DNA of 64,000 nucleotides from positions 62,001-126,000 of the IMG/VR virus record IMGVR_UViG_3300027749_002876. The stretch is one strand, 5' to 3'. This document shows positions 1 to 64,000 of the stretch, piece by piece. Position 1 is the first letter of the stretch, and the number at the start of each line of letters is the position of its first letter. The position numbers were made by a program, and so were the translations under genes. The notes under the pieces are model-generated. The model was not told the origin of the DNA. It did not search any database and was given only the letters and a program-made list of their open reading frames with translations.

Positions 1-505
1 ACATAAGTTTGGTGTAGATACAAATCGTAATCCTTTTATTGAAATAGGATTTGTATTTCATTGGAATTATAATTATATTGAATCATTAAATGAAGCACTA
101 TCTTTGTTAGAAGATGGTAGTAACGGATTGTTTAAAACAAGCCCGGGCAATGTGATAGTTATGGCCAAAGATCCAAAAGATTATGTCTTTGGAAAAAAGA
201 ATCATTATAAATTTAATGATGTATTGACAATGCATACCATTATTGATAGATTTAACAATCACATGCCTAATATACAATTGGTCATATACAATCAGAATAA
301 TACAGTTTTTTATAAACAATGCTACACACCAGAGTCATTTACAGGTAGAAAGCCTGGATTATATTCTATAGGGGATACCCTTATACTCTATGGTAATCAA
401 ACAGAAAACAATATAATAAGAATTCATCTATCAAACATCGGGGATGCATTGAAATTTATAGAACGAATTGAACTTAGTGTTGCCGGTCACGAAAGTTGTA
501 AGTGA
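1..505 (+). CDS. Hypothetical protein, 5'-truncated (frame open from the window start)
   Basis: Frame 2 has no stop from position 2 to TGA at 503-505. Confidence 0.6.
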   Translation, partial: HKFGVDTNRNPFIEIGFVFHWNYNYIESLNEALSLLEDGSNGLFKTSPGNVIVMAKDPKDYVFGKKNHYKFNDVLTMHTIIDRFNNHMPNIQLVIYNQNNTVFYKQCYTPESFTGRKPGLYSIGDTLILYGNQTENNIIRIHLSNIGDALKFIERIELSVAGHESCK

Positions 506-529
506 ATAATAAAACAGATAAGTAAAACT

Positions 530-1732
530 ATGTCAACAGAAACAAAACTAAACCATTGCACATTTTGTGGTGCCCATAAAGAAAAAGTTAAAAAACTCAT
601 TGTCAGTGAAGAGGTGGCAATTTGCAGTGATTGCGTAGACCTATGCAATAAATTGATGATGGATGATAGCCATGAAAAAATAGAACCAACGGAACACAAT
701 GTATCCTACGATCCAGAGTCTATCAAAGAATTTTTAGACCAACACATCATAGGACAAGATAGTGCTAAGGGTGTGTTAAGTGTAGCAATTGCTAACCACT
801 ATAAACGAATCAACAAGCCACCAAAAGATTTAGAAATCTCTAAGGGTAATGTTTTGTTAGTAGGACCCACTGGATCAGGTAAAACATTGCTTGCTAAAAC
901 AGTAGCAAAATACTTAGAAGTCCCCTTTATTATAGCAGATGCTACAAGTATTACTGAAGCAGGTTATGTAGGTGATGATGTTGAATCAATGATTAGTATG
1001 CTAGTCAATGCCGCCGGCGGCGATCCTAGACTAGCAGAACGCGGTATTGTGTTTGTTGATGAGATTGACAAGATTGCTCGCAGAGGTGAGTCAGCAAGTG
1101 TTACACGTGATGTATCCGGTGAGGGTGTGCAACAAGCATTACTTAAATTAGTTGAAGGTACTATATGTCGTATTCCAGCAAGTGGTGGACGCAAACACCC
1201 CGGTGGTGATATGCTTGAGATTAATACAAAAGACATTCTGTTTATTGCAGGTGGTGCGTTTGTAGGATTAAAAGAAATTATCAACAACCGCGAGAATGGA
1301 ACAAGTATTGGCTTTGGTGCAGAGATTAAAGATAATCGCAAAGAGTCAGAATTGACAAATGTGTCGCCTGATGACTTAGTTAAATTTGGAATGATTCCTG
1401 AGTTTATTGGTCGTTTTACTACTACAGTAAGTGTGAGTGATTTAAATAAAGAAGAATTGATTAAGGTTCTTAAGGAAGTTAAGAACAACTATATCGACCA
1501 ATACAAATATTTGCTCAGTTTAGACAACATTGCAATAGACTTTAATGAAGATGCATTGGATCAACTAGCAGAGAATTGCTTAAAATTAAAGACAGGTGCT
1601 CGTGGATTACATACTGAAATTGAACGCACATTAATGCCACATATGTTTAACACTAAAAAGTACCGTGAAAACAATGTTACCGAGATAAATATAGACAGAG
1701 ATTTAGTTTTGGAGCCAAAATCATTAGCATGA
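530..1732 (+). CDS. clpX: ATP-dependent Clp protease ATP-binding subunit ClpX
   Basis: N-terminal C4 zinc finger (CTFCG...CSDC), Walker A GPTGSGKT, Walker B FVDEIDK, RDVSGEGVQQALLK, RKHP, IGF loop, TGARGL. Confidence 0.97.
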   Translation: MSTETKLNHCTFCGAHKEKVKKLIVSEEVAICSDCVDLCNKLMMDDSHEKIEPTEHNVSYDPESIKEFLDQHIIGQDSAKGVLSVAIANHYKRINKPPKDLEISKGNVLLVGPTGSGKTLLAKTVAKYLEVPFIIADATSITEAGYVGDDVESMISMLVNAAGGDPRLAERGIVFVDEIDKIARRGESASVTRDVSGEGVQQALLKLVEGTICRIPASGGRKHPGGDMLEINTKDILFIAGGAFVGLKEIINNRENGTSIGFGAEIKDNRKESELTNVSPDDLVKFGMIPEFIGRFTTTVSVSDLNKEELIKVLKEVKNNYIDQYKYLLSLDNIAIDFNEDALDQLAENCLKLKTGARGLHTEIERTLMPHMFNTKKYRENNVTEINIDRDLVLEPKSLA

Positions 1733-1944
1733 GTGGAAGAAAAGTATTAGTGCAAGACGGCAACACAGAAAAAGCATTACGGAAATTCAAAAAGAAGATT
1801 ACTGATTCTGGGTTACTGCAGGAAGTTAGGGATAGACAAGAATTTGTCAAGCCCACTATCCGTCGTAAACTTGCAAAAAGTCAGGCAAAAAGACGCTGGC
1901 AGAAATACTTGCGTGACCAAAGTCTTCCTAAGAAAGAATTTTAA
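1729..1944 (+). CDS. rpsU: 30S ribosomal protein bS21
   Basis: EKALRKFKKK...GLLQEVRDRQEFVKPT signature, basic 71 aa. Confidence 0.9.
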   Translation: MSGRKVLVQDGNTEKALRKFKKKITDSGLLQEVRDRQEFVKPTIRRKLAKSQAKRRWQKYLRDQSLPKKEF

Positions 1945-1983
1945 GTTCCAAAATAGTAGATTTTTTACGTGTTTTTAGTTATA

Positions 1984-2055
1984 ATAAATACGTGTGTAGA
2001 TGCTCATGGTGAGGTCTACTTATACAGTCATCTTGCTTAATAGGAGAAAAATATG
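1984..2055 (+). promoter_or_regulatory. Late-type promoter (ATAAATA) plus ROSE-like RNA thermometer 5'UTR of hsp20
   Basis: Hairpin 1995-2018, then UCUUGCU-uaau-AGGAGA pairing over the SD with a bulged G. Confidence 0.65.
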
Positions 2056-2502
2056 ACAAAAACTTTAACCCTTCGTTCCCTCGACATTCCACAACTTCAC
2101 AAATTTGGCATCGGTTTTGATAACATGTTTGATGAAATTTTACGTGTGAATGCACAACAATCCAACAACAACTATCCACCATATAACATCGTTCAAATTA
2201 ATGAAGATGAATATACGATTAGTATTGCTGTTGCAGGCTTCAGCCAAGACGAGCTATCTATTACTAAAGAGAAAAATATCTTAGTAATTGAGGGCAAACA
2301 TGCTGATACTATTGAGGAAGAAGAAATTAACTATCTACATAAAGGTATTAGCGAACGCAATTTCCGTCGTGAGTTTCGACTTGCCGAACATGTGGTGGGA
2401 ATCTATTCTACATTAGAATTGGGTATTCTAAACATTCATTTAAAACGTGAGGTTCCTGAAGAACAAAAACCCATGACTATTGCTATTAATTACATTAAGT
2501 AA
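2053..2502 (+). CDS. Small heat-shock protein Hsp20 (IbpA-like)
   Basis: IGFD, YPPYNI, IAVAGF, YLHKGI..RNF.REF, GILNI.L. Confidence 0.95.
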   Translation: MTKTLTLRSLDIPQLHKFGIGFDNMFDEILRVNAQQSNNNYPPYNIVQINEDEYTISIAVAGFSQDELSITKEKNILVIEGKHADTIEEEEINYLHKGISERNFRREFRLAEHVVGIYSTLELGILNIHLKREVPEEQKPMTIAINYIK

Positions 2503-2567
2503 TATAATAGAAGTTAGTTAAATACAAGTGTGCGGGGTAACTCGCACACATTTAAAAAAGAAAAATT

Positions 2568-2873
2568 ATGTCCAAATCAGATACAAAAGTCAAGATTAAA
2601 CCAATAGTTAACTTGGTAGAACCTCCTCTTTATAAAATCATTTATATCAATGACACGGTTACAAGCATGAACTTTGTGGTTAACAGCCTGATTGGCTATT
2701 TTAATTACAATGAAGATACAGCTACTTCATTGACTCACAATATACATAACGAGGGTAGTGCAGTCGTTGCAGTTCTTCCATATGAAATTGCTGAACAAAA
2801 GGGAATTGAGGTTACACTAGATGCACGAAGCCAAGGATTTCCACTACAAGTCAAAGTAGAAGCAGAGGCTTAA
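2568..2873 (+). CDS. clpS: Clp protease adaptor ClpS
   Basis: EPPLYKIIYIND.T.M.FV...IH.EGSAVV...YEIAEQK...GFPL. Confidence 0.9.
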   Translation: MSKSDTKVKIKPIVNLVEPPLYKIIYINDTVTSMNFVVNSLIGYFNYNEDTATSLTHNIHNEGSAVVAVLPYEIAEQKGIEVTLDARSQGFPLQVKVEAEA

Positions 2874-3571
2874 ACCTCTATATCTATTCGTTTGGGCCAA
2901 TAAGGTTCTTTACCAAAACAAGAATTGTTGACATAATTAATATTATCTATTGTTGTGTCAACACTCTTATCATAACTCCCGTATACCCAATTACTTACTT
3001 TGCTTTCAGTATCGCTAAGTAGTGTATCTTTTAGCGCAAAATATTCTGTTATATTATGCGGTTCTTCTCCAAAAAATAATTCTGGACTTGGGGCTGAATG
3101 TGTTACTACTAAAATCTTTTTCACATCCAAATGTAGTTGAAGTTTTGCTAAACTAAGTCCTAAATACTGAATATCTTCTAGGTGCTGGGCATGTAGATGC
3201 ATTTTTTCTAAGTCTGAAGTTAATTCTATCTTATTTACATACCATCCATTACAACCTAGTATTGCAACACCATTAATGATAACCACATATTTATGCAGGA
3301 AAGAAACTTTAGGGATAGTTTTGCACAATCTAGTTAATTCATCATTTCGGTGTTTTACAAAGTGCATAGATTCGTATTCAGACGATCCTGCAATGTAGAA
3401 CACACCTTGATAGAATCTACTAAGATGAAGTAGCGTTTGATGTATGATCCTCAATTCGTTGCTGATATTGCCGGCTATCACTAGATATAAACTGGTAGCC
3501 TTACCTTCCCAATCAAAGTGGTCCTCAGCGTCCAAATTAAGGTCGCTGATTACATCAAACCCTATATTCAT
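2870..3571 (-). CDS. Calcineurin-like metallophosphoesterase (degenerate metal ligands)
   Basis: ISDL, IAGN, YIAGS.EY, VVTHSAP, WVYG; several canonical His/Asp residues replaced. Confidence 0.7.
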   Translation of the reverse strand: MNIGFDVISDLNLDAEDHFDWEGKATSLYLVIAGNISNELRIIHQTLLHLSRFYQGVFYIAGSSEYESMHFVKHRNDELTRLCKTIPKVSFLHKYVVIINGVAILGCNGWYVNKIELTSDLEKMHLHAQHLEDIQYLGLSLAKLQLHLDVKKILVVTHSAPSPELFFGEEPHNITEYFALKDTLLSDTESKVSNWVYGSYDKSVDTTIDNINYVNNSCFGKEPYWPKRIDIEV

Positions 3572-3885
3572 TAAGCTTGTGGCTTAGCTTTTGGCTTAGC
3601 CGGAGCTTTTGCTTTAGCCGGAGCTTTTGCTTTAGCCGGAGCTTTTGCTTTAGCTGAAGTTTTTGTAGCTATTGTGGCTTCTGTTCCCAATGGGATCACT
3701 TCTACTACAGGAGCAACTTCTTCCACTTTTACAGGCTCAGCGACTACGGGTGTTGTTGAAACAGGTAATTCAACTTTGTACGGAACTTCTTCAATTGTTG
3801 ATTCTGCTTGTTTACGTTTTTGATTAACGCTATAGATCCAATAACCTACTAAACCTAAAATGATTGCTACTAAAATAATTTCCAT
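3571..3885 (-). CDS. Membrane-anchored protein with Lys/Ala/Pro-rich C-terminal repeats
   Basis: N-terminal hydrophobic helix; (AKAKAP)n tail. Confidence 0.7.
   Translation of the reverse strand: MEIILVAIILGLVGYWIYSVNQKRKQAESTIEEVPYKVELPVSTTPVVAEPVKVEEVAPVVEVIPLGTEATIATKTSAKAKAPAKAKAPAKAKAPAKPKAKPQA
3599..3654. repeat. 18-bp tandem repeat x3 (GCCGGAGCTTTTGCTTTA)
   Basis: Seen directly; encodes the KAKAPA repeats. Confidence 0.9.
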
Positions 3886-3966
3886 TTTTATCTCCTAAAC
3901 ATATATTTAATCGGGTAAGATACCTAAAGTTTTTTTCCTGAAAAGTGTGTAGTTTCCATAATAACA

Positions 3967-4476
3967 ATGTATCATAAATACATGATGTTCAGAACCACTA
4001 CTATCGCCAATCTTATGCTTGAGGAATTGCCACCAATTACCTATCAAAAACGGCTTTATTATAGGACCGATCATGGTGAGGTAGTAGTATTATACAAGAT
4101 GTTAAATAAATTAATTTTCAACAATAAATTAATAATGCCCGAGATTGAAGTAATGCCTCGTTGTAGAAAGTATTGGGGAATGTGTTTTGCAACCATAAAC
4201 ATGCCCACCAAGACTGAGAGTTTTTGCAAGATCAGGTTGATGGATAAATGGTATTGCAAACAATGGCTCATCACAGTGTTAGCACATGAAATGTGTCATC
4301 AATATCAATGGGATGTACAAGGGGTGCAAAGACTTAATGAGGGTAAACAACCTATTATGAGTCATGGCCCTAGTTTCTTTGTGTTTAGAGATAAGTTAGC
4401 AAAGCATGGTATTTCACTAAAAAGCGCACATAGTCGTAGACGCTGGTTCAAACATCAAAACTTATTTAAGTGTTAA
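3967..4476 (+). CDS. SprT-like zinc metalloprotease (true start probably 3981/3984)
   Basis: LNKLIFNN.L, LAHEMCHQYQ (HExxH), SHGPSF. Confidence 0.85.
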   Translation: MYHKYMMFRTTTIANLMLEELPPITYQKRLYYRTDHGEVVVLYKMLNKLIFNNKLIMPEIEVMPRCRKYWGMCFATINMPTKTESFCKIRLMDKWYCKQWLITVLAHEMCHQYQWDVQGVQRLNEGKQPIMSHGPSFFVFRDKLAKHGISLKSAHSRRRWFKHQNLFKC

Positions 4477-4505
4477 TTCTGATAAATACTATATAGGTAT
4501 ATATT

Positions 4506-5930
4506 ATGAGAGCACACCAATTTTTAACTGAAGCACCACTTACCCCCGGAAGTTTGTTTGACCCCCGTCACTTAAAGTGGAGACCACAAAACTTTCTTAA
4601 AAAGTTAGAAGCAGGTACGCCATTTGTTGACAAAGATGGTGTTAAGTATTATCCGGACGATGGAGAATTTTCAAGAATTACTCCTATTGTTACTCAAACA
4701 CTAAAACAACTTGCAACACAACCCAACGCACCTTTACCAAGCATTGTAATCAATACTACTGATGCAGGACCGGTGCCAGTAAGTAAATTTCAAAAGGCTG
4801 ACTTAGAAACAGAAAAGGGTAAAAAGTCAAGTGAGGTTAATGTTCAACCATTGGGCATTGGCATTGCGGCTGATCCTATCAACAAACCGGGTACAAAGCC
4901 AAAAGACAAAATAACAATGACAACTGACGAAGAAATTAAAACTGCGTTGGACAAACATCAAGAAATTAAAGCAGGTAACTTGTATGATGTTATCATGTCA
5001 AATAAAACACTTGACTCTGCAGGTTTATTAGGCAAAGCAATTAAACAGGCTGCAACTGAAATGAATAATAGCCAAGTACCTGTTATTAAACAATACGATG
5101 AAGCTATGCAAAGAAAGATTGCTATTGATGCCGGTGAGTATTTAGGTGTGCTGGCAATGGTTAAAGATGTTGCTGAATTCCCTAAGAAGGCCGCCTTCTT
5201 AAATTTTTTGCGCTCACCTGATTTTGGTAATTTATCTCTTATTTTCCCCGGTGAACAGAATTCACCACTAGGCGATAGTTACGGAGTTCAAAATGCAGAA
5301 ACTGGCCACAACATTATTATCAGTAGTAAAGGTGGTAAAGGTAGTACTGCTTCAGGTGCGGCACCTAGTCTAGGTGGATTGCGTACATCTGTTGACAAGC
5401 GTAAAACAAAAATTAAAAAAGGCAATGCACTTGATTTCATAAATCACATTATTCAAGTTAGCCCAACATCGGCACAAGGTTTTGCTGGTATGAATTGGAT
5501 TGCAAATAATTATCCAGAAGCTGTACCAGAAAAGTATAGAAAATTAATTCCCTTTTACAGTGAAGATATTAAGGCAGTTTTGAAAAATATTCGTACTAAG
5601 AATGCAGAACCAATGCCCAAAAAATTCTTACCATTAATACAAGCACCAAGTATCCAAGCAAGTAAAGGTACTGATGGTGGTAAATTGGTATATGTAGTAA
5701 CCAAAGATTTGGTAGACGCTATTAATACCGGTATCATTAAAAACTTTAGAACAACTGTATTAGAATTACTAGATGAAAACTTTGTACAAATATTCTCACG
5801 CATTGTAGGTGGCAAACTAACTACCAAGGTATTGTGGCCTGGTAAAGTAGACGGCAATGTAGTATTACATACAAAAATTGCACCCGGTGAACCCGGTAAA
5901 GCTGGCTTGAGTTTTAAGGTTACCGATTAA
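4506..5930 (+). CDS. Late hypothetical protein, possibly head-packaged
   Basis: 474-aa ORF after GATAAATA; MRAHQFLTE N-terminus. Confidence 0.7.
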   Translation: MRAHQFLTEAPLTPGSLFDPRHLKWRPQNFLKKLEAGTPFVDKDGVKYYPDDGEFSRITPIVTQTLKQLATQPNAPLPSIVINTTDAGPVPVSKFQKADLETEKGKKSSEVNVQPLGIGIAADPINKPGTKPKDKITMTTDEEIKTALDKHQEIKAGNLYDVIMSNKTLDSAGLLGKAIKQAATEMNNSQVPVIKQYDEAMQRKIAIDAGEYLGVLAMVKDVAEFPKKAAFLNFLRSPDFGNLSLIFPGEQNSPLGDSYGVQNAETGHNIIISSKGGKGSTASGAAPSLGGLRTSVDKRKTKIKKGNALDFINHIIQVSPTSAQGFAGMNWIANNYPEAVPEKYRKLIPFYSEDIKAVLKNIRTKNAEPMPKKFLPLIQAPSIQASKGTDGGKLVYVVTKDLVDAINTGIIKNFRTTVLELLDENFVQIFSRIVGGKLTTKVLWPGKVDGNVVLHTKIAPGEPGKAGLSFKVTD

Positions 5931-5942
5931 TACCAAAATCAT

Positions 5943-5971
5943 TTGACTTCAACACAGACTTCTGATATAAT
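5943..5971 (+). promoter_or_regulatory. Sigma70-type promoter for clpP
   Basis: TTGACT-17-TATAAT. Confidence 0.75.
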
Positions 5972-5999
5972 AGTGTAAACATTTTTATAAAGGAAGTTT

Positions 6000-6587
6000 A
6001 TGAGTCTAGTCCCAATGGTAATCGAGCAAACCGCTAAAGGTGAGCGTAGTTACGATATATACAGCCGTCTATTGCGCGACCGTGTTATTTTGCTAGAAGG
6101 CGAAGTACATGATCAAATGGCCAATCTTATTGTTGCCCAACTCTTGTTCTTAGAGTCTGAAGGTGACAAAGATATATCAATGTACATCAATAGTCCCGGT
6201 GGTTCAGTTACAGCAGGTATGGCAATCTATGATTGTATGCAGTTCATTGCTCCCGACATTCACACTATTGTTATGGGTCAAGCATGTTCAATGGGTAGCT
6301 TACTTGCACAAGCAGGTGCTAAAGATAAACGATTTATGTTGCCAAACGCACGACATATGATTCATCAACCTTCTGGTGGCGCCCGTGGTCAAGCAACTGA
6401 TATGTTGATTCAAGTGGAAGAAATGCTGGCAATGAAAAAGAACCTCACACAAATCTATGTTAACCACAACAGTGCAGGCAAGACATTCGAACAACTAACT
6501 GCTGATATGGAACGTGATAACTTTATGTCTGCACAACAAGCATTAGCATATGGTCTAATCGACAAAATCATCGATAAACGCAGTTAA
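6000..6587 (+). CDS. clpP: ATP-dependent Clp protease proteolytic subunit
   Basis: LVPMVIEQ...[18 protein letters not shown], catalytic ACSMG / MIHQP / ERDNF. Confidence 0.98.
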
Positions 6588-6659
6588 ATACGCTTTACCC
6601 ATCTTGTAGTCAGTAATTTACTAATCATAAATACAATATGACTAACAGATGGGTAACCC

Positions 6660-9563
6660 ATGGATGAATTAGATCCGCGTAAATTATACGAACTTTCGGA
6701 ATCTCTCAACGAACTTACCGGTACAGTAAAATATACCGGCACAGCCATGCAGTCCATGTTGGGACCTCAGGCTGAAGCAAACAAGAAATTAAAAAACTCA
6801 GGTAAAAAACGTGCCAAGGTTGAAGAACAGGCGGCTGAACAACAAGCAAAGCAGTTAACCAAACAGGAAGAATCTCAAGCAAAACAGAAAAAAATGCTTG
6901 ATGATGAGTTACGATATCGCGGCTACGCAATAGATGCAACAGGTAACTTAACTAAAACAACCACATCACTAAGTGGTGCTCAAAAGCAAGCACTAGAATC
7001 ATTGGATAAGCGTATTGCCAAAGAGCGTGAACTTGCTGAAGTAATTAAAGATCCAGTCAAATCATTTAGAAGCATATCAAGCAGTATAAACAGCCTCGAC
7101 GGTGTTATGGGCCAGATGCAGGAGAAGATGTTTGAGATGACTGGTAAGAGCGTGCCAATGGCAGCAGGTCTTATCGCAGCCACAGCAGTTGTCGGTGGAG
7201 TAGTTAAAGCCGCAACCGGAATGGCTGACTCACTATATAAAGGTGAACGTGGTGCTAAAGTTGGTGCTAAAGCAGTTAAAGATTTAAATGATTCAGTAAC
7301 TAAAGCCGCATATGGTATCAGTGCGGCACTGATGTTTATGCCCGGATTGGGAATTGTTGCTAAAGTATTAGGAGCCGCAATTGGGCTGTTTTCTTTGGCA
7401 ATGGAGGGTTCCACAAAACTAATAGAAATGGGTGCAGAGTATAACGATAAGGTATACGATTCATTCAATAAATTAAGCGAGACGGGGTTAATAACAGCTA
7501 AGGGCATGAGTGGTGTTAGTAACACCATGGAAAAGCTAGGAGTAACAAGTGCTGAAATAGAGAAGATGAATTCTCTATTAGCAAGCAACTCAAAAGACTT
7601 AGCATTATTTGGTGGGACTGCGGCAGGTGGATTAGAAAAATTCACAGAAGTTGCCGGAACTATTTCACATCCAGCAAGTGAATTAAACAAAAAATTAATG
7701 TTGCTTGGTATATCAAGTGACGAACAAAGAGAACATACATTAAAGTACATGGCTTTGCAAACACGCATGGGCATGACGCAAGGCAAGACACAAGCTGACC
7801 TAGTTAAAGGTTCTGTTGCCTACATGGAAGAACTAGATAGAATTGCTTCTATCACTGGAATAGGTCGTAAAGAACAAGAAGAAGCACAGAAGCAGGTAAT
7901 GGCTATTGAAGAATTACGTGCGGCAATGTTCCAAGCTGAACGTAGTAGTGATACTAAACGACAAAAAGAATTAGAAACAGCATTTAAATACTCTAGCCGA
8001 TTGATGGCTGAGGGTAGAAAGAAAGAAGCGGCCGGTGTTGCTAAGTATTATGCCGCAGGTAAAAATGTTGTTGACAGTGATTCGGCAATGGCAGCACAGA
8101 ATAGTGCAGGTGCTATTAAAGCTATTGGTGAAGGTAAAGAAGGCGAAGATGTTTATCAAGAAGGCATCAAGAGTGCTAAAGAATCTGCTATACGTACAGC
8201 AGGCACTAAGCGAATTGGCGGTGATGTGTCTAATCAAATTGGAGACTTCAATGCTACACTAGATGCTATTAAACGTAGTGAGAAGTCGCAAGAGGAAATG
8301 AAGAAACTGGGTCTAAGTCCAGAAGCATATGCTAAAAAACTTCAAAAAGAAAAAGAAGAAAAGCCTGATCCAAATTTAGCAAAGAATGTTGATGCTATGC
8401 AGATACAGCAGAAGGCTGGTTTGACAATGGATCAAGCGGCAAAGGCAATGGATGGTGCAGGTCTTGCAATGGCATCATCAGTTAAGGCATTTAATGAGGC
8501 AGTGAAATTATTTAATCAAGCTTCTGGTACTGGCCCAGCACAAGGAGCCGCAGTAGAGAAAGCTAAACAAGCAGATACAGCGGCATTGAATAAACAACAA
8601 GCCGCAATGGATGCTAATAAGAAAACGCAAAATGATCCAACTGCAACAAAAGCACAAAAAGAATCTGCACAAAAATCAGAGGATGATGCTAATAAAGAGT
8701 CAATGAAGGCAATGGCGGCTAAGAGAGAAGCCTTCCTAAAAGAACAAAATGAATTACGTGAACTAAACAAAAAACAACGTGGTTCCGGCAAAGAAGTATT
8801 CAAGACCATGGAAGATGCACGAAAGGCTGGAGCCGCACCAAAAGCTGAAACAGCTCCGACGGCGGCTGCACCAAAAGCTGAAACAGCTCCGACGCAGGCT
8901 GCTAAGCCGGCATCATCACCTACGCCATCACCCGGTGCACCTTCAGAAGGTCACAGTGAAGGGGGTACAGAAAAATCAGCACCACCGGCTGCGCCAACAT
9001 CGGCTCCACCAGTTTCATTAAAATCAAGCTCAACCAAAACTGATTTATTAATAGCAAATGAACCAGTCACTGCTGATAAGCCATTAAGTAAAACACAAAT
9101 GTCAATAATTGAGCTTGGTATTAGTCAAGGAAATAAATTCTCTGACATGGTAATGCAAAAGTTCAATTCTCAAATGTTTGGTGCCAAACCAGTAGCTCCA
9201 AATTCTAAACCTGTGGGTGATGTTGAAATTCCAATTGACAAGGCTGCGACCGGGGGAGTATTTGACGGGCCGGGTAAGAATTCAGTAATGCTAAACAATA
9301 GCACTATGGCTGCAAATGATATATTAGCTTCACTCAGAGAATCATTTGGTAGTGTTCAAAAGAAATCAGTTGAGAGTGAATTACCAAAATTAACTAAATT
9401 TAATACAATGACTTCTTCAAGTAGAGGTATTTCAACAAATAGTTCAATGGACATACTAGAAAAATTTACTGACATTATGGAACAGAAACTATCCGACGTT
9501 ATAGATGCTATATCGGATAACAATAACATTAAAGAAGAAATCTTACTTTACAGTAAAGCATAA
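6660..9563 (+). CDS. Long alpha-helical virion protein (tape-measure/baseplate-hub-like)
   Basis: 967 aa, Ala/Lys/Glu-rich coiled coil, hydrophobic Gly/Ala segment, Pro-rich linker, late promoter upstream. Confidence 0.5.
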   Translation: MDELDPRKLYELSESLNELTGTVKYTGTAMQSMLGPQAEANKKLKNSGKKRAKVEEQAAEQQAKQLTKQEESQAKQKKMLDDELRYRGYAIDATGNLTKTTTSLSGAQKQALESLDKRIAKERELAEVIKDPVKSFRSISSSINSLDGVMGQMQEKMFEMTGKSVPMAAGLIAATAVVGGVVKAATGMADSLYKGERGAKVGAKAVKDLNDSVTKAAYGISAALMFMPGLGIVAKVLGAAIGLFSLAMEGSTKLIEMGAEYNDKVYDSFNKLSETGLITAKGMSGVSNTMEKLGVTSAEIEKMNSLLASNSKDLALFGGTAAGGLEKFTEVAGTISHPASELNKKLMLLGISSDEQREHTLKYMALQTRMGMTQGKTQADLVKGSVAYMEELDRIASITGIGRKEQEEAQKQVMAIEELRAAMFQAERSSDTKRQKELETAFKYSSRLMAEGRKKEAAGVAKYYAAGKNVVDSDSAMAAQNSAGAIKAIGEGKEGEDVYQEGIKSAKESAIRTAGTKRIGGDVSNQIGDFNATLDAIKRSEKSQEEMKKLGLSPEAYAKKLQKEKEEKPDPNLAKNVDAMQIQQKAGLTMDQAAKAMDGAGLAMASSVKAFNEAVKLFNQASGTGPAQGAAVEKAKQADTAALNKQQAAMDANKKTQNDPTATKAQKESAQKSEDDANKESMKAMAAKREAFLKEQNELRELNKKQRGSGKEVFKTMEDARKAGAAPKAETAPTAAAPKAETAPTQAAKPASSPTPSPGAPSEGHSEGGTEKSAPPAAPTSAPPVSLKSSSTKTDLLIANEPVTADKPLSKTQMSIIELGISQGNKFSDMVMQKFNSQMFGAKPVAPNSKPVGDVEIPIDKAATGGVFDGPGKNSVMLNNSTMAANDILASLRESFGSVQKKSVESELPKLTKFNTMTSSSRGISTNSSMDILEKFTDIMEQKLSDVIDAISDNNNIKEEILLYSKA

Positions 9564-9581
9564 TTCAAAGGTCGTATCAAA

Positions 9582-10232
9582 ATGGAAAAAACAATAGCAC
9601 TATTCATTAATCATCCCGAATGCTCTCAAGATTGTTGCGACGGTATGATACAGTCACTTGGACAAGACTATAATATCAAACTATTTAGGGTCAATGAATG
9701 TAATAGTGAAACATTATCATCAGTTGATATGGTCGCATTTCCAGGTGGTATTGGTGATGCCAGTTCATATGATAAATTTTTTAGAAGAAAAGCACAAAAT
9801 GCTGTAGCAGATTATGTGCAACAAGGTGGACGATATTTAGGAATATGTATGGGTGCGTATTGGGCTGGAAGTTATTACTTTGACATACTTGATAATGTTG
9901 ATGCTGTGCAGTACATACGACAACCAACTAGTGATATCAAACGATCCTATAGCACTATTGCGTCAATTAACTGGAACAACCAATCTGAAGATATGTTTTT
10001 TTATGACGGGTGTGCATTAGTTGGTGACACTAGTAAATTTAAAACTATTGCAACTTATGCAAACGGTGATGCGATGGCTATCATACAAAACAGAATAGGC
10101 TTGATAGGATGTCATCCTGAAAGCCAAGAGTACTGGTACAAAGAACCCAGGCAATATATTAATCAATACTGGCATCAAGGCAAACATCATTCGTTACTAT
10201 TAGAATTTGTCAATCAGTTGATGACACAATAG
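9582..10232 (+). CDS. Class I glutamine amidotransferase-like (BPL_N-type) protein
   Basis: FPGG, GGRYLGICMGAY nucleophile elbow, GCHPE. Confidence 0.8.
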   Translation: MEKTIALFINHPECSQDCCDGMIQSLGQDYNIKLFRVNECNSETLSSVDMVAFPGGIGDASSYDKFFRRKAQNAVADYVQQGGRYLGICMGAYWAGSYYFDILDNVDAVQYIRQPTSDIKRSYSTIASINWNNQSEDMFFYDGCALVGDTSKFKTIATYANGDAMAIIQNRIGLIGCHPESQEYWYKEPRQYINQYWHQGKHHSLLLEFVNQLMTQ

Positions 10233-10252
10233 TTAGAGTATAGAAATCAATA

Positions 10253-10274
10253 GAGCCCCAAAAGGGGCTTTTTT
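10253..10274 (+). terminator. Rho-independent terminator
   Basis: AGCCCC-AAAA-GGGGCT followed by a T-tract. Confidence 0.85.
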
Positions 10275-10282
10275 AATGGCTA

Positions 10283-10437
10283 AAAATGAGTACTTTTGTA
10301 TCTCAAAAAGGTAAACTTTAGTACTCATTTTCACCTCCCAGGTGCTTCAAAATCGCTAGAGGTTTTAGGGACGCATACTGACACACTTCTATCGGAATTC
10401 GCCAAAACTTGACAATAAATTGTTTTGGGTGTATGAT
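10283..10437 (+). repeat. Non-coding element, copy A (inverted copy at 41916-42060), ending in an early promoter
   Basis: 19-nt exact core GCTTCAAAATCGCTAGAGG; about 78% identity over ~118 nt by manual alignment. Confidence 0.9.
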
Positions 10438-10467
10438 GCAGTTTTACACACACATGGAGTTAGTTAA

Positions 10468-10983
10468 ATGAGCAAAGTACTAATTGGCTTAGCAACTATA
10501 TCAGCGGTTGCAATTCTAGGAGTTCAACAATATCAACTTGCTACCATCTCAGAAGATGTAGCCGAAATCAAACAAGCCTTCATTGCACAAACCACCGAAC
10601 GTGTTTCATATAGTGAAAGTGATGAAGCATGTCTTGCTAAAAATATTTACTACGAAGCCGGTATTGAAAGTGACCATGGTAAGTATGCTGTAGCACAAGT
10701 TACACTAAACCGATTGAAGACAGGTCGTTGGGGTGATACAATTTGTAGCGTGGTCTATTCCAAAGCACAGTTTAGTTGGACATTAAAAAAGAAACTAGAA
10801 AAACCCAATGGTCAAGCATGGGCTGATAGTCAATGGATTGCTCATAGAGTATTGGGAGGTGAGCGTGTGCCTCCTCTCAGTGAAGCCATTTTTTACCATG
10901 CTGATTATGTAAGTCCGTATTGGAAGAGTAGTGTTGTAAAAATACAACAAGTTGGCCAGCATATCTTCTATACCAAAATTTGA
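10468..10983 (+). CDS. Cell-wall hydrolase (SleB/Hydrolase_2 family)
   Basis: CLAKNIYYEA, AVAQVTLNR, TICSVVY..AQFSW, FYHADYVSP.W, GQHIFY; N-terminal anchor. Confidence 0.92.
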   Translation: MSKVLIGLATISAVAILGVQQYQLATISEDVAEIKQAFIAQTTERVSYSESDEACLAKNIYYEAGIESDHGKYAVAQVTLNRLKTGRWGDTICSVVYSKAQFSWTLKKKLEKPNGQAWADSQWIAHRVLGGERVPPLSEAIFYHADYVSPYWKSSVVKIQQVGQHIFYTKI

Positions 10984-11035
10984 CAATAAATCGTTTTGGG
11001 CTTATAATAGAATCTTAAACAGTAAAGAAAAGGAC
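10980..11035 (+). promoter_or_regulatory. Early promoter cassette
   Basis: TTGACAATAAAT...TATAATAGAATCTTAAACAGTAAAGAAAAGGA. Confidence 0.9.
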
Positions 11036-11040
11036 TAGAA

Positions 11041-11313
11041 ATGACACAAGTTTATGATCGTTTGACAGAGCAGGAAAAACGTGAAGTTCGTATGTATGGC
11101 GTTACCGAAGCAGGTATGCGTGAATCTATAGAACAAAGTATTACTTTTAAATTCTCAGGTCCTGCAATGATCGCCGCTAGCCTGATGAGTGACGCCCAGG
11201 AAATGATTAATCCTGAATACGGTGATGTTGACTATATGCGAGCCGAGGATGCCCGTCAATGTCTGAATCGTGCCAAATGGGTTCTCTTTGAATATGTCAT
11301 GTCCAAAACTTGA
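11041..11313 (+). CDS. Early hypothetical protein
   Basis: Promoter and SD upstream; stop codon lies in the next -35. Confidence 0.75.
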   Translation: MTQVYDRLTEQEKREVRMYGVTEAGMRESIEQSITFKFSGPAMIAASLMSDAQEMINPEYGDVDYMRAEDARQCLNRAKWVLFEYVMSKT

Positions 11314-11365
11314 CAATAAATAGGTATTCTGCTATAATAGAATCTTAGACAGTCAAACAAAGGAT
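11310..11365 (+). promoter_or_regulatory. Early promoter cassette
   Basis: TTGACAATAAAT...TATAATAGAATCTTAGACAG...AAGGA. Confidence 0.9.
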
Positions 11366-11370
11366 ACAAA

Positions 11371-11538
11371 ATGCAAATCGCAACAGCAATCAAAGTAATA
11401 CAAAAAGATGCAGAATTCTTGGGTATGGGTTTCTTGGAAATGATGCAGTTTATTCAAAAAGACCCATTAGCACAAACACACAAAACATTAGAAGCATACA
11501 ATGTAATTAAGTTTGCAGGTGCTAAGTTTTTTGCCTAA
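11371..11538 (+). CDS. Early hypothetical protein, 55 aa (MQIATAIKVIQKDAEFLG...), not in the ORF track
   Basis: AAGGA SD; fills the gap between two promoters. Confidence 0.75.
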   Translation: MQIATAIKVIQKDAEFLGMGFLEMMQFIQKDPLAQTHKTLEAYNVIKFAGAKFFA

Positions 11539-11540
11539 AT

Positions 11541-11593
11541 TTGACAATAAATCAAATTGGGTATATAATAGAGTCTTATTCAATCAAAAGGAA
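11541..11593 (+). promoter_or_regulatory. Early promoter cassette
   Basis: TTGACAATAAAT...TATAATAGAGTCTT. Confidence 0.9.
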
Positions 11594-11598
11594 ACAAA

Positions 11599-11946
11599 AT
11601 GTTAGTAGTCCATAAATTTCTCAAAACCGATGGCAAGGGTTACTGGTCACAAGTTGTTAGATCCGTTAAAGTTACAGGTTTTGACCTGGACTACGTGAAT
11701 GAAGAAGGTGACTTTGGTGAGTTGCGTGTATACTTTGATACTAAGTATTGGGACGTTAACAGTATGGGCCTGATCTATACTGACAAACAATTCCTGAAAG
11801 AATTGAAAACACTGTTGGCCGAACAACATCTCGGTACTGACGTTTCATATTCCGAGCAAGGTATGCAAGGTGATACTTTTGTATCACTGGATTGCGGATC
11901 CGAATTCATCAAATCTTTCCAAAATTTGCTTACAGTGGAACTGTGA
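11599..11946 (+). CDS. Early hypothetical protein
   Basis: SD and promoter upstream. Confidence 0.75.
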   Translation: MLVVHKFLKTDGKGYWSQVVRSVKVTGFDLDYVNEEGDFGELRVYFDTKYWDVNSMGLIYTDKQFLKELKTLLAEQHLGTDVSYSEQGMQGDTFVSLDCGSEFIKSFQNLLTVEL

Positions 11947-11959
11947 AAGGTAATACTAA

Positions 11960-12181
11960 ATGACTAAATTTGAAAACCTCCAGGAACTATTGTCTTTGCT
12001 CAACGAAGCGCAGGATTTGATTGAAGAAATTTACGGTGATGCAGACGAGGCTTTTGACATGTCCATCAACCTTAGTAATGTCATCTCCGATGTAGAGGTT
12101 GAGATAGATTTTGAGGACATTAAACTTGACCAAAATTTGACAATAAATGGTGTTCCTGTTATAATAGAATCTAGACAATAA
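11960..12181 (+). CDS. Acidic hypothetical protein whose 3' end reads through the next promoter
   Basis: AAGGT SD; Asp/Glu-rich. Confidence 0.65.
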   Translation: MTKFENLQELLSLLNEAQDLIEEIYGDADEAFDMSINLSNVISDVEVEIDFEDIKLDQNLTINGVPVIIESRQ

Positions 12182-12190
12182 AGAAAAGGA
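12137..12190 (+). promoter_or_regulatory. Early promoter cassette
   Basis: TTGACAATAAAT...TATAATAGAATCT. Confidence 0.88.
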
Positions 12191-12196
12191 CTCAAA

Positions 12197-12469
12197 ATGC
12201 GTACAAAAACTATCATTGACGGCTTCAATAACTCACAAAAATTCCGTGTAATTTTTAAGGGTGACGGAAGCGAAAACGATATCGGTATGTACTTGACTAT
12301 CAAGCAAATGTCCGAGCAATTTGCTACAGTTAACGCCCGCACACTTTGCTGGGATGCTATGCTTAAATTGTCTTATTTGCGTTATGAAGCCAAGCGCAAA
12401 AATGAGACAGTTCCGACAGGTCTCGGTGACACATTTAGGGGCAAACAAGTCCAAGTTGACTTGGTATAA
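12197..12469 (+). CDS. Early hypothetical protein
   Basis: AAGGA SD. Confidence 0.75.
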   Translation: MRTKTIIDGFNNSQKFRVIFKGDGSENDIGMYLTIKQMSEQFATVNARTLCWDAMLKLSYLRYEAKRKNETVPTGLGDTFRGKQVQVDLV

Positions 12470-12528
12470 AAGGTTGACAATAAATCACTTTGGGTATATA
12501 ATAGAATCTTAAACAGTAAAGAAACGGA
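12468..12528 (+). repeat. ~60-bp promoter direct repeat, identical to 12814-12874
   Basis: AAAAGGTTGACAATAAATCACTTTGGGTATATAATAGAATCTTAAACAGTAAAGAAACGGA present twice. Confidence 0.95.
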
Positions 12529-12534
12529 GTTAAT

Positions 12535-12810
12535 ATGAAAAAATCACTAATTGCAACATTGTTATTAGTATCAGGAATTGCTCATGCTGGAATTGAGCAG
12601 CCGCTTCAACAAGCAATTAACCAAGTAGGATCATCATGTGATAAGGTAACTCAAGTTTTTCAGAGTAGCGGGACATATAATATGTACAGTGTTGCATGTT
12701 CCGGTGGACAAACATATATGGTTCTAGTTAAACCTGAAACTAATTCAGCTAAGGTTATGACATGCCGAGAAATGGCAATGATTGGTACAAAGTGTTTTGT
12801 CAAATTGTAA
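12535..12810 (+). CDS. Small secreted protein with four Cys
   Basis: Signal peptide ending in AHA; flanked by the identical repeats. Confidence 0.75.
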   Translation: MKKSLIATLLLVSGIAHAGIEQPLQQAINQVGSSCDKVTQVFQSSGTYNMYSVACSGGQTYMVLVKPETNSAKVMTCREMAMIGTKCFVKL

Positions 12811-12813
12811 TTT

Positions 12814-12874
12814 AAAAGGTTGACAATAAATCACTTTGGGTATATAATAGAATCTTAAACAGTAAAGAAACGGA
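12814..12874 (+). repeat. Second copy of the ~60-bp promoter repeat
   Basis: Identical to 12468-12528. Confidence 0.95.
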
Positions 12875-12881
12875 ACACAAA

Positions 12882-13364
12882 ATGGCAACTCGCTCAACAA
12901 TCGCTCTCGAATTCGCTGATGGTACTATTGGTCAAGTATATTGTCACTGGGATGGTTACTTGGCTCACAACGGTAAAATGTTGCAGGAGTATTATTCTAA
13001 CCCCTTTGTTTTGCGTGACTTGATTGACCTCGGTGGGTTGTCTGGCTTGCGCCCAACAATCGGTACAAAACATCCCTTCAGTATGTACGAAGCAAACATG
13101 ACACAGGATGAATACGCTAACCTGTATCGTGACATGTGTACATTCTATGGCCGTGATCGTGGCGAAGGCGAATCTGATGCAAATTACTTCAAGGACTTTG
13201 CAGACTTCAAAGACAATGGTCAAGCTGAAGAATACGATTACATCCTGCGTAACGTGAATGGCGTTGCTACTTGGTTCGTATCCGATCATGGTGGAGACTA
13301 CATGTTGTTGACTGAGGCATTTGCTAAAGAAGCCGAAGCAGAAAAAGAAGAATTGCCCTTATAA
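12882..13364 (+). CDS. Conserved phage hypothetical protein
   Basis: MATRS.I...VYCHWDGY, YGRDRGE, EEYDY motifs. Confidence 0.8.
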   Translation: MATRSTIALEFADGTIGQVYCHWDGYLAHNGKMLQEYYSNPFVLRDLIDLGGLSGLRPTIGTKHPFSMYEANMTQDEYANLYRDMCTFYGRDRGEGESDANYFKDFADFKDNGQAEEYDYILRNVNGVATWFVSDHGGDYMLLTEAFAKEAEAEKEELPL

Positions 13365-13373
13365 GGAATAATA

Positions 13374-13703
13374 ATGGAAGCAGTAGTAGAAACAACAGTT
13401 TGGAATGATAGCAACCTTGCTAATCATACATACTTATTTGACGGAATGAAAATGGTTGCGTACATCAAGGTTGGTTCTACTACACCATTCTATTTCAAAA
13501 AGCCTATCACAATCGACAAGCGCGGCCGTAAGTTTACACCAGTTAAGCCAAATCCCTTCAAGGAAGTGAAAGAAAAGAGTACAATCATCAAAGTGTCCGG
13601 TAGTAAAGGCAATGTCTATTCTATTGACACTGAAGCTAACACCTGCTCTTGTATGGGGTTTCAGTTTAGGGCAACCTGTAAACACATAATGGAGTTAGTA
13701 TGA
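13374..13703 (+). CDS. SWIM zinc-finger protein
   Basis: GSKGNVY...CSCMGFQFRATCKH. Confidence 0.8.
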   Translation: MEAVVETTVWNDSNLANHTYLFDGMKMVAYIKVGSTTPFYFKKPITIDKRGRKFTPVKPNPFKEVKEKSTIIKVSGSKGNVYSIDTEANTCSCMGFQFRATCKHIMELV

Positions 13704-13861
13704 ATTACAAAACAAATTGGACACAGAATTACAGTACATGGCAAGTGCCATCCAATAGTAAATCTATTGAAGAAACACAGGAACAAATTGTTGAAGCTTT
13801 TGTAGAAGCTAGTGAGCTCCGTGAAGCAAACAGTGTAATTGATTATATTAAGTCACTATGA
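13700..13861 (+). CDS. Hypothetical protein, 53 aa (not in the ORF track)
   Basis: ATGA overlaps on both sides; GGAG SD. Confidence 0.6.
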   Translation: MNYKTNWTQNYSTWQVPSNSKSIEETQEQIVEAFVEASELREANSVIDYIKSL

Positions 13862-14169
13862 TACCCGACAAGTTTAGGCCACAGTCAATCGGTAAACGCT
13901 ACCTCATGCGTGAACGATTGAAGGGGCAAAAAGGTAGTTTTATGTACAATTGGCAAAGCCGTGTTATGTGGAGACCAGTTGTCTACAAACTAAATAAATT
14001 AACACTTAGTAGACAATTTGGTATACTTCATTATCTTGCTTGTCATGCACCAATTCCAATTCAAAAAAAGTGGAAGAATGCATATAGTGTTTTTCACGAT
14101 AAACATTTTGGATCAGTTAAGGCAAGTATGCGTTATTTGAACCAATGGAGTTGTCACAATTGGTTATGA
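13858..14169 (+). CDS. Hypothetical protein
   Basis: Translationally coupled ORF. Confidence 0.6.
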   Translation: MIPDKFRPQSIGKRYLMRERLKGQKGSFMYNWQSRVMWRPVVYKLNKLTLSRQFGILHYLACHAPIPIQKKWKNAYSVFHDKHFGSVKASMRYLNQWSCHNWL

Positions 14170-14351
14170 AAAATTCTTTACCCGTAATTGCACTTGTGTT
14201 AATTGCAGTACTCATTCTGTCTTATACAGGGCTTCCCCGTAATTCAGAAAGGGTGTATAATTGTAGTTTAGTAGAGATAAGCCCTGACTTCCCATTAGAA
14301 GTCAAACAAAAATGTAGAGAATTAAAATATGAAAATCGCACTATGCAGTGA
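14166..14351 (+). CDS. Small membrane protein
   Basis: Hydrophobic N-terminus; YNC...SPDFP..V..KC. Confidence 0.6.
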   Translation: MKNSLPVIALVLIAVLILSYTGLPRNSERVYNCSLVEISPDFPLEVKQKCRELKYENRTMQ

Positions 14352-15177
14352 CCTGCACTTAGAGTTTCAGGACATCAACCTCAAAAACACAGAAAATGCT
14401 GAGGTACTCATCCTATCGGGTGATATTATGGTTGCAGAAGACCTGCACAATCATCCAGAGATGGATTATGGAATGTATAGTAATGTCAATATTGCTGACC
14501 TAGGTCGTAGACAACAAGTAGCATTACGATTCCGTGACTTCCTCAAGCGTTGCAGTTTTCAGTTTCCGCATGTTATCTACATTGCAGGCAATCACGAATT
14601 CTATCATGGAAGATGGAAGGCTAGCTTAGATCACCTTCGTGAAGAATGTGCAAAGTTTCCTAATGTTTACTTTTTGGAAAATGATATTAAGGTTATCAAT
14701 CAAGTGTCCTTTATTGGTGCTACATTGTGGACTGATTGCAACAAGGGTGATCCATTAACATTGCATGCCTTGACTGACATGATGAATGACTTTAGAATCA
14801 TTCGTAATGATGAGCATGGGTACACCAAGTTGCGACCAGCACATATAATGCATCGCCATCAACAAACACTATCATATTTGAAAGCAGTATTGCCTGATAT
14901 GAAGGACAAAAAAGTTGTGTTCGTAGGACATCATGGTCCTTCTGCAATGAGTACACATCCTAGGTATATAAATGAATACTTAATGAATGGTGGTTATCGT
15001 AGTGAATTGAGTGAGATGATTTTGGATAATCCTCAGATTGTTCTTTGGACTCACGGTCACATGCACGACCCATTTGACTACATGATTGGTACTACCAGAG
15101 TGGTATGCAATCCTCGTGGTTATGCGGGCCATGATCCTCAAGCAGATGTGTTTGAGTTAAAGTTTTTGGAAATCTAA
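14329..15177 (+). CDS. Calcineurin-like metallophosphoesterase
   Basis: SDLH, GD, GNHE, GHH.P, HGHMH, NPRGY. Confidence 0.9.
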   Translation: MKIALCSDLHLEFQDINLKNTENAEVLILSGDIMVAEDLHNHPEMDYGMYSNVNIADLGRRQQVALRFRDFLKRCSFQFPHVIYIAGNHEFYHGRWKASLDHLREECAKFPNVYFLENDIKVINQVSFIGATLWTDCNKGDPLTLHALTDMMNDFRIIRNDEHGYTKLRPAHIMHRHQQTLSYLKAVLPDMKDKKVVFVGHHGPSAMSTHPRYINEYLMNGGYRSELSEMILDNPQIVLWTHGHMHDPFDYMIGTTRVVCNPRGYAGHDPQADVFELKFLEI

Positions 15178-15272
15178 TTAAAACAAGGTGTCCAGAATAT
15201 GTTGTATGATATAAGAAAGTATCGTATAATCATAACACGCTGTGAAAATAGCGAATTTTTAAGGAAAACAAA

Positions 15273-15533
15273 ATGAATGTAACTAAGCAAACAGCCTTAC
15301 TCAAGGCACTAAAGAACGGTGAAGAACTCACCGCAAAGCAAATCACCAGCCGTTTTGGTATTGCTAATCCAACAGCAACCGTGAGCGACCTTCGCATCCG
15401 CGGTGGTTTTGCTGTTTACGCTAACAAGCGTACAAACAAGCGTGGTGAGACCTTCACCAAGTATCGTTTGGGTACACCAACTCGTGCAGTTGTAGCCGCA
15501 GGTTACAAGGCTATGAGTATGGGTCTAGTTTAA
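15273..15533 (+). CDS. Winged-HTH DNA-binding protein
   Basis: LL.AL..G..LTAKQI..RFG...PTA.VS.LR. Confidence 0.65.
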   Translation: MNVTKQTALLKALKNGEELTAKQITSRFGIANPTATVSDLRIRGGFAVYANKRTNKRGETFTKYRLGTPTRAVVAAGYKAMSMGLV

Positions 15534-15552
15534 TCTCTTTTTGAGGTAAAAC

Positions 15553-15574
15553 AAAAGGGCATTCGTGCCCTTTT
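15553..15574. terminator. Bidirectional terminator
   Basis: AAAAGGGCA-TTCG-TGCCCTTTT. Confidence 0.85.
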
Positions 15575-15648
15575 CCTGCATGTATTACTTGCAATTAATT
15601 CAAAAGTATGTTATAATAGTGCATACGTAATTTCTACAGGAGCAATCA

Positions 15649-16164
15649 ATGAGTTTCTTTCACAGAGTAATGAATAAATTAGGACGATATCGTTTGATTC
15701 CTGATCGTAGAACAGGTCTTGATTATATGCATCGCTACTATTTGTTTTTGAAAGATCGCAAATGGTTCCCCTTCAATGTTACATTGCACAAAATTGTACG
15801 CAGTGATGATCCTATCATGCATGATCATCCCTGGCCTTATTTGACTATTGTGCTTAAAGGTGGTTACTGGGAACATACCCCTGTTTTTGATAATGACGGC
15901 AAAATGCTCACTGAGTTTCAAACATGGCGTGGTCCTGGTAGTTTTATCAAGCGTGGTGCTGGGGAATTTCATTGGCTTGAACTTGAAGAAGGTGCAACAG
16001 CAACTACTCTTTTCTTTATGGGCTCACAACAGCGAGAATGGGGATTCTTAACTAGTACAAAATCAGGAAAAAATCGCTGGGTAAAACATGATTACTACTT
16101 AACTGATTGGAAACCATATCACGAAAAATATGTAATGTCTAGGGGTAGCAGGAAACAAAAATGA
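15649..16164 (+). CDS. Cupin-fold hypothetical protein
   Basis: HDHPW...GGYWE...FHWLEL; sigma70 promoter at 15589-15617. Confidence 0.7.
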   Translation: MSFFHRVMNKLGRYRLIPDRRTGLDYMHRYYLFLKDRKWFPFNVTLHKIVRSDDPIMHDHPWPYLTIVLKGGYWEHTPVFDNDGKMLTEFQTWRGPGSFIKRGAGEFHWLELEEGATATTLFFMGSQQREWGFLTSTKSGKNRWVKHDYYLTDWKPYHEKYVMSRGSRKQK

Positions 16165-16319
16165 TAGTAAATATTTTGGTCACAGTATTTTTTGGTTATT
16201 TATTAGTGACTAACGATTACACCATTAGACCTAAATGGATATATTACATAGATGGAACTATTTTTGCAATTAACTTTGCAACTGTAGTTAAGTACTTAAC
16301 AGAAATGTTTGGATATTAA
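16161..16319 (+). CDS. Small membrane protein, 52 aa (not in the ORF track)
   Basis: ATGA overlap; hydrophobic. Confidence 0.5.
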   Translation: MIVNILVTVFFGYLLVTNDYTIRPKWIYYIDGTIFAINFATVVKYLTEMFGY

Positions 16320-16320
16320 T

Positions 16321-16602
16321 ATGAATGAAGATACCAGAGAAATTTTAATTATTCTGCAAGAAGAATGTGCTGAAGTTATTGTAGAGGTTAGTAAGTGTTT
16401 TAGATTTGGACCTGACCAAATGATGGAAGGTGTCGATGTTACCAATATACAACGACTACAAAAAGAATTAGGTGACCTCCAAGCAATGATTGAATTATTA
16501 GTTGATAACAAAGTAGGCGTCACTACACAGGGACTCAAAGAAGCTAAGAAAGCTAAATTTGAGAAATTAAAACAATGGTCTAGTATCATTATTAATAAAT
16601 AA
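16321..16602 (+). CDS. MazG-like NTP pyrophosphohydrolase
   Basis: LQEECAEV...LQKELGDL. Confidence 0.75.
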   Translation: MNEDTREILIILQEECAEVIVEVSKCFRFGPDQMMEGVDVTNIQRLQKELGDLQAMIELLVDNKVGVTTQGLKEAKKAKFEKLKQWSSIIINK

Positions 16603-16608
16603 GCTATT

Positions 16609-16974
16609 ATGTTTGAATCTCTTATCCTCGTAATAGTAGCTGTTATTGGTTATAATATTGGACTGTCGGTGACTGCTTATCGTTTACGATATTTAATTCA
16701 CAAAGAAGCCAAACGATTGGGTTTAGATAAAAGTGATGGCATTAATGTGTTTGAAGAAGCAGACCCAGAAGTATCTCAATTGGTTGTTGAAAAAACAAAT
16801 GACACACTATATCTTTACGATATAAATCACTCATTTATTTGTCAAGGTAAAACAATTGGTGAGTTAGCTATACTAGCAAAACAATACAAGAACATTAAAT
16901 ACGCCGCTGTCTTGTACGATGAAAATGCATATGGATTTATTGATGGTGTAGTTAAAACAGAAAAGAAGCAATAA
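16609..16974 (+). CDS. Membrane-anchored hypothetical protein
   Basis: N-terminal TM segment. Confidence 0.65.
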   Translation: MFESLILVIVAVIGYNIGLSVTAYRLRYLIHKEAKRLGLDKSDGINVFEEADPEVSQLVVEKTNDTLYLYDINHSFICQGKTIGELAILAKQYKNIKYAAVLYDENAYGFIDGVVKTEKKQ

Positions 16975-16975
16975 A

Positions 16976-17515
16976 GTGAAAGTTAAAATAGGTCCCTTTC
17001 CTAAAAAGGGCAGTCGCAGAAAAATTAATGTGCAGATAGATGATTTCGATACGTGGAGCTTTGACCACACACTTGCAAACATTATCTATCCTGCATTATT
17101 ACAACTCAAAGCAACCAAGCATGGAGTACCCGGTGGACTAGTAGAAGATGTAGGCGGGGAAGATTGGACCGATCAAACCAGCTTTGACTTCTATAAAGAA
17201 ACACATGATGAATCTTGGGAGATAGCAAGCAAACAATGGGACGAGATACTAGACAAAATGATCTGGTCATTCCATCAACTTGTAGTAGATGATTACAATG
17301 AAAAATACCATCATGGTAGTAGTGAGTATGATTGGGTTAAGAGCGACAAAACATTCCCTAATCCTATTACAGGTAAGATAGAACCAACATATCAAATGGT
17401 AGATAAAAATCCCGGTCAACACTTCTTTGACGCAACCGGATTATTCTTGCATGAAGAACGAATCCAAGAAGGTCTAGAATTGTTTGGTAAATATTATAGA
17501 AGTTTGTGGGATTAA
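16976..17515 (+). CDS. Conserved phage hypothetical protein
   Basis: DTWS.DHTLA.II.P.L..LK, GL.LFGKYY..LWD. Confidence 0.75.
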   Translation: MKVKIGPFPKKGSRRKINVQIDDFDTWSFDHTLANIIYPALLQLKATKHGVPGGLVEDVGGEDWTDQTSFDFYKETHDESWEIASKQWDEILDKMIWSFHQLVVDDYNEKYHHGSSEYDWVKSDKTFPNPITGKIEPTYQMVDKNPGQHFFDATGLFLHEERIQEGLELFGKYYRSLWD

Positions 17516-17516
17516 T

Positions 17517-17756
17517 ATGTTTGATAAAATGACACAGCAATTAAACATACAGACACTGGGTAGGGGTAAAAAGAATTTTACTATCTCTAAACAAGAATTT
17601 GAAGATTTTTGCAAAGAGTTTCTATTTGAACAAATTAAAGGTGACTATAATATAGGTGAAGCCTTTTGTCAAAAGTATGACGAACCAAATTATGTACTAA
17701 GTATATTACCCAATCATAGTGCAAAAGCACACATTAAAAAGTTTTACGTAAAATGA
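17517..17756 (+). CDS. Hypothetical protein
   Basis: In-operon ORF. Confidence 0.6.
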
Positions 17757-18073
17757 CACACTTAGTTACAGAAAATTGCATTAAATGCAAGCACACAGAC
17801 TGTGTGGACGTTTGCCCGGTAGATTGTTTTTATGAGGGGCCTAACTTTCTTGTCATCAATCCCGATGAGTGTATCGATTGTGCAGTATGCATTCCTGAAT
17901 GTCCTGTAGGAGCAATTAGTGCCCAAGAAGATGTGCCCAATGCTACTATTTGGTTTGACATTAATATGAGGTTAAGTAAGAAATGGCCCGTCATCACTAA
18001 GAAAAAATCTGCATTGCCTGATGCGGAAGAGTGGAAAGATAAACCTAACAAAATTAATTTACTAGAAGAATGA
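17753..18073 (+). CDS. fdxA: 7Fe ferredoxin (FdxA-type)
   Basis: [22 protein letters not shown]...[12 protein letters not shown]. Confidence 0.93.
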
Positions 18074-18591
18074 AACAAAAATTTATTGACTACTACATGG
18101 ATGTAGCAGAACGAACAAGCAAACTATCAAGTGCTATTCGTAGACAAGTGGGAGCAGTTATTGTGAAAGATAATCGTATTCTCAGTTATGGTTACAATGG
18201 TATGCCAACTGGATGGGATAACACTTGTGAATACAAAGACTATATGAGCGGTGATGCCGGGGGTTGGCTTGACGCAAACGAGATTGAAGAACGATGGCCC
18301 TTTGAAGAATATAGTGAACAATATGAATCTAATCGCAGATATCGGTTAGTCACTAAGGACGAAGTACTCCACGCTGAAAGTAATTCAATTGCTAAAGTGT
18401 CCGGGTCAAATGAATCTAGCGAAGATGCTACACTATTCGTAACAACTGCACCCTGCATTCATTGTGCTAAGATGATTTTTCAATCTGGTATCAAAACTGT
18501 ATTCTATCGTGATACTTACCGCGATGAAACAGGGATAGAATTTTTAACAAAAGGCGGCGTTAGTGTCACCAGATACCCAGTACAAGACTGA
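18070..18591 (+). CDS. dCMP deaminase
   Basis: GYNG, HAE, PCIHC. Confidence 0.92.
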
Positions 18592-18763
18592 AATCTCAAT
18601 TGGCTATGGTCAATTGAAGCCAGTCATTGACTGGTGTCAGAGAAACAGCGTCTATGATTGGGGATATGATTGTAAATTCCCTGCAGGACGTGATGCAGGA
18701 CTATATGATTTTTACTTTGAAACTGAGTCAGACTATTTAAACTTTATACTGTGGAAAAAATGA
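18563..18763 (+). CDS. Hypothetical protein
   Basis: In-operon ORF. Confidence 0.55.
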   Translation: MSPDTQYKTEISIGYGQLKPVIDWCQRNSVYDWGYDCKFPAGRDAGLYDFYFETESDYLNFILWKK

Positions 18764-19035
18764 AATACTATACCTTTTACCGTGAGAATAATAATTTTGA
18801 TGATATCTTAAACGATGCTATGCTCAAAAAATCTATCGATGAGATCATACGATGGTCTCAATATCTAATTATTGGGTTACATGAAACTACAAAGAATAAT
18901 CAAAATAATAGTTACATCACATTAAAATATGGTGATGAAATGAAAAATAATTTAGTTAAAGATTATAGTCCTATACCCGGGGTCGATTATATCCCTAAGG
19001 AAGATTTATCTAGATATAAACAAGTAGTTGAATAA
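18760..19035 (+). CDS. Hypothetical protein
   Basis: In-operon ORF. Confidence 0.55.
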   Translation: MKYYTFYRENNNFDDILNDAMLKKSIDEIIRWSQYLIIGLHETTKNNQNNSYITLKYGDEMKNNLVKDYSPIPGVDYIPKEDLSRYKQVVE

Positions 19036-19037
19036 AC

Positions 19038-19784
19038 TCAATAAGCTAATGCAATCATTTTAGCTTCAGGAATACGAGTTTTTGTATTCTTGCTACCCAA
19101 TAAGACCACTGTTCGTATACCGCGTTCAGTGGTCAACATCATTACAATACATCCACCACTCTTAGTAATCCATCCGGTCTTACTAACAATAAACTCATAA
19201 CCATGACCGACTAAAGTGTTGGTATTGTTAAAGAATGCAGTTTTCTTTTTATTGATTGCCATTTTCATAGAATCTTTATTACTATCTTCATTGATGGTTT
19301 GATACTTGCTTGCGGCAATAACAAGCTTAACTAAATCTTCTGCGGTACTTACATTGAATACACTTAATCCAGTAGGCTCAAGATATTTTGTGTCATTCAT
19401 TTCTAATGACTTAGCCTTCTCATTCATTGCCTGTATACAGGCAAATGAGCCCATTGGGTATTTTTGACAAAGTAATGTTGCGGCTTGATTGTCTGATTTG
19501 ATGATGGCAAGACTAATTAAGTCACGCCTAGATAGTTTTTTATTATAGAGTTTTGTAGAGATAATCTCATCTAAATCTTGCTGTGCATCTAACACAACCA
19601 TAACAGTCATAAGTTTAGTAATGCTTGCAACACTACGAATATCTTTGGTGTGATTGCCATCTAATATTTTGCCATTACCGTCAGCTACTAGCCAGGACTG
19701 TGCTGTTAATGGTACTACTTGTGCATGTGCTCCAAAATGCAAGAGGCACAACAATATAAAAATTCTAAGCATTCTTTTATCCAA
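19038..19784 (-). CDS. D-Ala-D-Ala endo/carboxypeptidase (peptidase S11, PbpG-like)
   Basis: Signal peptide; ASITK (SxxK), SDN (SxN), KTG. Confidence 0.92.
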   Translation of the reverse strand: MDKRMLRIFILLCLLHFGAHAQVVPLTAQSWLVADGNGKILDGNHTKDIRSVASITKLMTVMVVLDAQQDLDEIISTKLYNKKLSRRDLISLAIIKSDNQAATLLCQKYPMGSFACIQAMNEKAKSLEMNDTKYLEPTGLSVFNVSTAEDLVKLVIAASKYQTINEDSNKDSMKMAINKKKTAFFNNTNTLVGHGYEFIVSKTGWITKSGGCIVMMLTTERGIRTVVLLGSKNTKTRIPEAKMIALAY

Positions 19785-19791
19785 TCATTCA

Positions 19792-20115
19792 TTATAGGCT
19801 CAAAGATTTCTTATTTGGCATAACTTTAAAATGTGTGCCTGTACCAACCACACAACTTAAATCACCCTTAGTAGCAATTATAGTCCAATTACCATCTATA
19901 GGGTTGACCCAAAGAGACATCGTAGATTTGGCAACATCGTCTGCTTTGCCTATTAAAATCGGAGACTCTTTATAATTTTTCTTTAGTGTATTAAATAATA
20001 CAATAGTATTGTAACATGGCAATTCAATATTTACAATCTCTTCGGACACAATAGATTCTTCAGCGTATGCTAATGAAACTAAAAGTGCCATTAGTAGGGT
20101 AATAATTGTTTTCAT
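19792..20115 (-). CDS. Secreted hypothetical protein
   Basis: Signal peptide; WTII...SCVVGTG. Confidence 0.7.
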   Translation of the reverse strand: MKTIITLLMALLVSLAYAEESIVSEEIVNIELPCYNTIVLFNTLKKNYKESPILIGKADDVAKSTMSLWVNPIDGNWTIIATKGDLSCVVGTGTHFKVMPNKKSLSL

Positions 20116-20179
20116 TAGTTATTTATATTATGGAATTTATCTACATAGTTTTACACCCATATTTCTAAATAAATACCAT

Positions 20180-20950
20180 ATGAAAACATATCGTTCTATT
20201 TTTGTGAGTGATGTACATTTGGGTACCAAAGATAGTCAGGCTGATAAGTTAAATAATTTTTTAAAACACAATAGTTGTGACACACTGTATTTGGTAGGTG
20301 ATATTATAGATGCGTGGCGTATACAACAAAACAGGTGGCGATGGAAACAAAGCCATACCAATGTGGTTCGTAGAGTATTAGGTCATGCCAAACGTGGCAC
20401 TAGAGTTGTTTATATAGCAGGTAATCATGATGAGTTTCTTAGGCCAATGATTCCATATGGATTCAGTTTTGGTCTAGTAGAGATTCATAATCAAATAGAA
20501 CACATAGGTGCAGATGGCAAACATTATCTAGTAACCCACGGGGACTTGTTTGATGGTATCACAAGACTAGCACCGTGGATAGCATTTTTAGGAGACAAAG
20601 CATATGATATCATTTTATCGCTCAATAGTAGGTTCAATTGGATACGTCATCGTTTTGGTTTTGGGTACTTTAGTCTTAGTAAATATCTTAAATCAAAAGT
20701 AAAAAAAGCAGTAGATTTTATTTTTCATTTTGAAAAGAACCTAGCTGCCTATTGTAAAAAGCGAGGGTTTGATGGTGTAATATGTGGTCACATACACCAA
20801 GCAGAAATCAAATACATTGATGGGATTCGATATATGAACGACGGTGATTGGGTAGAATCCTGTACGGCACTAGTAGAACATCATGATGGCAAGTGGGAAA
20901 TAATTACATGGACTAAACAAAATGACAAAAACGATATTGATAATCACTGA
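20180..20950 (+). CDS. PlcP-like phospholipase C (LpxH/COG2908 metallophosphoesterase family)
   Basis: YRSIFVSDVHLG, YLVGDIID.W, GNHDEFLR, THGD.FD, ICGHIH, NDGDWVESCTALVE. Confidence 0.85.
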   Translation: MKTYRSIFVSDVHLGTKDSQADKLNNFLKHNSCDTLYLVGDIIDAWRIQQNRWRWKQSHTNVVRRVLGHAKRGTRVVYIAGNHDEFLRPMIPYGFSFGLVEIHNQIEHIGADGKHYLVTHGDLFDGITRLAPWIAFLGDKAYDIILSLNSRFNWIRHRFGFGYFSLSKYLKSKVKKAVDFIFHFEKNLAAYCKKRGFDGVICGHIHQAEIKYIDGIRYMNDGDWVESCTALVEHHDGKWEIITWTKQNDKNDIDNH

Positions 20951-21941
20951 TAACTTACCGGAGCAAATAAATGGCGTGGTCACGACCTACACGAATATTG
21001 AGACATGTGCGGTTTTGGATGGTTATAAGTTTGTGGTGTTGCATCCCGGGTGGTTCAGCTACATTGATTGTCCTAGCTACAACGAAGTCAAGATTGCCTA
21101 TCCAAGGAACTTGGGCCAGAAGGTTAAGGAGATCGATCCGGATTATATCCATATCGCCACAGAAGGTCCTCTTGGTCTGTGGGGTAGAAAGTATCTGTCA
21201 CTATGTAATATTAGGCACAATACCGCTTATCATACTAAATTTCCTGAGGGTTTAAAGAAACTATTTGGCATACCTGAAAGTCTCACTTGGGTATTTGTTC
21301 GTTGGTTTCATAAGCACAGCGGTAAAGTATTGACTACTACAGACTCAATGGTTCAAGAATTACGTAAGCATGGATTCACCGGTGAAGTTGTTTCTTGGAC
21401 TAGAGGTGTTGACAGAACAATATTTGATCCATCTCTTAGAGAAGAATTACCTAGCAAGTATTTGCTATGTGTTAGTCGTGTTAGCAAAGAAAAAAACCTA
21501 GAAGATTTTTTTAAATTAGATTATTTCGGGTATCAAAAGATCATGGTAGGTGATGGCCCCATGTTAGAGACCTACAAAAAGAAATACCCAGATGTACACT
21601 TTACTGGATTTAAAACAGGAGTAGATTTAGCTAGGTATTATGCTAATGCTGATGTGTTTGTGTTTCCTAGTCGTTGGGAAACATTTGGTTTAGTAATGAT
21701 TGAATCAATGGCGTGTGGTACCCCTGTCGCGGCTTATCCTTGTCAAGGCCCCGTAGATGTTATAGATGAAGGTGTTACTGGTTGTATGAACAATAATTTA
21801 AAACAGGCTGTGACTGATGCATTAGCGTTAAAAAGAGAAGTAGTACTGAGTGGGAGCAACAGATGGACTTGGCAAAAGGCATGGGAAATATTTAGAGATA
21901 ATCTAGTCCCTGTCACATCATTGTCACATAATATGCGTTAA
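20922..21941 (+). CDS. GT4 glycosyltransferase (Agt-like diacylglycerol glycosyltransferase)
   Basis: TD..P.Q.NGVV.T, HIATEGPLG, YHTKFPE, RVSKEKN, FPS..ETFGLV..ESMACGTPV. Confidence 0.85.
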   Translation: MTKTILIITDNLPEQINGVVTTYTNIETCAVLDGYKFVVLHPGWFSYIDCPSYNEVKIAYPRNLGQKVKEIDPDYIHIATEGPLGLWGRKYLSLCNIRHNTAYHTKFPEGLKKLFGIPESLTWVFVRWFHKHSGKVLTTTDSMVQELRKHGFTGEVVSWTRGVDRTIFDPSLREELPSKYLLCVSRVSKEKNLEDFFKLDYFGYQKIMVGDGPMLETYKKKYPDVHFTGFKTGVDLARYYANADVFVFPSRWETFGLVMIESMACGTPVAAYPCQGPVDVIDEGVTGCMNNNLKQAVTDALALKREVVLSGSNRWTWQKAWEIFRDNLVPVTSLSHNMR

Positions 21942-21991
21942 ATAATTATGTGCCATGGTGGCACACAATTAACACCCACAAGGAGAAACAC

Positions 21992-22645
21992 ATGAGATTA
22001 GATGACTTAGCCGTAAGATTAGTAGCAGTAGAAGCCAAATTAGCATCACTAACTGGAACATCAGTTAACACAGACAATGCAAAAAACATTGATGAACTAG
22101 ACGCAAGACTATCAGTAGTTGAAGCACAAATCGATCAGTTAGTAGCTGTAAAAACTCAAGAGCATGTTGACGCTATTGTTGCCGCAGCCGCACAAGCAGT
22201 TGAAAGCATACAAGCCGCAGTTGCAGAAGTAGTTGCACTTTCTCCAAGTGCTGACCACGCAGAAGCCGCTGACATCGTTACTGACGTTGTTACAGCACAA
22301 GCAGAAGCAGATGCAGTTGATCACCCAGAAGTTGCTGACATTATTTCAGCCGCAGTTCAAGCAGTTGTTGCCGCAGAGCCAGAAGTTGTTACAGATCCAG
22401 TAGCAATCACAGCCGCTATCATGGAAGCAGTTGCTGAAATGCCAGCTCCGGCCCCAGAAGTTGCAGAAGAAGTTGCAGCCGCAGTTGCTGAAGTTATTGC
22501 AGCCGCAACAGGTGAAGAAGTTGCTCCAGAAATACACGCTGACATCGTTGAAGCAGTTGCAGCTCCTTCAAATCAAGCACTAGATGATATCGAAGCACGT
22601 TTGGAAGTTGCAGAAGCTAAAGTTGATACATTATTAGGAAAATAA
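21992..22645 (+). CDS. Very acidic Ala/Val/Glu-rich protein with three coiled-coil motifs
   Basis: AGGAG SD before ATG at 21992; LD(D/E)(L/I)..RL...EA repeats. Confidence 0.75.
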   Translation: MRLDDLAVRLVAVEAKLASLTGTSVNTDNAKNIDELDARLSVVEAQIDQLVAVKTQEHVDAIVAAAAQAVESIQAAVAEVVALSPSADHAEAADIVTDVVTAQAEADAVDHPEVADIISAAVQAVVAAEPEVVTDPVAITAAIMEAVAEMPAPAPEVAEEVAAAVAEVIAAATGEEVAPEIHADIVEAVAAPSNQALDDIEARLEVAEAKVDTLLGK

Positions 22646-22685
22646 TAGCTAGCATTTGATGTTGGTTTTCAACCTTTTTTAAATC

Positions 22686-22752
22686 GGGCACAAGATAGAG
22701 TGCCGCTGGATTCTCGTAACCAGTACTAAGGGTTCGGTAGGGCTCTTTTTTA
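22686..22752 (+). ncRNA. Candidate structured RNA: two hairpins plus a terminator
   Basis: GGCAC/GTGCC, GCTGG/CCAGT, then AGGGTTC-GGTA-GGGCTCT and a T-tract. Confidence 0.5.
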
Positions 22753-22802
22753 TTGGATAGTAGTAAGACAATTTACCTACTACCTAGCATAAATACAATA
22801 CT

Positions 22803-23621
22803 ATGAAAAAACTACTACTATTATTATTTGTATTTATTAGTTCAGTTGTCAACGCACAATTACCAACTAGTAATGTACCGCTACCCGCTGATATTGCCGC
22901 AATTAAGAAAGCAAACGTTCTTATTGTAGCAATGACCAAAAAAGATAACCCTCCCTTCTTCAGTGGTAGCGAGGATGATATCCATGGTCTTGACGTTGAA
23001 ATTGCACGAAGAATTGGAGTAATGCTTGGAGTTCCTGTACAGTTTAGACGAGATGCAGAAAGTTTTGCAGAAGTTGTAGAACAAGTTCGAGACGGGCGTG
23101 CCGATGTTGCAGTTAGCAAATTATCTGTAACCGGCCCTAGATTGCAAGTAGTTAGATTCAGTGATCCTTACATCAAACTAAGACAAAGTTTAGTTATCAA
23201 TCGATTATGGCTAAGCCAAAATAGTCAAGGTCGTGAAGTATATCAAGTCATTAGAAATTTCAATGGTAAAATAAGTTTCATTCGCAACTCAAGCTATGAC
23301 ACATTTGCACGTACTAATTTCCCTAATGCCACGTTTCTTCCGGAAGATAAATGGGATGTGATTATTGACAAAGTTACACGTGGTGATATTGCAGCCGCTT
23401 ATCGTGATGAATTTGAGATTAAGAAAATTGCTTTTGAAAAACCAGAAGCCGCAATCAGTACAAAGAGTATCACAATCAGTGACAGCGTGGATAACATTGC
23501 TGTTGCGGTAAATCCTAAATCATTACAATTGTTAAGTATTATTAATTATGTTATTAAAAATGAATACAACAATATTGACACTAAGAAGTTGATGGACCGC
23601 TACAAAGCTGAAAAGAAATAA
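22803..23621 (+). CDS. Amino-acid ABC-type periplasmic binding protein (SBP family 3)
   Basis: Signal peptide; PPF, GLDVEIA..I...LGV, D.A.S.LS.T..R...V.FS.PY. Confidence 0.9.
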   Translation: MKKLLLLLFVFISSVVNAQLPTSNVPLPADIAAIKKANVLIVAMTKKDNPPFFSGSEDDIHGLDVEIARRIGVMLGVPVQFRRDAESFAEVVEQVRDGRADVAVSKLSVTGPRLQVVRFSDPYIKLRQSLVINRLWLSQNSQGREVYQVIRNFNGKISFIRNSSYDTFARTNFPNATFLPEDKWDVIIDKVTRGDIAAAYRDEFEIKKIAFEKPEAAISTKSITISDSVDNIAVAVNPKSLQLLSIINYVIKNEYNNIDTKKLMDRYKAEKK

Positions 23622-23630
23622 GGATATAAA

Positions 23631-24905
23631 ATGAAATTTAATTTAAAAAACTTCTTATCTAGTCCGTGGACTATTTTAGGATCAATTATACTTGGAGTAC
23701 TGGCAGGAATATATGCTCCTGCACAAAGTATGAACTTTGAAAGTGTTGGAGGAATTTACATTAGCTTGCTTAAAGTTGTGGTAATACCTTTCTTACTTGC
23801 AACTATTTTGGTTGGTGTTATCAGCCTACTACAAAAAGAAGGCAGTGCCGCAATGATACGCAAAATTATCATTGGCTTTGTTGGCAGTATGTTCTTGGCC
23901 GCAGTTATTGGTGTTGGTACTGTTGCACTGACCGGCAGCGAAATGACTCCTGCAAAACAAGCACAACTTGGTGCTATTGTCAACGATAAAGAATCTGGTA
24001 GTGATCTTAACATAACACTAAAAGAACCAATGCCTGCCGCACCGCACGTTGACCCAATGCAAATGGCACAGAAGTTTATTCCAGAAAATATTTTTAATAC
24101 ACTAGCCGCTGGCGAGAGTTTAAAGATTGTTATCTTTTGTTTAATCTTTGGTATTGCATTAGGTAACTTAAAAACTACTGGTCAAGAAATGCTAGTGGAT
24201 ATATTAAAGAGCGTACAACAGGCCAGTATCAGTATTTTTAAATTCTTAAACTACTTTCTACCGTTTGCACTATTGGCAATGATTAGCAGCCAAGTTGGTA
24301 AGGTTGGAGTTGGTATTTTCTTGACCATGGTTGAGTTTATCATGCAACAGGCCATTGGTGGATTGCTTGTTGTTATTGCTGGTACTATTGTTATTTGGCA
24401 ACGTTCAGGACTAAGCTTAATGACTGTTATTAAAGAAACTAAGGAAACATTAATTGTGGCTGTTAGTTCACGCAGTAGTTTAGCATGTATTCCTTATGCA
24501 CAAGAAGCACTGCACAAATTACATTTTGATAGAACTGGTGTAGAATTAACCGTGCCATTAAGTTTTACAGTTAACCGTATTGGTAGTATTGTTTATTACG
24601 CAATTGCCACAGTATTTATTGCCAACATCTACGGTGCACCTATGGGAGTAACTGGTTTGCTGGTTGTATTGTTTGGTAGTATTTTAGCTGGATTAGCAAG
24701 TGCTGGTACAACAGGTATCTTAACAGTTGCTACAGTAGCAGTCGTTTGTGATTTATTAAAACTACCAAGTGAAGCGGTATTAGTATTATTAATTGCAGTT
24801 GATCCGTTAATGGACATGATTCGCACAGCAAGTCATGTACACGGCAATGTGGCAGTAACAGCATTTGTCTGCGACAAAGAGATAACAGATAATGGACAAA
24901 CTTAA
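23631..24905 (+). CDS. Dicarboxylate/amino-acid:cation symporter (GltP/SDF family)
   Basis: LLK..VIP, IPENIF, SSRSS, PL..TVN, AVDPLMDM.RT..HV.GN. Confidence 0.92.
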   Translation: MKFNLKNFLSSPWTILGSIILGVLAGIYAPAQSMNFESVGGIYISLLKVVVIPFLLATILVGVISLLQKEGSAAMIRKIIIGFVGSMFLAAVIGVGTVALTGSEMTPAKQAQLGAIVNDKESGSDLNITLKEPMPAAPHVDPMQMAQKFIPENIFNTLAAGESLKIVIFCLIFGIALGNLKTTGQEMLVDILKSVQQASISIFKFLNYFLPFALLAMISSQVGKVGVGIFLTMVEFIMQQAIGGLLVVIAGTIVIWQRSGLSLMTVIKETKETLIVAVSSRSSLACIPYAQEALHKLHFDRTGVELTVPLSFTVNRIGSIVYYAIATVFIANIYGAPMGVTGLLVVLFGSILAGLASAGTTGILTVATVAVVCDLLKLPSEAVLVLLIAVDPLMDMIRTASHVHGNVAVTAFVCDKEITDNGQT

Positions 24906-25506
24906 AGATTTTCTTTTAAGTTTATTAACCTATATAGGCGAGAGTCCATTTCGTTTATTCACAGTTGTATTCCTTTGCATAATTGGATTTGGCGGCTGGA
25001 TTGTCTATTCAGAAAAAGATGCCTTTATGGCCAGCTATCGTGCCCAACAAGCACTGCCTCGAATGAATGGTGAGTATGAAAAAGCCACTAACTTTATACT
25101 TAAAAACAGCCAAGCAGAATTAATAGCCATATTTGAAGTCAATACTTTATTAAACACTAGAAAATTGGTATACTTTGCCACACGCAAAGGCGGACAAGAA
25201 AAGGGGATGTATGGCACTGATGTTGGCTTGTTGACCAAAAACTACGACAACAATAACGATGTGATTTCCATGATGTCAGGCAAGATACCTTGCCAAACTT
25301 ACGAGAAACCTCAAAGTATGATGGGATTCATTTATGTTGAAAAAGGCGTCAAGTGGATGTGTCGTATCAGCGTTCCAGCAGAACCTGGCATATTTATTGG
25401 ACAAATATCAGTAGGTTGGACTGAGGTACCTATAGATAAAATGCCCGTCGATACACAACAAACTGTAATGATTGTGGCTAGCGGCTTACTGTATAACAAG
25501 AAATGA
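24892..25506 (+). CDS. Putative T4-t/T5-type holin (one TM plus periplasmic GAF-like domain)
   Basis: Single TM near residues 22-39; C-terminal C...P....IGQISVGW resembles T5 holin C.P....AGYIGIAW. Confidence 0.5.
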   Translation: MDKLKDFLLSLLTYIGESPFRLFTVVFLCIIGFGGWIVYSEKDAFMASYRAQQALPRMNGEYEKATNFILKNSQAELIAIFEVNTLLNTRKLVYFATRKGGQEKGMYGTDVGLLTKNYDNNNDVISMMSGKIPCQTYEKPQSMMGFIYVEKGVKWMCRISVPAEPGIFIGQISVGWTEVPIDKMPVDTQQTVMIVASGLLYNKK

Positions 25507-25564
25507 GACTTCCCTCTGTCATGGCTGGTTTCATTTTTTTAATTATTTTAATAATTATATTTTT

Positions 25565-26290
25565 ATGAAAAAATTAGGTGTATTGGGCGGAATGGGTCCT
25601 GCAGCCAGTGCTGAATTTATAGTTAGACTAATTCAACAAACACCTGCTAGCAAAGACCAAGATCATATTCCGTTTGTTCTTTGGAACAATCCACAAATCC
25701 CCGACCGTAGCACCAGCATGAGAAACGGTGATGACAAACCATTACCTTACTTGATAGAAGGTATACAGGCATTAAAATATTCAGGTTGCGATTTAATTGT
25801 TATACCTTGCAATACAGCACACTTTTGGTATCATGAATTAAGTAGATTGAATGTGAAAATTATTCACATTGTGGATAGTGTTGCTGACGCATTAAGTGAA
25901 ATAGATGTTACTAATACTACTATAGGGGTAATGGGTACACAAGCTACAGTTGAGTTTGGATTATATCAATACATGTTGAACAAGTCAGGATGGAATTGTA
26001 TCACCCCTACAAAAGAGGAAATGGATACATTAGTACAACCAGCTATTGATTTAATTAAAAGTGGCAATATTTCACAAGCACAACTCATGTTAATGACAGT
26101 AATAAACAGTTTGATTGATAGAGGTGCCAAAGCAGTGGTATTGGGTTGTACAGAAATACCATTGGCAATAAAGCAGACTGAAGAAAATGGTATACCTATC
26201 ATCAATAGTATTGATAGTTTGGTTAAGATAGCAATCAGGAATTTTAACCCAATGTATTTGAATAGTCATGTCGATTGTGATATAATCTAG
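25565..26290 (+). CDS. Aspartate/glutamate racemase
   Basis: LGVLGGMGP.AS, PDR, PCNTAH, LGCTEIP (two catalytic Cys). Confidence 0.93.
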   Translation: MKKLGVLGGMGPAASAEFIVRLIQQTPASKDQDHIPFVLWNNPQIPDRSTSMRNGDDKPLPYLIEGIQALKYSGCDLIVIPCNTAHFWYHELSRLNVKIIHIVDSVADALSEIDVTNTTIGVMGTQATVEFGLYQYMLNKSGWNCITPTKEEMDTLVQPAIDLIKSGNISQAQLMLMTVINSLIDRGAKAVVLGCTEIPLAIKQTEENGIPIINSIDSLVKIAIRNFNPMYLNSHVDCDII

Positions 26291-26292
26291 GA

Positions 26293-26838
26293 ATGAAGAT
26301 AAAAGAAATCAAATCAAAAATGCCCCATCTATATCTAGATATGGATGGCGTACAAGCCGACTTCTTTGGAGCTTGGGCCGCAATGCATAATGTTGGTAAT
26401 TACAAAGAAATCCCTGATACTGAAACATCTATTAATCAATTAGCCTCAAGTAGCCCTCTAGAAGTTTATAATTTTTTTAGAGAACTAAAACCTCTAGAAG
26501 GTGGAAATAGAGTGGTACAATGGTTGAATCAGAATAACATTCCATATACTGTGTTAAGTGCTCCTTTACGAGGCCCATATGCTAGTGCTAGCGTAGAGGC
26601 TAAAAAAGATTGGTTAGACGAACATAATCCTAGTGCTACTCAAAACGCTATCTTTACACAACACAAACACAAATATGCACTAAAAAATGGTGAGCCAAAT
26701 GTCTTAGTAGATGATTATGGCAAGTATTTAAATCTTTGGAGTAATGCAGGTGGTATTGCTGTAAAACATGAAGATAGTAATACACAATATACTATCGATG
26801 AGTTAGAAAAGATTTACTCACCTTACATAAACAGATAA
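26293..26838 (+). CDS. HAD-family 5'(3')-deoxyribonucleotidase
   Basis: DMDGVQADF, LSAP, K..W, LVDD. Confidence 0.85.
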   Translation: MKIKEIKSKMPHLYLDMDGVQADFFGAWAAMHNVGNYKEIPDTETSINQLASSSPLEVYNFFRELKPLEGGNRVVQWLNQNNIPYTVLSAPLRGPYASASVEAKKDWLDEHNPSATQNAIFTQHKHKYALKNGEPNVLVDDYGKYLNLWSNAGGIAVKHEDSNTQYTIDELEKIYSPYINR

Positions 26839-26845
26839 GTAATAT

Positions 26846-27031
26846 ATGGCTAAAAAGAATCCAGCACAAGAAAATGTGAGATATGAAGTTATCACCCAAG
26901 AAGATCCTGAAAACGGTGATATGATTATTCCATTACCCCCACAACTCTTACGAGAGTTAGGTTGGAAAGAAGGAGATAATATTGATTTTCAGATTGATGA
27001 CAAGGGCAGAGTAATCATTAAAAAACTATGA
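26846..27031 (+). CDS. AbrB/MazE/SpoVT-like DNA-binding protein
   Basis: IPLP..LLRELGWKEGD. Confidence 0.75.
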   Translation: MAKKNPAQENVRYEVITQEDPENGDMIIPLPPQLLRELGWKEGDNIDFQIDDKGRVIIKKL

Positions 27032-27429
27032 CATATTCAATAAACACTACAATGAATAATACCTATATAGGTGACCCACTAACTACAGGTAGTAACGGAC
27101 AGGTTTATACAACATCTAGTACAGGCAATATTAACTGGGGTAATTTAAATGGTACATCTACCTCTTGGGCTACCCTTAGTCAAGACCCAAACTTGAGTGG
27201 TCATAGTCTTACAGTAAAAGGTACCGCTGACTTTGAAGGTGAAGTAACTATCAAGGGCAAGAGCCTAACTGGTATGATTGAAAAAATTGAAGAAAGATTG
27301 GCAATTCTTCATCCAAATGAAAAGTTAGAAGAAAAATGGGATGAGTTAAAAGAATTGGGCAAACGCTATAAAGAACTTGAAGCCGAAATAATAGAAAAAG
27401 AAAAAGTTTGGGCTATTCTTAAAAAGTAA
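27028..27429 (+). CDS. Hypothetical protein
   Basis: IEERLAIL.PN..LEEKW..LKEL. Confidence 0.7.
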   Translation: MTYSINTTMNNTYIGDPLTTGSNGQVYTTSSTGNINWGNLNGTSTSWATLSQDPNLSGHSLTVKGTADFEGEVTIKGKSLTGMIEKIEERLAILHPNEKLEEKWDELKELGKRYKELEAEIIEKEKVWAILKK

Positions 27430-27443
27430 TACTATAGTAATAC

Positions 27444-27472
27444 TTGACAAATAATCTATACCCTGCTATAAT
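27444..27472 (+). promoter_or_regulatory. Sigma70-type promoter
   Basis: TTGACA-17-TATAAT. Confidence 0.85.
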
Positions 27473-27504
27473 AGAAACTGTTTAACAACTATGACACACA
27501 CAAT

Positions 27505-27903
27505 ATGACCATGCATTTAGAAGGACCCTGGTTAAGTACCGATGGTAAACGTAAGGGCAAAATTAAATTTCGCAATGCTGACGAGGCACGTAAGGCACGT
27601 GAACTCGACCAATCTTGGAAAGACTTGCAAAAAAAGTGGGGAGTTGAAGCTGACGAGAAAAAGCGCAAACGTGCCATGTCTCAACCTACCCTTGACTATA
27701 AACTGTCTGCACCTCCGGGTCGTTCAACTTCTAACCATATTCACAGCCGTAATACAGGCGAAGCAGGGGCGGTCACATACAAAGCAAGTCCTCAATATAC
27801 AGGTACAAAAATTAAGGGCATTGGAACAATGCACAAGAGTAATGCAGTACCAGTGTTCAGTGACGAAGAAGCACACGATATCGCAACCATGCGCCGTGGA
27901 TAA
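27505..27903 (+). CDS. Conserved T4-like phage hypothetical protein
   Basis: YTGT...GI.TMHKSNAVP motif. Confidence 0.75.
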   Translation: MTMHLEGPWLSTDGKRKGKIKFRNADEARKARELDQSWKDLQKKWGVEADEKKRKRAMSQPTLDYKLSAPPGRSTSNHIHSRNTGEAGAVTYKASPQYTGTKIKGIGTMHKSNAVPVFSDEEAHDIATMRRG

Positions 27904-27924
27904 TAGGAGAAAATAGAAACACAT

Positions 27925-28140
27925 ATGGCTAAAGAAGAAGGTATTAAGATGGACGGTAAGGTAATAGATGTATTACCTAATGCTGTTTTTAGGGTAACGT
28001 TACATAGTGGTCAAACTGTCAACGGTTACATCTCGGGTAAAATGCGGCAACATGATATTAAAATTCTATTAGGTGACACAGTAGAAGTTGAATTTAGTCC
28101 ATATGATTTGACAAAAGGTCGTATTGTTAGGAGACGATAA
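27925..28140 (+). CDS. infA: Translation initiation factor IF-1
   Basis: MAKEE.I..DG.V.DVLPNA.FRV.L...ISGKMR...[22 protein letters not shown]. Confidence 0.97.
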
Positions 28141-28907
28141 TGTTATCATTTAATAATGATTTTTTAGGGTATCATCCACTAGCACATAATGTAGATTTTT
28201 CAGGCAATGATAGTGAGGAATTGTACCAAAAAAATTTAAAGATACAATCAAATGACTGGTATTATAGAAATAATAAAGTTTCCTATGTCCGTAATAGTAA
28301 TGGACATAGATGCAAAGACCTAGAAGATATTGACCTAAACAACTACATATTGTTTACGGGGTGTAGTCATACTGAAGGTATCGGGTTAGAATTAGAAAAA
28401 ACTTATCCTTACTTAGTAAGTAAAGAATTAAATTGCGACTATTATAATCTTGCCATTGGTGGTAGTGGTATTGATACATTAAGTTATAATTTAATTACAT
28501 GGTTTTCTACTATAAAGAAAAAACCAAAATTTTTAGTATTACAATGGACTCATCATAATAGATTTATAACAGTCAAAGATAAAAACAAAAATACCTATGA
28601 GGTTTGTGGACCATGGTCAACTGATGATGACAAAAAAAACATGTTAATATACGGTGCCGAAAACGGTTTTTTTGAAACCAAAAGAAATATGACACATACC
28701 TTATTAAAAAATCTTATTGATTGTCCTATAATTGAAATAGCAAATTTAAATGCAAAATTCAATGATGATACAATAATATTAGATCCTATTAAAGAAGATT
28801 ATGCAAGAGATAAACTACATTTTGGAATTCTTTCTAATCTAAAATATGCAAGTATTATAACTGCTAGAATAAAAGATAAATATAATCATGAACTTAACTA
28901 TAACTGA
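28140..28907 (+). CDS. SGNH-like hypothetical protein
   Basis: GCSHTEG, NLA.GGSG, ARD..H.G. Confidence 0.65.
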   Translation: MLSFNNDFLGYHPLAHNVDFSGNDSEELYQKNLKIQSNDWYYRNNKVSYVRNSNGHRCKDLEDIDLNNYILFTGCSHTEGIGLELEKTYPYLVSKELNCDYYNLAIGGSGIDTLSYNLITWFSTIKKKPKFLVLQWTHHNRFITVKDKNKNTYEVCGPWSTDDDKKNMLIYGAENGFFETKRNMTHTLLKNLIDCPIIEIANLNAKFNDDTIILDPIKEDYARDKLHFGILSNLKYASIITARIKDKYNHELNYN

Positions 28908-29220
28908 AAACGCACAGACAAAATTACAAGAAATCCTATCACAAGAAGCACAAGGCTCTAAAACCAAAGTTAGAGTTTTTGTTCAAGGTGGCGGATGCAG
29001 TGGTATGGAGTATGGCTTTACTATGGATGATGAACAAAATGAAGATGACTGGGAAATTCCAGCCGGTTCTCAGAGTGTTTTAGTTGATAGCATGTCTGCA
29101 CAGTACTTGATGAATGCAGAAATTGACTATGTTGATGATTTAAACGGTTCAAGATTTAAAATAAGCAACCCTCAAGCACAAACAACGTGCGGATGCGGTA
29201 GCTCTTTCAACCCATACTGA
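28888..29220 (+). CDS. A-type Fe-S carrier (ErpA/IscA/HesB)
   Basis: GGGCSG..YGF, TCGCGSSF. Confidence 0.95.
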   Translation: MNLTITENAQTKLQEILSQEAQGSKTKVRVFVQGGGCSGMEYGFTMDDEQNEDDWEIPAGSQSVLVDSMSAQYLMNAEIDYVDDLNGSRFKISNPQAQTTCGCGSSFNPY

Positions 29221-29230
29221 CAATATAGCA

Positions 29231-29268
29231 TTTAGTCCTTTTCTGATAAATACAGAATAAGGACTAAA
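29231..29268 (+). promoter_or_regulatory. Late promoter in the loop of an SD-sequestering hairpin
   Basis: TTTAGTCCTTTTCTG-ATAAATA-CAGAA(T)AAGGACTAAA. Confidence 0.8.
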
Positions 29269-29269
29269 A

Positions 29270-30397
29270 ATGACTATAGGAAACTTAGAAGTAATCGATA
29301 TTGGCTTAGCCAACGAGTCTACGGGCAGTGATTCACTTTACTTAGCATTTAACAAAACAAAAAACAACTTTGCAGTATTAGCAAATACCGCCAGTCAGTA
29401 CGTCAATTTTACAGGAAATACTGGTATAGGAGTAAATGCTAACGCCACAACGGGCACAGTTTACATAACAAATACTGGTGTTAACAGTTTAACTGCAGGA
29501 GATAGCAGTATTATTTTAACAGAACCTACCCCGGGTAATATATCAATTGTTGCTTCAGGTGTGGGTAACGGCGGTAGTGGTACAGTAACTAGTGTAGGAG
29601 TTACTTCGTCTACACTGACTATTAGTAATAGCCCTATTGTTAGTTCCGGAAATATTACATTAAATCTAACATCAATAAGTCCCACACTTGCAGGGACATA
29701 TACATACCCAACCGTAACAGTTGATCAATTTGGTAGGGTTACTACAATAGCAAACGCCGCTAGTGTAGGTACTGTAACTAGCGTAGGCATTGCCCCAGGG
29801 GCAGGTATTTCTGTTACAAATAGCCCTATTACTGCATCCGGAGACATTACAGTAATTAATACGGGTGTCACAAGAGTTAGTGCAGGATCAGGAATTCAAG
29901 TAAGTAGTGGTAATGGCAATGTTACTATTTCAACAACCCCGGTGGCGGCTGTTACTTCAGTGTCACTAGCAAGTTCGTCATTAACAGTAACCGGTAGTCC
30001 AATTACAGGATCGGGAACAATCACAGTTGAGTTACCTAGTGCAATAACTATTGCAGGTAATCTAACTGCAGGTAATATTTTATCAAATGGTAGAATGGTA
30101 CTCAATGGTAGTGAAGATTTGGCAGCATCGGCAGCGGCAAATCTATTAGTTACAGCAAGTTATTTCACAACAGTATCCGCTGAGACAGCTACATTGGCAG
30201 CCGGAGTTGACGGTCAAATTAAAACTTTTATGATGGTTGCTGACGGTGGTGATATGGTTATCACTGTCGCTAATGCAGGTTGGAAAAGTTCGGGTACAGG
30301 AACTATAACATTCAATGACATGGGTGATGGTTGCACTCTACAATATATTACAAACAAATGGTTTTGCGTTGGCAACAATGGAGTAACTTTTGCATAA
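29270..30397 (+). CDS. Virion structural/fibre-like protein
   Basis: IDIG.....GSDSL..AF.K.. N-terminus; repeated GTVTSV...SPI..SG.I; TVDQFGRVT. Confidence 0.7.
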   Translation: MTIGNLEVIDIGLANESTGSDSLYLAFNKTKNNFAVLANTASQYVNFTGNTGIGVNANATTGTVYITNTGVNSLTAGDSSIILTEPTPGNISIVASGVGNGGSGTVTSVGVTSSTLTISNSPIVSSGNITLNLTSISPTLAGTYTYPTVTVDQFGRVTTIANAASVGTVTSVGIAPGAGISVTNSPITASGDITVINTGVTRVSAGSGIQVSSGNGNVTISTTPVAAVTSVSLASSSLTVTGSPITGSGTITVELPSAITIAGNLTAGNILSNGRMVLNGSEDLAASAAANLLVTASYFTTVSAETATLAAGVDGQIKTFMMVADGGDMVITVANAGWKSSGTGTITFNDMGDGCTLQYITNKWFCVGNNGVTFA

Positions 30398-30415
30398 AGA
30401 ATTTAGGAAATAGAT

Positions 30416-33400
30416 ATGACAATAACAGTTAAAATTACAGAATTATCAGACATAGGCGCAAACTTAGCAAGTTCTACAGTCGTGCCGGTAGTCAATATGG
30501 CGGGTATACCAATCACACAAAAAACAAATATAGGCAATATTGCTAATATTATATTAGAAGGTGCCGGTGTTGATTATCCAGAAGCTACAGTAGCATTACT
30601 TGCACAAACAGTTAGCAATGCGGCTCAACCAAACATTACAAGTGTTGGTACATTAACTAGTTTAAGTGTCACTGGTAATACTGCATTGGGCGCTGTAGGT
30701 AATGTTAAAATTACCGGTGGTAGTAGTGGACAAATATTATCTACCGACGGCGCGGGTAATTTAAGTTGGACAAACGATACAACAACATACGGTAATAGCA
30801 ATGTTGCAACATTACTAAGTGCATTTGGTTCTAATATAATTAGTACGACAGGTAATATTACCGGTGGCAATTTAGTAACCGGTGGACAAGTCGTAGCAAG
30901 CGGTAACGTATCATCGGGAACTGGACTCAGTACCGGTGGCTTTTTAAGTGTAGATGGCACTGCTGATCTGCATGATACCTCAGTGACTGGTAACTTATCG
31001 GCTACAGGTAATGTCACTGCTAATGCGTTTATCGGTGATGGTAGTCAACTTACCAATATACCATCAGCCGGAACTTCAGGAGAAGTACAAGTAAACTGGC
31101 TGGGTAGTTTTAGTAATCAAGGTGGTACTCCCGGTGATACCTATAGTACACTACAGTTTGACAGCAATGGTATGCCAACATTGAACGGCACTAATGCATA
31201 TCAGCAACGGGTTGATTACTCACCTTATTTACAAGTTCTTGCACCTAGAGTAGAGAGTACTGACTTTGGAATTGTTGCTGGGCCCGCTATTCAAATAACT
31301 GGATATGCAGACAACGTTTTTTATAACACACCCTGTAGTGCTTACTTGTCAGTACAAGATCAGGCCAATGCTACACAGCAATGGGACTTTGGTATCCTGG
31401 GCAATGGCAGCAACAATTTTAGCATACAAGACAGAACTGGCAATCAGGTCTGGAGTTTTGGCACCGACGGCAACATAAACATACCTGGACTGGCATTCAA
31501 CATCAACTATGCCAATAGCGAATCAGCCACACTGAGCCCATCAGTGGGAAACTCAGGCGCAGTACAGTTTAATTGGCAAGGATCGTTAAGCAACCAGGGT
31601 GGTACTCCAGGCGATACCTACAGTACTCTACAGTTTGACAGCAACGGAATGCCCACTCTGGATGGCACCACAGCATATCAACAGCGTATTGACTACTCAC
31701 CCTATCTGCAGGTACTGGCTCCTAGAGTAGAAAGCACAGACTTTGGTATTGTAGCTGGTCCTGGACTAACAGTAGTTGGATATGATGACAACTACAACAT
31801 ACCTCGCAGTGCTTACTTGTCAGTACAAGATCAAGCCAATGCTACACAACAATGGGACTTTGGTATTCTTGGTAACGGTAATAATAATTTTGTTGTTAGT
31901 GATAGAACTAACAGCAATCAATGGACATTTGGTACAGATGGTAACACAACATTTCCCGATGGTACTGTAATACAAGGTGATGGCAGTGGTATATACTACC
32001 CAACAAACGACGGATGGAATTTACATCGCCCTGACAATTTAGTATGGATTGGTTCAGGAACCAATGTTGCCTATATTGATACATATAGTCCTAATGTTAG
32101 TGTTAGAATAAGAACTCTCGGTGATCCAGAAGAGGGCCCAGGATATGATTGGATTTTTGATCCTACTGGTAACTTAACACTACCAACAAATACATTTAGC
32201 ATTAATTATGCTAACGGACAACAAGTTCAGTTAGGTGGTGGCGCCAATTTAGGTAATTTTGTATTCCCTAATCCAACTAGCAACACAAGTACAATAACTG
32301 TTAATGACGGTAGTGATATTGTTATTAATCCAACATACGGTGGTACTAGTCCAGCATACATCAATGTTCCGGGTAATATCAATGGCCCAACTACTGAGCC
32401 ACTACAAATTTATAATGGTTATTTTGCGGGTAATGCTAATGCAGCCGCAGTATCAATAGGTGCTGATGTACTTAAAGGTATTACTATATTTGGTGATGGT
32501 AGTGTTGTAGCATCTAATACTGTAACTGTCCCAGCTAGTGATAGTGGTAGTATCATATTCAGCAGTGACGGTACATCAAATAATGGTAGTCTAAAAGTTG
32601 ATAGTGGTTATAACATGACTGTTAGTGCCAATAGCAACTTCTATGTTAAACAAAATGGTAGTGATAGACTTGGTATAACAAATACTAATACTGATTTGAT
32701 GGCAGCTAGTAATGTTGTTATTCATGCAAACAAAGCAGGCACAGAAAAGAATTGGATATTCAGTAGTGATGGTAATTTAAGCACACCGGGAGAACTTATC
32801 ATATACGGTGGTACTACTATTGATTTCCATCAACAAGTTGGTAATATCACTTGGGGTACAAATTACATGGCATTCAGTCAGTATGGTAGAGTTGAAACCA
32901 ATATTGATTTCTTTGCTAATGCTAATACTATCGGCGCACAATACCTTAAAGGTGATGGTAGTAACATCAGCAATATCAATGCTAGTAATATCACCAATGC
33001 ATATAACGATTCAAATGTAATTAGTTTATTGAGTGATTTAGGTGGTAATGGAATTGGTAATGTAGGTAATATAGATATATCAGGCAACATCAATTTTACT
33101 AACAACTCAGCAGTACAACAAAGTTCAATTGTAGTAAACCCATTCCGTACAATAGAGACTGTAACATTATCTGCAAATTCACAGAACAATGCTACTTTAC
33201 TAACACTAGAAGATACTGGCAATGCAAATTTAAGAGCATGGCAAGATATCAATCTTAATACATATACACAAACAACCAACAACAATTTTAAATTTGATGC
33301 TAGCGGTAACTTAACTATTCCTGGCAATATCAGTGGTAGTGGTGCTAACGGGTTAATGATAAGTTCAAACGGTAATGTAACTCTTAATAGCAAAGGTGCT

Positions 33401-34039
33401 CAGTTTATATTTGATGCCCCGGCAGGTAATTTCTATCTTCCTAACCCAGGTGGTGCAATTGTTTTTGCTGATAGTTCAGTGCAAAATACAGCATACACCG
33501 GTAGTATTGCTGGTGCAAATGTAACTGGTCAAGTAGGTAATGCCTTAGTAGCAGGTACTGTATATACTAATGCACAACCAAACATCACAAGTGTTGGCAC
33601 ACTATCAAGCCTATCAGTTACTGGTAATGTCTCAGCTAACAACTTTACTGGTAACGGTAGCCAACTTACTGGCATTCCCACACAAACAACAGGTAATTGG
33701 GAACTTGTACCCGGAGTTAACACAGTGAATATTAGCGTACCTATAAACGGCACGTACTCTATATGGGTTAAAGGGAATATTCCAAATGGTATTGTTACAT
33801 ATACTGCTACCGCGGTTGTGACTAATACCAATGTACCGGTACTAGGTACTAGTTATGGTTGGTATTATGCAGCCGGCAATGCATTAGTACTTACATCGAT
33901 ACCTACACAATTTGTTGGCACATTAAACAATATCAGTAATGCTGTAGTTGCAACTACAACTGCCAATGTGTTTACATTTGGTATTACTAACAATAGCGGT
34001 GCCAACGCAGTTGTAAATTGGGGTTACACTAAATTATAA
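30416..34039 (+). CDS. Tail fibre/adhesin-like protein
   Basis: 1207 aa, Gly/Asn/Thr-rich; AQPNITSVGTL and W.FG.DGN repeats; internal duplication. Confidence 0.75.
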   Translation: MTITVKITELSDIGANLASSTVVPVVNMAGIPITQKTNIGNIANIILEGAGVDYPEATVALLAQTVSNAAQPNITSVGTLTSLSVTGNTALGAVGNVKITGGSSGQILSTDGAGNLSWTNDTTTYGNSNVATLLSAFGSNIISTTGNITGGNLVTGGQVVASGNVSSGTGLSTGGFLSVDGTADLHDTSVTGNLSATGNVTANAFIGDGSQLTNIPSAGTSGEVQVNWLGSFSNQGGTPGDTYSTLQFDSNGMPTLNGTNAYQQRVDYSPYLQVLAPRVESTDFGIVAGPAIQITGYADNVFYNTPCSAYLSVQDQANATQQWDFGILGNGSNNFSIQDRTGNQVWSFGTDGNINIPGLAFNINYANSESATLSPSVGNSGAVQFNWQGSLSNQGGTPGDTYSTLQFDSNGMPTLDGTTAYQQRIDYSPYLQVLAPRVESTDFGIVAGPGLTVVGYDDNYNIPRSAYLSVQDQANATQQWDFGILGNGNNNFVVSDRTNSNQWTFGTDGNTTFPDGTVIQGDGSGIYYPTNDGWNLHRPDNLVWIGSGTNVAYIDTYSPNVSVRIRTLGDPEEGPGYDWIFDPTGNLTLPTNTFSINYANGQQVQLGGGANLGNFVFPNPTSNTSTITVNDGSDIVINPTYGGTSPAYINVPGNINGPTTEPLQIYNGYFAGNANAAAVSIGADVLKGITIFGDGSVVASNTVTVPASDSGSIIFSSDGTSNNGSLKVDSGYNMTVSANSNFYVKQNGSDRLGITNTNTDLMAASNVVIHANKAGTEKNWIFSSDGNLSTPGELIIYGGTTIDFHQQVGNITWGTNYMAFSQYGRVETNIDFFANANTIGAQYLKGDGSNISNINASNITNAYNDSNVISLLSDLGGNGIGNVGNIDISGNINFTNNSAVQQSSIVVNPFRTIETVTLSANSQNNATLLTLEDTGNANLRAWQDINLNTYTQTTNNNFKFDASGNLTIPGNISGSGANGLMISSNGNVTLNSKGAQFIFDAPAGNFYLPNPGGAIVFADSSVQNTAYTGSIAGANVTGQVGNALVAGTVYTNAQPNITSVGTLSSLSVTGNVSANNFTGNGSQLTGIPTQTTGNWELVPGVNTVNISVPINGTYSIWVKGNIPNGIVTYTATAVVTNTNVPVLGTSYGWYYAAGNALVLTSIPTQFVGTLNNISNAVVATTTANVFTFGITNNSGANAVVNWGYTKL

Positions 34040-34053
34040 ATAAAGGATGACTA

Positions 34054-34899
34054 ATGGCATTGAAACAAGATCCACGAACAATAATAGATACAAGTCAGGA
34101 TCATACCTTCAACCCACCTGTCACCAAAAAAGTAATATCTAGGACACTTGACGACAAATTTAATTTAGTGTGGAAGGCTGATAAACTAGATACTAGAGAT
34201 TACAGATATCAATTAACACAAAAAATTAATCCTGATATAGTTGACCTAAGAAGTTATTGTAGTCCAATTGAAAATCAAGGTAATCTAGGTAGCTGTACCG
34301 GACAATCTATTGCCGGTGCAATAGAACTACTAAACAAACGCAATGGTAAACCAACTGATGTTAGTAGATTGTTTATATACTATTATGAACGAGTATTGCT
34401 AGGAACAGTTAACTATGATAGTGGTGCATACATTCGTGATGGCATTAAAGCAACTAATAAGTATGGGGTAAGTTTAGAATCATACTGGCCATATGATATT
34501 AGAAAATTTAAACAAGAACCAATCAATGAAGCAAAGAGTGACGCATTAAATCGTAAGGTAACACGATACGAAAGAGTGGAAGACTTTAATGGATGTATTG
34601 ACGCATTAAGTAATGGTTATTCAGTTATCATAGGCTTCAGTGTGTATGATAGCTTTATGTCAATGAATGTTGCCAAGACCGGTATGATGCCTTATCCAAA
34701 CACAAAGCGTGAAAAACTATTAGGTGGACATGCAGTGTTACTTGTTGGATACGACAAAAACAAAAAAGTATTCATTGCAAGAAACAGTTGGGGAACAGGT
34801 TGGGGCGACAGAGGTTACTTCTATATGCCGTTTCAAGTTATTCAGAATACAAATATGAGTAGCGACTTCTGGATTATAAAGTCAGTTTCAAACCCATAA
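34054..34899 (+). CDS. Papain-like C1 cysteine peptidase
   Basis: NQG.LGSCT, GGHAVLLVGY, RNSWG..WG..GYF. Confidence 0.92.
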   Translation: MALKQDPRTIIDTSQDHTFNPPVTKKVISRTLDDKFNLVWKADKLDTRDYRYQLTQKINPDIVDLRSYCSPIENQGNLGSCTGQSIAGAIELLNKRNGKPTDVSRLFIYYYERVLLGTVNYDSGAYIRDGIKATNKYGVSLESYWPYDIRKFKQEPINEAKSDALNRKVTRYERVEDFNGCIDALSNGYSVIIGFSVYDSFMSMNVAKTGMMPYPNTKREKLLGGHAVLLVGYDKNKKVFIARNSWGTGWGDRGYFYMPFQVIQNTNMSSDFWIIKSVSNP

Positions 34900-34922
34900 A
34901 AAAGCCCCTTAAGGGGCTTTTT
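34897..34922. terminator. Bidirectional terminator where the + and - gene blocks converge
   Basis: AAAAAAGCCCC-TTAA-GGGGCTTTTT. Confidence 0.9.
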
Positions 34923-35134
34923 TATTTCATCTTCTCTAGCATGTAAGTTGTGAATTTGTTTTCACACATTGCCGGAATCTCAACGAACGGATCCTCTAGA
35001 AAGAATGGACAACCTGTTTTCCATTTACCATTCTTTTTAAAGAATTGTAATTCTAACAAATCTTTTTTATCTGCTGGATTGAATTCTCTACGAGGATTAA
35101 ATGATCGGCGAAAGGTAGATAGATTCATGTTCAT
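34922..35134 (-). CDS. Hypothetical protein
   Basis: FNP....DL...F.....W..GCPF.LE.P. Confidence 0.65.
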   Translation of the reverse strand: MNMNLSTFRRSFNPRREFNPADKKDLLELQFFKKNGKWKTGCPFFLEDPFVEIPAMCENKFTTYMLEKMK

Positions 35135-35159
35135 AGTAAGAGGGCCTAAGCCCTATTAA

Positions 35160-35537
35160 TTATTCAGCAATAGCAGACAATACATCTTCTGCGGACACTT
35201 CTTTGCTTTTTTTGCCACGTGCTTTGATAGCATCAAGACTAGGCTTAGATGCTTTAACTTTAACTGTGCCTTTGTTTGCTTCTTTTGTCTTATCCTCAAG
35301 GGTATCAGCAATAGTTGCTTGGTCACTTGCACTAGCGAACTCAGGAAGTGTAGCGAGATATTTCAATGCATCAACCTTAGTCATCTCACTGGGCAACTCA
35401 ACAAATTCTACACGCGAAGCTCCACCCTTAGTGAATTGCTTGATACGGCGAACCATGTCATCTGTGAAACGAACCTTAGCATTACCATTGTGAATAGTGA
35501 TACCGGCGACTTTGAAAGTTTGATTAGAATTAGCCAT
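35160..35537 (-). CDS. Hypothetical protein
   Basis: AAGGA SD; promoter at 35602-35630. Confidence 0.75.
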   Translation of the reverse strand: MANSNQTFKVAGITIHNGNAKVRFTDDMVRRIKQFTKGGASRVEFVELPSEMTKVDALKYLATLPEFASASDQATIADTLEDKTKEANKGTVKVKASKPSLDAIKARGKKSKEVSAEDVLSAIAE

Positions 35538-35652
35538 TGTGTTTCCTTTAAATAAAAGCTAAGTTTAAAAAATGTGCCGCTAAATTCACAGCACTGTTAT
35601 AATGATAACACAGATTGGCATTATTGTCAATCATTGTGTTACCCATTATTCG

Positions 35653-36090
35653 TTAAACGGTAACTGCTTCCCATGAACCTGTCAGTTCATAGGGCTTGTC
35701 CCATTTGCCAATATTAACGTCTACATAGTAGGCGGTGTTAAAATAATCTGTCATTGCGTCAGATTCATCATACCAATCCGCAGCCTTAAGAGCCTTGAAT
35801 GCTTCGGTCATGAATTCCTTAGCAACGCCATCATAATGATCCTGAAACCAATATGGGTTAACTTGATCGTAGCCATTAGTGTTAGGCTTGAAGCCGCGAG
35901 CCACTTGATAAAAGTCATTGCCGCAAACACGATTGCTATTGCCAATAAAGTCAATAGTGCCAGATTTGAGTGTCAACACGATGGACATGTGATTACGGAC
36001 ACTCAGTGAACCTTTGACCTTGTACTTAGCCAATATTGGCTTTAGTGCTTGGGCAATTTTTTGTTTGCGTTCTTGATTCATGTAAGCCAT
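35653..36090 (-). CDS. Conserved early phage protein
   Basis: SDAMTDYF..AYY....IG.WDKPY. Confidence 0.8.
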   Translation of the reverse strand: MAYMNQERKQKIAQALKPILAKYKVKGSLSVRNHMSIVLTLKSGTIDFIGNSNRVCGNDFYQVARGFKPNTNGYDQVNPYWFQDHYDGVAKEFMTEAFKALKAADWYDESDAMTDYFNTAYYVDVNIGKWDKPYELTGSWEAVTV

Positions 36091-36096
36091 TTTGTT

Positions 36097-36151
36097 TCCT
36101 TTTCTTTACTGTCTAAGATTCTATTATAGCACCAAACCGATTTATTGTCAA
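36097..36151 (-). promoter_or_regulatory. Early promoter cassette
   Basis: Reverse complement TTGACAATAAAT...TATAATAGAATCTTAGACAGTAAAGAAAAGGA. Confidence 0.9.
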
Positions 36152-36156
36152 CCTTT

Positions 36157-36330
36157 TTACGAATTGACTGTCCTAAAAGGGCTCAATTCCTCAGCATCAG
36201 AATGAATACTTTCTACTACATCATAGACAAAGAACACCGGAACATCAAGGACCGCGGAGATAGTTGCCGGATGTGTGCCTTTTTCAAGCATGTCCTCAAT
36301 CTCCATATATAAGTCTGCCATTTTACTCAT
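36157..36330 (-). CDS. Hypothetical protein, 57 aa (MSKMADLYMEIEDML...), not in the ORF track
   Basis: Coupled to the upstream ORF. Confidence 0.65.
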   Translation of the reverse strand: MSKMADLYMEIEDMLEKGTHPATISAVLDVPVFFVYDVVESIHSDAEELSPFRTVNS

Positions 36331-36542
36331 TTTGTATTACTCACATTAGATTTAAACAAAAAACCACACAATACTGTCAAGCCCCAGGCTTGGAGCCAAG
36401 TAACCTGAGAGACACCTTGAACAGCGCCAACCAAACAACCATTCCATAGCATGTAGACAGGCCAACTCAATAGAAAACTGAGGGCTAGAATACCTACAAT
36501 ACTAACAACGATTGTACCAATAGCAAGAGAGATTGCTTTCAT
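36327..36542 (-). CDS. Small membrane protein
   Basis: AAGGA SD; LWN......I.WLQA.GL. Confidence 0.7.
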   Translation of the reverse strand: MKAISLAIGTIVVSIVGILALSFLLSWPVYMLWNGCLVGAVQGVSQVTWLQAWGLTVLCGFLFKSNVSNTK

Positions 36543-36552
36543 AATTGTTCCT

Positions 36553-36768
36553 TTAACTAATAGCATGTTCAACCGGAACCGAAGTGACCTCATGCCAAAA
36601 CTGATCCCAGTAAGTGTTACTGACATTTTCAAAACGAATAAACATAGATTTTTCTGCCATGTTAACTGAAGTTCCCTTCAGCAATTCCCTTAACAATTGA
36701 CGCCTGCATTTACTTACAGTGGGTTCCCAATTGTCTCTGTTCGGACGAACATAGAAATATTGTGCCAT
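36553..36768 (-). CDS. Hypothetical protein
   Basis: AAGGA SD. Confidence 0.6.
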   Translation of the reverse strand: MAQYFYVRPNRDNWEPTVSKCRRQLLRELLKGTSVNMAEKSMFIRFENVSNTYWDQFWHEVTSVPVEHAIS

Positions 36769-36778
36769 TTTAAATTCC

Positions 36779-37066
36779 TTAAATAACAGTTAACATACTA
36801 GCAGGGACGCGCCAGTTTGTAGCAATGAATCCGGGGTTGTTCTCACGTACAATTACGAACTTACGATTTACCTTTTCAACATTACCAATCACAGTCACAC
36901 CTGAGCGTGAATTAGTGAATTTTACTTTGGAACCTTTACCCATGGCCATTTTGTTTTGGGCCGCAAGTTGTGCTCGGGCAAATTTAATCGCATCACCAAT
37001 ACTATTCAATTCTTCACTAGTGAAACGACCGTGAATGATAGCAGTATTAACTTCTTTGATGTTCAT
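36779..37066 (-). CDS. SH3-like hypothetical protein
   Basis: G.KVKF...G.VEKVNRK...WRVPASML; promoter at 37096-37124. Confidence 0.7.
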   Translation of the reverse strand: MNIKEVNTAIIHGRFTSEELNSIGDAIKFARAQLAAQNKMAMGKGSKVKFTNSRSGVTVIGNVEKVNRKFVIVRENNPGFIATNWRVPASMLTVI

Positions 37067-37128
37067 GTGAACTCCTTTTGATTGAATAAGACTCTATTAT
37101 AGACCCAAACTGATTTATTGTCAACCTT

Positions 37129-37302
37129 TTAGTAGGTTTCTTTAATGATTTGGAATTTATCTTCTGGATACTTTTCCACAAACTCCGGTGTTTTGATGTA
37201 GTCATTCAATTCTTTTGCATTGAAAAACATTTTGGTGAAAACACTGGTATGTGATCCTTTTGGACAAACCGTGAGATACATTGATTTTGCTTTACCTGCC
37301 AT
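37129..37302 (-). CDS. Hypothetical protein, 57 aa (MAGKAKSMYLTV...), not in the ORF track
   Basis: Promoter at 37336-37364 and AAGGA SD. Confidence 0.7.
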   Translation of the reverse strand: MAGKAKSMYLTVCPKGSHTSVFTKMFFNAKELNDYIKTPEFVEKYPEDKFQIIKETY

Positions 37303-37360
37303 TTTGTAGTCCTTTAGTTAACTGTCTAAGATTGTATTATATACCCAAATTAATTTATTG

Positions 37361-37516
37361 TCAAATTTCGGTGCGATTTGGATGTTTAGATTTACGTTGA
37401 TAGCCCGTTTTGGGCTTAGCAACCTTAGGTTTAAACGGGGTGTTCTCACAGAAAAGAACACGGTGAGCCCTGTGTTTGGGTTCTTTAACAGTGAAGGATA
37501 GTATTTCTCTTTTCAT
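37361..37516 (-). CDS. Small basic protein, probably leaderless
   Basis: PFKPKV..K..YQRK.KH; ATG 7 nt after TATAAT. Confidence 0.6.
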   Translation of the reverse strand: MKREILSFTVKEPKHRAHRVLFCENTPFKPKVAKPKTGYQRKSKHPNRTEI

Positions 37517-37548
37517 AACCCATATTATAGCATGAGTCTTATTTATTG

Positions 37549-38877
37549 TCAACCTAAATTTTTAAGTTCTGTACTGATGGATTCTAGCACATTGTCCCAT
37601 GTTCCATTTGTCTGACGGAATAGTCTCATGCAATCATAGAATGGGCTATCGTTACGATTCATAAACCAACGCCAATCACACCCGTAATCAGTTAACATCA
37701 CCCAAGTGGGAACTCCCATTGCACCACTCAGGTGAGGGATAACTGTATCAATTGATATCACCAAATCTAGTTGGCTAATTAATCCTGCTGTATTGTAAAA
37801 GCCAGTTAAGTTTTCATGGAATGTTTTGACATTATACTTTGCTAATGTCTCCAATATTTGTTCATCCACTTCATATGATAGACTAATAAATTCATAATCA
37901 TCATTTGTTATTGATAATAATTGTTCTAATTCAATTCTACGGAAGCGTGATATGAATGCAATCTTATTTGGACTAGACAATAATCCAATTCGTTTTTTAG
38001 TCTTGGGGCCTAACAATTGTTTCCACAACTGTTTCATACCTTCATCTACATCTAAATAAGGAGTAGAATAAGGGATCGTATCAATGGTTGTACTAAAACA
38101 TTTTGGTATATCCATCAATGCAACATGATAGTGATATGGTGGTATCTGTGCGTCAGCATTTAGTACAGTCAAGTCAGGCAAGTTATATTTAAACAAATCA
38201 TACAATTGTGGTTTGGTTATAACTGTTACTTCTGCACCCTTGTCTTTTAATTGTTTTGCAAAACGAATAAATTGAACACTATCACCAAATCCCTGTTCAT
38301 AGTATACGAGAACTTTCTTACCTATAATATCTTGTGATCCATCATATTCTGGCCCGGGCAAGTTAGGCTTAAGGCTTATGTCGCTTTGATAATACCAACG
38401 TGCTTCATACTTCTTCCAACCTTCAATCAAATCACCTTTCATTAAATGACTAACTGATTCGTTTAACTCATAGTTAACATTATTAGGAGTGAGACCTTGT
38501 GCTATTTGTAAAAAAGGAATAGCAAGTTCAGGTAATCCAAACTCACGCAAGGTGTTGCCGTAATTACTGTATGCTGTTGAATGTTTGGGGTCGAGAGCAA
38601 AGGTGTGTGCAAATGTAATTAATGCTTCCCTATAATGTCCCAAACTGCGTAATGCTGTTCCTCTACTTAGCCAACTTTCAACATAGTTATGACTGCATGG
38701 TAATTCAAAGCATTCTAATGCTTCTACATCTCTACCTAACTGTGATAGTGTAATGCCAAGATTATGCCACACTATATAATTCTGTGGCTCTTGTTCTAAA
38801 AATCTTCTGTAACATTCACTGGCTTCGTGATACTCTTTAGCCATGTAGTGAATGTTACCTTGTTCAAAGTCGTTCAT
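37549..38877 (-). CDS. TPR-repeat glycosyltransferase (GT9-like C-terminus)
   Basis: TPRs; EGW..YE.RW, EQGFGD..QF.RF, TA.LI..LDLVISIDT...HL.GA.G.PTW, W.W..R.DSP.Y..RLFRQ. Confidence 0.9.
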   Translation of the reverse strand: MNDFEQGNIHYMAKEYHEASECYRRFLEQEPQNYIVWHNLGITLSQLGRDVEALECFELPCSHNYVESWLSRGTALRSLGHYREALITFAHTFALDPKHSTAYSNYGNTLREFGLPELAIPFLQIAQGLTPNNVNYELNESVSHLMKGDLIEGWKKYEARWYYQSDISLKPNLPGPEYDGSQDIIGKKVLVYYEQGFGDSVQFIRFAKQLKDKGAEVTVITKPQLYDLFKYNLPDLTVLNADAQIPPYHYHVALMDIPKCFSTTIDTIPYSTPYLDVDEGMKQLWKQLLGPKTKKRIGLLSSPNKIAFISRFRRIELEQLLSITNDDYEFISLSYEVDEQILETLAKYNVKTFHENLTGFYNTAGLISQLDLVISIDTVIPHLSGAMGVPTWVMLTDYGCDWRWFMNRNDSPFYDCMRLFRQTNGTWDNVLESISTELKNLG

Positions 38878-39164
38878 TCTATCGTAAAATTAACTTGTTT
38901 AACTTTCTTGATAGTGAAGCTACGCCACTCTTTTTTCTCTAAATCAAATACACGCATACTTGTAGCTGATTCTTTGCGTGGTTTTGCATCCTCTTTGATT
39001 TCAACCTTAGGTAATTGGTTTGGCACTAGAGTACATTTCATTACACGCTCAGTACCATCTGATTTGGTGAATGTCACTGTACCTTCACTTACTCGCAACA
39101 TACCACTTAACCATTCAGTAAACTTGTCCCAATCTTTATCGGTCCATTCTGTGGTGATGTTCAT
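38874..39164 (-). CDS. WYL-like SH3-fold phage protein
   Basis: VTFTK.DGTERVMKCTL...VFDL.K.EWRSF. Confidence 0.75.
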   Translation of the reverse strand: MNITTEWTDKDWDKFTEWLSGMLRVSEGTVTFTKSDGTERVMKCTLVPNQLPKVEIKEDAKPRKESATSMRVFDLEKKEWRSFTIKKVKQVNFTIE

Positions 39165-39484
39165 TTTGTCATTCCTAAAATAGTTTTTGCTCTAGCAACG
39201 AGTTCATCATCACTATCATCAAAAGTGTAACCTTCTTCAATTAACTTAAGAGTGTAGTATTTGTTGAAGAACAATCCAAATACTACTGCGGTGATAATCC
39301 AAAAGGGCAAAGTTAACACATGAATGATTAAACATATTAGTGTGATTAGCAATTCACCTCGATATAGAGGAACTAACCATCCCATATTAAAGATACCTAA
39401 TAAAAAGTAGCTGTAACTAAAACCTATGTATCCATCTTTAGTGATACCGGTTTTCTTGTTTATCATTTTAATTGCAGTTGTCAT
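39161..39484 (-). CDS. Membrane protein
   Basis: GFS...F...W.VPL.RG...N..Y...L...GY. Confidence 0.65.
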   Translation of the reverse strand: MTTAIKMINKKTGITKDGYIGFSYSYFLLGIFNMGWLVPLYRGELLITLICLIIHVLTLPFWIITAVVFGLFFNKYYTLKLIEEGYTFDDSDDELVARAKTILGMTK

Positions 39485-39771
39485 TATGTCATCATCCTTA
39501 TTAATCCTATACTATCAATGGACACTAGCAGTAGATAGTTAGCCAGCATGCCAAAAGATTTCCTAGTCCAACTAGCCCAAGCATACAAAGCACAACCAGT
39601 AATCCAAATGGGATAAAGAGCAAGAAGCGGAGGAGTGGGGACTGTAACCGCCATAGTAATACTGCATCCAATACTAATAGCCCATGCAAGAAGCTCAATA
39701 GCAAAGCGAATTCTGTTAGACTTAAAGTCATCTTTTATCCACGAAAAAATACCATAAAAAATATCGTTCAT
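39484..39771 (-). CDS. Membrane protein, probably leaderless
   Basis: Three hydrophobic segments; ATG 6 nt after TATAAT. Confidence 0.7.
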   Translation of the reverse strand: MNDIFYGIFSWIKDDFKSNRIRFAIELLAWAISIGCSITMAVTVPTPPLLALYPIWITGCALYAWASWTRKSFGMLANYLLLVSIDSIGLIRMMT

Positions 39772-39816
39772 ACGTGTATTATAACATAATGAACGATATT
39801 GTACAAGTTACTTTGG

Positions 39817-40134
39817 TCACTGATTACAGGTTCGTGTACGAGTAATAGTGCCATCTGAGTTTTGTGTTTCAGTCCATGGGGTACAGTTTTGATTTTGTTG
39901 AACTATAACAGGCTGTTGTTGCTGTACAACTACTGGAGGTTGCTGAACAACTACTGGTCGATTATAGATATCATAAATTACTGCTCCAGCTAGTGCGCCG
40001 CCGAGTACAGGTCCCCAGCCCCAACCACCGCCACGATAACCACCGTGACCATAATGTCCGTGATGACCATAATGCTGTGCTGATGCTGAACCAGCTAGTA
40101 AAATCAATGATATTGCTAATATAACTTTTTTCAT
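39817..40134 (-). CDS. Secreted Gly/His/Gln-rich protein
   Basis: Signal peptide; AGGAG SD. Confidence 0.7.
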   Translation of the reverse strand: MKKVILAISLILLAGSASAQHYGHHGHYGHGGYRGGGWGWGPVLGGALAGAVIYDIYNRPVVVQQPPVVVQQQQPVIVQQNQNCTPWTETQNSDGTITRTRTCNQ

Positions 40135-40166
40135 AACTATCTCCTGTGTTATACTTATATAACGTG

Positions 40167-40700
40167 TCAGACCAATGATTCGTTGACACGGTGACTGTCG
40201 ATTGCCTCTTGTAAAACAAACTCTATCATCTTATTTAGTGTAATGTCACGCTTGTGCGCTTCCTTGGCTAAATGAAGTATTAGGTCATCATCCAAATCAA
40301 CTTCTATTTGTACACGGGTATCCCAATACTCACCGTTGAACATTGCTTTTGCTTTTTCTAGGAAATCTTCTTCTACATCCAGATCAATCCACTTAACATC
40401 ATCCCATGCCTGATCGGGATCGACATTGCGTTCTGTTGCTTCATTAAGGTAAGCATCTTTAAACAAAGCATTTGTCCAACGATAGGGCTTATCATAGCGT
40501 TCGTCATTGGGCCAAGCATCACGTTTAAGTGAGGCGTCAGCCTGGTATACAGTTTGATCTACAGTACTATACAATACACTAACGTGACCATAGTCACTTT
40601 CATAGTCTAAGAATCGTGCATCAGGAAAGCATTGCCATTGATATTCAGAACCACCGGTGATTTGGTGATTCATTGCTTCGTTAATCTGGTTCAATTTCAT
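40167..40700 (-). CDS. Hypothetical protein with C-terminal ribbon-helix-helix-like segment
   Basis: EAHKRDITLNKMIE..L. Confidence 0.7.
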   Translation of the reverse strand: MKLNQINEAMNHQITGGSEYQWQCFPDARFLDYESDYGHVSVLYSTVDQTVYQADASLKRDAWPNDERYDKPYRWTNALFKDAYLNEATERNVDPDQAWDDVKWIDLDVEEDFLEKAKAMFNGEYWDTRVQIEVDLDDDLILHLAKEAHKRDITLNKMIEFVLQEAIDSHRVNESLV

Positions 40701-40908
40701 GTGTGTCTTTCAAAATTTTAATACATTGTTTTTTGATATGTTCCGGAATAGAATGTAACCGTAATAATATCTCACATTTATAACTAACAGTAATAGTTGG
40801 TTCTTCGATTTCAGGTTCTTCTAAAATCATCCAACCAAAGATCACTATTGCTATGATTATAGCAAGAATTCTCTTAACTGTCAACTCATATTTTTCCCAA
40901 AGACTCAT
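40681..40908 (-). CDS. Small membrane protein
   Basis: TM segment; ATAAATA-5-ATG. Confidence 0.55.
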   Translation of the reverse strand: MSLWEKYELTVKRILAIIIAIVIFGWMILEEPEIEEPTITVSYKCEILLRLHSIPEHIKKQCIKILKDTHEIEPD

Positions 40909-40942
40909 ATCGTTATTTATGAGTCCTCTGAGATATTGCTAA

Positions 40943-41236
40943 TTAATCACCCGAATCAATTTGATATCTGTCACCGCAATGTTTACAAGTGTAGCCGGTC
41001 AAGCATCTGCCGTCTGATTTGGTTGTGTAATGATGGTTGCACGGTGCACCTTCGGCATTCAATCGTACTTCACCCTTAGGGGATCCATACATATACTGTC
41101 CACCGCAGTTATGACAACCACGTTGTGTCTTATCTTTATTCCAAGAATAAGCTTTTTCTTGTTCCGTCAAATTGACATAACAAGTCCCGTTACATACAGG
41201 ACATACTCCATATCCATCTCTCATACTAAAATCCAT
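40943..41236 (-). CDS. Zinc-finger protein
   Basis: CPVCNG, CHNCGG, C.H, CKHCG. Confidence 0.7.
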   Translation of the reverse strand: MDFSMRDGYGVCPVCNGTCYVNLTEQEKAYSWNKDKTQRGCHNCGGQYMYGSPKGEVRLNAEGAPCNHHYTTKSDGRCLTGYTCKHCGDRYQIDSGD

Positions 41237-41308
41237 CCTTTAAAATTATTGCCAGACCCATCACAATGACGGGTAACATTACGATAATCAAGTTAGTAAT
41301 TGCTTGCA

Positions 41309-41647
41309 TTATTTTACTCCAAATGTGTTCAATGCTGGTTGCAATGTGTTAATCAATAGTGTTTCACGCTCATGAGCAGGGCGCTTGCCACGCACAACTT
41401 CCAACTTACCGAACACAAAACGCTCGGCACCACGCTCACGCAAAGCACGAGACAGGCCCCAGTTTTTGTTCTCAGTCATAGCCCGTTGCATATGTTTTTG
41501 CATACGACGGCGTAGTGTCAAAAACACATTGCCTTTGTATGAAAGAGCAGTCAAACCAATGTAGTACTCAAGTGTTACAGTATCTTGGATAAAGTAGATA
41601 ACTTGATTTCTATCAGTTCTACGCTTGCGGACGATTTTCGAGTTCAT
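41309..41647 (-). CDS. GIY-YIG-like nuclease domain protein, probably leaderless
   Basis: VIY.I......YYIG.T...R...H...E...I....P.LN; promoter at 41654-41682. Confidence 0.7.
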   Translation of the reverse strand: MNSKIVRKRRTDRNQVIYFIQDTVTLEYYIGLTALSYKGNVFLTLRRRMQKHMQRAMTENKNWGLSRALRERGAERFVFGKLEVVRGKRPAHERETLLINTLQPALNTFGVK

Positions 41648-41684
41648 AAGTGTATTATATACCCAAATTGATTTATTGTCAACC

Positions 41685-41909
41685 TCAGAATGCTCGGTAC
41701 AATCCAAGCATACAAATAACAACTGATACGATATTCACTACCATTTGTGCATTGTTGCGAACCCGGTAAGCCCATGTAAGAAAGAATACAGTTCCAAAAC
41801 TGAATGCTATAATGTTATATGGATCCATATTGCCCATCGAGTTCAGGATATGACCTGCTATGATGAAAACTACCCCTGTCCACTGAATGATGTCATTTGT
41901 TTTATTCAT
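41685..41909 (-). CDS. Small membrane protein, probably leaderless
   Basis: ATG 6 nt after TATAAT. Confidence 0.65.
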   Translation of the reverse strand: MNKTNDIIQWTGVVFIIAGHILNSMGNMDPYNIIAFSFGTVFFLTWAYRVRNNAQMVVNIVSVVICMLGLYRAF

Positions 41910-41915
41910 AGATGA

Positions 41916-42060
41916 ATTATACACTAAAGCCCATTTATTGTCAACTGTTGGTAAAATCGCTAGAAGTGTATCAGAGTGCGTTCCTGAATCCTCTAGCGAT
42001 TTTGAAGCCCCTGAGGGGGCAAAAGTAGTACTTTTGTTTCTTAAATATGTAGTACTAAAG
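41916..42060 (-). repeat. Non-coding element, copy B (inverted relative to copy A), ending in an early promoter
   Basis: AAAATCGCTAGA...TCTAGCGATTTT 12-bp inverted repeat at 41953-42003; GCCCC-TGA-GGGGGC. Confidence 0.9.
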
Positions 42061-42062
42061 TA

Positions 42063-42341
42063 TTAGTGTACTACTTCACCTACCGAAGTATTCATATAAG
42101 TTCTAATTTCTTTATATAAATCCTTTTGAGTATATCCTAAATCGGCTAATTCTTGTATTAATGCTACAAATAATCCATGAGTAGCAATACCGGGAATATA
42201 TTCAGGATCATCATTATTATTTTCAAATTCTTCTAATAATGGTAATAAATTATCATATATAAAATCACACGCTAATAATGCACTATTTTCTATTTGTTCT
42301 ACTTCTTCACTAGTACTAACCATTTTAACTTCTTTTACCAT
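42063..42341 (-). CDS. Acidic hypothetical protein
   Basis: Coupled ORF, very AT-rich. Confidence 0.6.
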   Translation of the reverse strand: MVKEVKMVSTSEEVEQIENSALLACDFIYDNLLPLLEEFENNNDDPEYIPGIATHGLFVALIQELADLGYTQKDLYKEIRTYMNTSVGEVVH

Positions 42342-42345
42342 AATA

Positions 42346-42795
42346 TTACTCACTAATTGTTTTAGTATATTCATAGTTAATGGTTTCTATATTCTCACGG
42401 AATATAATAGCACCATTTTTTAAATGAAATCTTCTAGCCATTTCTGTTTTAGGACTTAATGTCACAAATCTATTTACACTAGGATATTGTTCCTGAATAC
42501 CTTTTACCGCTTGTATTAATAAATCACGACCTTTACCGGCTTTATAACTCCATATGGTATAGAATACTGCTGTAGTTGGGACCTCAGATACATGTGATAA
42601 ATCATCTACACCGGCTGGAACAAAATCATGAAAACTAACACATACCATTGCATCCGGATCATCATCATTACTAGATAATGCCGCAACCATTCTTCCATTA
42701 GTTACTCTGAAATCAGTAGATATTTCTGGTCGTACAGGATCGTCTTTAATAAATGATAATAGTTTGTGTGTTAGGTCTGTGATAAAATGTAGCAT
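42346..42795 (-). CDS. GNAT-fold protein resembling the malonyl-CoA decarboxylase catalytic core
   Basis: TAVFYTIWS...G.G..L....V......P...RFVTLSP. Confidence 0.55.
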   Translation of the reverse strand: MLHFITDLTHKLLSFIKDDPVRPEISTDFRVTNGRMVAALSSNDDDPDAMVCVSFHDFVPAGVDDLSHVSEVPTTAVFYTIWSYKAGKGRDLLIQAVKGIQEQYPSVNRFVTLSPKTEMARRFHLKNGAIIFRENIETINYEYTKTISE

Positions 42796-42860
42796 GGTGT
42801 TCTCTTTTGTGTATTTATACTATATCGTAAATATACGAGTATTTAGTTTACCCACTAAAT

Positions 42861-43754
42861 ATGAGTATGTCAGAAATATTGCAATGGTCTACTGGATTAA
42901 ATGGGTACAAAAAACATACCCTGCATGATAATCATTTTACTACAGAATTAACAGAATGTCAATTTGAACCGGGTAGAAGTGTGGATGATATATTCTATGA
43001 CCATTTAGTAGATTGCCCAAATAGTCCAATTGAGTTACTCTATAGCGGCGGATTGGATAGTGAACTGGTTCTTATGTCTTTATTAAAAAATAAGATACCA
43101 GTAGAAGCAATGACTATGGTTATTACTATTAAAGGTGCAATATTGAATGTAGTGGATCTGTATTACTCAGAAAAGTTTTGTAGGGAAAATAATGTCAAAC
43201 AGAATTTATTCTACTTTGATGCTATTGACTTTTATGAGAGCGGTAAGTATTTAGAGTATGCTCTGCCATTTAAAATAACAGAACCGCATGTTCCTAGTCA
43301 TTTTTGGTTAATAGAACAATGTCATAACTACCCAATCGTTGGTGGTGATTGGCCCTGGCTACAAGCAGAGAAAAATGTGTTGAGTCCATTTAAATTGGCA
43401 TTCAGTAGTTATGAACGATTCATGCAATCAAAGAGTATACCCGGTATAGGCAACATGATAAGTCACAGCTTTGAATCTAGTTATCATTTCATTGAACAGC
43501 ATTTAAAAGAACATAAGAGGGGTAATGATAAATTTCATACAGTGCCTTTCTTAAAGTACAAGATGTATGGTACAAAGGAACCTAGAATAAAAAGTTATGG
43601 TTGGGAACAATGTCCTAGAGAACTTTTTAACATTACTAAATATCAAATTGAATTATTAAAAAAACTTGGTGTCCCAAAGTCTAATATAGTTTGGGGCAAT
43701 CAAGTTGCAACTTTAATTAACTCAACTGTAACATCTAATAATCTTTTTATATGA
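42861..43754 (+). CDS. PP-loop (adenine nucleotide alpha-hydrolase-like) protein
   Basis: LLYSGGLDSE. Confidence 0.7.
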   Translation: MSMSEILQWSTGLNGYKKHTLHDNHFTTELTECQFEPGRSVDDIFYDHLVDCPNSPIELLYSGGLDSELVLMSLLKNKIPVEAMTMVITIKGAILNVVDLYYSEKFCRENNVKQNLFYFDAIDFYESGKYLEYALPFKITEPHVPSHFWLIEQCHNYPIVGGDWPWLQAEKNVLSPFKLAFSSYERFMQSKSIPGIGNMISHSFESSYHFIEQHLKEHKRGNDKFHTVPFLKYKMYGTKEPRIKSYGWEQCPRELFNITKYQIELLKKLGVPKSNIVWGNQVATLINSTVTSNNLFI

Positions 43755-44326
43755 ATATCCACGAATCATTCTCACATAGTTTAGTACAAAGCAAGTTATG
43801 GTTATGTGAAAGAATAGAACAGGTTATTGATAATGAAGGTATCAAGAATCCTGCAGTCAACATATTAGCCAGTTGGGATAGCTTATTAGCTTTTATGATG
43901 CTAACAAGACGCCCTAGATTTTATGGTATTGTTAATGCGTATGACATTGATCCAATTGCAACAGAAAATGCAAACAAGTTATGCGACCATTGGCAATTTG
44001 AATATCCTAAGGTTTACAACCACACAAGAGACATAAACACCCTTGACTTTAGTAACACCGGAAGTGAATCTATCTTTATCAATTGTAGTGTTGACCAATT
44101 AGATAACACAAGTTGGTATGATGTTATACCTGACAACAGATTGGTATGTTTTCAAAGCACAAACTTACCTATTAATACAATTGATTGGGATATAAAGCAA
44201 AGTTATGCTGATATGTCATTGTTCACTGAAACATATAAAGTTCAAAAACTAATTTACTGTGACTCAATTAACATCAACTATGAGCATTTAAGATTCAAAC
44301 GCCACATGATGATTGGTGTCAAGTAA
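43751..44326 (+). CDS. SAM-dependent methyltransferase-like protein
   Basis: SK.WL, AYDIDP, INCS, RHM.IG.K. Confidence 0.6.
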   Translation: MNIHESFSHSLVQSKLWLCERIEQVIDNEGIKNPAVNILASWDSLLAFMMLTRRPRFYGIVNAYDIDPIATENANKLCDHWQFEYPKVYNHTRDINTLDFSNTGSESIFINCSVDQLDNTSWYDVIPDNRLVCFQSTNLPINTIDWDIKQSYADMSLFTETYKVQKLIYCDSININYEHLRFKRHMMIGVK

Positions 44327-45509
44327 CATCTTTCATGTAGTACATTTTAGAATAGCATCCTAACGTGCCTTGATACGGATCTTCTTTGTTAAAGATATTA
44401 GCATAGTGTGTTTTCAAATAAGTCATAGCGTCACTAAAGTTGTGTGCTGACTTCCATTTATCATCTGTGGCATTTTTTAGTAGTCGCTGAAATACTTGTT
44501 CACGACCCTCAGTCTTATACTTACTCTTACCATTCTGAATACTTAGATTAATATTCCATGCCGCGCCCCTACCAGATGCAATACAAAAATCATCATAGTA
44601 TTCACTGTGACTGTTGCCGCAATAATCTTTTAAAAATTCACTTGTAATTTTATTTGATTTAATTACTTTTTCAGGTCTAGTGATAGAAAAACTCGTAGGA
44701 GCGGAGCCTAATTTAGTATTAATTAATGGATCAATTTGCTCTGGTTTGTATATTACAGTAGTACCATACATTCTCTCAATATGATTTAATGTCATCCATG
44801 ATTGTTTCAGATGAAGTTTAGGCATGTCCGGAGCATAATAAAACAACTCAATGTTTAGAATGTCAGTCATATACGTTTCCATAGTCTTATCAATGACTGT
44901 AGAATAATACTTACCATCTTCTAATACAATACGTGGTTTATCAACACCTAAGATAACACCGTGATTAGGTTCATCGGCATGCATGATGCTTTTAACATAG
45001 AAGCTAAAATTAGTTGGTTGAAAGTAACCATGTGTCAATGCACTAGCCGGTTTCTCTAGCCAATCATCTAAGAAATAATTATCAAAATCTTCTGGACCTA
45101 CATCAACTGTGGTAATCTTTGTATTTGGGTATGCTTTCAAAAACTCTTGTACTTGCGGATATATTAAACGAATCAATTCATCTTGTCGTACAGGGTTTGT
45201 TCGTAGGTTTAACAATACAATTTCATCTAATGGTATATTAAAATGATAAAAACATCTTAGAATGTGATGACTATCACGGCCTGCGCTATAGAACAAACTT
45301 AGCTTGTTATAACGCTGACGCAATTGTGTACATCTATCATAACACAATTGATCCCATGTTTCTGTTGGTTCAACTGTCCAGTCTAATGTGTCATATGCTT
45401 CTTCATAAAAGTAGAAGTGTGGTTTAGTTTTTAATTTGTATGCGGCTCTCCACGCATCAATTTGACTTGATGTTCTGTTTCCGTCTACGATCCAATGTGG
45501 TAAATACAT
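44319..45509 (-). CDS. PP-loop protein
   Basis: LFYSAGRDSH.IL..F, G.DKP. Confidence 0.65.
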   Translation of the reverse strand: MYLPHWIVDGNRTSSQIDAWRAAYKLKTKPHFYFYEEAYDTLDWTVEPTETWDQLCYDRCTQLRQRYNKLSLFYSAGRDSHHILRCFYHFNIPLDEIVLLNLRTNPVRQDELIRLIYPQVQEFLKAYPNTKITTVDVGPEDFDNYFLDDWLEKPASALTHGYFQPTNFSFYVKSIMHADEPNHGVILGVDKPRIVLEDGKYYSTVIDKTMETYMTDILNIELFYYAPDMPKLHLKQSWMTLNHIERMYGTTVIYKPEQIDPLINTKLGSAPTSFSITRPEKVIKSNKITSEFLKDYCGNSHSEYYDDFCIASGRGAAWNINLSIQNGKSKYKTEGREQVFQRLLKNATDDKWKSAHNFSDAMTYLKTHYANIFNKEDPYQGTLGCYSKMYYMKDVT

Positions 45510-45510
45510 A

Positions 45511-46392
45511 TTATTTCTTCGCTACTGATTTTACAATGTTTCTAATTTCTTCTGTTGTATAAAACATAGGGCCCGATGACATTGATTCTAATCTGTTCAA
45601 TACATCAATATCCTTGTTGCATTCGTATATTGAATTTACTAACATACTTCTTGCTTCTTTACTAGCAGAAGGGTTTACACTTAACAGAATACCCAAAGGC
45701 ATTTTACTCAATTTTTTACTAAAAGTTTGTACGCTTTCGTGATTGTACTTGTTTGCTGTTCGTTTGTCAAACGTACTGGCAATGATTTTGACCTTTCCTG
45801 ATTCAATCATTGGCTTCGCTCCAATGTATGTGTCTAGTAGGATATCCAAACTACCATTCACTGTATCAGTTAACATGTTGACATTGTTTTTATAAGGTAT
45901 AACTTGATACGGGATGTTCAACTCAGTAAACAATGTCTCAATCATAAAGTTACCTAACACTGTGCTTGAACCTGCATTGATTGGTCTAGTCTTTGATAGT
46001 GTTCTCAACTCATCAATTGTATCAGTCTTGCCTGTCTTACCTACAAACACCATTGCAATTTGATTCATGTATACAGTTGGATTAATATCTTCTAGTAAGT
46101 CAATATTAGGAAAGCTACCCAACATGTTCAGCCCAAAATTTCCCACTAACAAGTTAGTAACCTTGTCAGTATCTTTTGCTTGCTGTAATGTGTTGATTGC
46201 TATTAAACCATTTGCACCCGGTTTGAATTCTTTTAATACATTAATCTTTTGACGTTCTAAACAACCAGTATAGGTATCCACAACTATATCAGATCCTGAT
46301 CCGGGTCCAGAACTTAGTATGAATTTATACGTGTGTATTTGAGCGTGTGCAATACCAAATAATAGTAAAAATAATGCTAATAGTTTTTTCAT
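45511..46392 (-). CDS. Bug/TctC-family periplasmic binding protein
   Basis: Signal peptide; PGSGSD, KPGANG.IA, IPYK, G.VK.IA. Confidence 0.75.
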   Translation of the reverse strand: MKKLLALFLLLFGIAHAQIHTYKFILSSGPGSGSDIVVDTYTGCLERQKINVLKEFKPGANGLIAINTLQQAKDTDKVTNLLVGNFGLNMLGSFPNIDLLEDINPTVYMNQIAMVFVGKTGKTDTIDELRTLSKTRPINAGSSTVLGNFMIETLFTELNIPYQVIPYKNNVNMLTDTVNGSLDILLDTYIGAKPMIESGKVKIIASTFDKRTANKYNHESVQTFSKKLSKMPLGILLSVNPSASKEARSMLVNSIYECNKDIDVLNRLESMSSGPMFYTTEEIRNIVKSVAKK

Positions 46393-46406
46393 TCAACTAT
46401 TTATAT

Positions 46407-46505
46407 AGAGATAAAGCTCACTTTAGATTTCCTAGTAGCGAATTAGTACGTCAAGCCAGCAGCCGGCTACACCACGGTAACGAGTACCGGTCCTAAGGTG
46501 ATTTC
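46407..46505 (-). ncRNA. Candidate multi-stem structured RNA
   Basis: GC-rich intergenic island; stems UCACCUUAG/CUAAAGUGA, CGGUA/UACCG, AGCCG/UGGCU. Confidence 0.5.
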
Positions 46506-47307
46506 ATTTTAAACCTAAGCTTTTACGTATATTTGTAGCACTGATATTATGTATTGCTTCGTCAAAGGTTTCTTGTTCTATTTTATAACCAACATCACGG
46601 CCATATGTAATATTCACAATGTTTGGTACTACTTGAATTTCATATTGACCTTGATAAAGCATGTCCAAATCACGCTTGATGAATGATTTTACTTTGTCAA
46701 TTTCAAAAGGATTAGAACCCTGCCAACCTTGACAATCTCTAATCTGTATAACAACTTGCCCGGTTTTTGCAATAGCACGTTCGAATAATGCACGATGTCC
46801 AGCATGCCAGGGTTGCCAACGACCCAACATCTGAACTGTAGGTTTTTGCCAATCAAACACAAGGCGCAATCTATTGTCTAGTATATGTGCGGCAATAAAC
46901 TCGCCCCACTTAACAGCATTCTGTTCAGTAATTCTAAAATCATATTGTTCGGGTGGAATAAAGGCTTTGTTGGTATCTTCGTATCTTCCTTTGTCAATTG
47001 TGTCGACCCATACAGTCCAATCTGCTTTAAAGTTGTTACGCATTTCAACTAGTGGTGCAACAAAATCACAAATAACATAATCTACATCTGTCATGCTATC
47101 AGCCAGTTCTCGCATACGTAGACTTTGACGAACTCGACCTTCTGTACTAAAGTCCCAGTCATTGTATTTTTTACGCACATCATCGGCGTTTAACCAACCT
47201 ACACGTTTTTTATCTGCTTGTAAGTGGTCTACTATATATTGTGCTAAGTAAGTTTTACCCGCTCCAGGTAGACCCATTACTAATATTCTTTTAGAACCAT
47301 GATTCAT
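46504..47307 (-). CDS. APS-kinase-like domain fused to an HxGH nucleotidyltransferase domain
   Basis: GLPGAGKT, NAD.VR...DWDFS.EGR, DFVAP; then GRWQPWHAGH. Confidence 0.85.
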   Translation of the reverse strand: MNHGSKRILVMGLPGAGKTYLAQYIVDHLQADKKRVGWLNADDVRKKYNDWDFSTEGRVRQSLRMRELADSMTDVDYVICDFVAPLVEMRNNFKADWTVWVDTIDKGRYEDTNKAFIPPEQYDFRITEQNAVKWGEFIAAHILDNRLRLVFDWQKPTVQMLGRWQPWHAGHRALFERAIAKTGQVVIQIRDCQGWQGSNPFEIDKVKSFIKRDLDMLYQGQYEIQVVPNIVNITYGRDVGYKIEQETFDEAIHNISATNIRKSLGLK

Positions 47308-47983
47308 TTTTTAACTCCAATTGGTGACTGTCAAATCTCTTTAGTCTGTTTATAAATGCAGTAGTTTTCTCTGTCATAACACCTGTCAATTGAAATGTTA
47401 GTCTAGGATTATGTCCTGCATTTGCTGTACAATGAGGTATATTTTGCCAGTCAAATGTTGTTACATCGCCGGCACGCCATTGTTGATATTGATAATTACC
47501 ATATGACCAAAAGTGACCAGGCTCCCAATCATTCAATGCAATCATAACACGCATTATTTTCCATGGTTCTTCTGGTGCCCATTTTTGTAACTTATCAATA
47601 TGTAAGTTCCATACTTCGCCGGGCATTTGTACATGTATACGTTCCATACAATCATCCAATGCAAACAGTTCGCTGACTTTTTGCAATGCAGGGGTCAATT
47701 TCCAATTCAAATGAGTAATAACTATTTTTGGATCTACCCCTGCACGTGTCAGATCATATTCTTCTGCTAGCAAATCTTCTTTAGGTGGTAGTACACCTTC
47801 ACCTTTATAACCGCGTGTTTCCCATGTTGCCGGTTTTACATCTTTGATGATTTCGGCTACATCATTTTTCCAGTCGTGTGTGATTCTACCTAACTTAGTT
47901 ACTTTATCAACTTGTGAATCGTTCTTAAAATTATCAAAGTGATAATTACTTTTTGCTTTTGTTGTGTCCCAACTACTAATCAT
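47291..47983 (-). CDS. Fe(II)/2OG-dependent oxygenase-like protein
   Basis: PG....LHID...W..G...W.AGD......PH.TANAG..PR. Confidence 0.75.
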   Translation of the reverse strand: MISSWDTTKAKSNYHFDNFKNDSQVDKVTKLGRITHDWKNDVAEIIKDVKPATWETRGYKGEGVLPPKEDLLAEEYDLTRAGVDPKIVITHLNWKLTPALQKVSELFALDDCMERIHVQMPGEVWNLHIDKLQKWAPEEPWKIMRVMIALNDWEPGHFWSYGNYQYQQWRAGDVTTFDWQNIPHCTANAGHNPRLTFQLTGVMTEKTTAFINRLKRFDSHQLELKNESWF

Positions 47984-48612
47984 AGTGTGTCCTTTATTCC
48001 ACTTACTTTTCTTACAAGACTATCTAACTCTTGTCTTTCGATACTTTTAAAATATTTGCTATTTGCATCTTCTTCTAATATGATATTTATTCTAGGATCG
48101 TCATACGCTATAGGAAAGTCTAACTGCTTAGATAAGCTTTGTAGATATTTACCCTTATACAAATACAGTAGTTCTTGGCTTATGAATACTGAATCTAATG
48201 TCATTAGATACTCAAGTGGTTCATCAAAGTCAGATAGACTAACTCTATCTCTTACTCTATGTTGTTGATGCTTTAAAATATTTTGGTCTCTGCCAATGAT
48301 TGCTATTTTAACTTTGATACCAAATTTCTCTAGTGTCTCAACAAACAGTTTGTATTTGGGTATAGTAACAACCCCGTTATTTGCATAAGGGCAACTGATG
48401 CTGGTTACATAATTATCACATTTTGACCAGTCAATACTATGAACAAGACTAGGTGTATTCCAGCATTCACTAAAAGGTTCATGGTCATGTGCTATCCAAT
48501 AATCAATAAGCAATTCTTTCCAACCAGATACATCTTGGTGTAGTGCTAATACTTTACTGAACACATGATTACCGGATCCTTGTGGTCCGGTAATAATTAA
48601 CAGTTGTTTCAT
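47980..48612 (-). CDS. Sulfotransferase-like P-loop protein
   Basis: IITGPQGSGN, I.RD. Confidence 0.5.
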   Translation of the reverse strand: MKQLLIITGPQGSGNHVFSKVLALHQDVSGWKELLIDYWIAHDHEPFSECWNTPSLVHSIDWSKCDNYVTSISCPYANNGVVTIPKYKLFVETLEKFGIKVKIAIIGRDQNILKHQQHRVRDRVSLSDFDEPLEYLMTLDSVFISQELLYLYKGKYLQSLSKQLDFPIAYDDPRINIILEEDANSKYFKSIERQELDSLVRKVSGIKDTL

Positions 48613-49229
48613 ATCACTGTAACTCTTACATCTGATGCACCGTAGTCTTGATAATAATCATTAGGAGGCAATTGTATTTTTAACATCTTGCAGAGCATGT
48701 GATTAGTTAATGGAACTTTACCGGGATATTTGTAGTTTGCTTTAACTATGCCCTGATTCTGTTGTTTAATCTTCTCTGCCATGACTTTCAAGTTCTGATA
48801 GTATTCACTGTAGTCAGGGTATGTAATGTCAAAGTGACCGCACTTGACCCACCACCCTAAACACGCATCATCAGGACGATGTACTAACACGATAGGACAA
48901 TCAGGCCATGTTTCTTTGATGTAATCAATATGATTGCTGAACACATGACTTTTAATGATACGTACACCTTCACCGGTAAATGCTTCATCAAAGTCACGCT
49001 CTAATGTTTCTCTATCATACATTGGTAATCGATGAAATAGTTTACCAAACTCCATGCCAGGGTCGTAGTATGCACCTAAATGCATCAATTCCATTTTGCC
49101 ACTGGCGTCATGGTAATATGTTCTAGTATCACTGTAATCTGATTGGTCAACGCTAGGACTATAGTAGATGTTCTTTACAACACTAGACCATTTACTGCCC
49201 GGTGCTCCTGCGACAAATATGTATTTCAT
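48609..49229 (-). CDS. Sulfotransferase-like protein
   Basis: IFVAGAPGSKWS, IIKSH, WP...IVLVHR. Confidence 0.6.
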   Translation of the reverse strand: MKYIFVAGAPGSKWSSVVKNIYYSPSVDQSDYSDTRTYYHDASGKMELMHLGAYYDPGMEFGKLFHRLPMYDRETLERDFDEAFTGEGVRIIKSHVFSNHIDYIKETWPDCPIVLVHRPDDACLGWWVKCGHFDITYPDYSEYYQNLKVMAEKIKQQNQGIVKANYKYPGKVPLTNHMLCKMLKIQLPPNDYYQDYGASDVRVTVI

Positions 49230-50207
49230 TTAATCCTTAGATAGGTCAATCTTACTTAGCACAGGCAAGAATGCCGCGCGTAAATCGTCCATATGTTTTT
49301 TCAATCCTGCAGGCGTAAGTTCATCTTCTGCATAGAATATAACATTAGCATCAATGTATTCCTTGTATTCAGTGCTACGGACTGCTTTACTAAACTGTTG
49401 TTGATACCATGCAACAATATCTTTATCTGTGCCAGGTGGTAATTCAATACTCCATGCGGCATACACGTTAATGCCCGGGGCTACTGTGTTTAGTAAGGGA
49501 ACATCAGGAAACTGAGGCATCTTACGTGTGCCAGTAAACCCAATTGGTTTAACTTTGCCACCTTCAATCAATGGTTTAGCAACTGCAATTGGCATGATAC
49601 CAAACTCTGTGCCAGTTTTACCATCATAACTTGCTACGCTAGTAACTGCCGGTAACGGTCCGTTGAATTTAATACTTTTGACAGCATCTTTGTTTCCATT
49701 ACCCTTGTCTAGTAGATATTCAAATGCTGTTCTATGTGCTCCGCCACCAATAGCAACGTTAATGTTTCTACCTGATTGAATGTATTTGATAAACTCTTGC
49801 GGGGTGTTGATGCCACTCTTTACACTAGCAACTAATACTAGAGGGCTCTTTCCCATTGTCAATACGTCAATGAAGCTGTCGTAGTTATACTTCTTAATAT
49901 TCTTTTCCCAGATATCATTCGTTACATATGAACTCATGTGACTTGGTAAGTTGATAGTGTGTCCATCATTAGGAGCTTCTAAAAACTTGTTGTTGGCAAT
50001 GACTGAATCAGCACCAGGAATATTCTGAACTACATATGTGAACTTTGGATTAGATTTCTGTACAATCTCTGCTAGTTTACGAAATGCCATTTCGTTACCA
50101 GCACCGGGAGTGTTACCAATATAAACTTGTACTGGTTTGGTTGGTTCCCATGCAAATGATAACATAGGTAATACTGCTAATGTAAGTGTTGCTAAAATTT
50201 TTTTCAT
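49230..50207 (-). CDS. Bug/TctC-family periplasmic binding protein
   Basis: W.P.KPV......PG.G.E...R.LA, V.NIPGA...IA, DGHT, GKVKPI..TG..R...PDVP, PPGT. Confidence 0.88.
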   Translation of the reverse strand: MKKILATLTLAVLPMLSFAWEPTKPVQVYIGNTPGAGNEMAFRKLAEIVQKSNPKFTYVVQNIPGADSVIANNKFLEAPNDGHTINLPSHMSSYVTNDIWEKNIKKYNYDSFIDVLTMGKSPLVLVASVKSGINTPQEFIKYIQSGRNINVAIGGGAHRTAFEYLLDKGNGNKDAVKSIKFNGPLPAVTSVASYDGKTGTEFGIMPIAVAKPLIEGGKVKPIGFTGTRKMPQFPDVPLLNTVAPGINVYAAWSIELPPGTDKDIVAWYQQQFSKAVRSTEYKEYIDANVIFYAEDELTPAGLKKHMDDLRAAFLPVLSKIDLSKD

Positions 50208-50286
50208 CGTTCCTCCTAATATAAATATGATGACAATATATTTATGCCATTCAGCATAAAAATTTACTAAATATAGAAAAAATCAG

Positions 50287-51015
50287 ATGAATACTAAAAT
50301 TTTTAAGCTATTACAAGAAAATTTACAGCTTGCGTTCAATTTACCCAAGTACAGTAAAATTTCTATAGACGAACAAACTATTGTGCAAGACTTACCTTGG
50401 ACGCCCGCACGATATAGCAAATTCAAAGATAGTGTAGAAGCTGAATTGCATTTGCCCTGCGATTATGTAGGGACACTAGGTGCTATTACTAATGACTTGT
50501 CAGAACGCTATATCCTAAGATTCTTTAGTGAGATATGGAAGCCTAGAACAGGTGACTATGAGCATACTGGATGGGAACTTGCTGATGAAATCAACAAACT
50601 AAACCCGGAGAAAGTACTTGATGTTGGTTGTGGGTATCACCCATTTAAGGGTCGTATTCAGAATATTATTGGCATTGATCCATATAACAATCAAGCTGAC
50701 TATGAGGTTGACATCTTAGAATATAAAGTAAAGCCAGAAAGTCACGATGTTATAATGGCTCTTGGATCTATTAATTTTAATTCACGTGATGAGATTGAAT
50801 CACGGTTCAGTCATTGCATCAATCTATTGAAGAAGGGTGGAAAATTCTATCTACGTGCTAACCCAGGGATCACTCACAAGACAGGGCCGTATGTTGAAAT
50901 ATTTCCTTGGACATTTGAAGTTGTAAATGAATTTGCTGAAAAATATAATCTCAAGTTAGATACTTTTAAGAAAGATAATAATGATAGATTATATTTTGTT
51001 TATACTAAATTATAG
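50287..51015 (+). CDS. Class I SAM methyltransferase with ACP-like N-terminal domain
   Basis: VLDVGCG, GIDPY, ALGSINF, LKKGG. Confidence 0.8.
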   Translation: MNTKIFKLLQENLQLAFNLPKYSKISIDEQTIVQDLPWTPARYSKFKDSVEAELHLPCDYVGTLGAITNDLSERYILRFFSEIWKPRTGDYEHTGWELADEINKLNPEKVLDVGCGYHPFKGRIQNIIGIDPYNNQADYEVDILEYKVKPESHDVIMALGSINFNSRDEIESRFSHCINLLKKGGKFYLRANPGITHKTGPYVEIFPWTFEVVNEFAEKYNLKLDTFKKDNNDRLYFVYTKL

Positions 51016-51021
51016 CCAAAA

Positions 51022-51046
51022 AAATAGACCCCGAAAGGTCTATTTT
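51022..51046. terminator. Bidirectional terminator
   Basis: AAAATAGACC-CCGAAA-GGTCTATTTT. Confidence 0.8.
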
Positions 51047-51647
51047 ACATTGTGGGGCCGTTCCCACTTTTGAATCCAACTGAACCGCCTTCTGCCTCGA
51101 TACGTTTGATAACGTCTTCAAACAGGATAGGTGTAAAATCTGTTTGTTCAACACATACACAATGATAACGAACATCGTTTTCATCACTGTATAATGTTAC
51201 ACCTGTCTTAGCGTCAATACCTCTAGCTTTTTTCACTCTATTAGAATGTAAGTGGCCATGAATGTTGACACCAAAACGTCCTAATGATGCCTCATGTAAC
51301 GGGATGTGACTTAAAATCATACCGTTCATTACATGATACGCACGTAATTCACGGAAGTATAATCTATACTCATCATCACGAAAGATATCGTGGTTACCAC
51401 GAATCAATACCTTGTCACCGTTTAAGCGACTCAACGTAATTAATGACTTGCGGTTAATAACTACGTCACCTAAGTGATATACTTTGTCATTTGGACGAAC
51501 TCGGTCGTTCCAACGCTTAATCATTTCCTCATCCATCTCATGTGGATCAGTCCATGGACGAATCTTTGTAACACCGTCTGCTTCGGTGAATCTGCACACG
51601 CCGGCATGACCAAAGTGGGTGTCACTCGTTAAAAATACTGCTGGCAT
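51045..51647 (-). CDS. Calcineurin-like phosphoesterase
   Basis: SDTHFGH, HLGD, GNHD, SH.P, HGHLH. Confidence 0.9.
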   Translation of the reverse strand: MPAVFLTSDTHFGHAGVCRFTEADGVTKIRPWTDPHEMDEEMIKRWNDRVRPNDKVYHLGDVVINRKSLITLSRLNGDKVLIRGNHDIFRDDEYRLYFRELRAYHVMNGMILSHIPLHEASLGRFGVNIHGHLHSNRVKKARGIDAKTGVTLYSDENDVRYHCVCVEQTDFTPILFEDVIKRIEAEGGSVGFKSGNGPTM

Positions 51648-51862
51648 TATACCCTCTCTTTCTTTACTCGTCCGATGCGTGACGTTTTGTTCCAATCATA
51701 AGCGATGCCATCCGGACACTTACCATCACGCACACTGTCTACACCAAACATACCGCATACTTCGAATCCGTCTCCTATGATAGAAATGAATTCGTTTAAT
51801 GACTTAGCATAATCCATTGCTGAATTTAAGTCTACAAATTCTAATTCTTTTACTTTAAACAT
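51647..51862 (-). CDS. Hypothetical protein
   Basis: AAGGA SD. Confidence 0.65.
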   Translation of the reverse strand: MFKVKELEFVDLNSAMDYAKSLNEFISIIGDGFEVCGMFGVDSVRDGKCPDGIAYDWNKTSRIGRVKKERV

Positions 51863-51871
51863 TTTATTCCT

Positions 51872-52180
51872 TTACGCAACCATCCAGTGGTCGCTTTCTT
51901 TGTATTCGATGGATTCGGCACCATCATATTCATTTATTTTGAATTCTGTTCCTACCGGCATCCATTCTACTTCTAAATCTTTCATACCACCGGTGTAGAT
52001 ATCTGGATACTTCAATGCTACATATGTTGCCAATTCATCCCATTTTTCCTTTTCAACAAACTTTACGATTGCTGGATCAAAAAGAATTTCAGGACATTCA
52101 TAGTTCCATGTGTACCATCCTGCACCGAAGCCAGGACTATACAACACTGCCACCTTACCATCTTCATTTAACTTGTTCAT
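51872..52180 (-). CDS. Conserved phage hypothetical protein
   Basis: VAVLYSPGFGAGW.TWN, F.I.EYDG.E. Confidence 0.75.
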   Translation of the reverse strand: MNKLNEDGKVAVLYSPGFGAGWYTWNYECPEILFDPAIVKFVEKEKWDELATYVALKYPDIYTGGMKDLEVEWMPVGTEFKINEYDGAESIEYKESDHWMVA

Positions 52181-52641
52181 TCTATTCTCTTAAAAGATCG
52201 CCAATCATCAATGTTTGGCTTTTCATCTTCATCATATGTCCAACCTAATGCCTTCATCATACGATGTTTGACAAGTAAGTTAGGGCTACGCCATCTTCCT
52301 ACGTCTTCAAACCCCATCATAACACCAACTTCGCATACTGCACCACTACGGCATACACCTGCAAAACAATGAACAACCACGTTCATTCTATTTTCTTTGG
52401 CATGTTGCAATAGTCTAACCAATTCGTTTGCTTGTTCTTGACTGCAACGCATTGCTTCATCTAAAGCAAAATCATTCTTCTCAATGTCCAAGAATTCAAA
52501 ATTGTGAATCTCTTTGAATTTGTGAGCAGGTGTTGGTCTCCAACTCGCAGGGTCTGTGATGCTAATCAGCATACTATTCTCTCCGGCTTCATGATGAAAT
52601 CTAGTAGGTATATCAGCGGCTGCTACATTTTCAATCCACAT
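52177..52641 (-). CDS. Protein-tyrosine/dual-specificity phosphatase-like protein
   Basis: VVHCFAGVCRS (CX5R). Confidence 0.85.
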   Translation of the reverse strand: MWIENVAAADIPTRFHHEAGENSMLISITDPASWRPTPAHKFKEIHNFEFLDIEKNDFALDEAMRCSQEQANELVRLLQHAKENRMNVVVHCFAGVCRSGAVCEVGVMMGFEDVGRWRSPNLLVKHRMMKALGWTYDEDEKPNIDDWRSFKRIE

Positions 52642-52682
52642 ATCTAACTCCTTAATAATGTATTATACTACACCTTGGATTA

Positions 52683-53249
52683 TTAGTCAACCTTGGGCAA
52701 GGGTGCTATAATTTTATGTAACCAGTGATTGTATATATTGACGTTTAATGGAGTGTCTATCCATTGCTGTAATTTTTCTATTAGATTACCTTCTAATATA
52801 TCTTTAAAGAGTATGACTTTACGAATATGGCCATATTTTTTAGCAAATTTAACTCTTTGAATTCGTCTAGCGAGTTCTGTTTCATTAAATGGAGGATGAG
52901 ATTTAGGAAGAATTATATGACTCCGTTCCATACACCATTTGGCATATTTATAATCAGAGTCATCAATTAAAATAGTATCTATTATATGTTGTAATCCAAA
53001 ATCAAAATAATGACTACAGGTAATTGCTGTGTATTTTTTTTCTATTTCTTCTAAATATGGAGTTTTTCTAGAACCAGAATATAATACATTTTCTGCACCA
53101 TTATTTTTAATAATAGCCAACTTAAAGTGTAATCTTAATGTATTAGGCCTAGCCCGCACATCAATATTGGTTAAATCATAATCTTTACTATCTATTACTG
53201 CGGCTAACATATCTCCTGCCGCACCAGGATTATATAATACTTGATACAT
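52683..53249 (-). CDS. Hypothetical protein (P-loop/sulfotransferase-like N-terminus)
   Basis: VLYNPGAAGD; ATAAATA-4-ATG. Confidence 0.6.
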   Translation of the reverse strand: MYQVLYNPGAAGDMLAAVIDSKDYDLTNIDVRARPNTLRLHFKLAIIKNNGAENVLYSGSRKTPYLEEIEKKYTAITCSHYFDFGLQHIIDTILIDDSDYKYAKWCMERSHIILPKSHPPFNETELARRIQRVKFAKKYGHIRKVILFKDILEGNLIEKLQQWIDTPLNVNIYNHWLHKIIAPLPKVD

Positions 53250-53265
53250 AATGTATTTATCTAGG

Positions 53266-53287
53266 AAAAGGTCGTTAACGACCTTTT
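53266..53287. terminator. Terminator at the distal end of the tRNA array
   Basis: AAAAGGTCG-TTAA-CGACCTTTT. Confidence 0.8.
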
Positions 53288-53292
53288 GTTTT

Positions 53293-53368
53293 TGGCATCC
53301 CGGGTAAGCCTCGAACTTACAACCCCTGGTTTTGGAGACCAGTGCTCTGCCAATTGAGCTACCGAGAT
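53293..53368 (-). tRNA. tRNA-Trp(CCA)
   Basis: Cloverleaf, encoded CCA end. Confidence 0.93.
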
Positions 53369-53375
53369 ATATTCT

Positions 53376-53597
53376 TTATGCGTTTTTTCTAATACGCTTG
53401 AGGTATTCTCTACCCACAAGTCCTGCTTCAATTTCTTGAAGTGCAGTCACAATAGGACCTGCTTTAGAGACTAGTGTAGAACGATGTCCACGCTTTAACT
53501 CTCTTACTCTATGTGAAGCGATAAGAACTAAATCAAATCGATTACCAACCATATTAACGGCGTCTTCACTTGTATATCTTGCTCTGCTTTCAGTCAT
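53376..53597 (-). CDS. rpoZ: RNA polymerase omega subunit
   Basis: AR.T.EDA...VGNRFDLVLIAS.R.REL...TAL.EI..G. Confidence 0.9.
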   Translation of the reverse strand: MTESRARYTSEDAVNMVGNRFDLVLIASHRVRELKRGHRSTLVSKAGPIVTALQEIEAGLVGREYLKRIRKNA

Positions 53598-53608
53598 TTT
53601 CTTCCTTT

Positions 53609-54208
53609 TTAAAATTCAAACATTAATCTTTTCATTGTCTCAAAATAAATTTTAGGTCTTAATGCTAATGCAGGCCTTAATGTTAATACAACTCTTTCAT
53701 TATCTGATTGTGAATTATCCCAATCGTGAAATATTTCGGTATTAAACAATATTGCTTCATTGGGCTGAGCCACCATTGATTTAACCGGGGAGTGTTTAGT
53801 TTTATCAAATCCAACACATTCCCTTGATCCATTATGTTTAGGATCGATTTCATACATAGATAAATCTTCATCACTATACCAGCTGGTCACACACTTATCA
53901 TCTAATATTTTAGAAGTATAATTTATACTAACATGGTCAAATGATCCGTCTTTATGAGCCCTATATGTCATATGCGGCTTTGATATGAATAACGATACCC
54001 GATCAATTTCTAATGGTGGAAATTTTAAGGGAATCATACTCAGCATTTTTTTAGATTCATCTGGCTGTAATTTATAATGAGTAAAATCTTCATTTATCTT
54101 ATAAATATCCGGGGTGATTACATTGCAATAATCTATTATAGACTGTATACCGGCGTGAGTATATCTAATATAATAAGGACTACAATCTTCAATGATTTCG
54201 TATTTCAT
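53609..54208 (-). CDS. Fe(II)/2OG oxygenase- or cupin-like protein
   Basis: AHKD...LFNT...H...N...R..L..R. Confidence 0.6.
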   Translation of the reverse strand: MKYEIIEDCSPYYIRYTHAGIQSIIDYCNVITPDIYKINEDFTHYKLQPDESKKMLSMIPLKFPPLEIDRVSLFISKPHMTYRAHKDGSFDHVSINYTSKILDDKCVTSWYSDEDLSMYEIDPKHNGSRECVGFDKTKHSPVKSMVAQPNEAILFNTEIFHDWDNSQSDNERVVLTLRPALALRPKIYFETMKRLMFEF

Positions 54209-54210
54209 GC

Positions 54211-54864
54211 TTACTCTAAAAATAATAGGTTGTTATTTTTAAATACATCTCTCCAGTATCCTGTGTTAGGTATCAGAGCCCATAATTTAGTATTTTCAAA
54301 AACTATCAATGTTCTATTTTTTTTTGTTTGATTTAATGCGACCGCAACCCCATTAAACCAGGGATGAAAATCATCTCCTAGTAATAATCCGGTATCGGAT
54401 TCATACTTTTCAATATCATGTTTAACATCCAATAATGTATGTGAAGCATCAATAAAGGTAAGATCGTAATGTTTTACTTTCTCAAAATCTTTGCTAGAAG
54501 TAGGGTGTACATTTATATTAGCATACATTTCTTCACCTATACAAAATCTAAATGCATCATGCCATCCTGTAGCTTTTGCAATTTCTCTTGCATCAGCATA
54601 CATAATAGGATCGCCTAGTGCAAATTGCAAATTTTCAAACTCAATATTTAATAATGATTGGCTAGAAACAATTCTAAAATTATCAACTATATCCATGCTT
54701 ACAGAAGAATTTTTACCTCTATAGAGGGCAGTAGTAGAACTACCCAAAAAACAACCTATTTCTAAAATAGAACCATTATCAGGAACATAACCAGCCAATG
54801 TTGAAAGAATTATTAATTCTTTTTCGAGCATCCAACCCGGAATGTTTACATTGTATTTTTGCAT
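54211..54864 (-). CDS. Class I SAM methyltransferase
   Basis: PGWM, LEIGC..GSST, FIDASH, GDD. Confidence 0.85.
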   Translation of the reverse strand: MQKYNVNIPGWMLEKELIILSTLAGYVPDNGSILEIGCFLGSSTTALYRGKNSSVSMDIVDNFRIVSSQSLLNIEFENLQFALGDPIMYADAREIAKATGWHDAFRFCIGEEMYANINVHPTSSKDFEKVKHYDLTFIDASHTLLDVKHDIEKYESDTGLLLGDDFHPWFNGVAVALNQTKKNRTLIVFENTKLWALIPNTGYWRDVFKNNNLLFLE

Positions 54865-54884
54865 ATTGTATTTATGTTTATATT

Positions 54885-54960
54885 TGGAGCGGGAAATCGG
54901 GTTCGAACCGACGACATTCACGTTGGCAACGTGATGCTCTACCAACTGAGCTATTCCCGC
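54885..54960 (-). tRNA. tRNA-Gly(GCC)
   Basis: Cloverleaf. Confidence 0.95.
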
Positions 54961-54967
54961 ATATTCT

Positions 54968-55042
54968 TGGTACATCGACACGGTTTCGAACCGCGGACCC
55001 TCTCCGTGTAAAGGAGACGCTCTACCCCTGAGCTATCGATGC
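54968..55042 (-). tRNA. tRNA-Val(TAC)
   Basis: Cloverleaf. Confidence 0.95.
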
Positions 55043-55052
55043 ATATTTTTAT

Positions 55053-55232
55053 TTAACCCCCTTGAGAGCTGTCTTTAACTTCTGTTTCTCTAGCAATTTT
55101 TTCAAACGCTTCATCTTCATTCTTTTGATCCTCAATCATTCTTGGATCAGGCTTACGAAAGATTTTGTCATAGTTGTTTGCATATTCTTGTTGACTGACA
55201 CTGTATGGTCTTGGACTAGAACCTTTGCTCAC
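55053..55232 (-). CDS. Small protein, 59 aa (MSKGSSPRPYSVSQQEY...DKIF), GTG start, not in the ORF track
   Basis: GTGA overlap with the upstream ORF. Confidence 0.6.
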   Translation of the reverse strand: MSKGSSPRPYSVSQQEYANNYDKIFRKPDPRMIEDQKNEDEAFEKIARETEVKDSSQGG

Positions 55233-55399
55233 TTCTTGTCCCCTTTACCCCCACTGTATGATCGCAAACCTTCTTGTGCAATCTTAGCATAGCTACGCAA
55301 AAATGAACCACGTACATGTGGATCAAGAATTTGAGCGGCTGCAATCTTTACTAGCTTACCGATTTTAACGGCTTTTGGGTCATAACCTCTGCATGTCAT
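55229..55399 (-). CDS. Small hypothetical protein
   Basis: AGGA SD before MTCRGYD. Confidence 0.6.
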   Translation of the reverse strand: MTCRGYDPKAVKIGKLVKIAAAQILDPHVRGSFLRSYAKIAQEGLRSYSGGKGDKK

Positions 55400-55422
55400 A
55401 CTATCTTCCTTTGTTAAAAACT

Positions 55423-55499
55423 TGGTCGGAATAGTAGGATTCGAACCTACGACCTCTTGCTCCCAAAGCAAGCGCACTACCAGGCTGTGCTACACTCCG
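55423..55499 (-). tRNA. tRNA-Pro(TGG)
   Basis: Cloverleaf. Confidence 0.95.
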
Positions 55500-55503
55500 T
55501 AAT

Positions 55504-55577
55504 TGGATGCGGGTGACAGATTCGAACTGCCGATGCACCTGGCTTATGAGACCGGTGTGGTGACCACCCAACCCGCG
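55504..55577 (-). tRNA. Atypical initiator-like tRNA(CAT)
   Basis: CGCGGG 5' end, C1:A72 mismatch, truncated D-arm. Confidence 0.7.
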
Positions 55578-55581
55578 TATT

Positions 55582-56268
55582 TCACAATTCTGCATAATTA
55601 GTAATACTTGGTGGTTTAGCAAACGCATCCACATACATAATCTTACTGTTATCTTTTATTGTTAATTTATTAATGTAATTATACACTACTTCAAAAGTTT
55701 GTTTGTATATTTCGGGATTATCGTATGTAAAATGCGGAGCTATAGCTGTTGCTATTGCACCTTTGTCATTGTGTTCGGCAAATGCCCTCATCATGTGAGC
55801 TTGCATTGCTTTGCTTCCTGCATACCCCGCATAACTTGTCCATTCATTACGATTGAACTTTACTGCCATATATGATATAATAAAAATAATTTTACTATTT
55901 TCATTCATTCGTTTTAATGCTTCTACACCCAAAACATGAGGTATATGGCATGCAAGTCTTATATTCTCTTCCCATCTTTTTAAGTCAACTACACTAGTAG
56001 AAGTAAAGCAATTTTCATCATTTGGATAAGAACCTGAATTGGAATTAAAAAGAATCATATCAACAGTATCAACATCTTTGGTCACTTCATTAAATGCTTC
56101 TACTACACATTGAACACTATCAAAGTTTGCTTTGATATCATGTGGATGTCCTGTATTGTAATTCTTGTGAGATACAATATAAACGTTATGACCATCAGTA
56201 CGCATACGCAATACTAGGTCATTACCAAACTTACCGGGTTCACCTCCCCCTATTATCACTATGTTCAT
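55582..56268 (-). CDS. Short-chain dehydrogenase/reductase-like protein
   Basis: IGG...G.FG, YAGSK (YxxxK). Confidence 0.75.
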   Translation of the reverse strand: MNIVIIGGGEPGKFGNDLVLRMRTDGHNVYIVSHKNYNTGHPHDIKANFDSVQCVVEAFNEVTKDVDTVDMILFNSNSGSYPNDENCFTSTSVVDLKRWEENIRLACHIPHVLGVEALKRMNENSKIIFIISYMAVKFNRNEWTSYAGYAGSKAMQAHMMRAFAEHNDKGAIATAIAPHFTYDNPEIYKQTFEVVYNYINKLTIKDNSKIMYVDAFAKPPSITNYAEL

Positions 56269-56288
56269 ATTATGAGTCCTCAAGTATT

Positions 56289-56364
56289 TGGTGGAGGATA
56301 CCAGGATCGAACTGGTCACCTACTGCTTGCAAAGCAGCCGCTCTCCCAAATGAGCTAATCCCCC
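56289..56364 (-). tRNA. tRNA-Ala(TGC)
   Basis: Cloverleaf with G3:U70. Confidence 0.95.
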
Positions 56365-56438
56365 ATGTAGAAACACACTTGATATAGTAGCAAAAGCTAT
56401 CACGGATGAACCCGAGTTTAGTCAAATATGTTTTTATA
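56365..56438 (-). ncRNA. Candidate small RNA with a long closing stem
   Basis: AUAUAAAAACAUAUUUGA/UCAAGUGUGUUUCUACAU. Confidence 0.5.
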
Positions 56439-56515
56439 TGGTGCCCCAGAGGAGACTCGAACTCCTAAAATTTGGCTTCTAAGACCAACACGTATACCAA
56501 TTCCGTCACCAGGGC
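56439..56515 (-). tRNA. tRNA-Leu(TAG) with short variable region
   Basis: Leu-type D-arm, 77 nt. Confidence 0.88.
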
Positions 56516-56516
56516 A

Positions 56517-56605
56517 GTTATAATATAACACACTACGAATCTCCTTCTAAGTTATGGACCTAGCGAGTACTCCAGTTGTGTTCATGTAATGTGTTATATT
56601 ATAAC
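56517..56605 (-). ncRNA. Candidate small RNA / 16-bp inverted repeat overlapping a promoter -10
   Basis: GTTATAATATAACACA/TGTGTTATATTATAAC; TTGACA-17-TATAAT at 56598-56626. Confidence 0.5.
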
Positions 56606-56690
56606 ATATATCTATTTATATGTCAACTATCTTTGGATAAGAAGAACTCAGACGTATGATAACCATTTACCGGTTAGTTATTACAGAGGT

Positions 56691-57227
56691 CTAAGCCGTG
56701 TTATATATTGCTAGATCACCATAGCGTTTTAAACTACACTCTATCAATTGTTTATGTTTTTCTACATCCAAGAAACCTTTAATATAAAGTGTTTCTCTCA
56801 TAAAATCTTCCTTTACTCTATGCAAACATGCGGTAAGATTAAGCAGGTATGCTATGGGCACTTGAGGCAATATAGGAGTTATCCATTCTTTGCCATTAAA
56901 TATTTCAAGCGAGTCGCATTTACCTTTTAATACTACATGATACCCAGCCGGTTCAGCTTGTGCAATGTGTTTATATTCATTAGATAAATTATCACCGGGA
57001 TAATAATCATGGTGAGGATTAACTACTATTTGTTGAAACTTATGCGTAAATGTTGTGATATCTATTATTGGTATTTGATCTAATAAACTTCTATATTGTT
57101 GATAGTTATTTTCTTTACCAAGAACTTCTTTTGTTTCCCAAAAATTTTGATGATAGGTATGTTGATCACCTAACTCAAAACTAGTTTCAGTAACGTCTAT
57201 ATCTAGTGGAACAAATAATAATTTCAT
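56691..57227 (-). CDS. Oxygenase/cupin-like hypothetical protein
   Basis: PHHD, EP.GY, H.V...R; TTAAATA-4-ATG. Confidence 0.6.
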   Translation of the reverse strand: MKLLFVPLDIDVTETSFELGDQHTYHQNFWETKEVLGKENNYQQYRSLLDQIPIIDITTFTHKFQQIVVNPHHDYYPGDNLSNEYKHIAQAEPAGYHVVLKGKCDSLEIFNGKEWITPILPQVPIAYLLNLTACLHRVKEDFMRETLYIKGFLDVEKHKQLIECSLKRYGDLAIYNTA

Positions 57228-57244
57228 CTAGTATTTAATAACAT

Positions 57245-57318
57245 TGGAGCGGGGTAACAGAATCGAACTGTCAGCATTAGCTTGGAAGGCTAAGGTATTA
57301 CCACTATACGAACCCCGC
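57245..57318 (-). tRNA. tRNA-Gly(TCC)
   Basis: Cloverleaf. Confidence 0.95.
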
Positions 57319-57330
57319 ATAAATATATTT

Positions 57331-57495
57331 ATGTACATATATGACGCTATCACAAAAACAGGACTTGTTATACACTTATCAATGAGTGCTGAACATACAT
57401 TTTACATTATGGTATTTGATATTGACAACTTCACATTGACCATGAAATTCTTCAACAACATCGAAACAGCACTTGCTTTTATACAAGCACTTTAG
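57331..57495 (+). CDS. Small protein antisense to the tRNA array
   Basis: CATAAATA just upstream of ATG. Confidence 0.5.
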   Translation: MYIYDAITKTGLVIHLSMSAEHTFYIMVFDIDNFTLTMKFFNNIETALAFIQAL

Positions 57496-57500
57496 TTAAC

Positions 57501-57578
57501 TGGAGCAACGGGTCAGATTTGAACTGACGGTTTTACGGATTTGCAATCCGTTGCATTGGGCCGCTCTGCCACCGTTGC
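57501..57578 (-). tRNA. tRNA-Cys(GCA)
   Basis: Cloverleaf, U73. Confidence 0.92.
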
Positions 57579-57582
57579 ATAT

Positions 57583-57792
57583 TGCTCCTGCATCCCCCGG
57601 CGGTAATTATACTGCATCAATCATCGGACTAGACGAATAATCCACGACAACATCACACACAGCTTCCACCCGCTTCCCGACAGGGACCGCTCTCGTGTTG
57701 CTAACGGCCTTTCGGTTCGAAGACTACCACCCGTAGTTGTCACACTACTTCTCATCCTGTGGGTCACAGTATCCGGAGACACCCGGAACGTT
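57583..57792 (-). ncRNA. Candidate ~210-nt structured RNA
   Basis: GC-rich; several hairpins; long-range GGUGGUAGU/AUUACCGCC pairing. Confidence 0.65.
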
Positions 57793-57793
57793 C

Positions 57794-57881
57794 TGGCGGA
57801 GTATGTAGGAATCGAACCTACCCACCGGTTGCCCAGTGACAGATTAGCAATCTGTTGCCTTAACCGCTCGGCCAATACTCC
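57794..57881 (-). tRNA. tRNA-Ser(GCT)
   Basis: Long variable arm. Confidence 0.95.
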
Positions 57882-57888
57882 TGATACT

Positions 57889-57965
57889 TGGTGCCTCGAA
57901 CTGGACTCGAACCAGTAACCTAACGATTATGAGTCGTGTGCTCTAACCAATTGAGCTATCAAGGC
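57889..57965 (-). tRNA. tRNA-Ile2(CAT), lysidine-type
   Basis: CGACUCAUAAUCG anticodon arm as in ileX. Confidence 0.8.
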
Positions 57966-57971
57966 ATTGTT

Positions 57972-58056
57972 TGGTACGACTGGCCGGAATCGAACCGGCA
58001 CGCTGTTGGGCGAGAGATTTTAAGTCTCTTGTGTCTACCTATTTCACCACAGTCGC
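57972..58056 (-). tRNA. tRNA-Leu(TAA)
   Basis: Long variable arm. Confidence 0.95.
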
Positions 58057-58102
58057 AAATCTTGTTACTATTATATATCATAATAGATTTGTTGTCAATG
58101 AA

Positions 58103-58319
58103 TTTGTAAGTAGTATCACCATCGTTATTGATACCATTCACCCGTGTAATAAAGTCGACCGGGACTCGGTACGCTACTTGGGATTCATCCAGCTGATACG
58201 CCATCATGTATGCCGATCCCACTCAAGCGATCAGCCGGGCATCGAACCCGCAACCTTCTACTAACTCAGTCCTTCGAAGAAACCTCATTAGCGTGACTTC
58301 ACTTGCTAACACTTACAAA
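58103..58319 (-). ncRNA. Candidate ~215-nt structured RNA
   Basis: 9-bp closing stem TTTGTAAGT/ACTTACAAA; internal T-arm-like CGGG-UUCGAUG-CCCG. Confidence 0.6.
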
Positions 58320-58320
58320 A

Positions 58321-58860
58321 CTATTTTTTCCACCACCAAACCAATCGTTCAACTGTTGGAAAATTTTTATTGATATCTAAAACAATTGGTTTACAAACTG
58401 ATAAGTTCAACTTATTAGTCCATTCATAAAATGTTTTATAACTTAATCTATGTTTAGTACCAAAATTAGATATATGATCTTCATTATGACCTATATAATC
58501 TAAAAATGGTTGCATTCTTACTACAATATATCCACCGGGCTTGATCCAACTTACAATTTTTTCTACATCATAGAATTGATTTTCTACGGGTTTATATTGT
58601 ATGGAACCTAAACAAAGTGCGATATCTATTGATTCTTTTTCAAAGACGACATCATTTACTGAAGCCTGCATATCACTATTTGGATATGGATCAGCGTCAA
58701 AGCCAATCAAATTATGTATTTTGTCCTTGAAAAGATTTTCCCCACATCCCACATCAATTACTTTTTGCGGAAATAAGGAATTTACCTCTTCAATTAAATT
58801 GTAACCTGAATATGTGAATCCACGCATTCTAGTATCATTGTAAATATAAGCTTCATTCAT
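58321..58860 (-). CDS. Class I SAM methyltransferase (paralogue of the C-terminal part of 50287-51015)
   Basis: SG..L.EEVN...P.KVIDVGCG.N.FK..I.NLIG.D, CLGSI. Confidence 0.8.
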   Translation of the reverse strand: MNEAYIYNDTRMRGFTYSGYNLIEEVNSLFPQKVIDVGCGENLFKDKIHNLIGFDADPYPNSDMQASVNDVVFEKESIDIALCLGSIQYKPVENQFYDVEKIVSWIKPGGYIVVRMQPFLDYIGHNEDHISNFGTKHRLSYKTFYEWTNKLNLSVCKPIVLDINKNFPTVERLVWWWKK

Positions 58861-58875
58861 GAAGATATTTATCGA

Positions 58876-58950
58876 TGGCGACTCGTGGGAGAATCGAACT
58901 CCCGTAATCGGATAGACAATCCGAAGTAATGACCATTATACGAACGAGCC
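58876..58950 (-). tRNA. tRNA-Asp(GTC)
   Basis: Cloverleaf. Confidence 0.93.
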
Positions 58951-59034
58951 TAAATTAGTAGTAGTTTCTATATCACCCATTGAAACTAATAAACATTGAG
59001 AAAGAGCTTGCGTAGCAAGATTTCTATTTGTTCT

Positions 59035-59118
59035 TGGTGGAGACGGTTGGAGTTGAACCAACAGTGCCGAAGCGGAAGATTTACAGTCTCCTGGGGTTAC
59101 CAATTTTCCTACATCTCC
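59035..59118 (-). tRNA. tRNA-Tyr(GTA)
   Basis: Cloverleaf with variable arm. Confidence 0.93.
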
Positions 59119-59119
59119 A

Positions 59120-59325
59120 AATTAGGATAAGCTACTTGTTTCCACACAAGCCCTTAATTGAGCGGTTACTCTGTCCATCTCTTTTATTCTATATGTCTGT
59201 GTGCAGAGAGATACTGCCTATCAGAGTCTGCCGGGGTAGTTTCCATCCCTGCTTTTACGGTTTTCTGCCACCGGATCTCTATCGCTAATCAAACGCTACT
59301 TTGACGAAAGTAGTAACGGGATTCT
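59120..59325 (-). ncRNA. Candidate ~200-nt structured RNA between tRNA-Glu and tRNA-Tyr
   Basis: Hairpins CUACUUU-CGUC-AAAGUAG and CUUGU-GUGGAA-ACAAG; no credible ORF. Confidence 0.55.
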
Positions 59326-59326
59326 T

Positions 59327-59401
59327 TGGAAGAGCTACGGGGAATCGAACCCCGCTTGCCTGGATGAAAACCAGATGTCCTAACCGATAGACGATAGCTC
59401 C
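59327..59401 (-). tRNA. tRNA-Glu(TTC)
   Basis: Cloverleaf. Confidence 0.93.
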
Positions 59402-59402
59402 A

Positions 59403-59530
59403 TGTTATTAGTTTTGCTGACGCACTGTTTGCTATGCTCAACGGAATTGCCAGCTGGACGTACCGTTTATATACATAGTTACTCAGGGTTGACGTTTCCC
59501 CCATGGCTTACATCAGCAAAACTAATAACA
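59403..59530 (-). ncRNA. Candidate ~128-nt RNA closed by a perfect 18-bp stem
   Basis: TGTTATTAGTTTTGCTGA/TCAGCAAAACTAATAACA. Confidence 0.65.
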
Positions 59531-59767
59531 CTCTATATGAAAACACATTATGGGAACTACATTCGTCTGTCCAGGACCGTCTCCTGTACCCCGGCTTGTA
59601 CACCGGGAACTCTGAACTTCGTCATTACTGCCTAACTGCCCGTCACGTTCATAACTTTCGTTATCATACGCTTCATGATGTATGTCTTGGCGTGTATCCG
59701 TCGATACCCTTATAACCTTCGTACACCCTAACGGATCAGGTAACCCTTAATATGTTTACATATAGAG
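59531..59767 (-). ncRNA. Candidate ~237-nt RNA with a ~20-bp closing stem
   Basis: CUCUAUAUGUAAACAUAUUA/UAAUGUGUUUUCAUAUAGAG; internal CCCGG..CCGGG. Confidence 0.6.
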
Positions 59768-59800
59768 CCCTGAACTTAACAGGGATATATGAATTCTAAA

Positions 59801-59957
59801 TTTTAAAGAACTCTTGCAACTACTCTATCGTTTGTTGCTATGTGTCTATTATAACACCTTTACCATTTATTGTCAAATTCTTTTTTGTGTCTCTGTGTCC
59901 GAGAACTTGTTCAATCAATCTAAGTATCTATTATAGCACCAACTTGATTTATTGTCA
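59801..59957 (-). promoter_or_regulatory. Tandem sigma70 promoters plus boxA-like antitermination site
   Basis: Two TTGACAATAAAT..TATAAT promoters ~80 bp apart; AGTTCTTTAAAA at 59812-59801. Confidence 0.7.
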
Positions 59958-59993
59958 AACTTTGTGTTGTTGTATTTTTACAACACCTGTTAT

Positions 59994-60068
59994 TGGTCCG
60001 GCGTAAGGGAATCGAACCCCTATAAACACTTTAGAAGAATGTTGTCCTATCCGTTGAACGAACGCCAG
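59994..60068 (-). tRNA. tRNA-Arg(TCT)
   Basis: Cloverleaf. Confidence 0.92.
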
Positions 60069-60139
60069 ATATATTTCTTACTTGTCTCTATTATAGAGGA
60101 TTGTTGATTTGTTGTCAAGTTTGACAACAACTATTTGAA

Positions 60140-60215
60140 TGGCTCCTCAAGATGGGATCGAACCACCGACATTCTGATTAACAGTCAGACGCAACTACCG
60201 CTGTGCTATTGAGGA
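60140..60215 (-). tRNA. tRNA-Asn(GTT)
   Basis: Cloverleaf. Confidence 0.95.
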
Positions 60216-60222
60216 ATATTTT

Positions 60223-60298
60223 TGGTGCCCACACCATGATTCGAACACGGCACCTACGCATTACAAGTGCGTTGCTCTACCAAATGAGCTATGTGGGC
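60223..60298 (-). tRNA. tRNA-Thr(TGT)
   Basis: Cloverleaf. Confidence 0.95.
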
Positions 60299-60359
60299 TT
60301 GTGTCTTACGACATGTTTATTTAACAGCTATTGTATCATAGGAAAACTTTTATGTCAAC

Positions 60360-60920
60360 CTATGATAGCAATATTCTGCTGTGTTTGGGAACACCTGCAA
60401 GCAAGTATTCCATTTGGTCAGCAAGAATTGTTCTATGTTGTAGAATCATATTTTCGTAGTGGTTTGGGATATACGGAGTGTATAATAATTCCATACGGGA
60501 ATCTTTCAATGTCTTATGACCTTTTTTGCTGTTACAATCTTTACATGCCGTAACAACGTTCATCCAGGTGTTTTCGCCACCTTTACTTTTTGGATGAATA
60601 TGGTCTCTACTTAACGCATGGTAGTTAGCAAAGTATTCTCCGCAATATGCACAAACGTGTCTGTCACGACCAAACAATGTTTTATTAGTTAGTGCCACAC
60701 ATGAATGTTTATATGGATTGAATCCATGACCTTTGATAGCAATAATGCTATTAGCTTCCAAGTAACTTAATGTACCGTCATTTTGCATACCACCACGATA
60801 TTTAGCCACAATATTGCCCATACTCCATGCAATGGCATCTTTTGCTTTATAGGTAATTGCGTCATCATTTGATATCCATTGCCGGGGAACTCCCGAGATA
60901 TCTAGTGCTAGAACAGCCAT
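60360..60920 (-). CDS. HNH endonuclease
   Basis: LFGRDRHVCAYCG...SRDHIHP.SKGG...W.NVVTAC..CN..KG. Confidence 0.92.
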   Translation of the reverse strand: MAVLALDISGVPRQWISNDDAITYKAKDAIAWSMGNIVAKYRGGMQNDGTLSYLEANSIIAIKGHGFNPYKHSCVALTNKTLFGRDRHVCAYCGEYFANYHALSRDHIHPKSKGGENTWMNVVTACKDCNSKKGHKTLKDSRMELLYTPYIPNHYENMILQHRTILADQMEYLLAGVPKHSRILLS

Positions 60921-60968
60921 GTAGTACTCCTTTTCTGTTATTATCACTATATGTATTTAATATTATAT

Positions 60969-61043
60969 TGGCGGGTCCTGCAGGAATCGAACCCACATCT
61001 CCAAGTTCGAAGCATGGCATTCTATCCATTGAACTAAGGACCC
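60969..61043 (-). tRNA. tRNA-Arg(TCG)
   Basis: Cloverleaf with one anticodon-stem mismatch. Confidence 0.88.
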
Positions 61044-62030
61044 TTATTGAGATTGTACTCCCTTTACGATTTCTTGTAAAGATTGATCTAACCAATCTGT
61101 GTTAGTTAGTTTTGGGAGTAATTCCATTACTACATATGCTTGTATTAATGGATCTGAACACAAATAATCTGTTAGTTGTTTGGTTCTATTAAATTCCGTT
61201 ATCTCATTTAAAAAATTTAAATGAGGTTGTGCTTTTATATATGTTGGGTGATAATTTTTTGCATAAGAAAAATCAAATATTCCTGCATCTGATTCACTAC
61301 ATATAGATTCTAATAAATCTATAAAGTTTGATTCATATATTTTCAATAAATTAATTGAATAATAATTTTTTGGTATGTGATATGGTTCTACATACATATC
61401 ACTATTGACCTCATGAGGATTATTTGCATGTCTAATGTCATACCAATGTTTATATAAATCTAGATGATGTCTATAATCGTATTGTTTCATACTAGGACTA
61501 ATATAATCCAAAGGATAAGATGATGAAAATATATCATCATATGATACAACAAATTTATTACGATTTTCTATTGTGTTTTCGCAAGGAAAAGTTAAATTAT
61601 ATTTTGTAGTTGTTCCAACAAAATCAAAGTATAATGGCCATTTGGTAATACAATTTAAATTTCCTACTGCTTGTGAATTTAAATCAGTTGCTGTTATTTG
61701 AATAATTATTGGATCTCGGTCAAACGTAAGTATCCATGCAACCGTCTCTTGGAATTTTAAATCATTTCTAGCATTTAATAAAAATATTTTGTTTTCTGTT
61801 GGTTTGTTTAATATTAACCACATTATCAATTCTTTGATTCCACAATGTGTTGGAATTCTATGGTGCAAATGACTGGTACCGATACCACCGTATTTAAGAC
61901 TAGCTGATGTATTAAGAGGGTCATCTATTGTTAGATGTGATAAATCTATTTCACTCTTACTAATACACCAATTTATATAACTTCCAGAGTAACCCGGTGG
62001 ATATAAAATATAAATGTTTTTACGGAGCAT
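61044..62030 (-). CDS. Hypothetical protein (P-loop/sulfotransferase-like N-terminus)
   Basis: IYILYPPGYSGSYI; very AT-rich. Confidence 0.6.
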   Translation of the reverse strand: MLRKNIYILYPPGYSGSYINWCISKSEIDLSHLTIDDPLNTSASLKYGGIGTSHLHHRIPTHCGIKELIMWLILNKPTENKIFLLNARNDLKFQETVAWILTFDRDPIIIQITATDLNSQAVGNLNCITKWPLYFDFVGTTTKYNLTFPCENTIENRNKFVVSYDDIFSSSYPLDYISPSMKQYDYRHHLDLYKHWYDIRHANNPHEVNSDMYVEPYHIPKNYYSINLLKIYESNFIDLLESICSESDAGIFDFSYAKNYHPTYIKAQPHLNFLNEITEFNRTKQLTDYLCSDPLIQAYVVMELLPKLTNTDWLDQSLQEIVKGVQSQ

Positions 62031-62289
62031 CTAGTATTTGAGTACTAACAATATTACAATTATATTGAGTTGCTTTCTGCATAATAAAATCAATATATTC
62101 TTGTGCAGCCGATTGATCTATCCAATATCTATCACAGGTAACATCATCAACCATTATTCCAATTCCGTCTGTTTTGTTTGCCGCAGTCATTTCTTGAATT
62201 TTAATTTCTCTATCACTATCAAGTGCCTCATGTCCTGCCCAATCTGCAACCGTTAGCCATTTAATTTTAGTAATTTTAGTTAGTGCCAT
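62020..62289 (-). CDS. Hypothetical protein
   Basis: AGGAG SD; late promoter upstream. Confidence 0.7.
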   Translation of the reverse strand: MALTKITKIKWLTVADWAGHEALDSDREIKIQEMTAANKTDGIGIMVDDVTCDRYWIDQSAAQEYIDFIMQKATQYNCNIVSTQILDAP

Positions 62290-62352
62290 TTATGTTCTCC
62301 TGTATACTCTATTTATCTAAAAATAACATTAATTATTACAAATGTACTTATT

Positions 62353-62428
62353 TGGTGCCAACAGCTGGACTTGAACCAGCAACACAAGAATTTTCAATCC
62401 TCTGCTCTACCATTGGAGCTATGTCGGC
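62353..62428 (-). tRNA. tRNA-Phe(GAA)
   Basis: Cloverleaf. Confidence 0.95.
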
Positions 62429-62433
62429 TTGTT

Positions 62434-62508
62434 TGGTGGATGATAGTGGGGTCGAACCACTGACCTCTTTCTTGTCACGAAAGTATTCTACCGCTGAAAT
62501 AATCATCC
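62434..62508 (-). tRNA. tRNA-Val(GAC)
   Basis: Cloverleaf; unusual G32. Confidence 0.85.
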
Positions 62509-62584
62509 TGGTGCTCCTAGATGGATTCGAACCATCGACTTCTCCATACCAAAGAGATATTTTACCATTGCAAACTATGGGAGC
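62509..62584 (-). tRNA. tRNA-Thr(GGT)
   Basis: Cloverleaf. Confidence 0.88.
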
Positions 62585-62745
62585 ATATAAAAGTGGGAGC
62601 CTAGCTATCTTATTGTTAATAAACCTCACTAGATTGTCTCGTATAGGCAAGTTTATACACCCATCAATCATACTATAGTGTCATCACAGTTAACCCCACC
62701 GTGACTAGATTGACAGGGACTCAAACCTATCGTCTATCCCTAAAC

Positions 62746-62819
62746 TGGCACCCGGGGTAGGAATCGAACCTACAATAGCAGAGTCAAAGTCTGTTGTGTT
62801 ACCACTACACTACCCGGGA
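62746..62819 (-). tRNA. tRNA-Gln(TTG)
   Basis: Cloverleaf; U1:U72 mismatch. Confidence 0.92.
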
Positions 62820-62826
62820 ATAAATT

Positions 62827-62903
62827 TGGTAGCCTCACCCTGACTCGAACAGGGGACCTTCCGCTTATCAAGCGGATGCTCTAACCAACTGAGCTATGAG
62901 GCT
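62827..62903 (-). tRNA. tRNA-Ile(GAT)
   Basis: Cloverleaf. Confidence 0.95.
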
Positions 62904-62911
62904 AAACTGTT

Positions 62912-62986
62912 TGGTGGATGTAAGTAGATTTGAACTACTGACCTATTCCGTATGAAGGAATTGCACTACCGCTGTGCTATACATCC
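62912..62986 (-). tRNA. tRNA(CAT), probably elongator Met
   Basis: Cloverleaf; loop UUCAUAC. Confidence 0.85.
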
Positions 62987-62988
62987 AT

Positions 62989-63064
62989 TGGGGTGAAGGA
63001 CGAGACTTGAACTCGCAACAACTGGAATCACAATCCAGGGCTCTACCATTGAGCTACCGACACC
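62989..63064 (-). tRNA. tRNA-His(GTG)
   Basis: G-1:C73; two acceptor-stem mismatches. Confidence 0.85.
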
Positions 63065-63070
63065 ATATGT

Positions 63071-63157
63071 TGGAGGAAGATAACAGAATCGAACTGTCAC
63101 CGTGTAAACAGTGGGACGGTTTTCAAGACCGTGTCCGCGCCATGCAGCCTATCTTCC
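63071..63157 (-). tRNA. Atypical tRNA-Ser(TGA), possible 8/4 fold
   Basis: GGAAGAUA/UAUCUUCC acceptor, long variable arm, no U8. Confidence 0.8.
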
Positions 63158-63159
63158 TA

Positions 63160-63345
63160 TTATGCTTTTTTATCTACTTGATGATTACTATGTGTAGGTT
63201 CTAATTTACCTACTTTATCATATAGATACTGTACAACTTCTAAGTATTGTTTATTAGTTGCAGGATCTTGTAATGTTTTATAAACTGTTGTACGATATTG
63301 ATGATTGGTAATATCGTTTACCGCTGATATAGTTTGAATTATCAT
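63160..63345 (-). CDS. Small hypothetical protein
   Basis: ATAAATA upstream. Confidence 0.55.
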   Translation of the reverse strand: MIIQTISAVNDITNHQYRTTVYKTLQDPATNKQYLEVVQYLYDKVGKLEPTHSNHQVDKKA

Positions 63346-63373
63346 AATGTATGTATTTATTAATAAATACAGT

Positions 63374-63925
63374 ATGATACTCACAACAACTCCAATTAAG
63401 CAACATACTCAGTTAGTACATTTAGATATGCCATACACATATGAAGAAGTTTTAAATGAGCTAAACACATATGAGTTTAATGAAATTCATCCTTATCGTT
63501 ATAATTCTGCAATAACCACCAAAATTCTTAGTGAAATAAGACAACTAATAGTTGACTACTCTTTTATAGATAAATTTTATGAAATAAAAGATTTTCAAAA
63601 GTTGTGGAATAATGTATCTAAGGAAGAACTTAAAAAAAAATGTAAGTTCGATTGTTCTTTACATCTTGATAAACCTAAATTTTCTCTTACACCCCACCTT
63701 GATAGTAGACAAATTGTAATAGTTGGGATGATTTTCTTGAACCCAGTGAATGATATTAAACAAAACTCTGTACTATATGATACAGAAAATATGCTGAATC
63801 CACAATATGTACCTTCATCATTTGGAGAAGGATGGGTTATGGCTAATGCACATAACACATGGCACTCAGGTGGAAACTCATCTGACTATGATAGATATAG
63901 TATATTGTTCACCTATACCATATAG
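63374..63925 (+). CDS. Fe(II)/2OG oxygenase-like protein
   Basis: PHLD...WHSG...R; ATAAATA-4-ATG. Confidence 0.7.
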   Translation: MILTTTPIKQHTQLVHLDMPYTYEEVLNELNTYEFNEIHPYRYNSAITTKILSEIRQLIVDYSFIDKFYEIKDFQKLWNNVSKEELKKKCKFDCSLHLDKPKFSLTPHLDSRQIVIVGMIFLNPVNDIKQNSVLYDTENMLNPQYVPSSFGEGWVMANAHNTWHSGGNSSDYDRYSILFTYTI

Positions 63926-64000
63926 ATATTTATACTATCATGATTACAATGTAAATTGGATTTGAACCAACATTTCCAGGACAAGACGCCGGGTTTCCTA

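What the first reader, a model, noticed from the sequence alone, without database searches (positions are those of the whole stretch)
56365..59767. Three different RNA candidates share the same closing-helix sequence
Seen on the transcribed strand: 56438-56365 AUAAAAACAUAUU...AGUGUGUUUCUAC; 56605-56517 AUAUAACACAUU...AGUGUGUUAUAU; 59767-59531 AUGUAAACAUAUU...AAUGUGUUUUCAU. The interiors are unrelated (about 40, 50 and 195 nt). G-U pairs fit the minus strand. Inference: a common processing or protein-binding handle (AACAYAUU/ARUGUGUU) that releases a family of small RNAs from the tRNA precursor, i.e. a modular ncRNA cassette system. Caveat: the 56517 repeat overlaps a promoter -10.
Basis: partly seen in the sequence, partly recalled or inferred. 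Interest (0 to 1): 0.7.

Follow-up and report, generated by a model that had tools for sequence, protein, structure and literature searches.

The report
Shared hairpin handle in phage tRNA arrays
The three hairpins belong to a widespread, apparently undescribed family of RNA modules in the tRNA gene arrays of uncultured freshwater phages: a nearly constant closing stem that starts directly after a tRNA's CCA end encloses many unrelated structured inserts, which suggests that tRNA processing is used to release varied small RNAs.

Summary
All three candidates fold with the stated closing helices at the stated coordinates. The shared sequence is the core of a longer handle: 5' (A)CCA|UAUAAAAACACAUU, then a variable interior, then AGUGUGUUUCUAUA|UGG(U) 3'. 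A strict pattern for it hits at least 120 IMG/VR contigs. The same pattern read backwards hits none, and 596 Gb of prokaryote genomes give 4 hits, of which 2 are phage-like tRNA arrays and 2 are chance.

Nearly every copy lies in a phage tRNA array on the tRNA strand and begins at the first base after a tRNA's CCA. Tested tRNA genes followed by a handle hairpin:
- Lys(UUU): 72 of 96
- Gln(UUG): 19 of 88
- Glu(UUC): 16 of 89

The stem covaries at most positions and uses G.U pairs on the tRNA strand. The 125 unique interiors fall into 79 unrelated classes, and the interiors are themselves structured. Candidate 3's 195-nt interior is a conserved structured RNA that elsewhere sits in a canonical handle flush after a tRNA.

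Best reading: modular RNA cassettes released by tRNA maturation and capped by a protective stem. Release, processing enzyme and cargo function are untested. No Rfam family or paper matches.

The parts
56365..56438 (-). cand1: canonical handle hairpin that fills the whole spacer between tRNA(UAG) and tRNA-Ala. The 5' arm UAUAAAAACAUAUU starts at the first base after CCA. The 3' arm is AGUGUGUUUCUACA, and then U plus the GG of tRNA-Ala can pair with the CCA. The interior is about 45 nt.
   Evidence: Sequence and fold. The same slot in array B and in L010 has the same arms with unrelated interiors, and the hairpin is absent in L008 and L009. The same interior class occurs in L121, L080, L120 and L125, with compensatory changes in its sub-hairpin.
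56439..56515 (-). 77-nt tRNA with anticodon UAG and a short variable arm. Its 3' CCA is the first three pairs of the cand1 stem.
   Evidence: ARAGORN, Rfam tRNA, comparison with relatives.
56289..56364 (-). tRNA-Ala(UGC), directly 3' of cand1.
56517..56605 (-). cand2: degenerate family member. Its arms UAUAACACAUU/AGUGUGUUAUA correspond to the consensus with a symmetric 3-bp deletion. It lies between a promoter -10 and tRNA(UAG), and it is an insertion relative to array B and to L008-L010.
   Evidence: Fold, z -6.5. Alignment with array B shows an insertion of about 70 nt. Upstream regions of relatives.
56598..56626 (-). Perfect sigma-70-type promoter (TTGACA, 17 nt, TATAAT). Its -10 lies inside the cand2 5' arm.
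   Evidence: The promoter is conserved in array B and L008-L010 without the hairpin.
59531..59767 (-). cand3: handle-type closing helix (CUAUAUGUAAACAUAUUAAGGG / CCCAUAAUGUGUUUUCAUAUAG) around a conserved structured cargo RNA of about 195 nt.
   Evidence: Fold. About 98.7% identity between arrays A and B, against about 80% in the flanks. Homologues in 16 contigs. Consensus structure of 60 pairs, 24 of them with compensatory changes. Low but non-zero depth in metatranscriptome contigs.
59402..59531 (-). Neighbouring 130-nt hairpin module with a different closing helix. It is flush between cand3 and tRNA-Glu, which shows the same bead-on-a-string design.
   Evidence: Fold, z -5.05. Conserved in relatives.
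59848..59876 (-). Perfect sigma-70-type promoter about 80 nt upstream of cand3. A second one lies at 59930-59958.

Best explanation
These are members of one family of RNA modules built into the polycistronic tRNA transcripts of a large group of uncultured, mostly freshwater phages.

Anatomy. Each module is a hairpin with a closing stem of about 19 bp. The stem begins at the nucleotide after the 3' CCA of the upstream tRNA. The CCA pairs with a conserved UGG just 3' of the module. The next 14 bp are the nearly constant handle UAUAAAAACACAUU/AGUGUGUUUCUAUA, which carries one tolerated A.C spot and a U.G wobble. The module often ends 3 nt before, or overlapping, the 5' end of the next tRNA. Inside the stem sits a cargo of 29 to about 195 nt. 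Cargoes fall into dozens of unrelated classes, and the interiors are structured overall.

Proposed mechanism (inferred, not shown). The host's tRNA-maturation enzymes cut at the two tRNA borders: RNase P at the downstream tRNA, and an endonuclease that cuts after CCA, or RNase III within the stem, at the upstream tRNA. This releases the module as a small RNA with near-blunt ends, which the long stem protects from 3' exonucleases. The handle would therefore act as a processing and stability adaptor that can carry any cargo. Cargoes are exchanged between phages and between tRNA slots by recombination in the conserved arms.

The function of the cargoes is unknown. Decoys or sponges directed at host factors are one possibility.
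For: Shown:
- The family exists and is phage-array specific: at least 120 contigs against 0 for the reversed control and 2 chance hits in 596 Gb of prokaryote genomes.
- Modules are flush with tRNA ends. 88 of 121 unique pattern hits start at distance 0 from an ARAGORN tRNA on the same strand, and many end 3 nt before the next tRNA.
- UGG follows the 3' arm in about 96% of copies although the search pattern did not require it. Where no tRNA precedes, the triplet is UCA or UUA, which still pairs with UGG through G.U.
- The stem is an RNA-level helix. There are 47 unique arm pairs with compensatory changes at most of the 14 positions, and G.U pairs lie on the tRNA strand only at positions 8-14.
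- In cand3 homologues the 5' arm changes from GUAAACAUAUU to GAAAAUACAUU against an unchanged 3' arm, by swapping C-G and U.G pairs.
- The interiors are selected as RNA. They are more stable on the tRNA strand in 92 cases against 32 (p = 3e-8), have 47% GC in a 37% GC genome, and show compensatory changes within several classes.
- The system is modular. 125 unique interiors fall into 79 classes, the same class follows different tRNAs, and three unrelated interiors occupy one slot in arrays A, B and L010.
- The handle also carries a large conserved structured RNA, the cand3 type, both behind a tRNA (L139) and behind a promoter leader (window).
- Non-canonical flush hairpins, including the 130-nt type, are likewise followed by UGG in 35 of about 65 cases.
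- Other spacer RNAs of the same array reach depths in the thousands in metatranscriptome contigs while the ORFs are at zero. Array ncRNAs of this phage group therefore accumulate as RNA.
Against: - There is no direct evidence that canonical modules are released or stable. The four metatranscriptomes did not cover the cand1 or cand2 interiors, although this phage was probably absent from them.
- cand3-type depth is low, 11-78.
- No processing enzyme was identified. The phage lacks recognisable RNase III, RNase Z, CCA-adding enzyme and RtcB, and no neighbouring protein family occurs in more than 32 of 120 loci.
- The strong bias for tRNA-Lys(UUU), Glu(UUC) and Gln(UUG) is not explained by a pure carrier model. 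It hints at a role tied to those tRNAs.
- A stem flush with the downstream tRNA would leave RNase P no single-stranded leader. From general knowledge of bacterial RNase P, this usually lowers its affinity.
- The near-invariance of the arms is partly due to ascertainment, because loci were found with an exact pattern.
Confidence: 0.5

Rival explanations
1. The hairpin is a cis-acting 3' trailer that controls the upstream tRNA. By pairing the tRNA's ACCA end with UGG(U), it delays or directs 3'-end maturation, or protects the CCA, of tRNA-Lys(UUU), Glu(UUC) and Gln(UUG). These are the tRNAs that known anticodon nucleases target. The interior only has to fold.
For: - Flush hairpins follow Lys(UUU) in 76%, Glu(UUC) in 33% and Gln(UUG) in 23% of cases, and nearly all other tRNAs in 7% or less (Thr(GGU) 17% and Leu(UAG) 14% lie between). 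Lys(CUU) scores 1 of 33 for any flush hairpin and 0 of 33 for the canonical handle.
- The CCA/UGG pairing is conserved even with non-canonical arms.
- A73 is matched by U after the UGG in 81 of 88 cases.
Against: - The handle also closes RNAs that have no tRNA upstream: cand2, cand3 and tandem modules.
- The cand3 cargo has conserved single-stranded segments and its own covarying helices, which indicates a function of the cargo.
- With G73 (the Gln tRNAs), the base after UGG is mostly A, so pairing does not track the discriminator.
Confidence: 0.2
2. The hairpins are plain processing punctuation. The stem of about 19 bp is an RNase III-type site, like those between T7 early genes, that separates units of the long transcript. 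The interiors are neutral filler, and the sequence similarity reflects common descent.
For: - The stem has a uniform length: 3 + 14 + about 1.7 further bp, ending in a junction.
- It is AU-rich with a conserved weak spot.
- Covariation shows that pairing rather than sequence is the main constraint.
Against: - Interiors are selected for sense-strand structure and are GC-enriched.
- Cargo classes are conserved across contexts.
- Most tRNA junctions in the same arrays manage with spacers of 3-10 nt and no hairpin.
- No phage RNase III is present, and cleavage was not tested.
Confidence: 0.12
3. The element is selfish or recombinational DNA. It could be a miniature inverted-repeat element, or an attC-like site, that inserts directly behind tRNA genes or mediates shuffling of tRNA cassettes.
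For: - Presence/absence differences at identical slots. cand2 is absent in array B, and cand1 is absent in L008 and L009. Many tRNA pairs occur both filled and empty.
- Identical modules follow different tRNAs.
- Tandem copies occur.
- Arm sequences are far more uniform than the adjacent tRNA-Lys genes, 95% against 68% pairwise identity.
Against: - The outer four bases covary as an inverted repeat (TATT/AATA, TAGA/TCTA, TGTA/TACA), not as a direct repeat, so there is no target-site duplication.
- Orientation is always that of the tRNAs.
- Each genome holds only 1-4 copies, all inside tRNA arrays.
- G.U pairs are strand-specific.
- The genome has no Y1 transposase and no tyrosine recombinase.
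Confidence: 0.08
4. The similarity between three AT-rich hairpins is due to chance.
For: Single 8-mer counts in the window are not above shuffles.
Against: - At least 120 hits against 0 for the control pattern.
- Positional precision at the tRNA ends.
- Covariation in the stem.
- L139 links cand3 to the canonical context.
Confidence: 0.01

Closest known systems
tRNA-linked hairpin RNAs released by tRNA-processing enzymes (murine gammaherpesvirus 68 tRNA-miRNA units cut by tRNase Z; plant tRNA-snoRNA dicistrons; E. coli 3'ETS-leuZ; named from my own knowledge)
   Same: A virus-encoded tRNA is followed without a gap by a stem-loop RNA in the same transcript, so tRNA maturation would define the ends of the hairpin. 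The cargo RNA is unrelated to the tRNA.
   Different: The host is bacterial. One nearly constant stem of about 19 bp, which pairs with the tRNA's own CCA, carries dozens of unrelated cargoes. The module is often also flush with a downstream tRNA. Processing has not been demonstrated here.
Stable RNAs of the phage T4 tRNA cluster (species 1 and 2, rnaC/rnaD; from my own knowledge)
   Same: Small structured RNAs of unknown function are encoded among phage tRNA genes and matured from the tRNA precursor.
   Different: There is no sequence or Rfam relation. The present family is defined by a shared handle with exchangeable interiors, which is not known for T4.
RNase III processing hairpins between phage T7 early genes
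   Same: Long AU-rich stems with a conserved internal weak spot punctuate a polycistronic phage transcript.
   Different: Here the stems abut tRNA ends exactly, the interiors are large and structured, and cleavage by RNase III is untested.
Y RNAs bound by Ro/Rsr (including bacterial and phage YrlA with tRNA-like domains)
   Same: A conserved closing stem formed by the 5' and 3' ends encloses variable modules. About 20% of cargo classes carry a T-loop-like GGUUC motif.
   Different: There is no TROVE/Rsr gene in the genome, no Rfam Y RNA hit, and no bulged-helix Ro site was identified.
Bacterial miniature inverted-repeat elements such as Neisseria Correia elements, and integron attC sites
   Same: Conserved imperfect inverted repeats flank a variable centre. 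They show presence/absence polymorphism and are transcribed into hairpins.
   Different: There is no target duplication. Orientation is fixed. Each genome has a few copies, all behind tRNA genes. No transposase or integrase is present.

Membership tests
Any Rfam 15 family | Covariance-model match at or near the gathering score | tested here: not met
   Only tRNA hits were found over the window at gathering score. Over 53000-64000 at E up to 1, nothing meaningful lay on cand1-3. The only overlap with cand2 was a mir-374 match on the opposite strand at E 0.32.
RNase III substrate hairpin | Uninterrupted or nearly uninterrupted dsRNA of about two helical turns | tested here: met
   CCA/UGG (3 bp) + 14 bp + a mean of 1.7 further bp gives about 19 bp, with one A.C spot.
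RNase III substrate hairpin | Staggered double cleavage by RNase III | not testable with these tools
   This needs an in vitro assay or an rnc mutant. The phage has no RNase III gene.
tRNA-linked processed hairpin RNA (TMER-like) | The hairpin starts directly after the tRNA 3' end, on the same strand and in the same transcript | tested here: met
   Distance 0 in 88 of 121 unique hits. cand1 lies at 56438, directly after the tRNA that ends at 56439.
tRNA-linked processed hairpin RNA (TMER-like) | Release of a discrete hairpin RNA by tRNA 3'-processing | tested here: inconclusive
   Four metatranscriptomes gave no coverage of cand1 or cand2, but none of the phage ORFs either.
MITE / Correia-like mobile element | Target-site duplication flanking the terminal inverted repeats | tested here: not met
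   The outer bases covary as inverted complements, not as direct repeats. The comparison of filled and empty sites gave no consistent duplication.
MITE / Correia-like mobile element | Many dispersed copies in either orientation | tested here: not met
   Each record has 1-4 copies, all in tRNA arrays and all on the tRNA strand.
IS200/IS605-type or REP/RAYT hairpin elements | Associated Y1 (HUH) transposase | tested here: not met
   PF01797 is absent from the 524-kb record.
Integron attC site | Associated tyrosine recombinase (IntI) and cassette array | tested here: not met
   PF00589 is absent.
Y RNA / Rsr system | Ro/TROVE protein partner | tested here: not met
   PF05731 is absent. A host partner cannot be excluded.
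Structured RNA (general) | Covariation that maintains the helix on one strand | tested here: met
   Handle: compensatory changes at most of 14 positions, and 55 G.U against 13 A.C outside position 5. cand3 cargo: 24 of 60 pairs with double changes.

The most novel reading that the evidence does not exclude
Phage tRNA arrays host an exchangeable cassette system for small RNAs. A conserved 'CCA-clamp' stem uses host tRNA maturation to excise, and then protect, a highly diverse repertoire of structured RNAs. These RNAs are swapped between phages by recombination in the stem. They act in trans on host factors, for example as decoys or sponges against defences that attack tRNA-Lys, Glu and Gln.
Probability: 0.25. 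Interest if true: 0.85.

Novelty: new variant of a known kind. Interest (0 to 1): 0.74.

Why it matters
Phage tRNA arrays are usually read as lists of tRNA genes. This finding shows that, in a large group of environmental phages, the spacers hold a second and much more diverse layer of structured RNAs organised by a common adaptor stem.

If the adaptor works as proposed, three things follow:
- It is a natural way to produce stable RNAs of arbitrary sequence from a tRNA transcript, and it could be useful as an expression scaffold.
- It gives a simple sequence tag for mining hundreds of new phage RNAs.
- Its preference for the Lys/Glu/Gln tRNAs links it to the conflict over tRNA cleavage between phages and bacteria.

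The handle is short and exact enough to make all of this directly testable in E. coli with standard RNase mutants.

Tried and rejected
- Rfam at gathering and E-value thresholds on the window, and at gathering score on 12 related loci: only tRNAs among the matches listed; for the 12 loci only the best 150 of 300 were shown.
- Cultured phage records, by megablast, blastn and tblastn: only tRNA similarity and no relative of this phage.
- Single-motif enrichment in the window: not significant.
- Genome-wide count of the short motif pair: 15 against 8.7 +/- 4.4, not significant on its own.
- Candidate partner or mobility genes in the 524-kb record: TROVE, RNase III, Y1 transposase, tyrosine recombinase, RNase Z-type metallo-beta-lactamase, CCA-adding enzyme, RtcB, DUF2828 and PF04308 RNaseH_like were all absent.
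- Neighbour-gene clustering over 120 loci: the commonest family (PF04308-like) is in only 32 loci, so there is no obligatory partner.
- Palindrome excess in the interiors: none, 15 observed against 12.7 in shuffles.
- A common k-mer across cargo classes: only a weak excess of AGGTT/GGTTC, the T-loop-like motif.
- Pairing of the discriminator base with the base after UGG: holds for A73 but not for G73.
- A promoter role for the module's TATAAA: rejected by inspection, because the tRNA T-loop gives a poor -35.
- Metatranscriptome coverage of cand1 and cand2: none, which is uninformative because the phage's ORFs were also uncovered.
- Literature: no paper holds the motif sequence, and the 2023 catalogue of viral structured RNAs does not describe it in its text.

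Full report
CONTEXT
The window is bases 62001-126000 of a 524,565-bp IMG/VR virus record. The finding lies in a dense tRNA array on the minus strand, with 27 tRNA genes in the window and 31 in the whole array. The record also holds a second, inverted and syntenic array of 25 tRNAs. That array belongs to a related genome copy of about 80% identity, called array B here. No cultured phage is related beyond tRNA similarity. Sequencing runs that hold the region are mostly freshwater metagenomes.

THE OBSERVATION
- cand1 (56365-56438) fills the whole spacer between a 77-nt tRNA(UAG) and tRNA-Ala.
- cand2 (56517-56605) lies between a perfect sigma-70 promoter and the same tRNA(UAG).
- cand3 (59531-59767) lies behind two perfect promoters and in front of another 130-nt hairpin and tRNA-Glu.
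Counted singly, the two 8-mers are not enriched in the window. The signal lies in the paired, positioned arrangement.

THE SHARED SEQUENCE IS PART OF A LONGER HANDLE
Comparison with array B and three relatives fetched through a neighbouring ORF (L008, L009, L010) gave the first strong result.
- In the slot tRNA(UAG) to tRNA-Ala, arrays A, B and L010 carry hairpins with the same arms but three completely unrelated interiors.
- L008 and L009 have a spacer of 4-6 nt there.
- A fourth copy lies just outside the window, directly after tRNA-Lys(UUU), at G000:C1:126027-126105.

A strict pattern for the extended arms (TATANAAACAYATT, 33-63 nt, ARTGTGTTTYTA) then gave:
- no hit for the same pattern read backwards;
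- four hits in 596 Gb of prokaryote genomes, two of them phage-like tRNA arrays in MAG contigs and two AT-rich chance hits.

ANATOMY OF THE FAMILY
There are 121-125 unique copies, depending on the search.
- Of 121 unique pattern hits, 88 start at distance 0 from the 3' end of an ARAGORN tRNA on the same strand. A further 24 are preceded by CCA without a called tRNA. Many end 3 nt before the next tRNA.
- The consensus is (A)CCA|UAUAAAAACACAUU, then the interior, then AGUGUGUUUCUAUA|UGG(U).
- The UGG was not in the search pattern but is present in about 96% of copies, so the tRNA's own CCA forms the first three pairs of the stem.
- Where no tRNA precedes (tandem modules), the preceding triplet is UCA or UUA, which still pairs with UGG through G.U.
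- The stem continues only about 1.7 bp beyond the arms, giving a uniform helix of about 19 bp.

A relaxed search found 47 distinct arm pairs. They show compensatory changes at most of the 14 positions:
- TATT/AATA
- TAGA/TCTA
- TGTA/TACA
- AAGCACATT/AGTGTGCTT
- AATGCACT/AGTGCATT
G.U pairs number 55 on the tRNA strand. Outside the one tolerated weak spot at position 5 there are 13 A.C pairs, and none at positions 8-14. This is a helix selected in the transcribed strand, that is, in RNA. The covariation of the outer four bases as inverted rather than direct repeats argues against a target-site duplication.

THE INTERIORS
- They are 29-109 nt long (median 49), have 47% GC in a 37% GC genome, and fold better on the tRNA strand than on the complement in 92 cases against 32 (p = 3e-8).
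- The 125 unique interiors fall into 79 unrelated classes.
- Several classes show compensatory changes within the class. Examples are the sub-hairpin of the cand1 class (UAGC/GCUA, UAAA/UUUA, GAGA/UCUC) and T-arm-like hairpins (CAGGUUCGAAUCCUG, GAGGUUCGAAUCCUC).
- The same class occurs behind different tRNAs. The cand1 class follows Leu(UAG) in the window and in L121, follows Lys(UUU) in L080 and L120, and precedes Tyr in L125.
- Palindromes are not enriched. Apart from a weak excess of the T-loop-like GGUUC, no common motif was found.

THE THREE CANDIDATES ARE HOMOLOGOUS
- cand2's arms are the consensus with a symmetric 3-bp deletion. The whole hairpin is an insertion relative to array B and L008-L010, which keep the promoter.
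- cand3's arms match the consensus at 13 of 17 positions on each side.
- A search with cand3's conserved core found 16 contigs. In L139 this cargo sits flush after a tRNA(UAG) CCA, with arms UAUUAAAAUAUAUU/AGUGUGUUUUAAUA followed by UGGU, which is the canonical context.
- The cand3 cargo has a consensus structure of 60 pairs, 24 of them with compensatory changes, and invariant single-stranded segments. It is therefore a functional RNA in its own right.

WHICH tRNAs
Among 1980 tRNA genes in the fetched loci, a canonical handle directly follows:
- Lys(UUU): 72 of 96
- Gln(UUG): 19 of 88
- Glu(UUC): 16 of 89
- Leu(UAG): 6 of 56
- Thr(GGU): 4 of 41
- Lys(CUU): 0 of 33
- Met: 1 of 170
When any flush hairpin of 12 bp or more is counted, the figures are 76%, 33% and 23% for Lys, Glu and Gln, 17% for Thr(GGU), 14% for Leu(UAG), and 7% or less for the rest. 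The non-canonical hairpins are also mostly followed by UGG.

The loci were chosen because they hold a module, so absolute rates are inflated. The contrast between tRNA types within the same loci stands. Relatedness of the arrays also inflates the counts. Lys(UUU), Glu(UUC) and Gln(UUG) are, from established knowledge, the 2-thiouridine-34 tRNAs and the classic targets of anticodon nucleases. Whether this is the reason for the bias is unknown.

EXPRESSION
Contigs of four freshwater metatranscriptomes gave the following:
- zero depth on the array's ORFs and on the cand1 and cand2 interiors;
- low depth on cand3 (11-78);
- depth in the thousands to twenty thousand on three other spacers (57579-57793, 58057-58320, 59119-59326).
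The contigs are at least 90% alike and run into unlike flanks, so they come from relatives. This shows that array ncRNAs of this phage group accumulate as RNA. It says nothing either way about release of the canonical modules.

MECHANISM
Shown:
- an RNA-level stem that includes the tRNA's CCA;
- exact abutment to the tRNA ends;
- modular, structured cargo;
- horizontal reassortment.
Inferred: release by the enzymes that make tRNA ends, and protection of the product by its long, nearly blunt stem.

The phage encodes no recognisable RNase III, RNase Z, CCA-adding enzyme, RtcB, Ro/TROVE, Y1 transposase or tyrosine recombinase. No neighbouring protein family is present in more than about a quarter of the loci. 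The partner, if there is one, is probably a host enzyme.

The main rival is a cis role on the upstream tRNA through sequestration of its CCA end, which would explain the Lys/Glu/Gln bias. It is weakened by the handle's use without any tRNA (cand2, cand3, tandem copies) and by the conserved cargo of cand3. A purely selfish DNA element is unlikely, given the fixed orientation, the low copy number, the confinement to arrays, the absence of a target duplication and the strand-specific G.U pairs. Recombination in the arms clearly does move cargoes around.

cand2 needs a caveat. The -10 of its own perfect promoter (56603-56598) lies in the 5' arm, so a transcript started there has only the last few bases of that arm. 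The full stem can form only in read-through RNA.

NOVELTY
No Rfam family matches. No paper in the searchable library holds the motif. The large catalogue of viral structured RNAs does not describe it in its text, although some cargo classes may be among its 10,006 unnamed candidates. In design, the closest known things are tRNA-linked hairpins released by tRNA processing, such as the herpesvirus tRNA-miRNA units, tRNA-snoRNA units, 3'ETS sRNAs and the stable RNAs of the T4 tRNA cluster. A single conserved adaptor stem that clamps the CCA and carries dozens of cargoes is a new variant of that kind.

Noticed in passing
G000:C1:126027-126105 (minus); this would be window 64027-64105, just beyond the window end: A fourth, fully canonical handle hairpin lies directly after tRNA-Lys(UUU): CCA|UAUAAAAACACAUUG...CCAGUGUGUUUCUAUAUGG. 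Its interior class recurs in L015, L072 and L125.
   Followed up: yes
window 59402-59531 (minus): A 130-nt hairpin RNA with its own closing helix of about 20 bp, flush between cand3 and tRNA-Glu. In 13 variants from relatives, 12 have an apical loop holding an 8-nt (in one variant 6-nt) perfect palindrome, and the palindrome differs between variants: CCAGCUGG, GUGGCCAC, GCUGCAGC, GUAGCUAC, GCGGCCGC, UUGCAA. In L081, the source of GCGGCCGC, the script found no apical loop and I read the palindrome from the printed sequence. This is the signature of a kissing-loop homodimer. In other phages the module follows tRNA-Glu as CCA|UUUGUUUUGCUGA...UCAGCAAAACAAA|UGGU.
   Followed up: partly
window 59531-59767 (minus), interior: The cand3 cargo is a conserved structured RNA of about 190 nt. 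It has invariant segments (GGGUUACCUGAUCCGUUAGG, GAAGCGUAU, AACGUGACGGGCAGUUAGGCAGUAAUGAC, AGACGGU) and variable covarying peripheral helices. It occurs in 16 viral contigs and matches no Rfam family.
   Followed up: partly
window 57579-57793, 58057-58320 and 59119-59326 (minus): Three further tRNA-array spacers reach summed word depths of about 1,700-21,800 in contigs of freshwater metatranscriptomes, while the neighbouring ORFs are at zero. Two of them are conserved at 73-88% in all relatives. None matches an Rfam family. The 58184-58307 part contains a T-arm-like GGUUGCGGGUUCGAUGCCCGG that is not called as a tRNA.
   Followed up: partly
whole record G000 (524,565 bp): The record is not one simple genome. 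Roughly 1-177 kb and 350-524 kb are syntenic in inverted orientation at about 75-90% identity, and 172924-177012 repeats 520477-524565 directly at 99.6%. It looks like two related phage genomes joined, or a concatenated bin. A related record of 348,701 bp is rated complete.
   Followed up: partly
window 56439-56515 (minus): The tRNA with anticodon UAG is 77 nt long and has a short variable arm in arrays A and B and in L010. L008 and L009 have an ordinary 85-nt long-arm tRNA-Leu(UAG) in the same slot. The short form co-occurs with the trailing hairpin.
   Followed up: no
window 56598-56626, 58070-58098, 59848-59876, 59930-59958 and 60090-60118 (minus): Five perfect 12/12 sigma-70 consensus promoters (TTGACA, 17 nt, TATAAT) lie within 4 kb of the tRNA array. 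This points to a host with a canonical sigma-70.
   Followed up: no
window 1744-1896 (plus): The phage encodes ribosomal protein bS21, and the second genome copy does too. Freshwater huge phages with bS21 have been described (PMC9723584), with lower GC and predicted Bacteroidetes hosts. Whether this phage belongs to that group was not tested.
   Followed up: partly
window 60360-60947 (minus): An HNH endonuclease ORF sits inside the tRNA array. A homologous family occurs in 14 of the 120 module-bearing loci.
   Followed up: no
L030:10795-12261 and 10 other loci: A 488-aa protein with DUF7788 and DUF2828 domains recurs next to module-bearing tRNA arrays in 11 loci. It is absent from this window's genome.
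   Followed up: no

What the first reader, a model, noticed from the sequence alone, without database searches (positions are those of the whole stretch)
57583..57792. ~210-nt GC-rich pseudoknot-capable RNA between tRNA-Ser and tRNA-Cys
Seen: hairpins UCCGG/CCGGA, CUGUG/CACAG, GUAGU/ACUAC, CC-GAAA-GG and GGAUUA/UAGUCC, and a long-range GGUGGUAGU/AUUACCGCC pairing. It fills the whole spacer. Established: large orphan RNAs such as the manA and GOLLD motifs occur beside phage tRNAs. I cannot assign this one.
Basis: partly seen in the sequence, partly recalled or inferred. Interest (0 to 1): 0.6.

Follow-up and report, generated by a model that had tools for sequence, protein, structure and literature searches.

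The report
New structured RNA in phage tRNA-island
The spacer between two phage tRNA genes encodes a roughly 210-nt, tightly folded, highly expressed non-coding RNA from a widespread family of lake phages that is absent from Rfam and has no known function.

Summary
Window 57793-57583 (minus strand) is a 211-nt, 54% G+C RNA gene in a 37% G+C phage genome, and it exactly fills the gap between tRNA-Ser and tRNA-Cys. Rfam 15 gives no match even at E<=10, so it is not manA, GOLLD, RNase P, tmRNA, a Y RNA or a known ribozyme. The same RNA occurs in at least 161 uncultivated viral contigs. In 123 of 130 cases a tRNA lies within 300 nt, and all 185 neighbouring tRNAs are on the same strand.

Ninety distinct members support seven helices, a loop-loop pseudoknot and further tertiary pairs. 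97.9% of cells are paired against 85.9% in shuffles, and 508 cells show compensatory changes against 128 (0 of 500 shuffles reach this).

Contigs of four lake metatranscriptomes cover the RNA at very high depth, while the flanking ORFs have none. A perfect sigma-70 promoter drives the unit Leu-Met-Ser-RNA-Cys.

The best reading is a stable, trans-acting structured RNA released from a tRNA precursor by host tRNA processing. Its molecular partner is unknown. The closest analogues are T4 rnaC/rnaD and GOLLD/ROOL, but none is homologous. A second unknown RNA lies 300 nt upstream (58320-58101).

The parts
57583..57793 (-). RNA-1: whole conserved non-coding RNA, 211 nt. The 5' end G is at 57793, directly after tRNA-Ser. 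The conserved 3' tail ends at 57583.
   Evidence: Covariance model R1 scores it at 212 bits, E = 1e-68. Alignment A2. Coordinates.
57772..57787 (-). H1 hairpin UCCGG-GUGUCU-CCGGA. Its loop kisses the H3 loop.
   Evidence: All 5 pairs show changes on both sides. Loop column 22 covaries with H3 loop column 68 (G-C 78, A-U 18).
57757..57769 (-). H2 hairpin CUGUG-ACC-CACAG with a conserved ACC(C) loop.
   Evidence: 3 of 5 pairs covary and cells are 100% paired. Loop A->G co-changes with columns 78 and 152.
57749..57756 (-). Conserved junction GAUGAGAA. Part of it pairs with the 5' tail CGU (P1').
   Evidence: Columns 11-50 go from G.U to C-G or A-U in variants. Support is weak.
57733..57748 (-). 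H3 hairpin GUAGU-GUGACA-ACUAC. Loop GACA is complementary to UGUC in the H1 loop.
   Evidence: 3 of 4 pairs covary. Loop-loop complementarity averages 4.0 against 3.49 in shuffles, reached by 0 of 2000.
57726..57732 (-). First GGGUGGU motif, a long-range pairing partner of the H4 loop ACC and/or of ACCGCC.
   Evidence: U78->C occurs in 5 members, always together with A152->G in the H4 loop.
57707..57724 (-). H4 hairpin GUCUU-CGAACCGA-AAGGC with a conserved AACC loop. It is also the site of optional inserts of about 30-55 nt in 16 members.
   Evidence: 4 of 5 pairs covary. Insert lengths.
57694..57706 (-). H5 hairpin CGU-UAGCAAC-ACG with a conserved heptaloop URGCAAY.
   Evidence: Columns 165-173 are C-G in 68 and U-A in 22. 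The last loop base (column 172) covaries with column 179 (U-A 83, C-G 7).
57670..57687 (-). 5' strand of long-range helix Pb (GUCCCU..CG..GCGG). It contains the alternative local hairpin CCC-UGUC-GGG.
   Evidence: RNAalifold consensus. U183/A324 become A/U in L032, L041 and L114, and G182 varies against Y325. The inner part never varies.
57611..57663 (-). H7 variable hairpin. Its base GCUGUG/UGCAGU covaries. A kink-turn-like internal loop (UGU-GAUG / UUGA) is present in most members.
   Evidence: 5 of 6 base pairs covary. Length ranges from 26 to 82 nt and the differences are not multiples of 3. The kink-turn reading comes from inspecting the sequence only.
57592..57610 (-). Near-invariant AUAAUUA, followed by the 3' strand of Pb (CCGCCGGGGGAU).
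   Evidence: Exact 19-mer TAATTACCGCCGGGGGATG in 88 viral contigs. Pairing.
57583..57591 (-). Conserved 3' tail GCAG(G)AGCA. It is followed by a 4-nt spacer (57579-57582) before tRNA-Cys.
   Evidence: Alignment A2. The window copy has one extra G.
57794..57881 (-). Upstream tRNA-Ser(gct). Its 3' end abuts the 5' end of RNA-1.
   Evidence: In the family, the spacer between an upstream tRNA end and the ACGUU motif is 0-3 nt.
57501..57578 (-). Downstream tRNA-Cys(gca). Its 5' end is an RNase P site and would define the 3' end of RNA-1.
   Evidence: tRNA-Cys is the commonest downstream neighbour in the family, 24 cases.
58070..58098 (-). Consensus sigma-70 promoter TTGACA-17-TATAAT driving tRNA-Leu, tRNA-Met, tRNA-Ser, RNA-1 and tRNA-Cys.
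   Evidence: 12 of 12 hexamer matches.

Best explanation
What it is. Window 57793-57583 (minus strand) is a gene for a compactly folded, pseudoknotted non-coding RNA, here called RNA-1. It belongs to a family absent from Rfam 15 and from a 50,697-record phage collection. That family is carried in the tRNA islands of uncultivated freshwater jumbo phages with a T4-type capsid.

How it is made. It is transcribed from a consensus sigma-70 promoter (58098-58070) as one precursor: tRNA-Leu, tRNA-Met, tRNA-Ser, RNA-1, tRNA-Cys. Host tRNA end-processing then releases it. This step is inferred. Maturation of the CCA end of the upstream tRNA would leave the 5' end of RNA-1. RNase P cleavage at the 5' end of tRNA-Cys would leave its 3' end.

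How it acts. It accumulates as an abundant stable RNA and acts in trans. The stems covary freely, while junctions and loops stay nearly invariant across about 100 variants, and several tertiary pairs are present: the H1-H3 kissing loops, GGU/ACC loop contacts and a long-range helix. This pattern fits an RNA whose exact three-dimensional shape is its function. The most likely role is a binding partner, decoy or cofactor for a component of the host or phage tRNA and translation machinery. An RNA-only assembly, as found for GOLLD and ROOL in the same genomic niche, is also possible. The partner itself is not known.

My odds:
- genuine structured ncRNA gene: about 0.9
- released by tRNA processing: about 0.7
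- trans-acting binder rather than catalyst: about 0.5
For: Family and context.
- The exact 20-mer and 19-mer cores occur in more than 118 and in 88 viral contigs. In total 161 loci carry the element.
- The model R1 finds one full-length copy per locus at 170-248 bits.
- Of 130 instances, 123 have a tRNA within 300 nt, and all 185 such tRNAs are on the same strand. 74 have a tRNA ending within 15 nt upstream; among non-redundant junctions, 34 leave only 0-3 nt between the tRNA end and the conserved ACGUU motif.
- Three members instead have their own TTGACA-17/18-TATAAT-like promoter just upstream: L028, L060 and L093. The RNA is therefore a gene in its own right.

Structure.
- 26 of 51 pairs show changes on both sides, and every control is exceeded.
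- A mutual-information scan recovers the helices and adds tertiary pairs 22-68, 11-50, 74-151 and 172-179.
- The kissing-loop complementarity test is reached by 0 of 2000 shuffles.

Not coding. Stop codons occur in all six frames, and the indels are not multiples of 3.

Expression. Four metatranscriptome runs from four studies have contigs at least 85% alike over 57592-57843, at word depths up to about 9,000-10,000. The ORF stretches 56752-57171 and 58348-58851 have depth 0.

Promoter. The promoter matches 12 of 12 hexamer positions.

Niche. GOLLD, a permuted tmRNA and a group I intron lie in the same islands. GOLLD and ROOL are described as phage RNAs 'often near tRNA islands' (bioRxiv 10.1101/2024.12.08.627333).
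Against: - No experiment bears on function, on the RNA ends or on the strand. Logan contigs cannot show strand or termini.
- The zero depth over the flanking ORFs could partly reflect divergence of relatives rather than absence of reads.
- The single-sequence fold is not better than shuffles (z = -1.23).
- Members were collected with exact 20-mer and 19-mer anchors. Invariance of those two motifs is therefore partly imposed by the sampling, and the diversity seen is a lower bound.
- Several G-run/C-run pairings stay ambiguous because they never vary: Pb inner part versus GGGUGGU/ACCGCC versus the local CCC-UGUC-GGG hairpin.
- Some tertiary covariations rest on one clade, for example columns 38, 78 and 152 in 5 related members.
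- No partner protein was found in the genome: no TROVE, RtcB, L7Ae or SmpB.
Confidence: 0.75

Rival explanations
1. RNA-only multimeric assembly. RNA-1 would be a small relative in kind, not in sequence, of GOLLD and ROOL. The conserved H1-loop/H3-loop complementarity would act between molecules and build dimers or closed oligomers that bind or enclose tRNAs or ribosomal parts.
For: It shares the genomic niche and even the same contigs as GOLLD. GOLLD and ROOL form cages through intermolecular contacts. The loop-loop complementarity covaries, and nothing shown here says whether it acts within one molecule or between molecules. No partner protein was found.
Against: At 211 nt it is far smaller than GOLLD or ROOL. 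H1 and H3 sit on one three-way junction, where an intramolecular kiss is sterically easy. No data bear on oligomeric state.
Confidence: 0.1
2. Ribozyme. RNA-1 would be a catalyst. It could be self-cleaving at its own 5' edge, freeing the 3' end of the upstream tRNA. Alternatively it could act in trans on tRNA precursors as a minimal RNase P-like activity, with GGU motifs docking ACC(A) ends.
For: Its 5' end lies 0-3 nt after the CCA of the upstream tRNA at 34 non-redundant junctions. It has an invariant core, nested pseudoknots and two GGGUGG motifs, which is the look of small ribozymes.
Against: No match to any ribozyme or RNase P model at E<=10. Its topology does not map onto the P1-P4 core of RNase P (my own comparison from memory of the E. 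coli M1 RNA, not a computed test). Self-cleavage would leave a 2',3'-cyclic phosphate on the tRNA CCA end, which blocks charging. Members with their own promoter and no upstream tRNA (L028, L060, L093) have nothing to cleave off.
Confidence: 0.1
3. Cis-acting structured spacer. The element would serve the operon rather than act in trans. It could be a folding insulator or nuclease barrier, or an entry site for RNase E or RNase P that ensures correct maturation or stoichiometry of the neighbouring tRNAs.
For: It is always co-oriented with tRNAs and usually abuts them. There is a preference for class II tRNAs upstream (Tyr 30, Ser 20 of 74) and for tRNA-Cys downstream.
Against: The neighbours vary: eight upstream and nine downstream tRNA identities. 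The element also follows RNA-2, ORFs or its own promoter. About 100 invariant nucleotides and several tertiary contacts are far more than a spacer needs. Its abundance in metatranscriptomes, above that of the flanking tRNAs, indicates a stable end product.
Confidence: 0.07
4. Relic or selfish DNA. The element would be a decayed intron, a pseudo-tRNA cluster or a mobile repeat that merely hitch-hikes in tRNA arrays, which are rich in homing endonucleases.
For: HNH endonuclease ORFs and a group I intron lie in these arrays.
Against: There is one copy per array, without terminal repeats. Purifying selection with compensatory changes is strong. There is no intron or tRNA model hit on it. It is expressed at high level.
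Confidence: 0.02

Closest known systems
Phage T4 small stable RNAs rnaC (species 1) and rnaD (species 2), NC_000866 70908-71171
   Same: They sit in the phage tRNA cluster, on the same strand and directly behind a tRNA gene (tRNA-Arg), as two adjacent stable RNAs of 119-139 nt with unknown function. Here RNA-1 and RNA-2 do the same, and in L070 and L106 RNA-2 is followed directly by RNA-1. The host phage has a T4-type Gp23 capsid. That T4 rnaC/rnaD mature with the tRNA precursors is from my own knowledge.
   Different: There is no detectable homology. Model R1 scores below 4 bits on the T4 region with filters off, and nhmmer finds nothing for RNA-1. RNA-1 is larger (211 nt) and has a different, pseudoknotted architecture.
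GOLLD (RF02032) and ROOL RNAs
   Same: They are orphan, ornate structured RNAs of phages and prophages, 'often near tRNA islands', with no known protein partner and unknown function. GOLLD lies in the same tRNA islands as RNA-1 in L039 and L147. Lake metagenomes are a shared source.
   Different: No sequence or structure match. RNA-1 is 3-4 times smaller. Oligomerisation has not been tested.
manA RNA motif
   Different: No Rfam family at all, and so no manA, matched the element at E<=10. RNA-1 is not upstream of a coding gene here, whereas manA is a 5'-UTR-type motif.
Bacterial RNase P RNA (catalytic domain)
   Same: Both are tied to tRNA. Both have a long-range helix closing a multi-hairpin core, A-rich conserved junctions and GGU motifs that could pair with ACC. 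This is a resemblance by eye only.
   Different: No RNase P model hit at E<=10. The order of helices does not map onto P1-P2-P3-P4, and the conserved regions CR-I and CR-V are absent (from memory of the E. coli sequence). RNA-1's own loops carry the ACC partners.
Y RNA-like YrlA (RF02553) with Ro60/Rsr
   Same: They are phage- and bacterium-encoded stable RNAs with tRNA-like features. RNA-2 next door has a T-arm-like hairpin and a long closing stem.
   Different: No YrlA hit on RNA-1 or RNA-2. The only weak YrlA hit, in L036 at E = 0.28, lies over tRNAs. The genome has no TROVE/Ro60 or RtcB gene.

Membership tests
GOLLD (RF02032) | Match to the Rfam covariance model at or near the gathering score of 150 bits | tested here: not met
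   No hit on 57480-57900 at E<=10 and none in the whole genome. The model does find true GOLLD in L039 at 189 bits.
manA motif and every other Rfam 15 family | Match to the covariance model | tested here: not met
   The only hits in the region are the two tRNAs, plus chance hits on the tRNAs and one 12-bit lncRNA hit at E = 2.3. The same holds for six other members.
T4 rnaC/rnaD-type stable RNAs | Located in the phage tRNA cluster, co-oriented, directly after a tRNA | tested here: met
T4 rnaC/rnaD-type stable RNAs | Sequence or structure homology to T4 rnaC or rnaD | tested here: not met
   R1 scores below 4 bits. nhmmer gives no hit for RNA-1.
T4 rnaC/rnaD-type stable RNAs | Matured from the tRNA precursor by RNase P and 3' trimming, and metabolically stable | not testable with these tools
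   Only contigs of RNA libraries were available. They show abundance, not RNA ends.
RNase P RNA | Model match, the P4 pseudoknot with conserved CR-I and CR-V, and cleavage of pre-tRNA | tested here: not met
   No RNase P family at E<=10. The topology comparison was by eye only. Catalysis is not testable here.
tmRNA | tRNA-like domain plus a tag reading frame (ARAGORN or Rfam) | tested here: not met
   ARAGORN and Rfam call no tmRNA in the window. The genome's permuted tmRNA lies elsewhere, at G000 288480-288896.
Y RNA / YrlA with Ro60 | Model match and a Ro60 (TROVE) gene in the genome | tested here: not met
Known self-cleaving ribozymes (HDV-like, hatchet, twister, pistol, glmS, hammerhead) | Model match; self-cleavage | tested here: not met
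   No hit at E<=10. Cleavage itself is not testable here.
Structured ncRNA (generic) | Conserved secondary structure with compensatory changes beyond the controls | tested here: met
   26 of 51 pairs with changes on both sides, 0 of 500 shuffles reach the observed values, and slid controls are about 10-fold lower.

The most novel reading that the evidence does not exclude
RNA-1 would be a new functional RNA class of jumbo-phage tRNA islands whose fold itself does the work. It could be a new ribozyme acting on tRNA ends, or a small self-assembling RNA-only particle in the manner of GOLLD and ROOL. It might work together with the neighbouring RNA-2, which shares its UAGCAA loop motif, to manipulate host tRNA or ribosome function during infection.
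Probability: 0.2. Interest if true: 0.9.

Novelty: new variant of a known kind. Interest (0 to 1): 0.66.

Why it matters
Phage tRNA islands already hold several of the most elaborate RNAs of unknown function: GOLLD, ROOL and the T4 species 1 and 2 RNAs, the last unexplained for decades. This element adds a compact family of about 210 nt. It is very strongly conserved, highly expressed and present in at least 161 lake-phage contigs. It comes with a ready covariation-supported fold, and a second unknown RNA sits beside it.

Its small size makes it much easier to study than GOLLD. It can be probed chemically, crystallised or imaged, tested for cleavage or oligomerisation, and used as bait for partners. 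If it acts on tRNAs or ribosomes, it would show what phages gain from packing structured RNAs among their tRNA genes. At the least it deserves an Rfam entry, so that jumbo-phage annotations stop leaving it as a blank spacer.

Tried and rejected
- Rfam 15 at gathering thresholds and at E<=10 on the element, on RNA-2 and on six other members gave nothing but tRNAs.
- blastn with word size 11 of the 215 nt against 50,697 GenBank phage records gave no match. Megablast of 4 kb matched only one tRNA-Leu.
- Model R1 against the five closest cultured jumbo phages by capsid (Phosso, Vibrio 2.275.O, PA5oct, GAP32, XacN1) found nothing. The positive control was the own genome.
- T4 rnaC/rnaD are not homologous.
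- Partner-protein leads in the genome, namely TROVE/Ro60, RtcB, L7Ae and SmpB, are all absent.
- The 20-mer scan of 185,579 species genomes gave one true member, on a 23-kb 'Haliscomenobacter' MAG contig that looks viral. It also gave about 33 Bradyrhizobium hits. These share only the 20-mer inside a different 5'-UTR-like element. About one chance match is expected in 596 Gb, so I read this as one chance event inherited within a genus.
- Neighbouring ORFs gave no clue: HNH, SDR-like, methyltransferase-like and phosphoesterase.
- The single-sequence fold z-score was uninformative.
- The first build_rna_model call failed internally and was repeated with an explicit structure.
- Literature: no paper in the library prints the core sequences. 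Fremin et al. 2023 catalogued 8,495 IMG/VR candidate RNAs, but its supplements are not held, so I could not check whether this family is listed there without a function.
- I did not run the metagenome-contig scan. The viral scan was already saturated, and another exact-word scan would add rows rather than diversity.

Full report
**Where it is and on which strand**

ARAGORN and Rfam place 27 tRNA genes in the last 11 kb of the window, all on the minus strand. The finding is the 215-nt spacer 57579-57793, between tRNA-Ser(gct) at 57794-57881 and tRNA-Cys(gca) at 57501-57578. Read on the minus strand, it starts GAACGUUCCGG immediately after tRNA-Ser and ends ...GGGGGAUGCAGGAGCA, followed by AUAU before tRNA-Cys. 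It has 54% G+C in a genome of 36.7%.

The window is part of a 524,565-bp IMG/VR virus record. That record has a T4-type Gp23 capsid gene. Its closest cultured relatives by capsid are jumbo phages: Sinorhizobium phage Phosso at 71%, Vibrio phage 2.275.O at 70%, PA5oct at 66.5% and GAP32 at 65%. Runs that hold the DNA are freshwater and lake metagenomes.

**Is it more than chance?**

Alone, the sequence does not fold better than shuffles (z = -1.23; the plus strand gives +0.73). No Rfam 15 family matches it, at gathering thresholds or at E<=10. The case rests on relatives.

- A second copy at 81% identity lies in the same record, in a mirror-image tRNA array.
- Two exact words from the shared core occur in more than 118 and in 88 IMG/VR contigs.
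- Altogether 161 viral loci carry the element, with 103 distinct sequences.
- A covariance model built from 90 of them (R1) finds exactly one full-length copy per locus at 170-248 bits, and two in the own record.

**Structure**

The alignment (A2) shows stems that change freely and junctions and loops that hardly change. RNAalifold, a mutual-information scan and pair counting agree on the following layout:

| Element | Sequence or feature |
|---|---|
| 5' tail | AACGUU |
| H1 | UCCGG/CCGGA |
| H2 | CUGUG/CACAG, loop ACC(C) |
| Junction | GAUGAGAAGU |
| H3 | GUAGU/ACUAC, loop GUGACA |
| Motif | GGGUGGU |
| H4 | GUCUU/AAGGC, loop NNAACCNA; optional inserts of about 30-55 nt |
| H5 | CGY/RCG, loop URGCAAY |
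| Long-range helix Pb | GUCCCU..CG..GCGG with CCGC CG RGGGAY, enclosing H7 |
| H7 | variable hairpin, 26-82 nt, with a kink-turn-like loop in most members |
| 3' tail | GCAGAGCA |

On the 51 pairs tested:
- 97.9% of cells are standard pairs, against 85.9% in shuffles.
- 26 pairs and 508 cells show changes on both sides, against 128 cells in shuffles; for the cell count, 0 of 500 shuffles reach the observed value.
- Sliding the partners by 1-3 columns drops pairing to 33-47% and double changes to 18-64 cells.

Tertiary signals:
- The H1 loop and H3 loop are complementary, and they change together. Examples are UGUC/GACA, AUCA/UGAU and UAACG/CGUUA. Column pair 22-68 is G-C in 78 members and A-U in 18. 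The complementarity test is reached by 0 of 2000 shuffles.
- U78 of the first GGGUGG becomes C in exactly the five members whose H4 loop changes from AACC to AGCC and whose H2 loop gains a G.
- The last base of the H5 loop covaries with a base six positions downstream (U-A in 83, C-G in 7).
- The 5' tail pairs weakly with the GAUG junction.

The proposed GGUGGUAGU/AUUACCGCC helix stays possible for about 7 bp, but it cannot be told apart from Pb or from the local CCC-UGUC-GGG hairpin, because these G and C runs almost never vary. Rare variants point both ways. U183/A324 becoming A/U favours Pb, while A194 becoming G and the L136 changes fit the local hairpin.

One caution applies. Members were gathered with exact-word anchors, so the invariance of those two words is partly imposed by the sampling.

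**Not a protein gene**

Every frame has stop codons, and the variable regions differ by lengths that are not multiples of three. The mechanical 84-aa ORF at 57621-57875 runs into tRNA-Ser.

**Context**

- Of 130 instances, 123 have a tRNA within 300 nt, and all 185 such tRNAs are on the same strand as the element.
- In 74 instances a tRNA ends within 15 nt upstream. By identity these are Tyr 30, Ser 20, Asn 6, Asp 6, Glu 5, Arg 3, Cys 3 and Pro 1.
- At 34 non-redundant junctions the gap to the conserved ACGUU is 0-3 nt.
- Downstream, tRNA-Cys (24) and tRNA-Ala (12) are commonest.
- Elsewhere the element follows a different conserved RNA (RNA-2; L070 and L106), other unassigned conserved stretches, or its own consensus-like sigma-70 promoter (L028, L060, L093).
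- In the window, a perfect TTGACA-17-TATAAT promoter at 58098-58070 precedes tRNA-Leu, tRNA-Met, tRNA-Ser, RNA-1 and tRNA-Cys. No terminator-like site is found.

**Expression**

Logan contigs of four metatranscriptome runs from four studies (three labelled freshwater, one lake water) were laid on 56500-59000 at 85% likeness or more. They cover the tRNAs, the element (57592-57843, summed word depth up to about 9,000 in X19 and about 10,000 in X20) and a second stretch (58096-58347, up to about 20,900). They leave 56752-57171 and 58348-58851, which are ORF DNA, at zero.

This argues for abundant RNA rather than contaminating DNA, with two caveats. Contigs carry no strand or end information, and many come from relatives whose ORFs may be too diverged to be laid.

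**What it is not**

- GenBank phages lack it by blastn.
- The five closest cultured jumbo phages lack it by model search.
- T4's rnaC and rnaD lie in the same kind of place, directly after tRNA-Arg, but they are not homologous.
- The genome has no Ro60/TROVE, RtcB, L7Ae or SmpB gene.
- A scan of one genome per prokaryote species found one true member, on a 23-kb MAG contig that also carries tRNAs and a permuted tmRNA and looks viral. It also found a Bradyrhizobium 5'-UTR-like element that shares only the 20-mer. I read that as a single chance event inherited in one genus.

**How it most likely works**

Shown:
- It is a conserved, covarying, pseudoknotted RNA.
- It is co-oriented with tRNA genes and mostly abuts them.
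- It lies behind a consensus promoter.
- It is abundant in RNA libraries.

Inferred:
- It is cut out of the polycistronic precursor by the enzymes that make tRNA ends. RNase P at the 5' end of the downstream tRNA would define its 3' end. Endonuclease cleavage and exonuclease trimming to the encoded CCA of the upstream tRNA would define its 5' end.
- It then acts in trans through its three-dimensional shape.

The invariant junctions, the two ACC loops matched by two GGU motifs, the UAGCAA loop shared with RNA-2 and the kink-turn-like loop suggest a precise binding surface. I favour a binder, decoy or cofactor for a tRNA or translation component. An RNA-only assembly and a ribozyme are the more novel alternatives, and a cis-acting processing spacer is the dull one. 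None can be decided with the tools at hand.

**Comparison and novelty**

In kind, it belongs with the orphan structured RNAs of phage tRNA islands: T4 species 1 and 2 RNAs, GOLLD and ROOL. GOLLD itself lies in the same islands in L039 and L147. In sequence and fold it matches none of them. It is absent from Rfam 15, and no paper in the library prints its core. It may be one of the 8,495 unnamed IMG/VR candidates of Fremin et al. 2023 (PMC10690425), which I could not check. I rate it a new variant of a known kind, of good interest to RNA biologists because it is small, abundant, widespread and immediately testable.

The only reads call used 2,501 letters. No genetic code other than table 11 was used.

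Noticed in passing
window 58101-58320, minus strand: A second conserved unknown RNA of about 220 nt (RNA-2) lies between the stop codon of ORF 58321-58860 and the promoter at 58098. It has a 9-bp closing stem UUUGUAAGU/ACUUACAAA that covaries in relatives, a T-arm-like hairpin GCGGGUUCGAUGCCCGG and a UUAGCAAG loop resembling the H5 loop of RNA-1. It has homologues at 71-90% identity in about 29 of the fetched RNA-1 loci, often directly after a tRNA CCA end and sometimes directly before RNA-1. It gives no Rfam hit at E<=10. It has the highest metatranscriptome depth of the stretch, up to about 20,900.
   Followed up: partly
G000 (whole record): 10-160 kb versus 524-390 kb: The 524,565-bp record is collinear with itself in inverted orientation over arms of about 150 kb at roughly 70-90% identity. 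It carries two mirror-image syntenic tRNA arrays, 31 tRNAs at 115-126.5 kb (minus) and 25 at 417-426.6 kb (plus), but only one Gp23 gene and one tmRNA. It is probably a chimeric assembly of two related phages, so the 'two copies' of RNA-1 are likely orthologues rather than paralogues.
   Followed up: partly
G000:C1:288480-288896, minus strand (outside the window): A permuted (two-piece) tmRNA with tag ANDSQFSIAA. No SmpB gene was found in the genome. Permuted tmRNAs also occur in relatives L167 and L077.
   Followed up: partly
window 58070-58098 and 56598-56626, minus strand: Two perfect 12/12 sigma-70 consensus promoters (TTGACA-17-TATAAT) head sub-operons of the tRNA array. The phage therefore appears to use host-type promoters for its tRNA and ncRNA genes.
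   Followed up: no
L039:311-775 (minus) and L147:930-1050 (plus, cut off by the locus end): True GOLLD RNA genes (189 bits, and a 5' fragment at E = 7e-10) lie in the same tRNA islands as RNA-1 in two related contigs. The own genome has none.
   Followed up: partly
L026:6439-6638: A group I intron match (57.5 bits) lies inside the tRNA array of a related contig, 450 nt upstream of its RNA-1.
   Followed up: no
L164-L198 (Bradyrhizobium genomes), for example L176:4400-4600: About 33 Bradyrhizobium species share the exact 20-mer CCCTGTCGGGAAGCGGGTGG within a conserved 5'-UTR-like element. It follows TTGCAACTCATTTGCAAC...CTAG and precedes an AGGAAAnnATG start. It has no Rfam family at the gathering thresholds. 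It is probably unrelated to RNA-1 but may itself be an undescribed cis-regulatory RNA.
   Followed up: partly
L009, L024, L066, L085, L088 (about 70 nt before RNA-1); L071, L097; L029, L104; L032, L041, L114: Several other recurrent, unassigned sequence blocks directly precede RNA-1 in different contigs. Some end in ...CCCGCCA like a tRNA acceptor end but are not called by ARAGORN. These may be non-canonical tRNAs or further ncRNAs in these islands.
   Followed up: no
L064:5712-5908 and L136:5136-5354: In two members the H1 and H3 loops have both become GUAGCA, the same motif as the H5 loop UAGCAA. The usual loop-loop complementarity is lost (best 2 bp). This hints that UAGCAA loops are a recognition module of their own.
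   Followed up: no
window 60360-60947 (minus), 58321-58860 (minus), 55582-56319 (minus), 51045-51695 (minus): ORFs interspersed in the tRNA array: an HNH endonuclease (E = 2e-17), a weak methyltransferase-like ORF, a weak short-chain dehydrogenase-like ORF and a metallophosphoesterase-like ORF. Three others have no Pfam match.
   Followed up: no
window 57583-57591: The window's copy deviates from the family in its 3' tail (GCAGGAGCA instead of GCAGAGCA). It also carries the minority C172/G179 pair.
   Followed up: no

What the first reader, a model, noticed from the sequence alone, without database searches (positions are those of the whole stretch)
59790..59960. rrn-style leader on the phage tRNA/ncRNA operon: tandem promoters, hairpin, boxA
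Seen on the minus strand: two consensus promoters about 80 bp apart, then a GCAAC..GUUGC hairpin, then AGUUCUUUAAAA. Established: rRNA operons use P1/P2 and boxB-boxA (UGCUCUUUAACA) to recruit NusB/NusE antitermination. Inference: the phage borrows host rRNA antitermination to transcribe kilobases of untranslated RNA.
Basis: partly seen in the sequence, partly recalled or inferred. Interest (0 to 1): 0.6.

Follow-up and report, generated by a model that had tools for sequence, protein, structure and literature searches.

The report
Phage ncRNA leader with rRNA-type boxA
A freshwater jumbo phage puts two strong promoters, a small hairpin and an exact copy of the bacterial rRNA-operon "boxA" anti-termination signal in front of a conserved structured RNA and tRNA genes, which suggests it uses the host's rRNA transcription machinery to make its own untranslated RNAs.

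Summary
On the minus strand there are two perfect TTGACA-N17-TATAAT promoters 82 bp apart, a 5-bp hairpin, then AGTTCTTTAAAA (59812-59801).

GTTCTTTAAAA is an 11/11 match to the functional boxA consensus GYTCTTTAANA. It is the same 11-mer shown to boost an untranslated CRISPR array in Legionella. It also lies upstream of 16S rRNA in at least 120 bacterial species, mostly Beta- and Gammaproteobacteria.

Against a roughly 78% identical sister genome the 12-mer is 12/12 conserved while its flanks are 33-36% identical. Twelve of twelve relatives found through the downstream RNA alone carry it. Two of three lineages where another structured RNA precedes that RNA (GOLLD-type by Rfam in L011) also carry it; one does not. 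The hairpin keeps its place but changes sequence (at least 10 stems). Tandem promoters recur in 14 of 19 leaders.

boxA goes with one transcription unit, not the whole tRNA island. That unit is a new ~193-nt structured RNA, seen as a discrete species in metatranscriptomes, plus tRNAs. About 1 kb is untranslated here.

Most likely this is a host Nus-factor (NusB/NusE) loading site. Binding and host are untested. It is a new member of a known kind.

The parts
59930..59958 (-). Promoter P1: TTGACA, 17 nt, TATAAT, with TG before the -10.
   Evidence: 12/12. Retained in sister genome B with -10 TATACT. A second upstream promoter is present in 14 of 19 related leaders.
59878..59886 (-). A-tract AAAAAAGAA directly upstream of the P2 -35, UP-element-like.
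   Evidence: Sequence. It is conserved in B and most relatives. The comparison with the UP-element proximal subsite consensus AAAAAARNR is from memory and was not tested.
59848..59876 (-). Promoter P2: TTGACA, 17 nt, TATAAT, with TG before the -10. Predicted start near 59841.
   Evidence: 12/12. B has TACAAT. The start site is inferred. Three of four metatranscriptome runs have no contig over 59846-59939, and one has low coverage of 59752-59845.
59816..59838 (-). Hairpin 1 at the 5' end of the transcript: GCAAC, 13-nt loop, GTTGC. It occupies the boxB-like position.
   Evidence: It folds in the MFE structure. The same position holds a stem of different sequence in relatives: GTTGA/TCAAC, GTTGAG/CTCAAC, GTTAG/CTAAC, GTTAA/TTAAC, GTTAAC/GTTAAC, ACTAGT/ACTAGT, ACATTAA/TTGATGT and others, often with GAAA or GCAA loops.
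59801..59812 (-). boxA: AGTTCTTTAAAA, with the 11-nt core GTTCTTTAAAA at 59811-59801.
   Evidence: 11/11 to GYTCTTTAANA. Same 11-mer as the functional Legionella boxA and as rrn-leader boxA in at least 120 species. 12/12 conserved against B with flanks at 33-36% identity. The only invariant block in 20 leaders. Mean P(unpaired) 0.74 against 0.45 elsewhere.
59759..59791 (-). Hairpin 2 after boxA: CATATATCCCTG, TTAAGTT, CAGGGCTCTATATG.
   Evidence: It covaries in relatives: CCCTGT/ACAGGG, ACCTGTA/TACAGGC, GCCTTG/CAAGGC, ACGCT/AGCGT, GTAGCAC/GTGCTAC, GTAACCC/GGGTTGC.
59551..59746 (-). Structured ncRNA, module 1, about 193-196 nt: GGGTTACC...GTAGTTCCCA.
   Evidence: No Rfam match even at E<=10. 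98.5% identical to B where tRNAs are 48-72%. Consensus fold has 29 pairs, 16 with compensatory changes in 17 sequences. Metatranscriptome contigs end at 59551/59552 and 59742/59744 in two runs, one directly followed by adapter sequence.
59402..59550 (-). ncRNA module 2, closed by a long stem: GTTATTAGTTTTGCTGA / TCAGCAAAACTAATAAC.
   Evidence: 93% identical to B. MFE -49.7 kcal/mol with a terminal long helix. Present in many relatives.
59327..59401 (-). tRNA-Glu (TTC), the first tRNA of the boxA-headed unit.
58876..59118 (-). tRNA-Tyr (59035-59118) and tRNA-Asp (58876-58950), downstream in the same untranslated stretch.
   Evidence: No strong intrinsic terminator lies between P2 and here. Co-transcription is inferred.

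Best explanation
The region is the leader of a phage transcription unit for untranslated RNAs: a conserved ~193-nt structured RNA, a second structured module, then tRNA-Glu, tRNA-Tyr and tRNA-Asp. It is built like the leader of a proteobacterial rRNA operon.

Proposed mechanism:
1. Host sigma-70 RNA polymerase starts at two tandem consensus promoters. P2 has an A-tract upstream.
2. The first roughly 25 nt of the P2 transcript fold into a small hairpin.
3. The next single-stranded segment is a boxA, GUUCUUUAAAA.
4. Host NusB-NusE (S10) binds this boxA as it emerges. With NusA, NusG and SuhB it converts the polymerase into a Rho-resistant, processive complex, as on rRNA operons and boxA-led CRISPR arrays. 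Transcription then runs through the untranslated RNA genes.
5. The leader is cut off afterwards, leaving the mature ncRNA.

Shown by computation: the elements, their conservation and covariation, their identity with known boxA sequences, and the discrete processed RNA.

Inferred: the start site, Nus-factor binding, protection from Rho, co-transcription of the tRNAs, and a proteobacterial host.
For: - Two 12/12 promoters are present. The record has 54 perfect promoters against 1.2 expected.
- GTTCTTTAAAA matches the functional consensus GYTCTTTAANA of Baniulyte et al. 2017 at all 11 positions.
- NusB-NusE reads an 8-nt single-stranded boxA.
- The identical 11-mer is the boxA of the L. pneumophila Lens CRISPR array. 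Placed in a leader, it raised pre-crRNA about 10-fold along an untranslated array.
- The identical 11-mer lies 91-151 nt upstream of the 16S 5' end in at least 120 species, mostly Beta- and Gammaproteobacteria. In the leaders I printed it mostly follows a promoter and hairpin.
- Against sister genome B, boxA is 12/12 identical with flanks at 33% and 36%.
- All 12 relatives found through the downstream RNA alone, with leader sequence available, carry the 11-mer. So do 2 of 3 lineages in which another structured RNA lies between the leader and this RNA. In L011 that RNA is Rfam GOLLD and the motif is GCTCTTTAAAA.
- boxA is the only invariant block in the alignment of 20 leaders.
- In 14 relatives' loci checked on both strands, the motif occurs only on the RNA-coding strand: 13 against 0.
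- boxA is predicted mostly unpaired, between two covarying hairpins.
- Tandem promoters occur in 14 of 19 leaders.
- The record has no NusB, NusG, S10, sigma-70 region 2 or RNA polymerase beta-type domain. Host factors are therefore needed.
- Metatranscriptome contigs hold the ncRNA with sharp ends and without the leader.
Against: - No binding or read-through experiment exists for this sequence.
- The host is unknown, so I could not compare the motif with the host's own rrn boxA.
- The GU-rich boxC seen after boxA in most of the proteobacterial rrn leaders I inspected is absent from all phage leaders.
- One related lineage (L015, L017, L024, L030) expresses the same ncRNA behind a promoter and a tRNA without a canonical boxA. 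boxA is therefore not obligatory.
- The other tRNA-cluster promoters in the window lack boxA.
- The motif is AT-rich and occurs at near-chance frequency genome-wide.
- Fourteen of the related loci were found by requiring the motif. Only the set found via the ncRNA core is unbiased.
- Many of the leaders are phylogenetically related, so counts overstate independence.
- The RNA evidence comes from assembled contigs of RNA libraries. These cannot prove a start site and may contain DNA.
Confidence: 0.7

Rival explanations
1. The conserved 11-mer is an RNA processing or stability signal rather than a Nus site. An AU-rich single strand between two hairpins would be cut, for example by RNase E, to release the mature ncRNA. 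The 5' hairpin would protect the primary transcript from decay.
For: The leader is absent from the discrete ~193-nt RNA seen in RNA libraries, so it is removed. The motif is AU-rich, predicted single-stranded and flanked by stems. A 5'-terminal hairpin begins 2-6 nt after the predicted start.
Against: The mature 5' end, about 59744-59746, lies 55 nt downstream of the motif and not at it. From general knowledge, endonuclease sites of this kind are degenerate and would not be expected to keep 11 of 11 positions fixed while both flanks diverge to 33-36% identity. This rival does not explain why the sequence equals a functional boxA and the boxA of at least 120 rrn leaders. The two roles are not exclusive.
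Confidence: 0.12
2. It is a lambda-nut-like site that needs a phage-encoded N-type protein. boxA plus one of the adjacent hairpins would recruit a small phage antiterminator together with the host Nus factors.
For: boxA sits between two structure-conserved hairpins. Several of them carry GNRA-type loops: GAAA, GCAA, GUGA. The phage has hundreds of unannotated small ORFs.
Against: The loop sequence and size of both hairpins vary between relatives, 4 to 24 nt for hairpin 1, unlike the conserved boxB loops of lambdoid phages. The hairpin-then-boxA order is the rrn order seen in bacterial leaders that need no N. The same 11-mer works in a leader without any phage protein. No N-like protein was identified, although none could be with these tools.
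Confidence: 0.1
3. It is a DNA-level site such as an operator or a phage regulator binding site just downstream of P2. Another possibility is a sequence conserved only by hitch-hiking with the ultra-conserved ncRNA (recent gene conversion or transfer between phages).
For: The ncRNA just downstream is 98.5% identical between two genomes that are otherwise about 78% identical, so recent exchange of this segment is plausible. The motif contains the palindrome TTTAAA.
Against: The motif is separated from the conserved ncRNA by diverged sequence. The linker is 36% and hairpin 2 is 76% identical, so it is an island and not part of a transferred block. It stays invariant in leaders whose promoters, hairpins and even downstream RNA differ, as with GOLLD in L011 and a tRNA in L021 and L029. 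It is strictly strand-specific. It lacks the dyad symmetry of an operator.
Confidence: 0.05

Closest known systems
rRNA operon leaders of Proteobacteria (P1/P2, boxB-boxA-boxC; NusB/NusE/NusA/NusG/SuhB antitermination complex)
   Same: Both have tandem sigma-70 promoters, a hairpin directly before boxA, and boxA about 20-40 nt into the transcript. Both run into a long untranslated structured RNA with tRNAs, and the leader is removed by processing. The boxA 11-mer is identical to that of at least 120 sampled rrn leaders.
   Different: This one is phage-encoded. It has no boxC and no rRNA. A second covarying hairpin follows boxA. The product is a ~193-nt RNA of unknown function plus tRNAs. No second, spacer boxA was seen.
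boxA in CRISPR-array leaders (Stringer et al., as cited in PMC7862264; L. pneumophila Lens array)
   Same: The 11-mer GTTCTTTAAAA is exactly the same. It sits in the leader of a long untranslated, processed RNA. There it raised transcript levels about 10-fold along the array.
   Different: That is a host defence locus and not a phage gene. No tandem promoters or flanking hairpins are described there.
Lambdoid phage nutL/nutR sites (boxA plus boxB, N protein)
   Same: In both, a phage uses a boxA to load host NusB-NusE and make transcription termination-resistant.
   Different: In lambda, boxA precedes boxB, boxB has a conserved loop bound by N, and the target is mRNA of delayed-early genes. 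Here the order is hairpin-boxA-hairpin with variable loops, no N homologue is known, and the target is untranslated RNA.
suhB 5'UTR boxA and other non-rRNA boxA targets (Baniulyte et al. 2017, PMC5725501)
   Same: Both are perfect matches to GYTCTTTAANA outside rRNA operons. That paper notes its survey did not consider non-coding RNAs.
   Different: On suhB the Nus complex represses by promoting Rho termination or blocking translation. Here an anti-termination or processivity role is expected.

Membership tests
rrn-type boxA leader (Nus-factor loading site) | Sequence matches the functional boxA consensus | tested here: met
   GTTCTTTAAAA against GYTCTTTAANA is 11/11. It is identical to the experimentally active Legionella boxA.
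rrn-type boxA leader (Nus-factor loading site) | The same sequence is used as boxA in genuine rRNA operon leaders | tested here: met
Most of the leaders I inspected show hairpin and boxC context.
rrn-type boxA leader (Nus-factor loading site) | Lies in the transcribed leader, shortly after a promoter and ahead of a long untranslated RNA | tested here: met
   The distance from the -10 end to boxA is 25-44 nt in 20 leaders. Downstream there is about 980 nt without an ORF here and at least 1.7 kb in L011. The start site itself is inferred.
rrn-type boxA leader (Nus-factor loading site) | Single-stranded and on the RNA strand only | tested here: met
   Mean P(unpaired) is 0.74 against 0.45. In 14 relatives' loci checked on both strands, 13 matches lie on the RNA strand and 0 on the opposite strand.
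rrn-type boxA leader (Nus-factor loading site) | Conserved in relatives beyond its flanks | tested here: met
   12/12 against B with flanks at 33-36%. It is the only invariant block in 20 leaders. It is present in 12 of 12 unbiased relatives. One lineage lacks it.
rrn-type boxA leader (Nus-factor loading site) | boxB-like hairpin before boxA (accessory in rrn) | tested here: met
   20 of 20 leaders have a stem of at least 5 bp ending 1-9 nt before boxA, with at least 10 different stem sequences. No shuffle out of 500 reaches the observed mean.
rrn-type boxA leader (Nus-factor loading site) | GU-rich boxC after boxA (accessory in rrn) | tested here: not met
   No GTGTGGG-like element follows boxA in any phage leader. 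It is present in most of the proteobacterial rrn leaders I inspected.
rrn-type boxA leader (Nus-factor loading site) | Tandem P1/P2 promoters | tested here: met
   Present here and in 14 of 19 related leaders.
rrn-type boxA leader (Nus-factor loading site) | Matches the boxA of the phage's own host | tested here: inconclusive
   The host is unknown. The habitat is freshwater, lake or estuary. The motif is typical of Beta- and Gammaproteobacteria, which fits the sigma-70 consensus promoters, but this is not a host assignment.
rrn-type boxA leader (Nus-factor loading site) | Binds NusB-NusE and confers read-through of Rho-dependent terminators | not testable with these tools
   This needs binding assays and reporter or ChIP experiments.
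lambda-type nut site | boxA followed by a boxB hairpin with a conserved loop, bound by a phage N protein | tested here: inconclusive
   A hairpin follows boxA, but its loop is not conserved across relatives. No N-like protein could be sought by sequence.
GOLLD RNA (RF02032), as identity of the downstream RNA | Match to the Rfam covariance model | tested here: not met
   No match in the window or anywhere in the record. A relative, L011, has a true GOLLD (213.5 bits) between the same kind of leader and this ncRNA.

The most novel reading that the evidence does not exclude
The boxA leader is a dedicated biogenesis module for large structured phage RNAs. A group of freshwater jumbo phages would load the host rRNA antitermination and chaperone complex (Nus factors plus SuhB) onto polymerase specifically at genes for ornate RNAs. 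These are GOLLD in one relative and a new ~190-nt covarying RNA family here. The RNAs would then be transcribed fast, shielded from Rho, folded co-transcriptionally and cut out of a leader, much as rRNA is. This would make expression and folding of GOLLD-class RNAs experimentally tractable and tie them to the ribosome-biogenesis machinery.
Probability: 0.3. Interest if true: 0.75.

Novelty: new member of a known kind. Interest (0 to 1): 0.6.

Why it matters
boxA-dependent Nus complexes are known from rRNA operons, lambdoid nut sites, a few mRNAs and CRISPR arrays. A phage-borne, apparently N-independent rrn-type leader in front of structured ncRNA and tRNA genes would add a new class of targets. 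The survey of Baniulyte et al. explicitly did not consider non-coding RNAs.

It has three practical uses:
- A host clue. The boxA type is typical of Beta- and Gammaproteobacteria.
- An explanation for how long untranslated phage RNAs could escape Rho.
- A simple genetic handle, boxA point mutations, for studying the phage 'ornate' RNAs found near tRNA islands, whose function is still unknown.

In the searchable literature I found no paper that links boxA with GOLLD, ROOL or phage tRNA islands.

Tried and rejected
- **Near and distant DNA searches** of the region against GenBank phages found only a tRNA-Thr match to phiKZ-like phages, or nothing. Relatives had to come from IMG/VR.
- **tblastn and PHROGs** on large window ORFs gave no phage family. 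The 424-aa ORF resembles sodium:dicarboxylate symporters.
- **Rfam** at gathering and at E<=10 gave no family for the leader or the ncRNA. GOLLD is absent from the whole record.
- **A generic best-stem shuffle test** is only moderately discriminating, because random AT-rich 48-mers often form 5-bp stems. I rely on the changing stem sequences instead.
- **MAFFT** did not align the hairpin arms consistently. I therefore did not run the formal pair-count tool on hairpin 1, and the stems are listed from a script instead.
- **Spurious hits.** Four loci from the 16-mer core scan (L013, L018, L020, L022) and one from the boxA pattern scan (L038) lie in coding sequence and were discarded.
- **A possible pairing of boxA with the downstream AGAATTC** in this phage is not conserved in relatives and was rejected as a feature.
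- **TGTCTTTAATGA** right at the start of the transcript in L015, L017, L024 and L030 was not counted as a boxA.
- **Host identification** was not achieved.
- **Literature search for the 11-mer** mostly returned unrelated primer sequences, apart from the Legionella paper.

Full report
**1. What is in the sequence**

Read on the minus strand, the region holds the following elements.

| Element | Coordinates | Sequence or note |
|---|---|---|
| tRNA-Arg | 60068-59994 | upstream neighbour |
| P1 | 59958-59930 | TTGACA, 17 nt, TATAAT |
| P1 leader | 59929-59877 | 53 nt, ends in AAAAAAGAA |
| P2 | 59876-59848 | TTGACA, 17 nt, TATAAT |
| Hairpin 1 | 59838-59816 | GCAAC, 13-nt loop, GTTGC |
| Linker | 59815-59813 | AAG |
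| boxA-like motif | 59812-59801 | AGTTCTTTAAAA |
| Hairpin 2 | 59791-59759 | second hairpin |
| ORF-free stretch | to 59402 | about 345 nt, then tRNA-Glu at 59401 |

- Both promoters score 12/12.
- ARAGORN finds 27 tRNA genes on this strand between 53293 and 63157.

**2. Where the window comes from**

- The window is bases 62001-126000 of a 524,565-bp IMG/VR virus record with 36.7% G+C.
- A self-comparison shows that bases 1 to about 172.9 kb are collinear, in inverted orientation and at 65-91% identity, with bases 172,924-520,476. The window lies in the first part.
- Bases 172,924-177,012 reappear at 99.6% identity as the last 4,089 bases of the record.
- The simplest reading is a chimera: a circularly closed genome of about 347.5 kb ('B') joined to a 173-kb piece of a related phage ('A').
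- Related IMG/VR contigs of 348,701 and 367,104 bp fit that size.
- For this finding the structure is useful, because B is a built-in relative at about 78% identity.
- Reads holding this stretch come from freshwater, lake and estuary metagenomes of 17 studies.

**3. Are the elements more than chance?**

- The record has 54 perfect TTGACA-N16-18-TATAAT sites against 1.2 expected.
- Many of them share an extended consensus and stand in front of small ORFs, so they are the phage's strong host-type promoters.
- No sigma-70 region 2 or RNA-polymerase beta-type domain is detectable in the record. Use of host sigma-70 polymerase is therefore the natural inference. Very divergent phage polymerases could escape Pfam.
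- The boxA-type motif alone is not rare: GYTCTTTAANA occurs 9 times against 5.3 expected.
- The exact 11-mer occurs twice, at the homologous leaders of A and B.

**4. Conservation**

Identities between A and B by sub-region:

| Sub-region | Identity |
|---|---|
| tRNA-Arg | 72% |
| P1 | 83% |
| P1 leader with A-tract | 89% |
| P2 | 83% |
| Start, hairpin 1 and linker | 33% |
| AGTTCTTTAAAA | 12/12 |
| Next 9-11 nt | 36% |
| Hairpin 2 | 76% |
| ncRNA module 1 | 98.5% |
| ncRNA module 2 | 93% |
| tRNA-Glu locus | 48% |

- The motif is thus an island of identity in a diverged leader.
- B has a different hairpin at the same place: GTTGA, 17-nt loop, TCAAC.

I then collected relatives from IMG/VR in two ways.
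- **By a 16-mer of the downstream ncRNA**. This set is unbiased with respect to boxA. After removing chance hits in coding DNA, 12 of 12 loci of the simple type carry GTTCTTTAAAA 61-68 nt before the ncRNA. In L021 the distance is 124 nt with a tRNA in between.
- **By requiring the motif 35-65 nt before the ncRNA start**. This set is biased, so it is used only for anatomy.

In a second group another structured RNA lies between the leader and the ncRNA. Rfam confirmed it as GOLLD only in L011; the other members were either scanned without a GOLLD match (L015, L017) or not scanned.
- L011 has tandem promoters, a hairpin and GCTCTTTAAAA ahead of at least 1.7 kb without ORFs. That stretch includes a GOLLD RNA at 213.5 bits.
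- L029 has a promoter, a hairpin, GTTCTTTAAAA and then a tRNA.
- One lineage (L015, L017, L024, L030) has no canonical boxA.

Across the 20 distinct leaders:
- The only invariant block is the motif.
- In 14 relatives' loci checked on both strands, the motif occurs 13 times on the RNA strand and never on the other.
- Hairpin 1 is always present, ending 1-9 nt before the motif, with at least 10 different stem sequences and often a GAAA or GCAA loop.
- Hairpin 2 also covaries.
- boxA is predicted mostly unpaired: 0.74 against 0.45 for the rest of the leader.
- A second promoter 82-102 bp upstream is present in 14 of 19 leaders with enough sequence.

**5. Comparison with known boxA elements**

- Baniulyte et al. 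2017 derived the functional consensus GYTCTTTAANA for gamma-proteobacteria. The phage sequence matches all 11 positions.
- Stagno et al. 2011 showed that NusB-NusE reads 8 single-stranded nucleotides of boxA, almost all contacts coming from NusB.
- Ellis et al. 2021 took 5'-GTTCTTTAAAA-3', the boxA of the natural L. pneumophila Lens CRISPR array, and inserted it in the leader of a synthetic array. They obtained about 10-fold more precursor RNA along the whole untranslated array.
- These are mostly Beta- and Gammaproteobacteria: Thauera, Zoogloea, Azoarcus, Comamonadaceae, Nitrosomonas, Coxiellaceae, Francisellaceae, SAR86 and Succinivibrionaceae. A few are Bacteroidota.
- In the leaders I printed, the motif mostly follows a TTGACA/TATAAT-type promoter and a hairpin, and most are followed by a GU-rich boxC.
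- The phage leader therefore reproduces the promoter-hairpin-boxA part of such rrn leaders exactly, but has no boxC.
- The record encodes no NusB, NusG or S10.

**6. What the leader drives**

- The downstream RNA has no Rfam match.
- Seventeen homologues give a consensus fold of 29 pairs, 16 with compensatory changes. The fold includes a GGG/CCC closing helix and a long-range helix between CCUGAUCCGUU and GACGGGCAG..UUAGG.
- Contigs from four metatranscriptome libraries were laid on 59000-60400.
- Two independent runs hold a piece with the same ends, 59551/59552 to 59742/59744. One is followed directly by Illumina adapter sequence. A third run covers 59572-59720.
- The leader is not in these pieces. 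Three of four runs have nothing over the promoter region.
- This fits a discrete ~193-nt RNA cut out of a longer precursor. Contigs cannot prove a start site, and DNA may be present in such libraries.
- A second module (59550-59402) folds with a terminal helix built on a 17-bp inverted repeat.
- tRNA-Glu, a 208-nt spacer, tRNA-Tyr and tRNA-Asp follow. The spacer is very deeply covered in one RNA run.
- A 179-aa methyltransferase-like ORF starts at 58860, so the untranslated stretch behind boxA is about 1 kb here.
- The other promoters of the tRNA island (60358, 60118, 58098, 56626) have neither hairpin nor boxA.
- boxA is thus tied to the structured-RNA unit rather than to tRNA clusters in general.

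**7. Interpretation**

- The best explanation (confidence 0.7) is a host Nus-factor loading site of the rrn type. It would make transcription of an untranslated phage RNA unit processive and Rho-resistant.
- It may also aid co-transcriptional folding, as the rRNA complex does. This last point is inference from the rRNA literature listed.
- Rivals are a processing or stability signal, a nut-like site needing a phage N-type protein, and a DNA-level or hitch-hiking explanation. Each explains part of the data. None explains the identity with functional and rrn boxA sequences, the island-like conservation and the strand specificity together.

**8. Novelty**

- The mechanism is known. The context appears new: a phage-borne, apparently N-independent rrn-type leader ahead of a structured ncRNA, and ahead of GOLLD in a relative.
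- No paper in the searchable library links boxA with GOLLD, ROOL or phage tRNA islands.
- I classify it as a new member of a known kind.
- Function, host and start site remain to be tested.

Noticed in passing
whole record G000 (window = 62001-126000); G000 1-172,923 against 172,924-520,476; 172,924-177,012 = 520,477-524,565: The 524,565-bp 'genome' looks like a chimera. It seems to be a circularly closed phage genome of about 347.5 kb (4,089-bp overlap at 99.6%) joined to a 173-kb fragment of a related phage. The two parts are collinear, inverted and 65-91% identical. Related contigs of 348,701 and 367,104 bp support a genome size of about 350 kb. The megaphage size and CheckV's '100% complete' should not be trusted.
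   Followed up: partly
window 59551-59746 (-): There is a new structured ncRNA family of about 170-200 nt (GGGTTACCTGATCCGTTAGG ... GACGGGCAGTTAGGCAGTAATGA ... AGTTCCC) with repeated GACGG hairpin loops. It has no Rfam match. Its consensus fold has 29 pairs, 16 of them compensated. It is 98.5% identical between two phages that are otherwise about 78% identical. It appears as a discrete RNA in freshwater metatranscriptomes and lies next to GOLLD in some relatives.
   Followed up: partly
window 59402-59550 (-): A second conserved non-coding module is closed by a 17-bp inverted repeat (GTTATTAGTTTTGCTGA / TCAGCAAAACTAATAAC), MFE -49.7 kcal/mol. It is present in many relatives and could be an RNase III-type processing stalk or a separate RNA.
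   Followed up: partly
window 59235-59328 (-), spacer between tRNA-Glu and tRNA-Tyr: Word depth is very high (about 960-1,570) in one lake metatranscriptome, with short contigs covering 59263-59313. This suggests another abundant small RNA in the 208-nt spacer.
   Followed up: no
L011:8986-9452 (-) and L039:6365-6839 (-): Related phage contigs carry a GOLLD RNA (213.5 bits, with an embedded tRNA-like hit) and a permuted two-piece tmRNA (137 bits) in the same tRNA islands.
   Followed up: partly
record-wide; in the window e.g. 36151, 37124, 37364 (-) and 10980-12820 (+): A repeated promoter-plus-5'UTR cassette (TTGACAATAAAT-N-TATAATAGAATCTTAaACAGTAAAGAAAAGGA-N-ATG) stands in front of dozens of small ORFs. 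They cluster in a few blocks, probably the early gene class.
   Followed up: no
window 60360-60947 (-), 58321-58860 (-), 54211-54981 (-), 55582-56319 (-), 52177-52641 (-): Protein genes are interspersed in the tRNA island. They include an HNH endonuclease (PHROG E 3e-27). The other matches are weak, most below Pfam cut-offs: two methyltransferase-like ORFs, a short-chain dehydrogenase-like ORF and a dual-specificity phosphatase-like ORF.
   Followed up: partly
window 23631-24905 (+): A 424-aa ORF resembles sodium:dicarboxylate / glutamate symporters at 24-27% identity to bacterial transporters. This is an unusual membrane-transporter gene for a phage.
   Followed up: no
G000 about 218-220 kb, 270-278 kb, 287-288 kb, 358-362 kb, 452-454 kb, 512-519 kb (outside the window): A large dispersed family of internally repetitive segments, about 66-75% identical to each other, appears in the self-comparison. 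They are probably repeat-domain genes.
   Followed up: no
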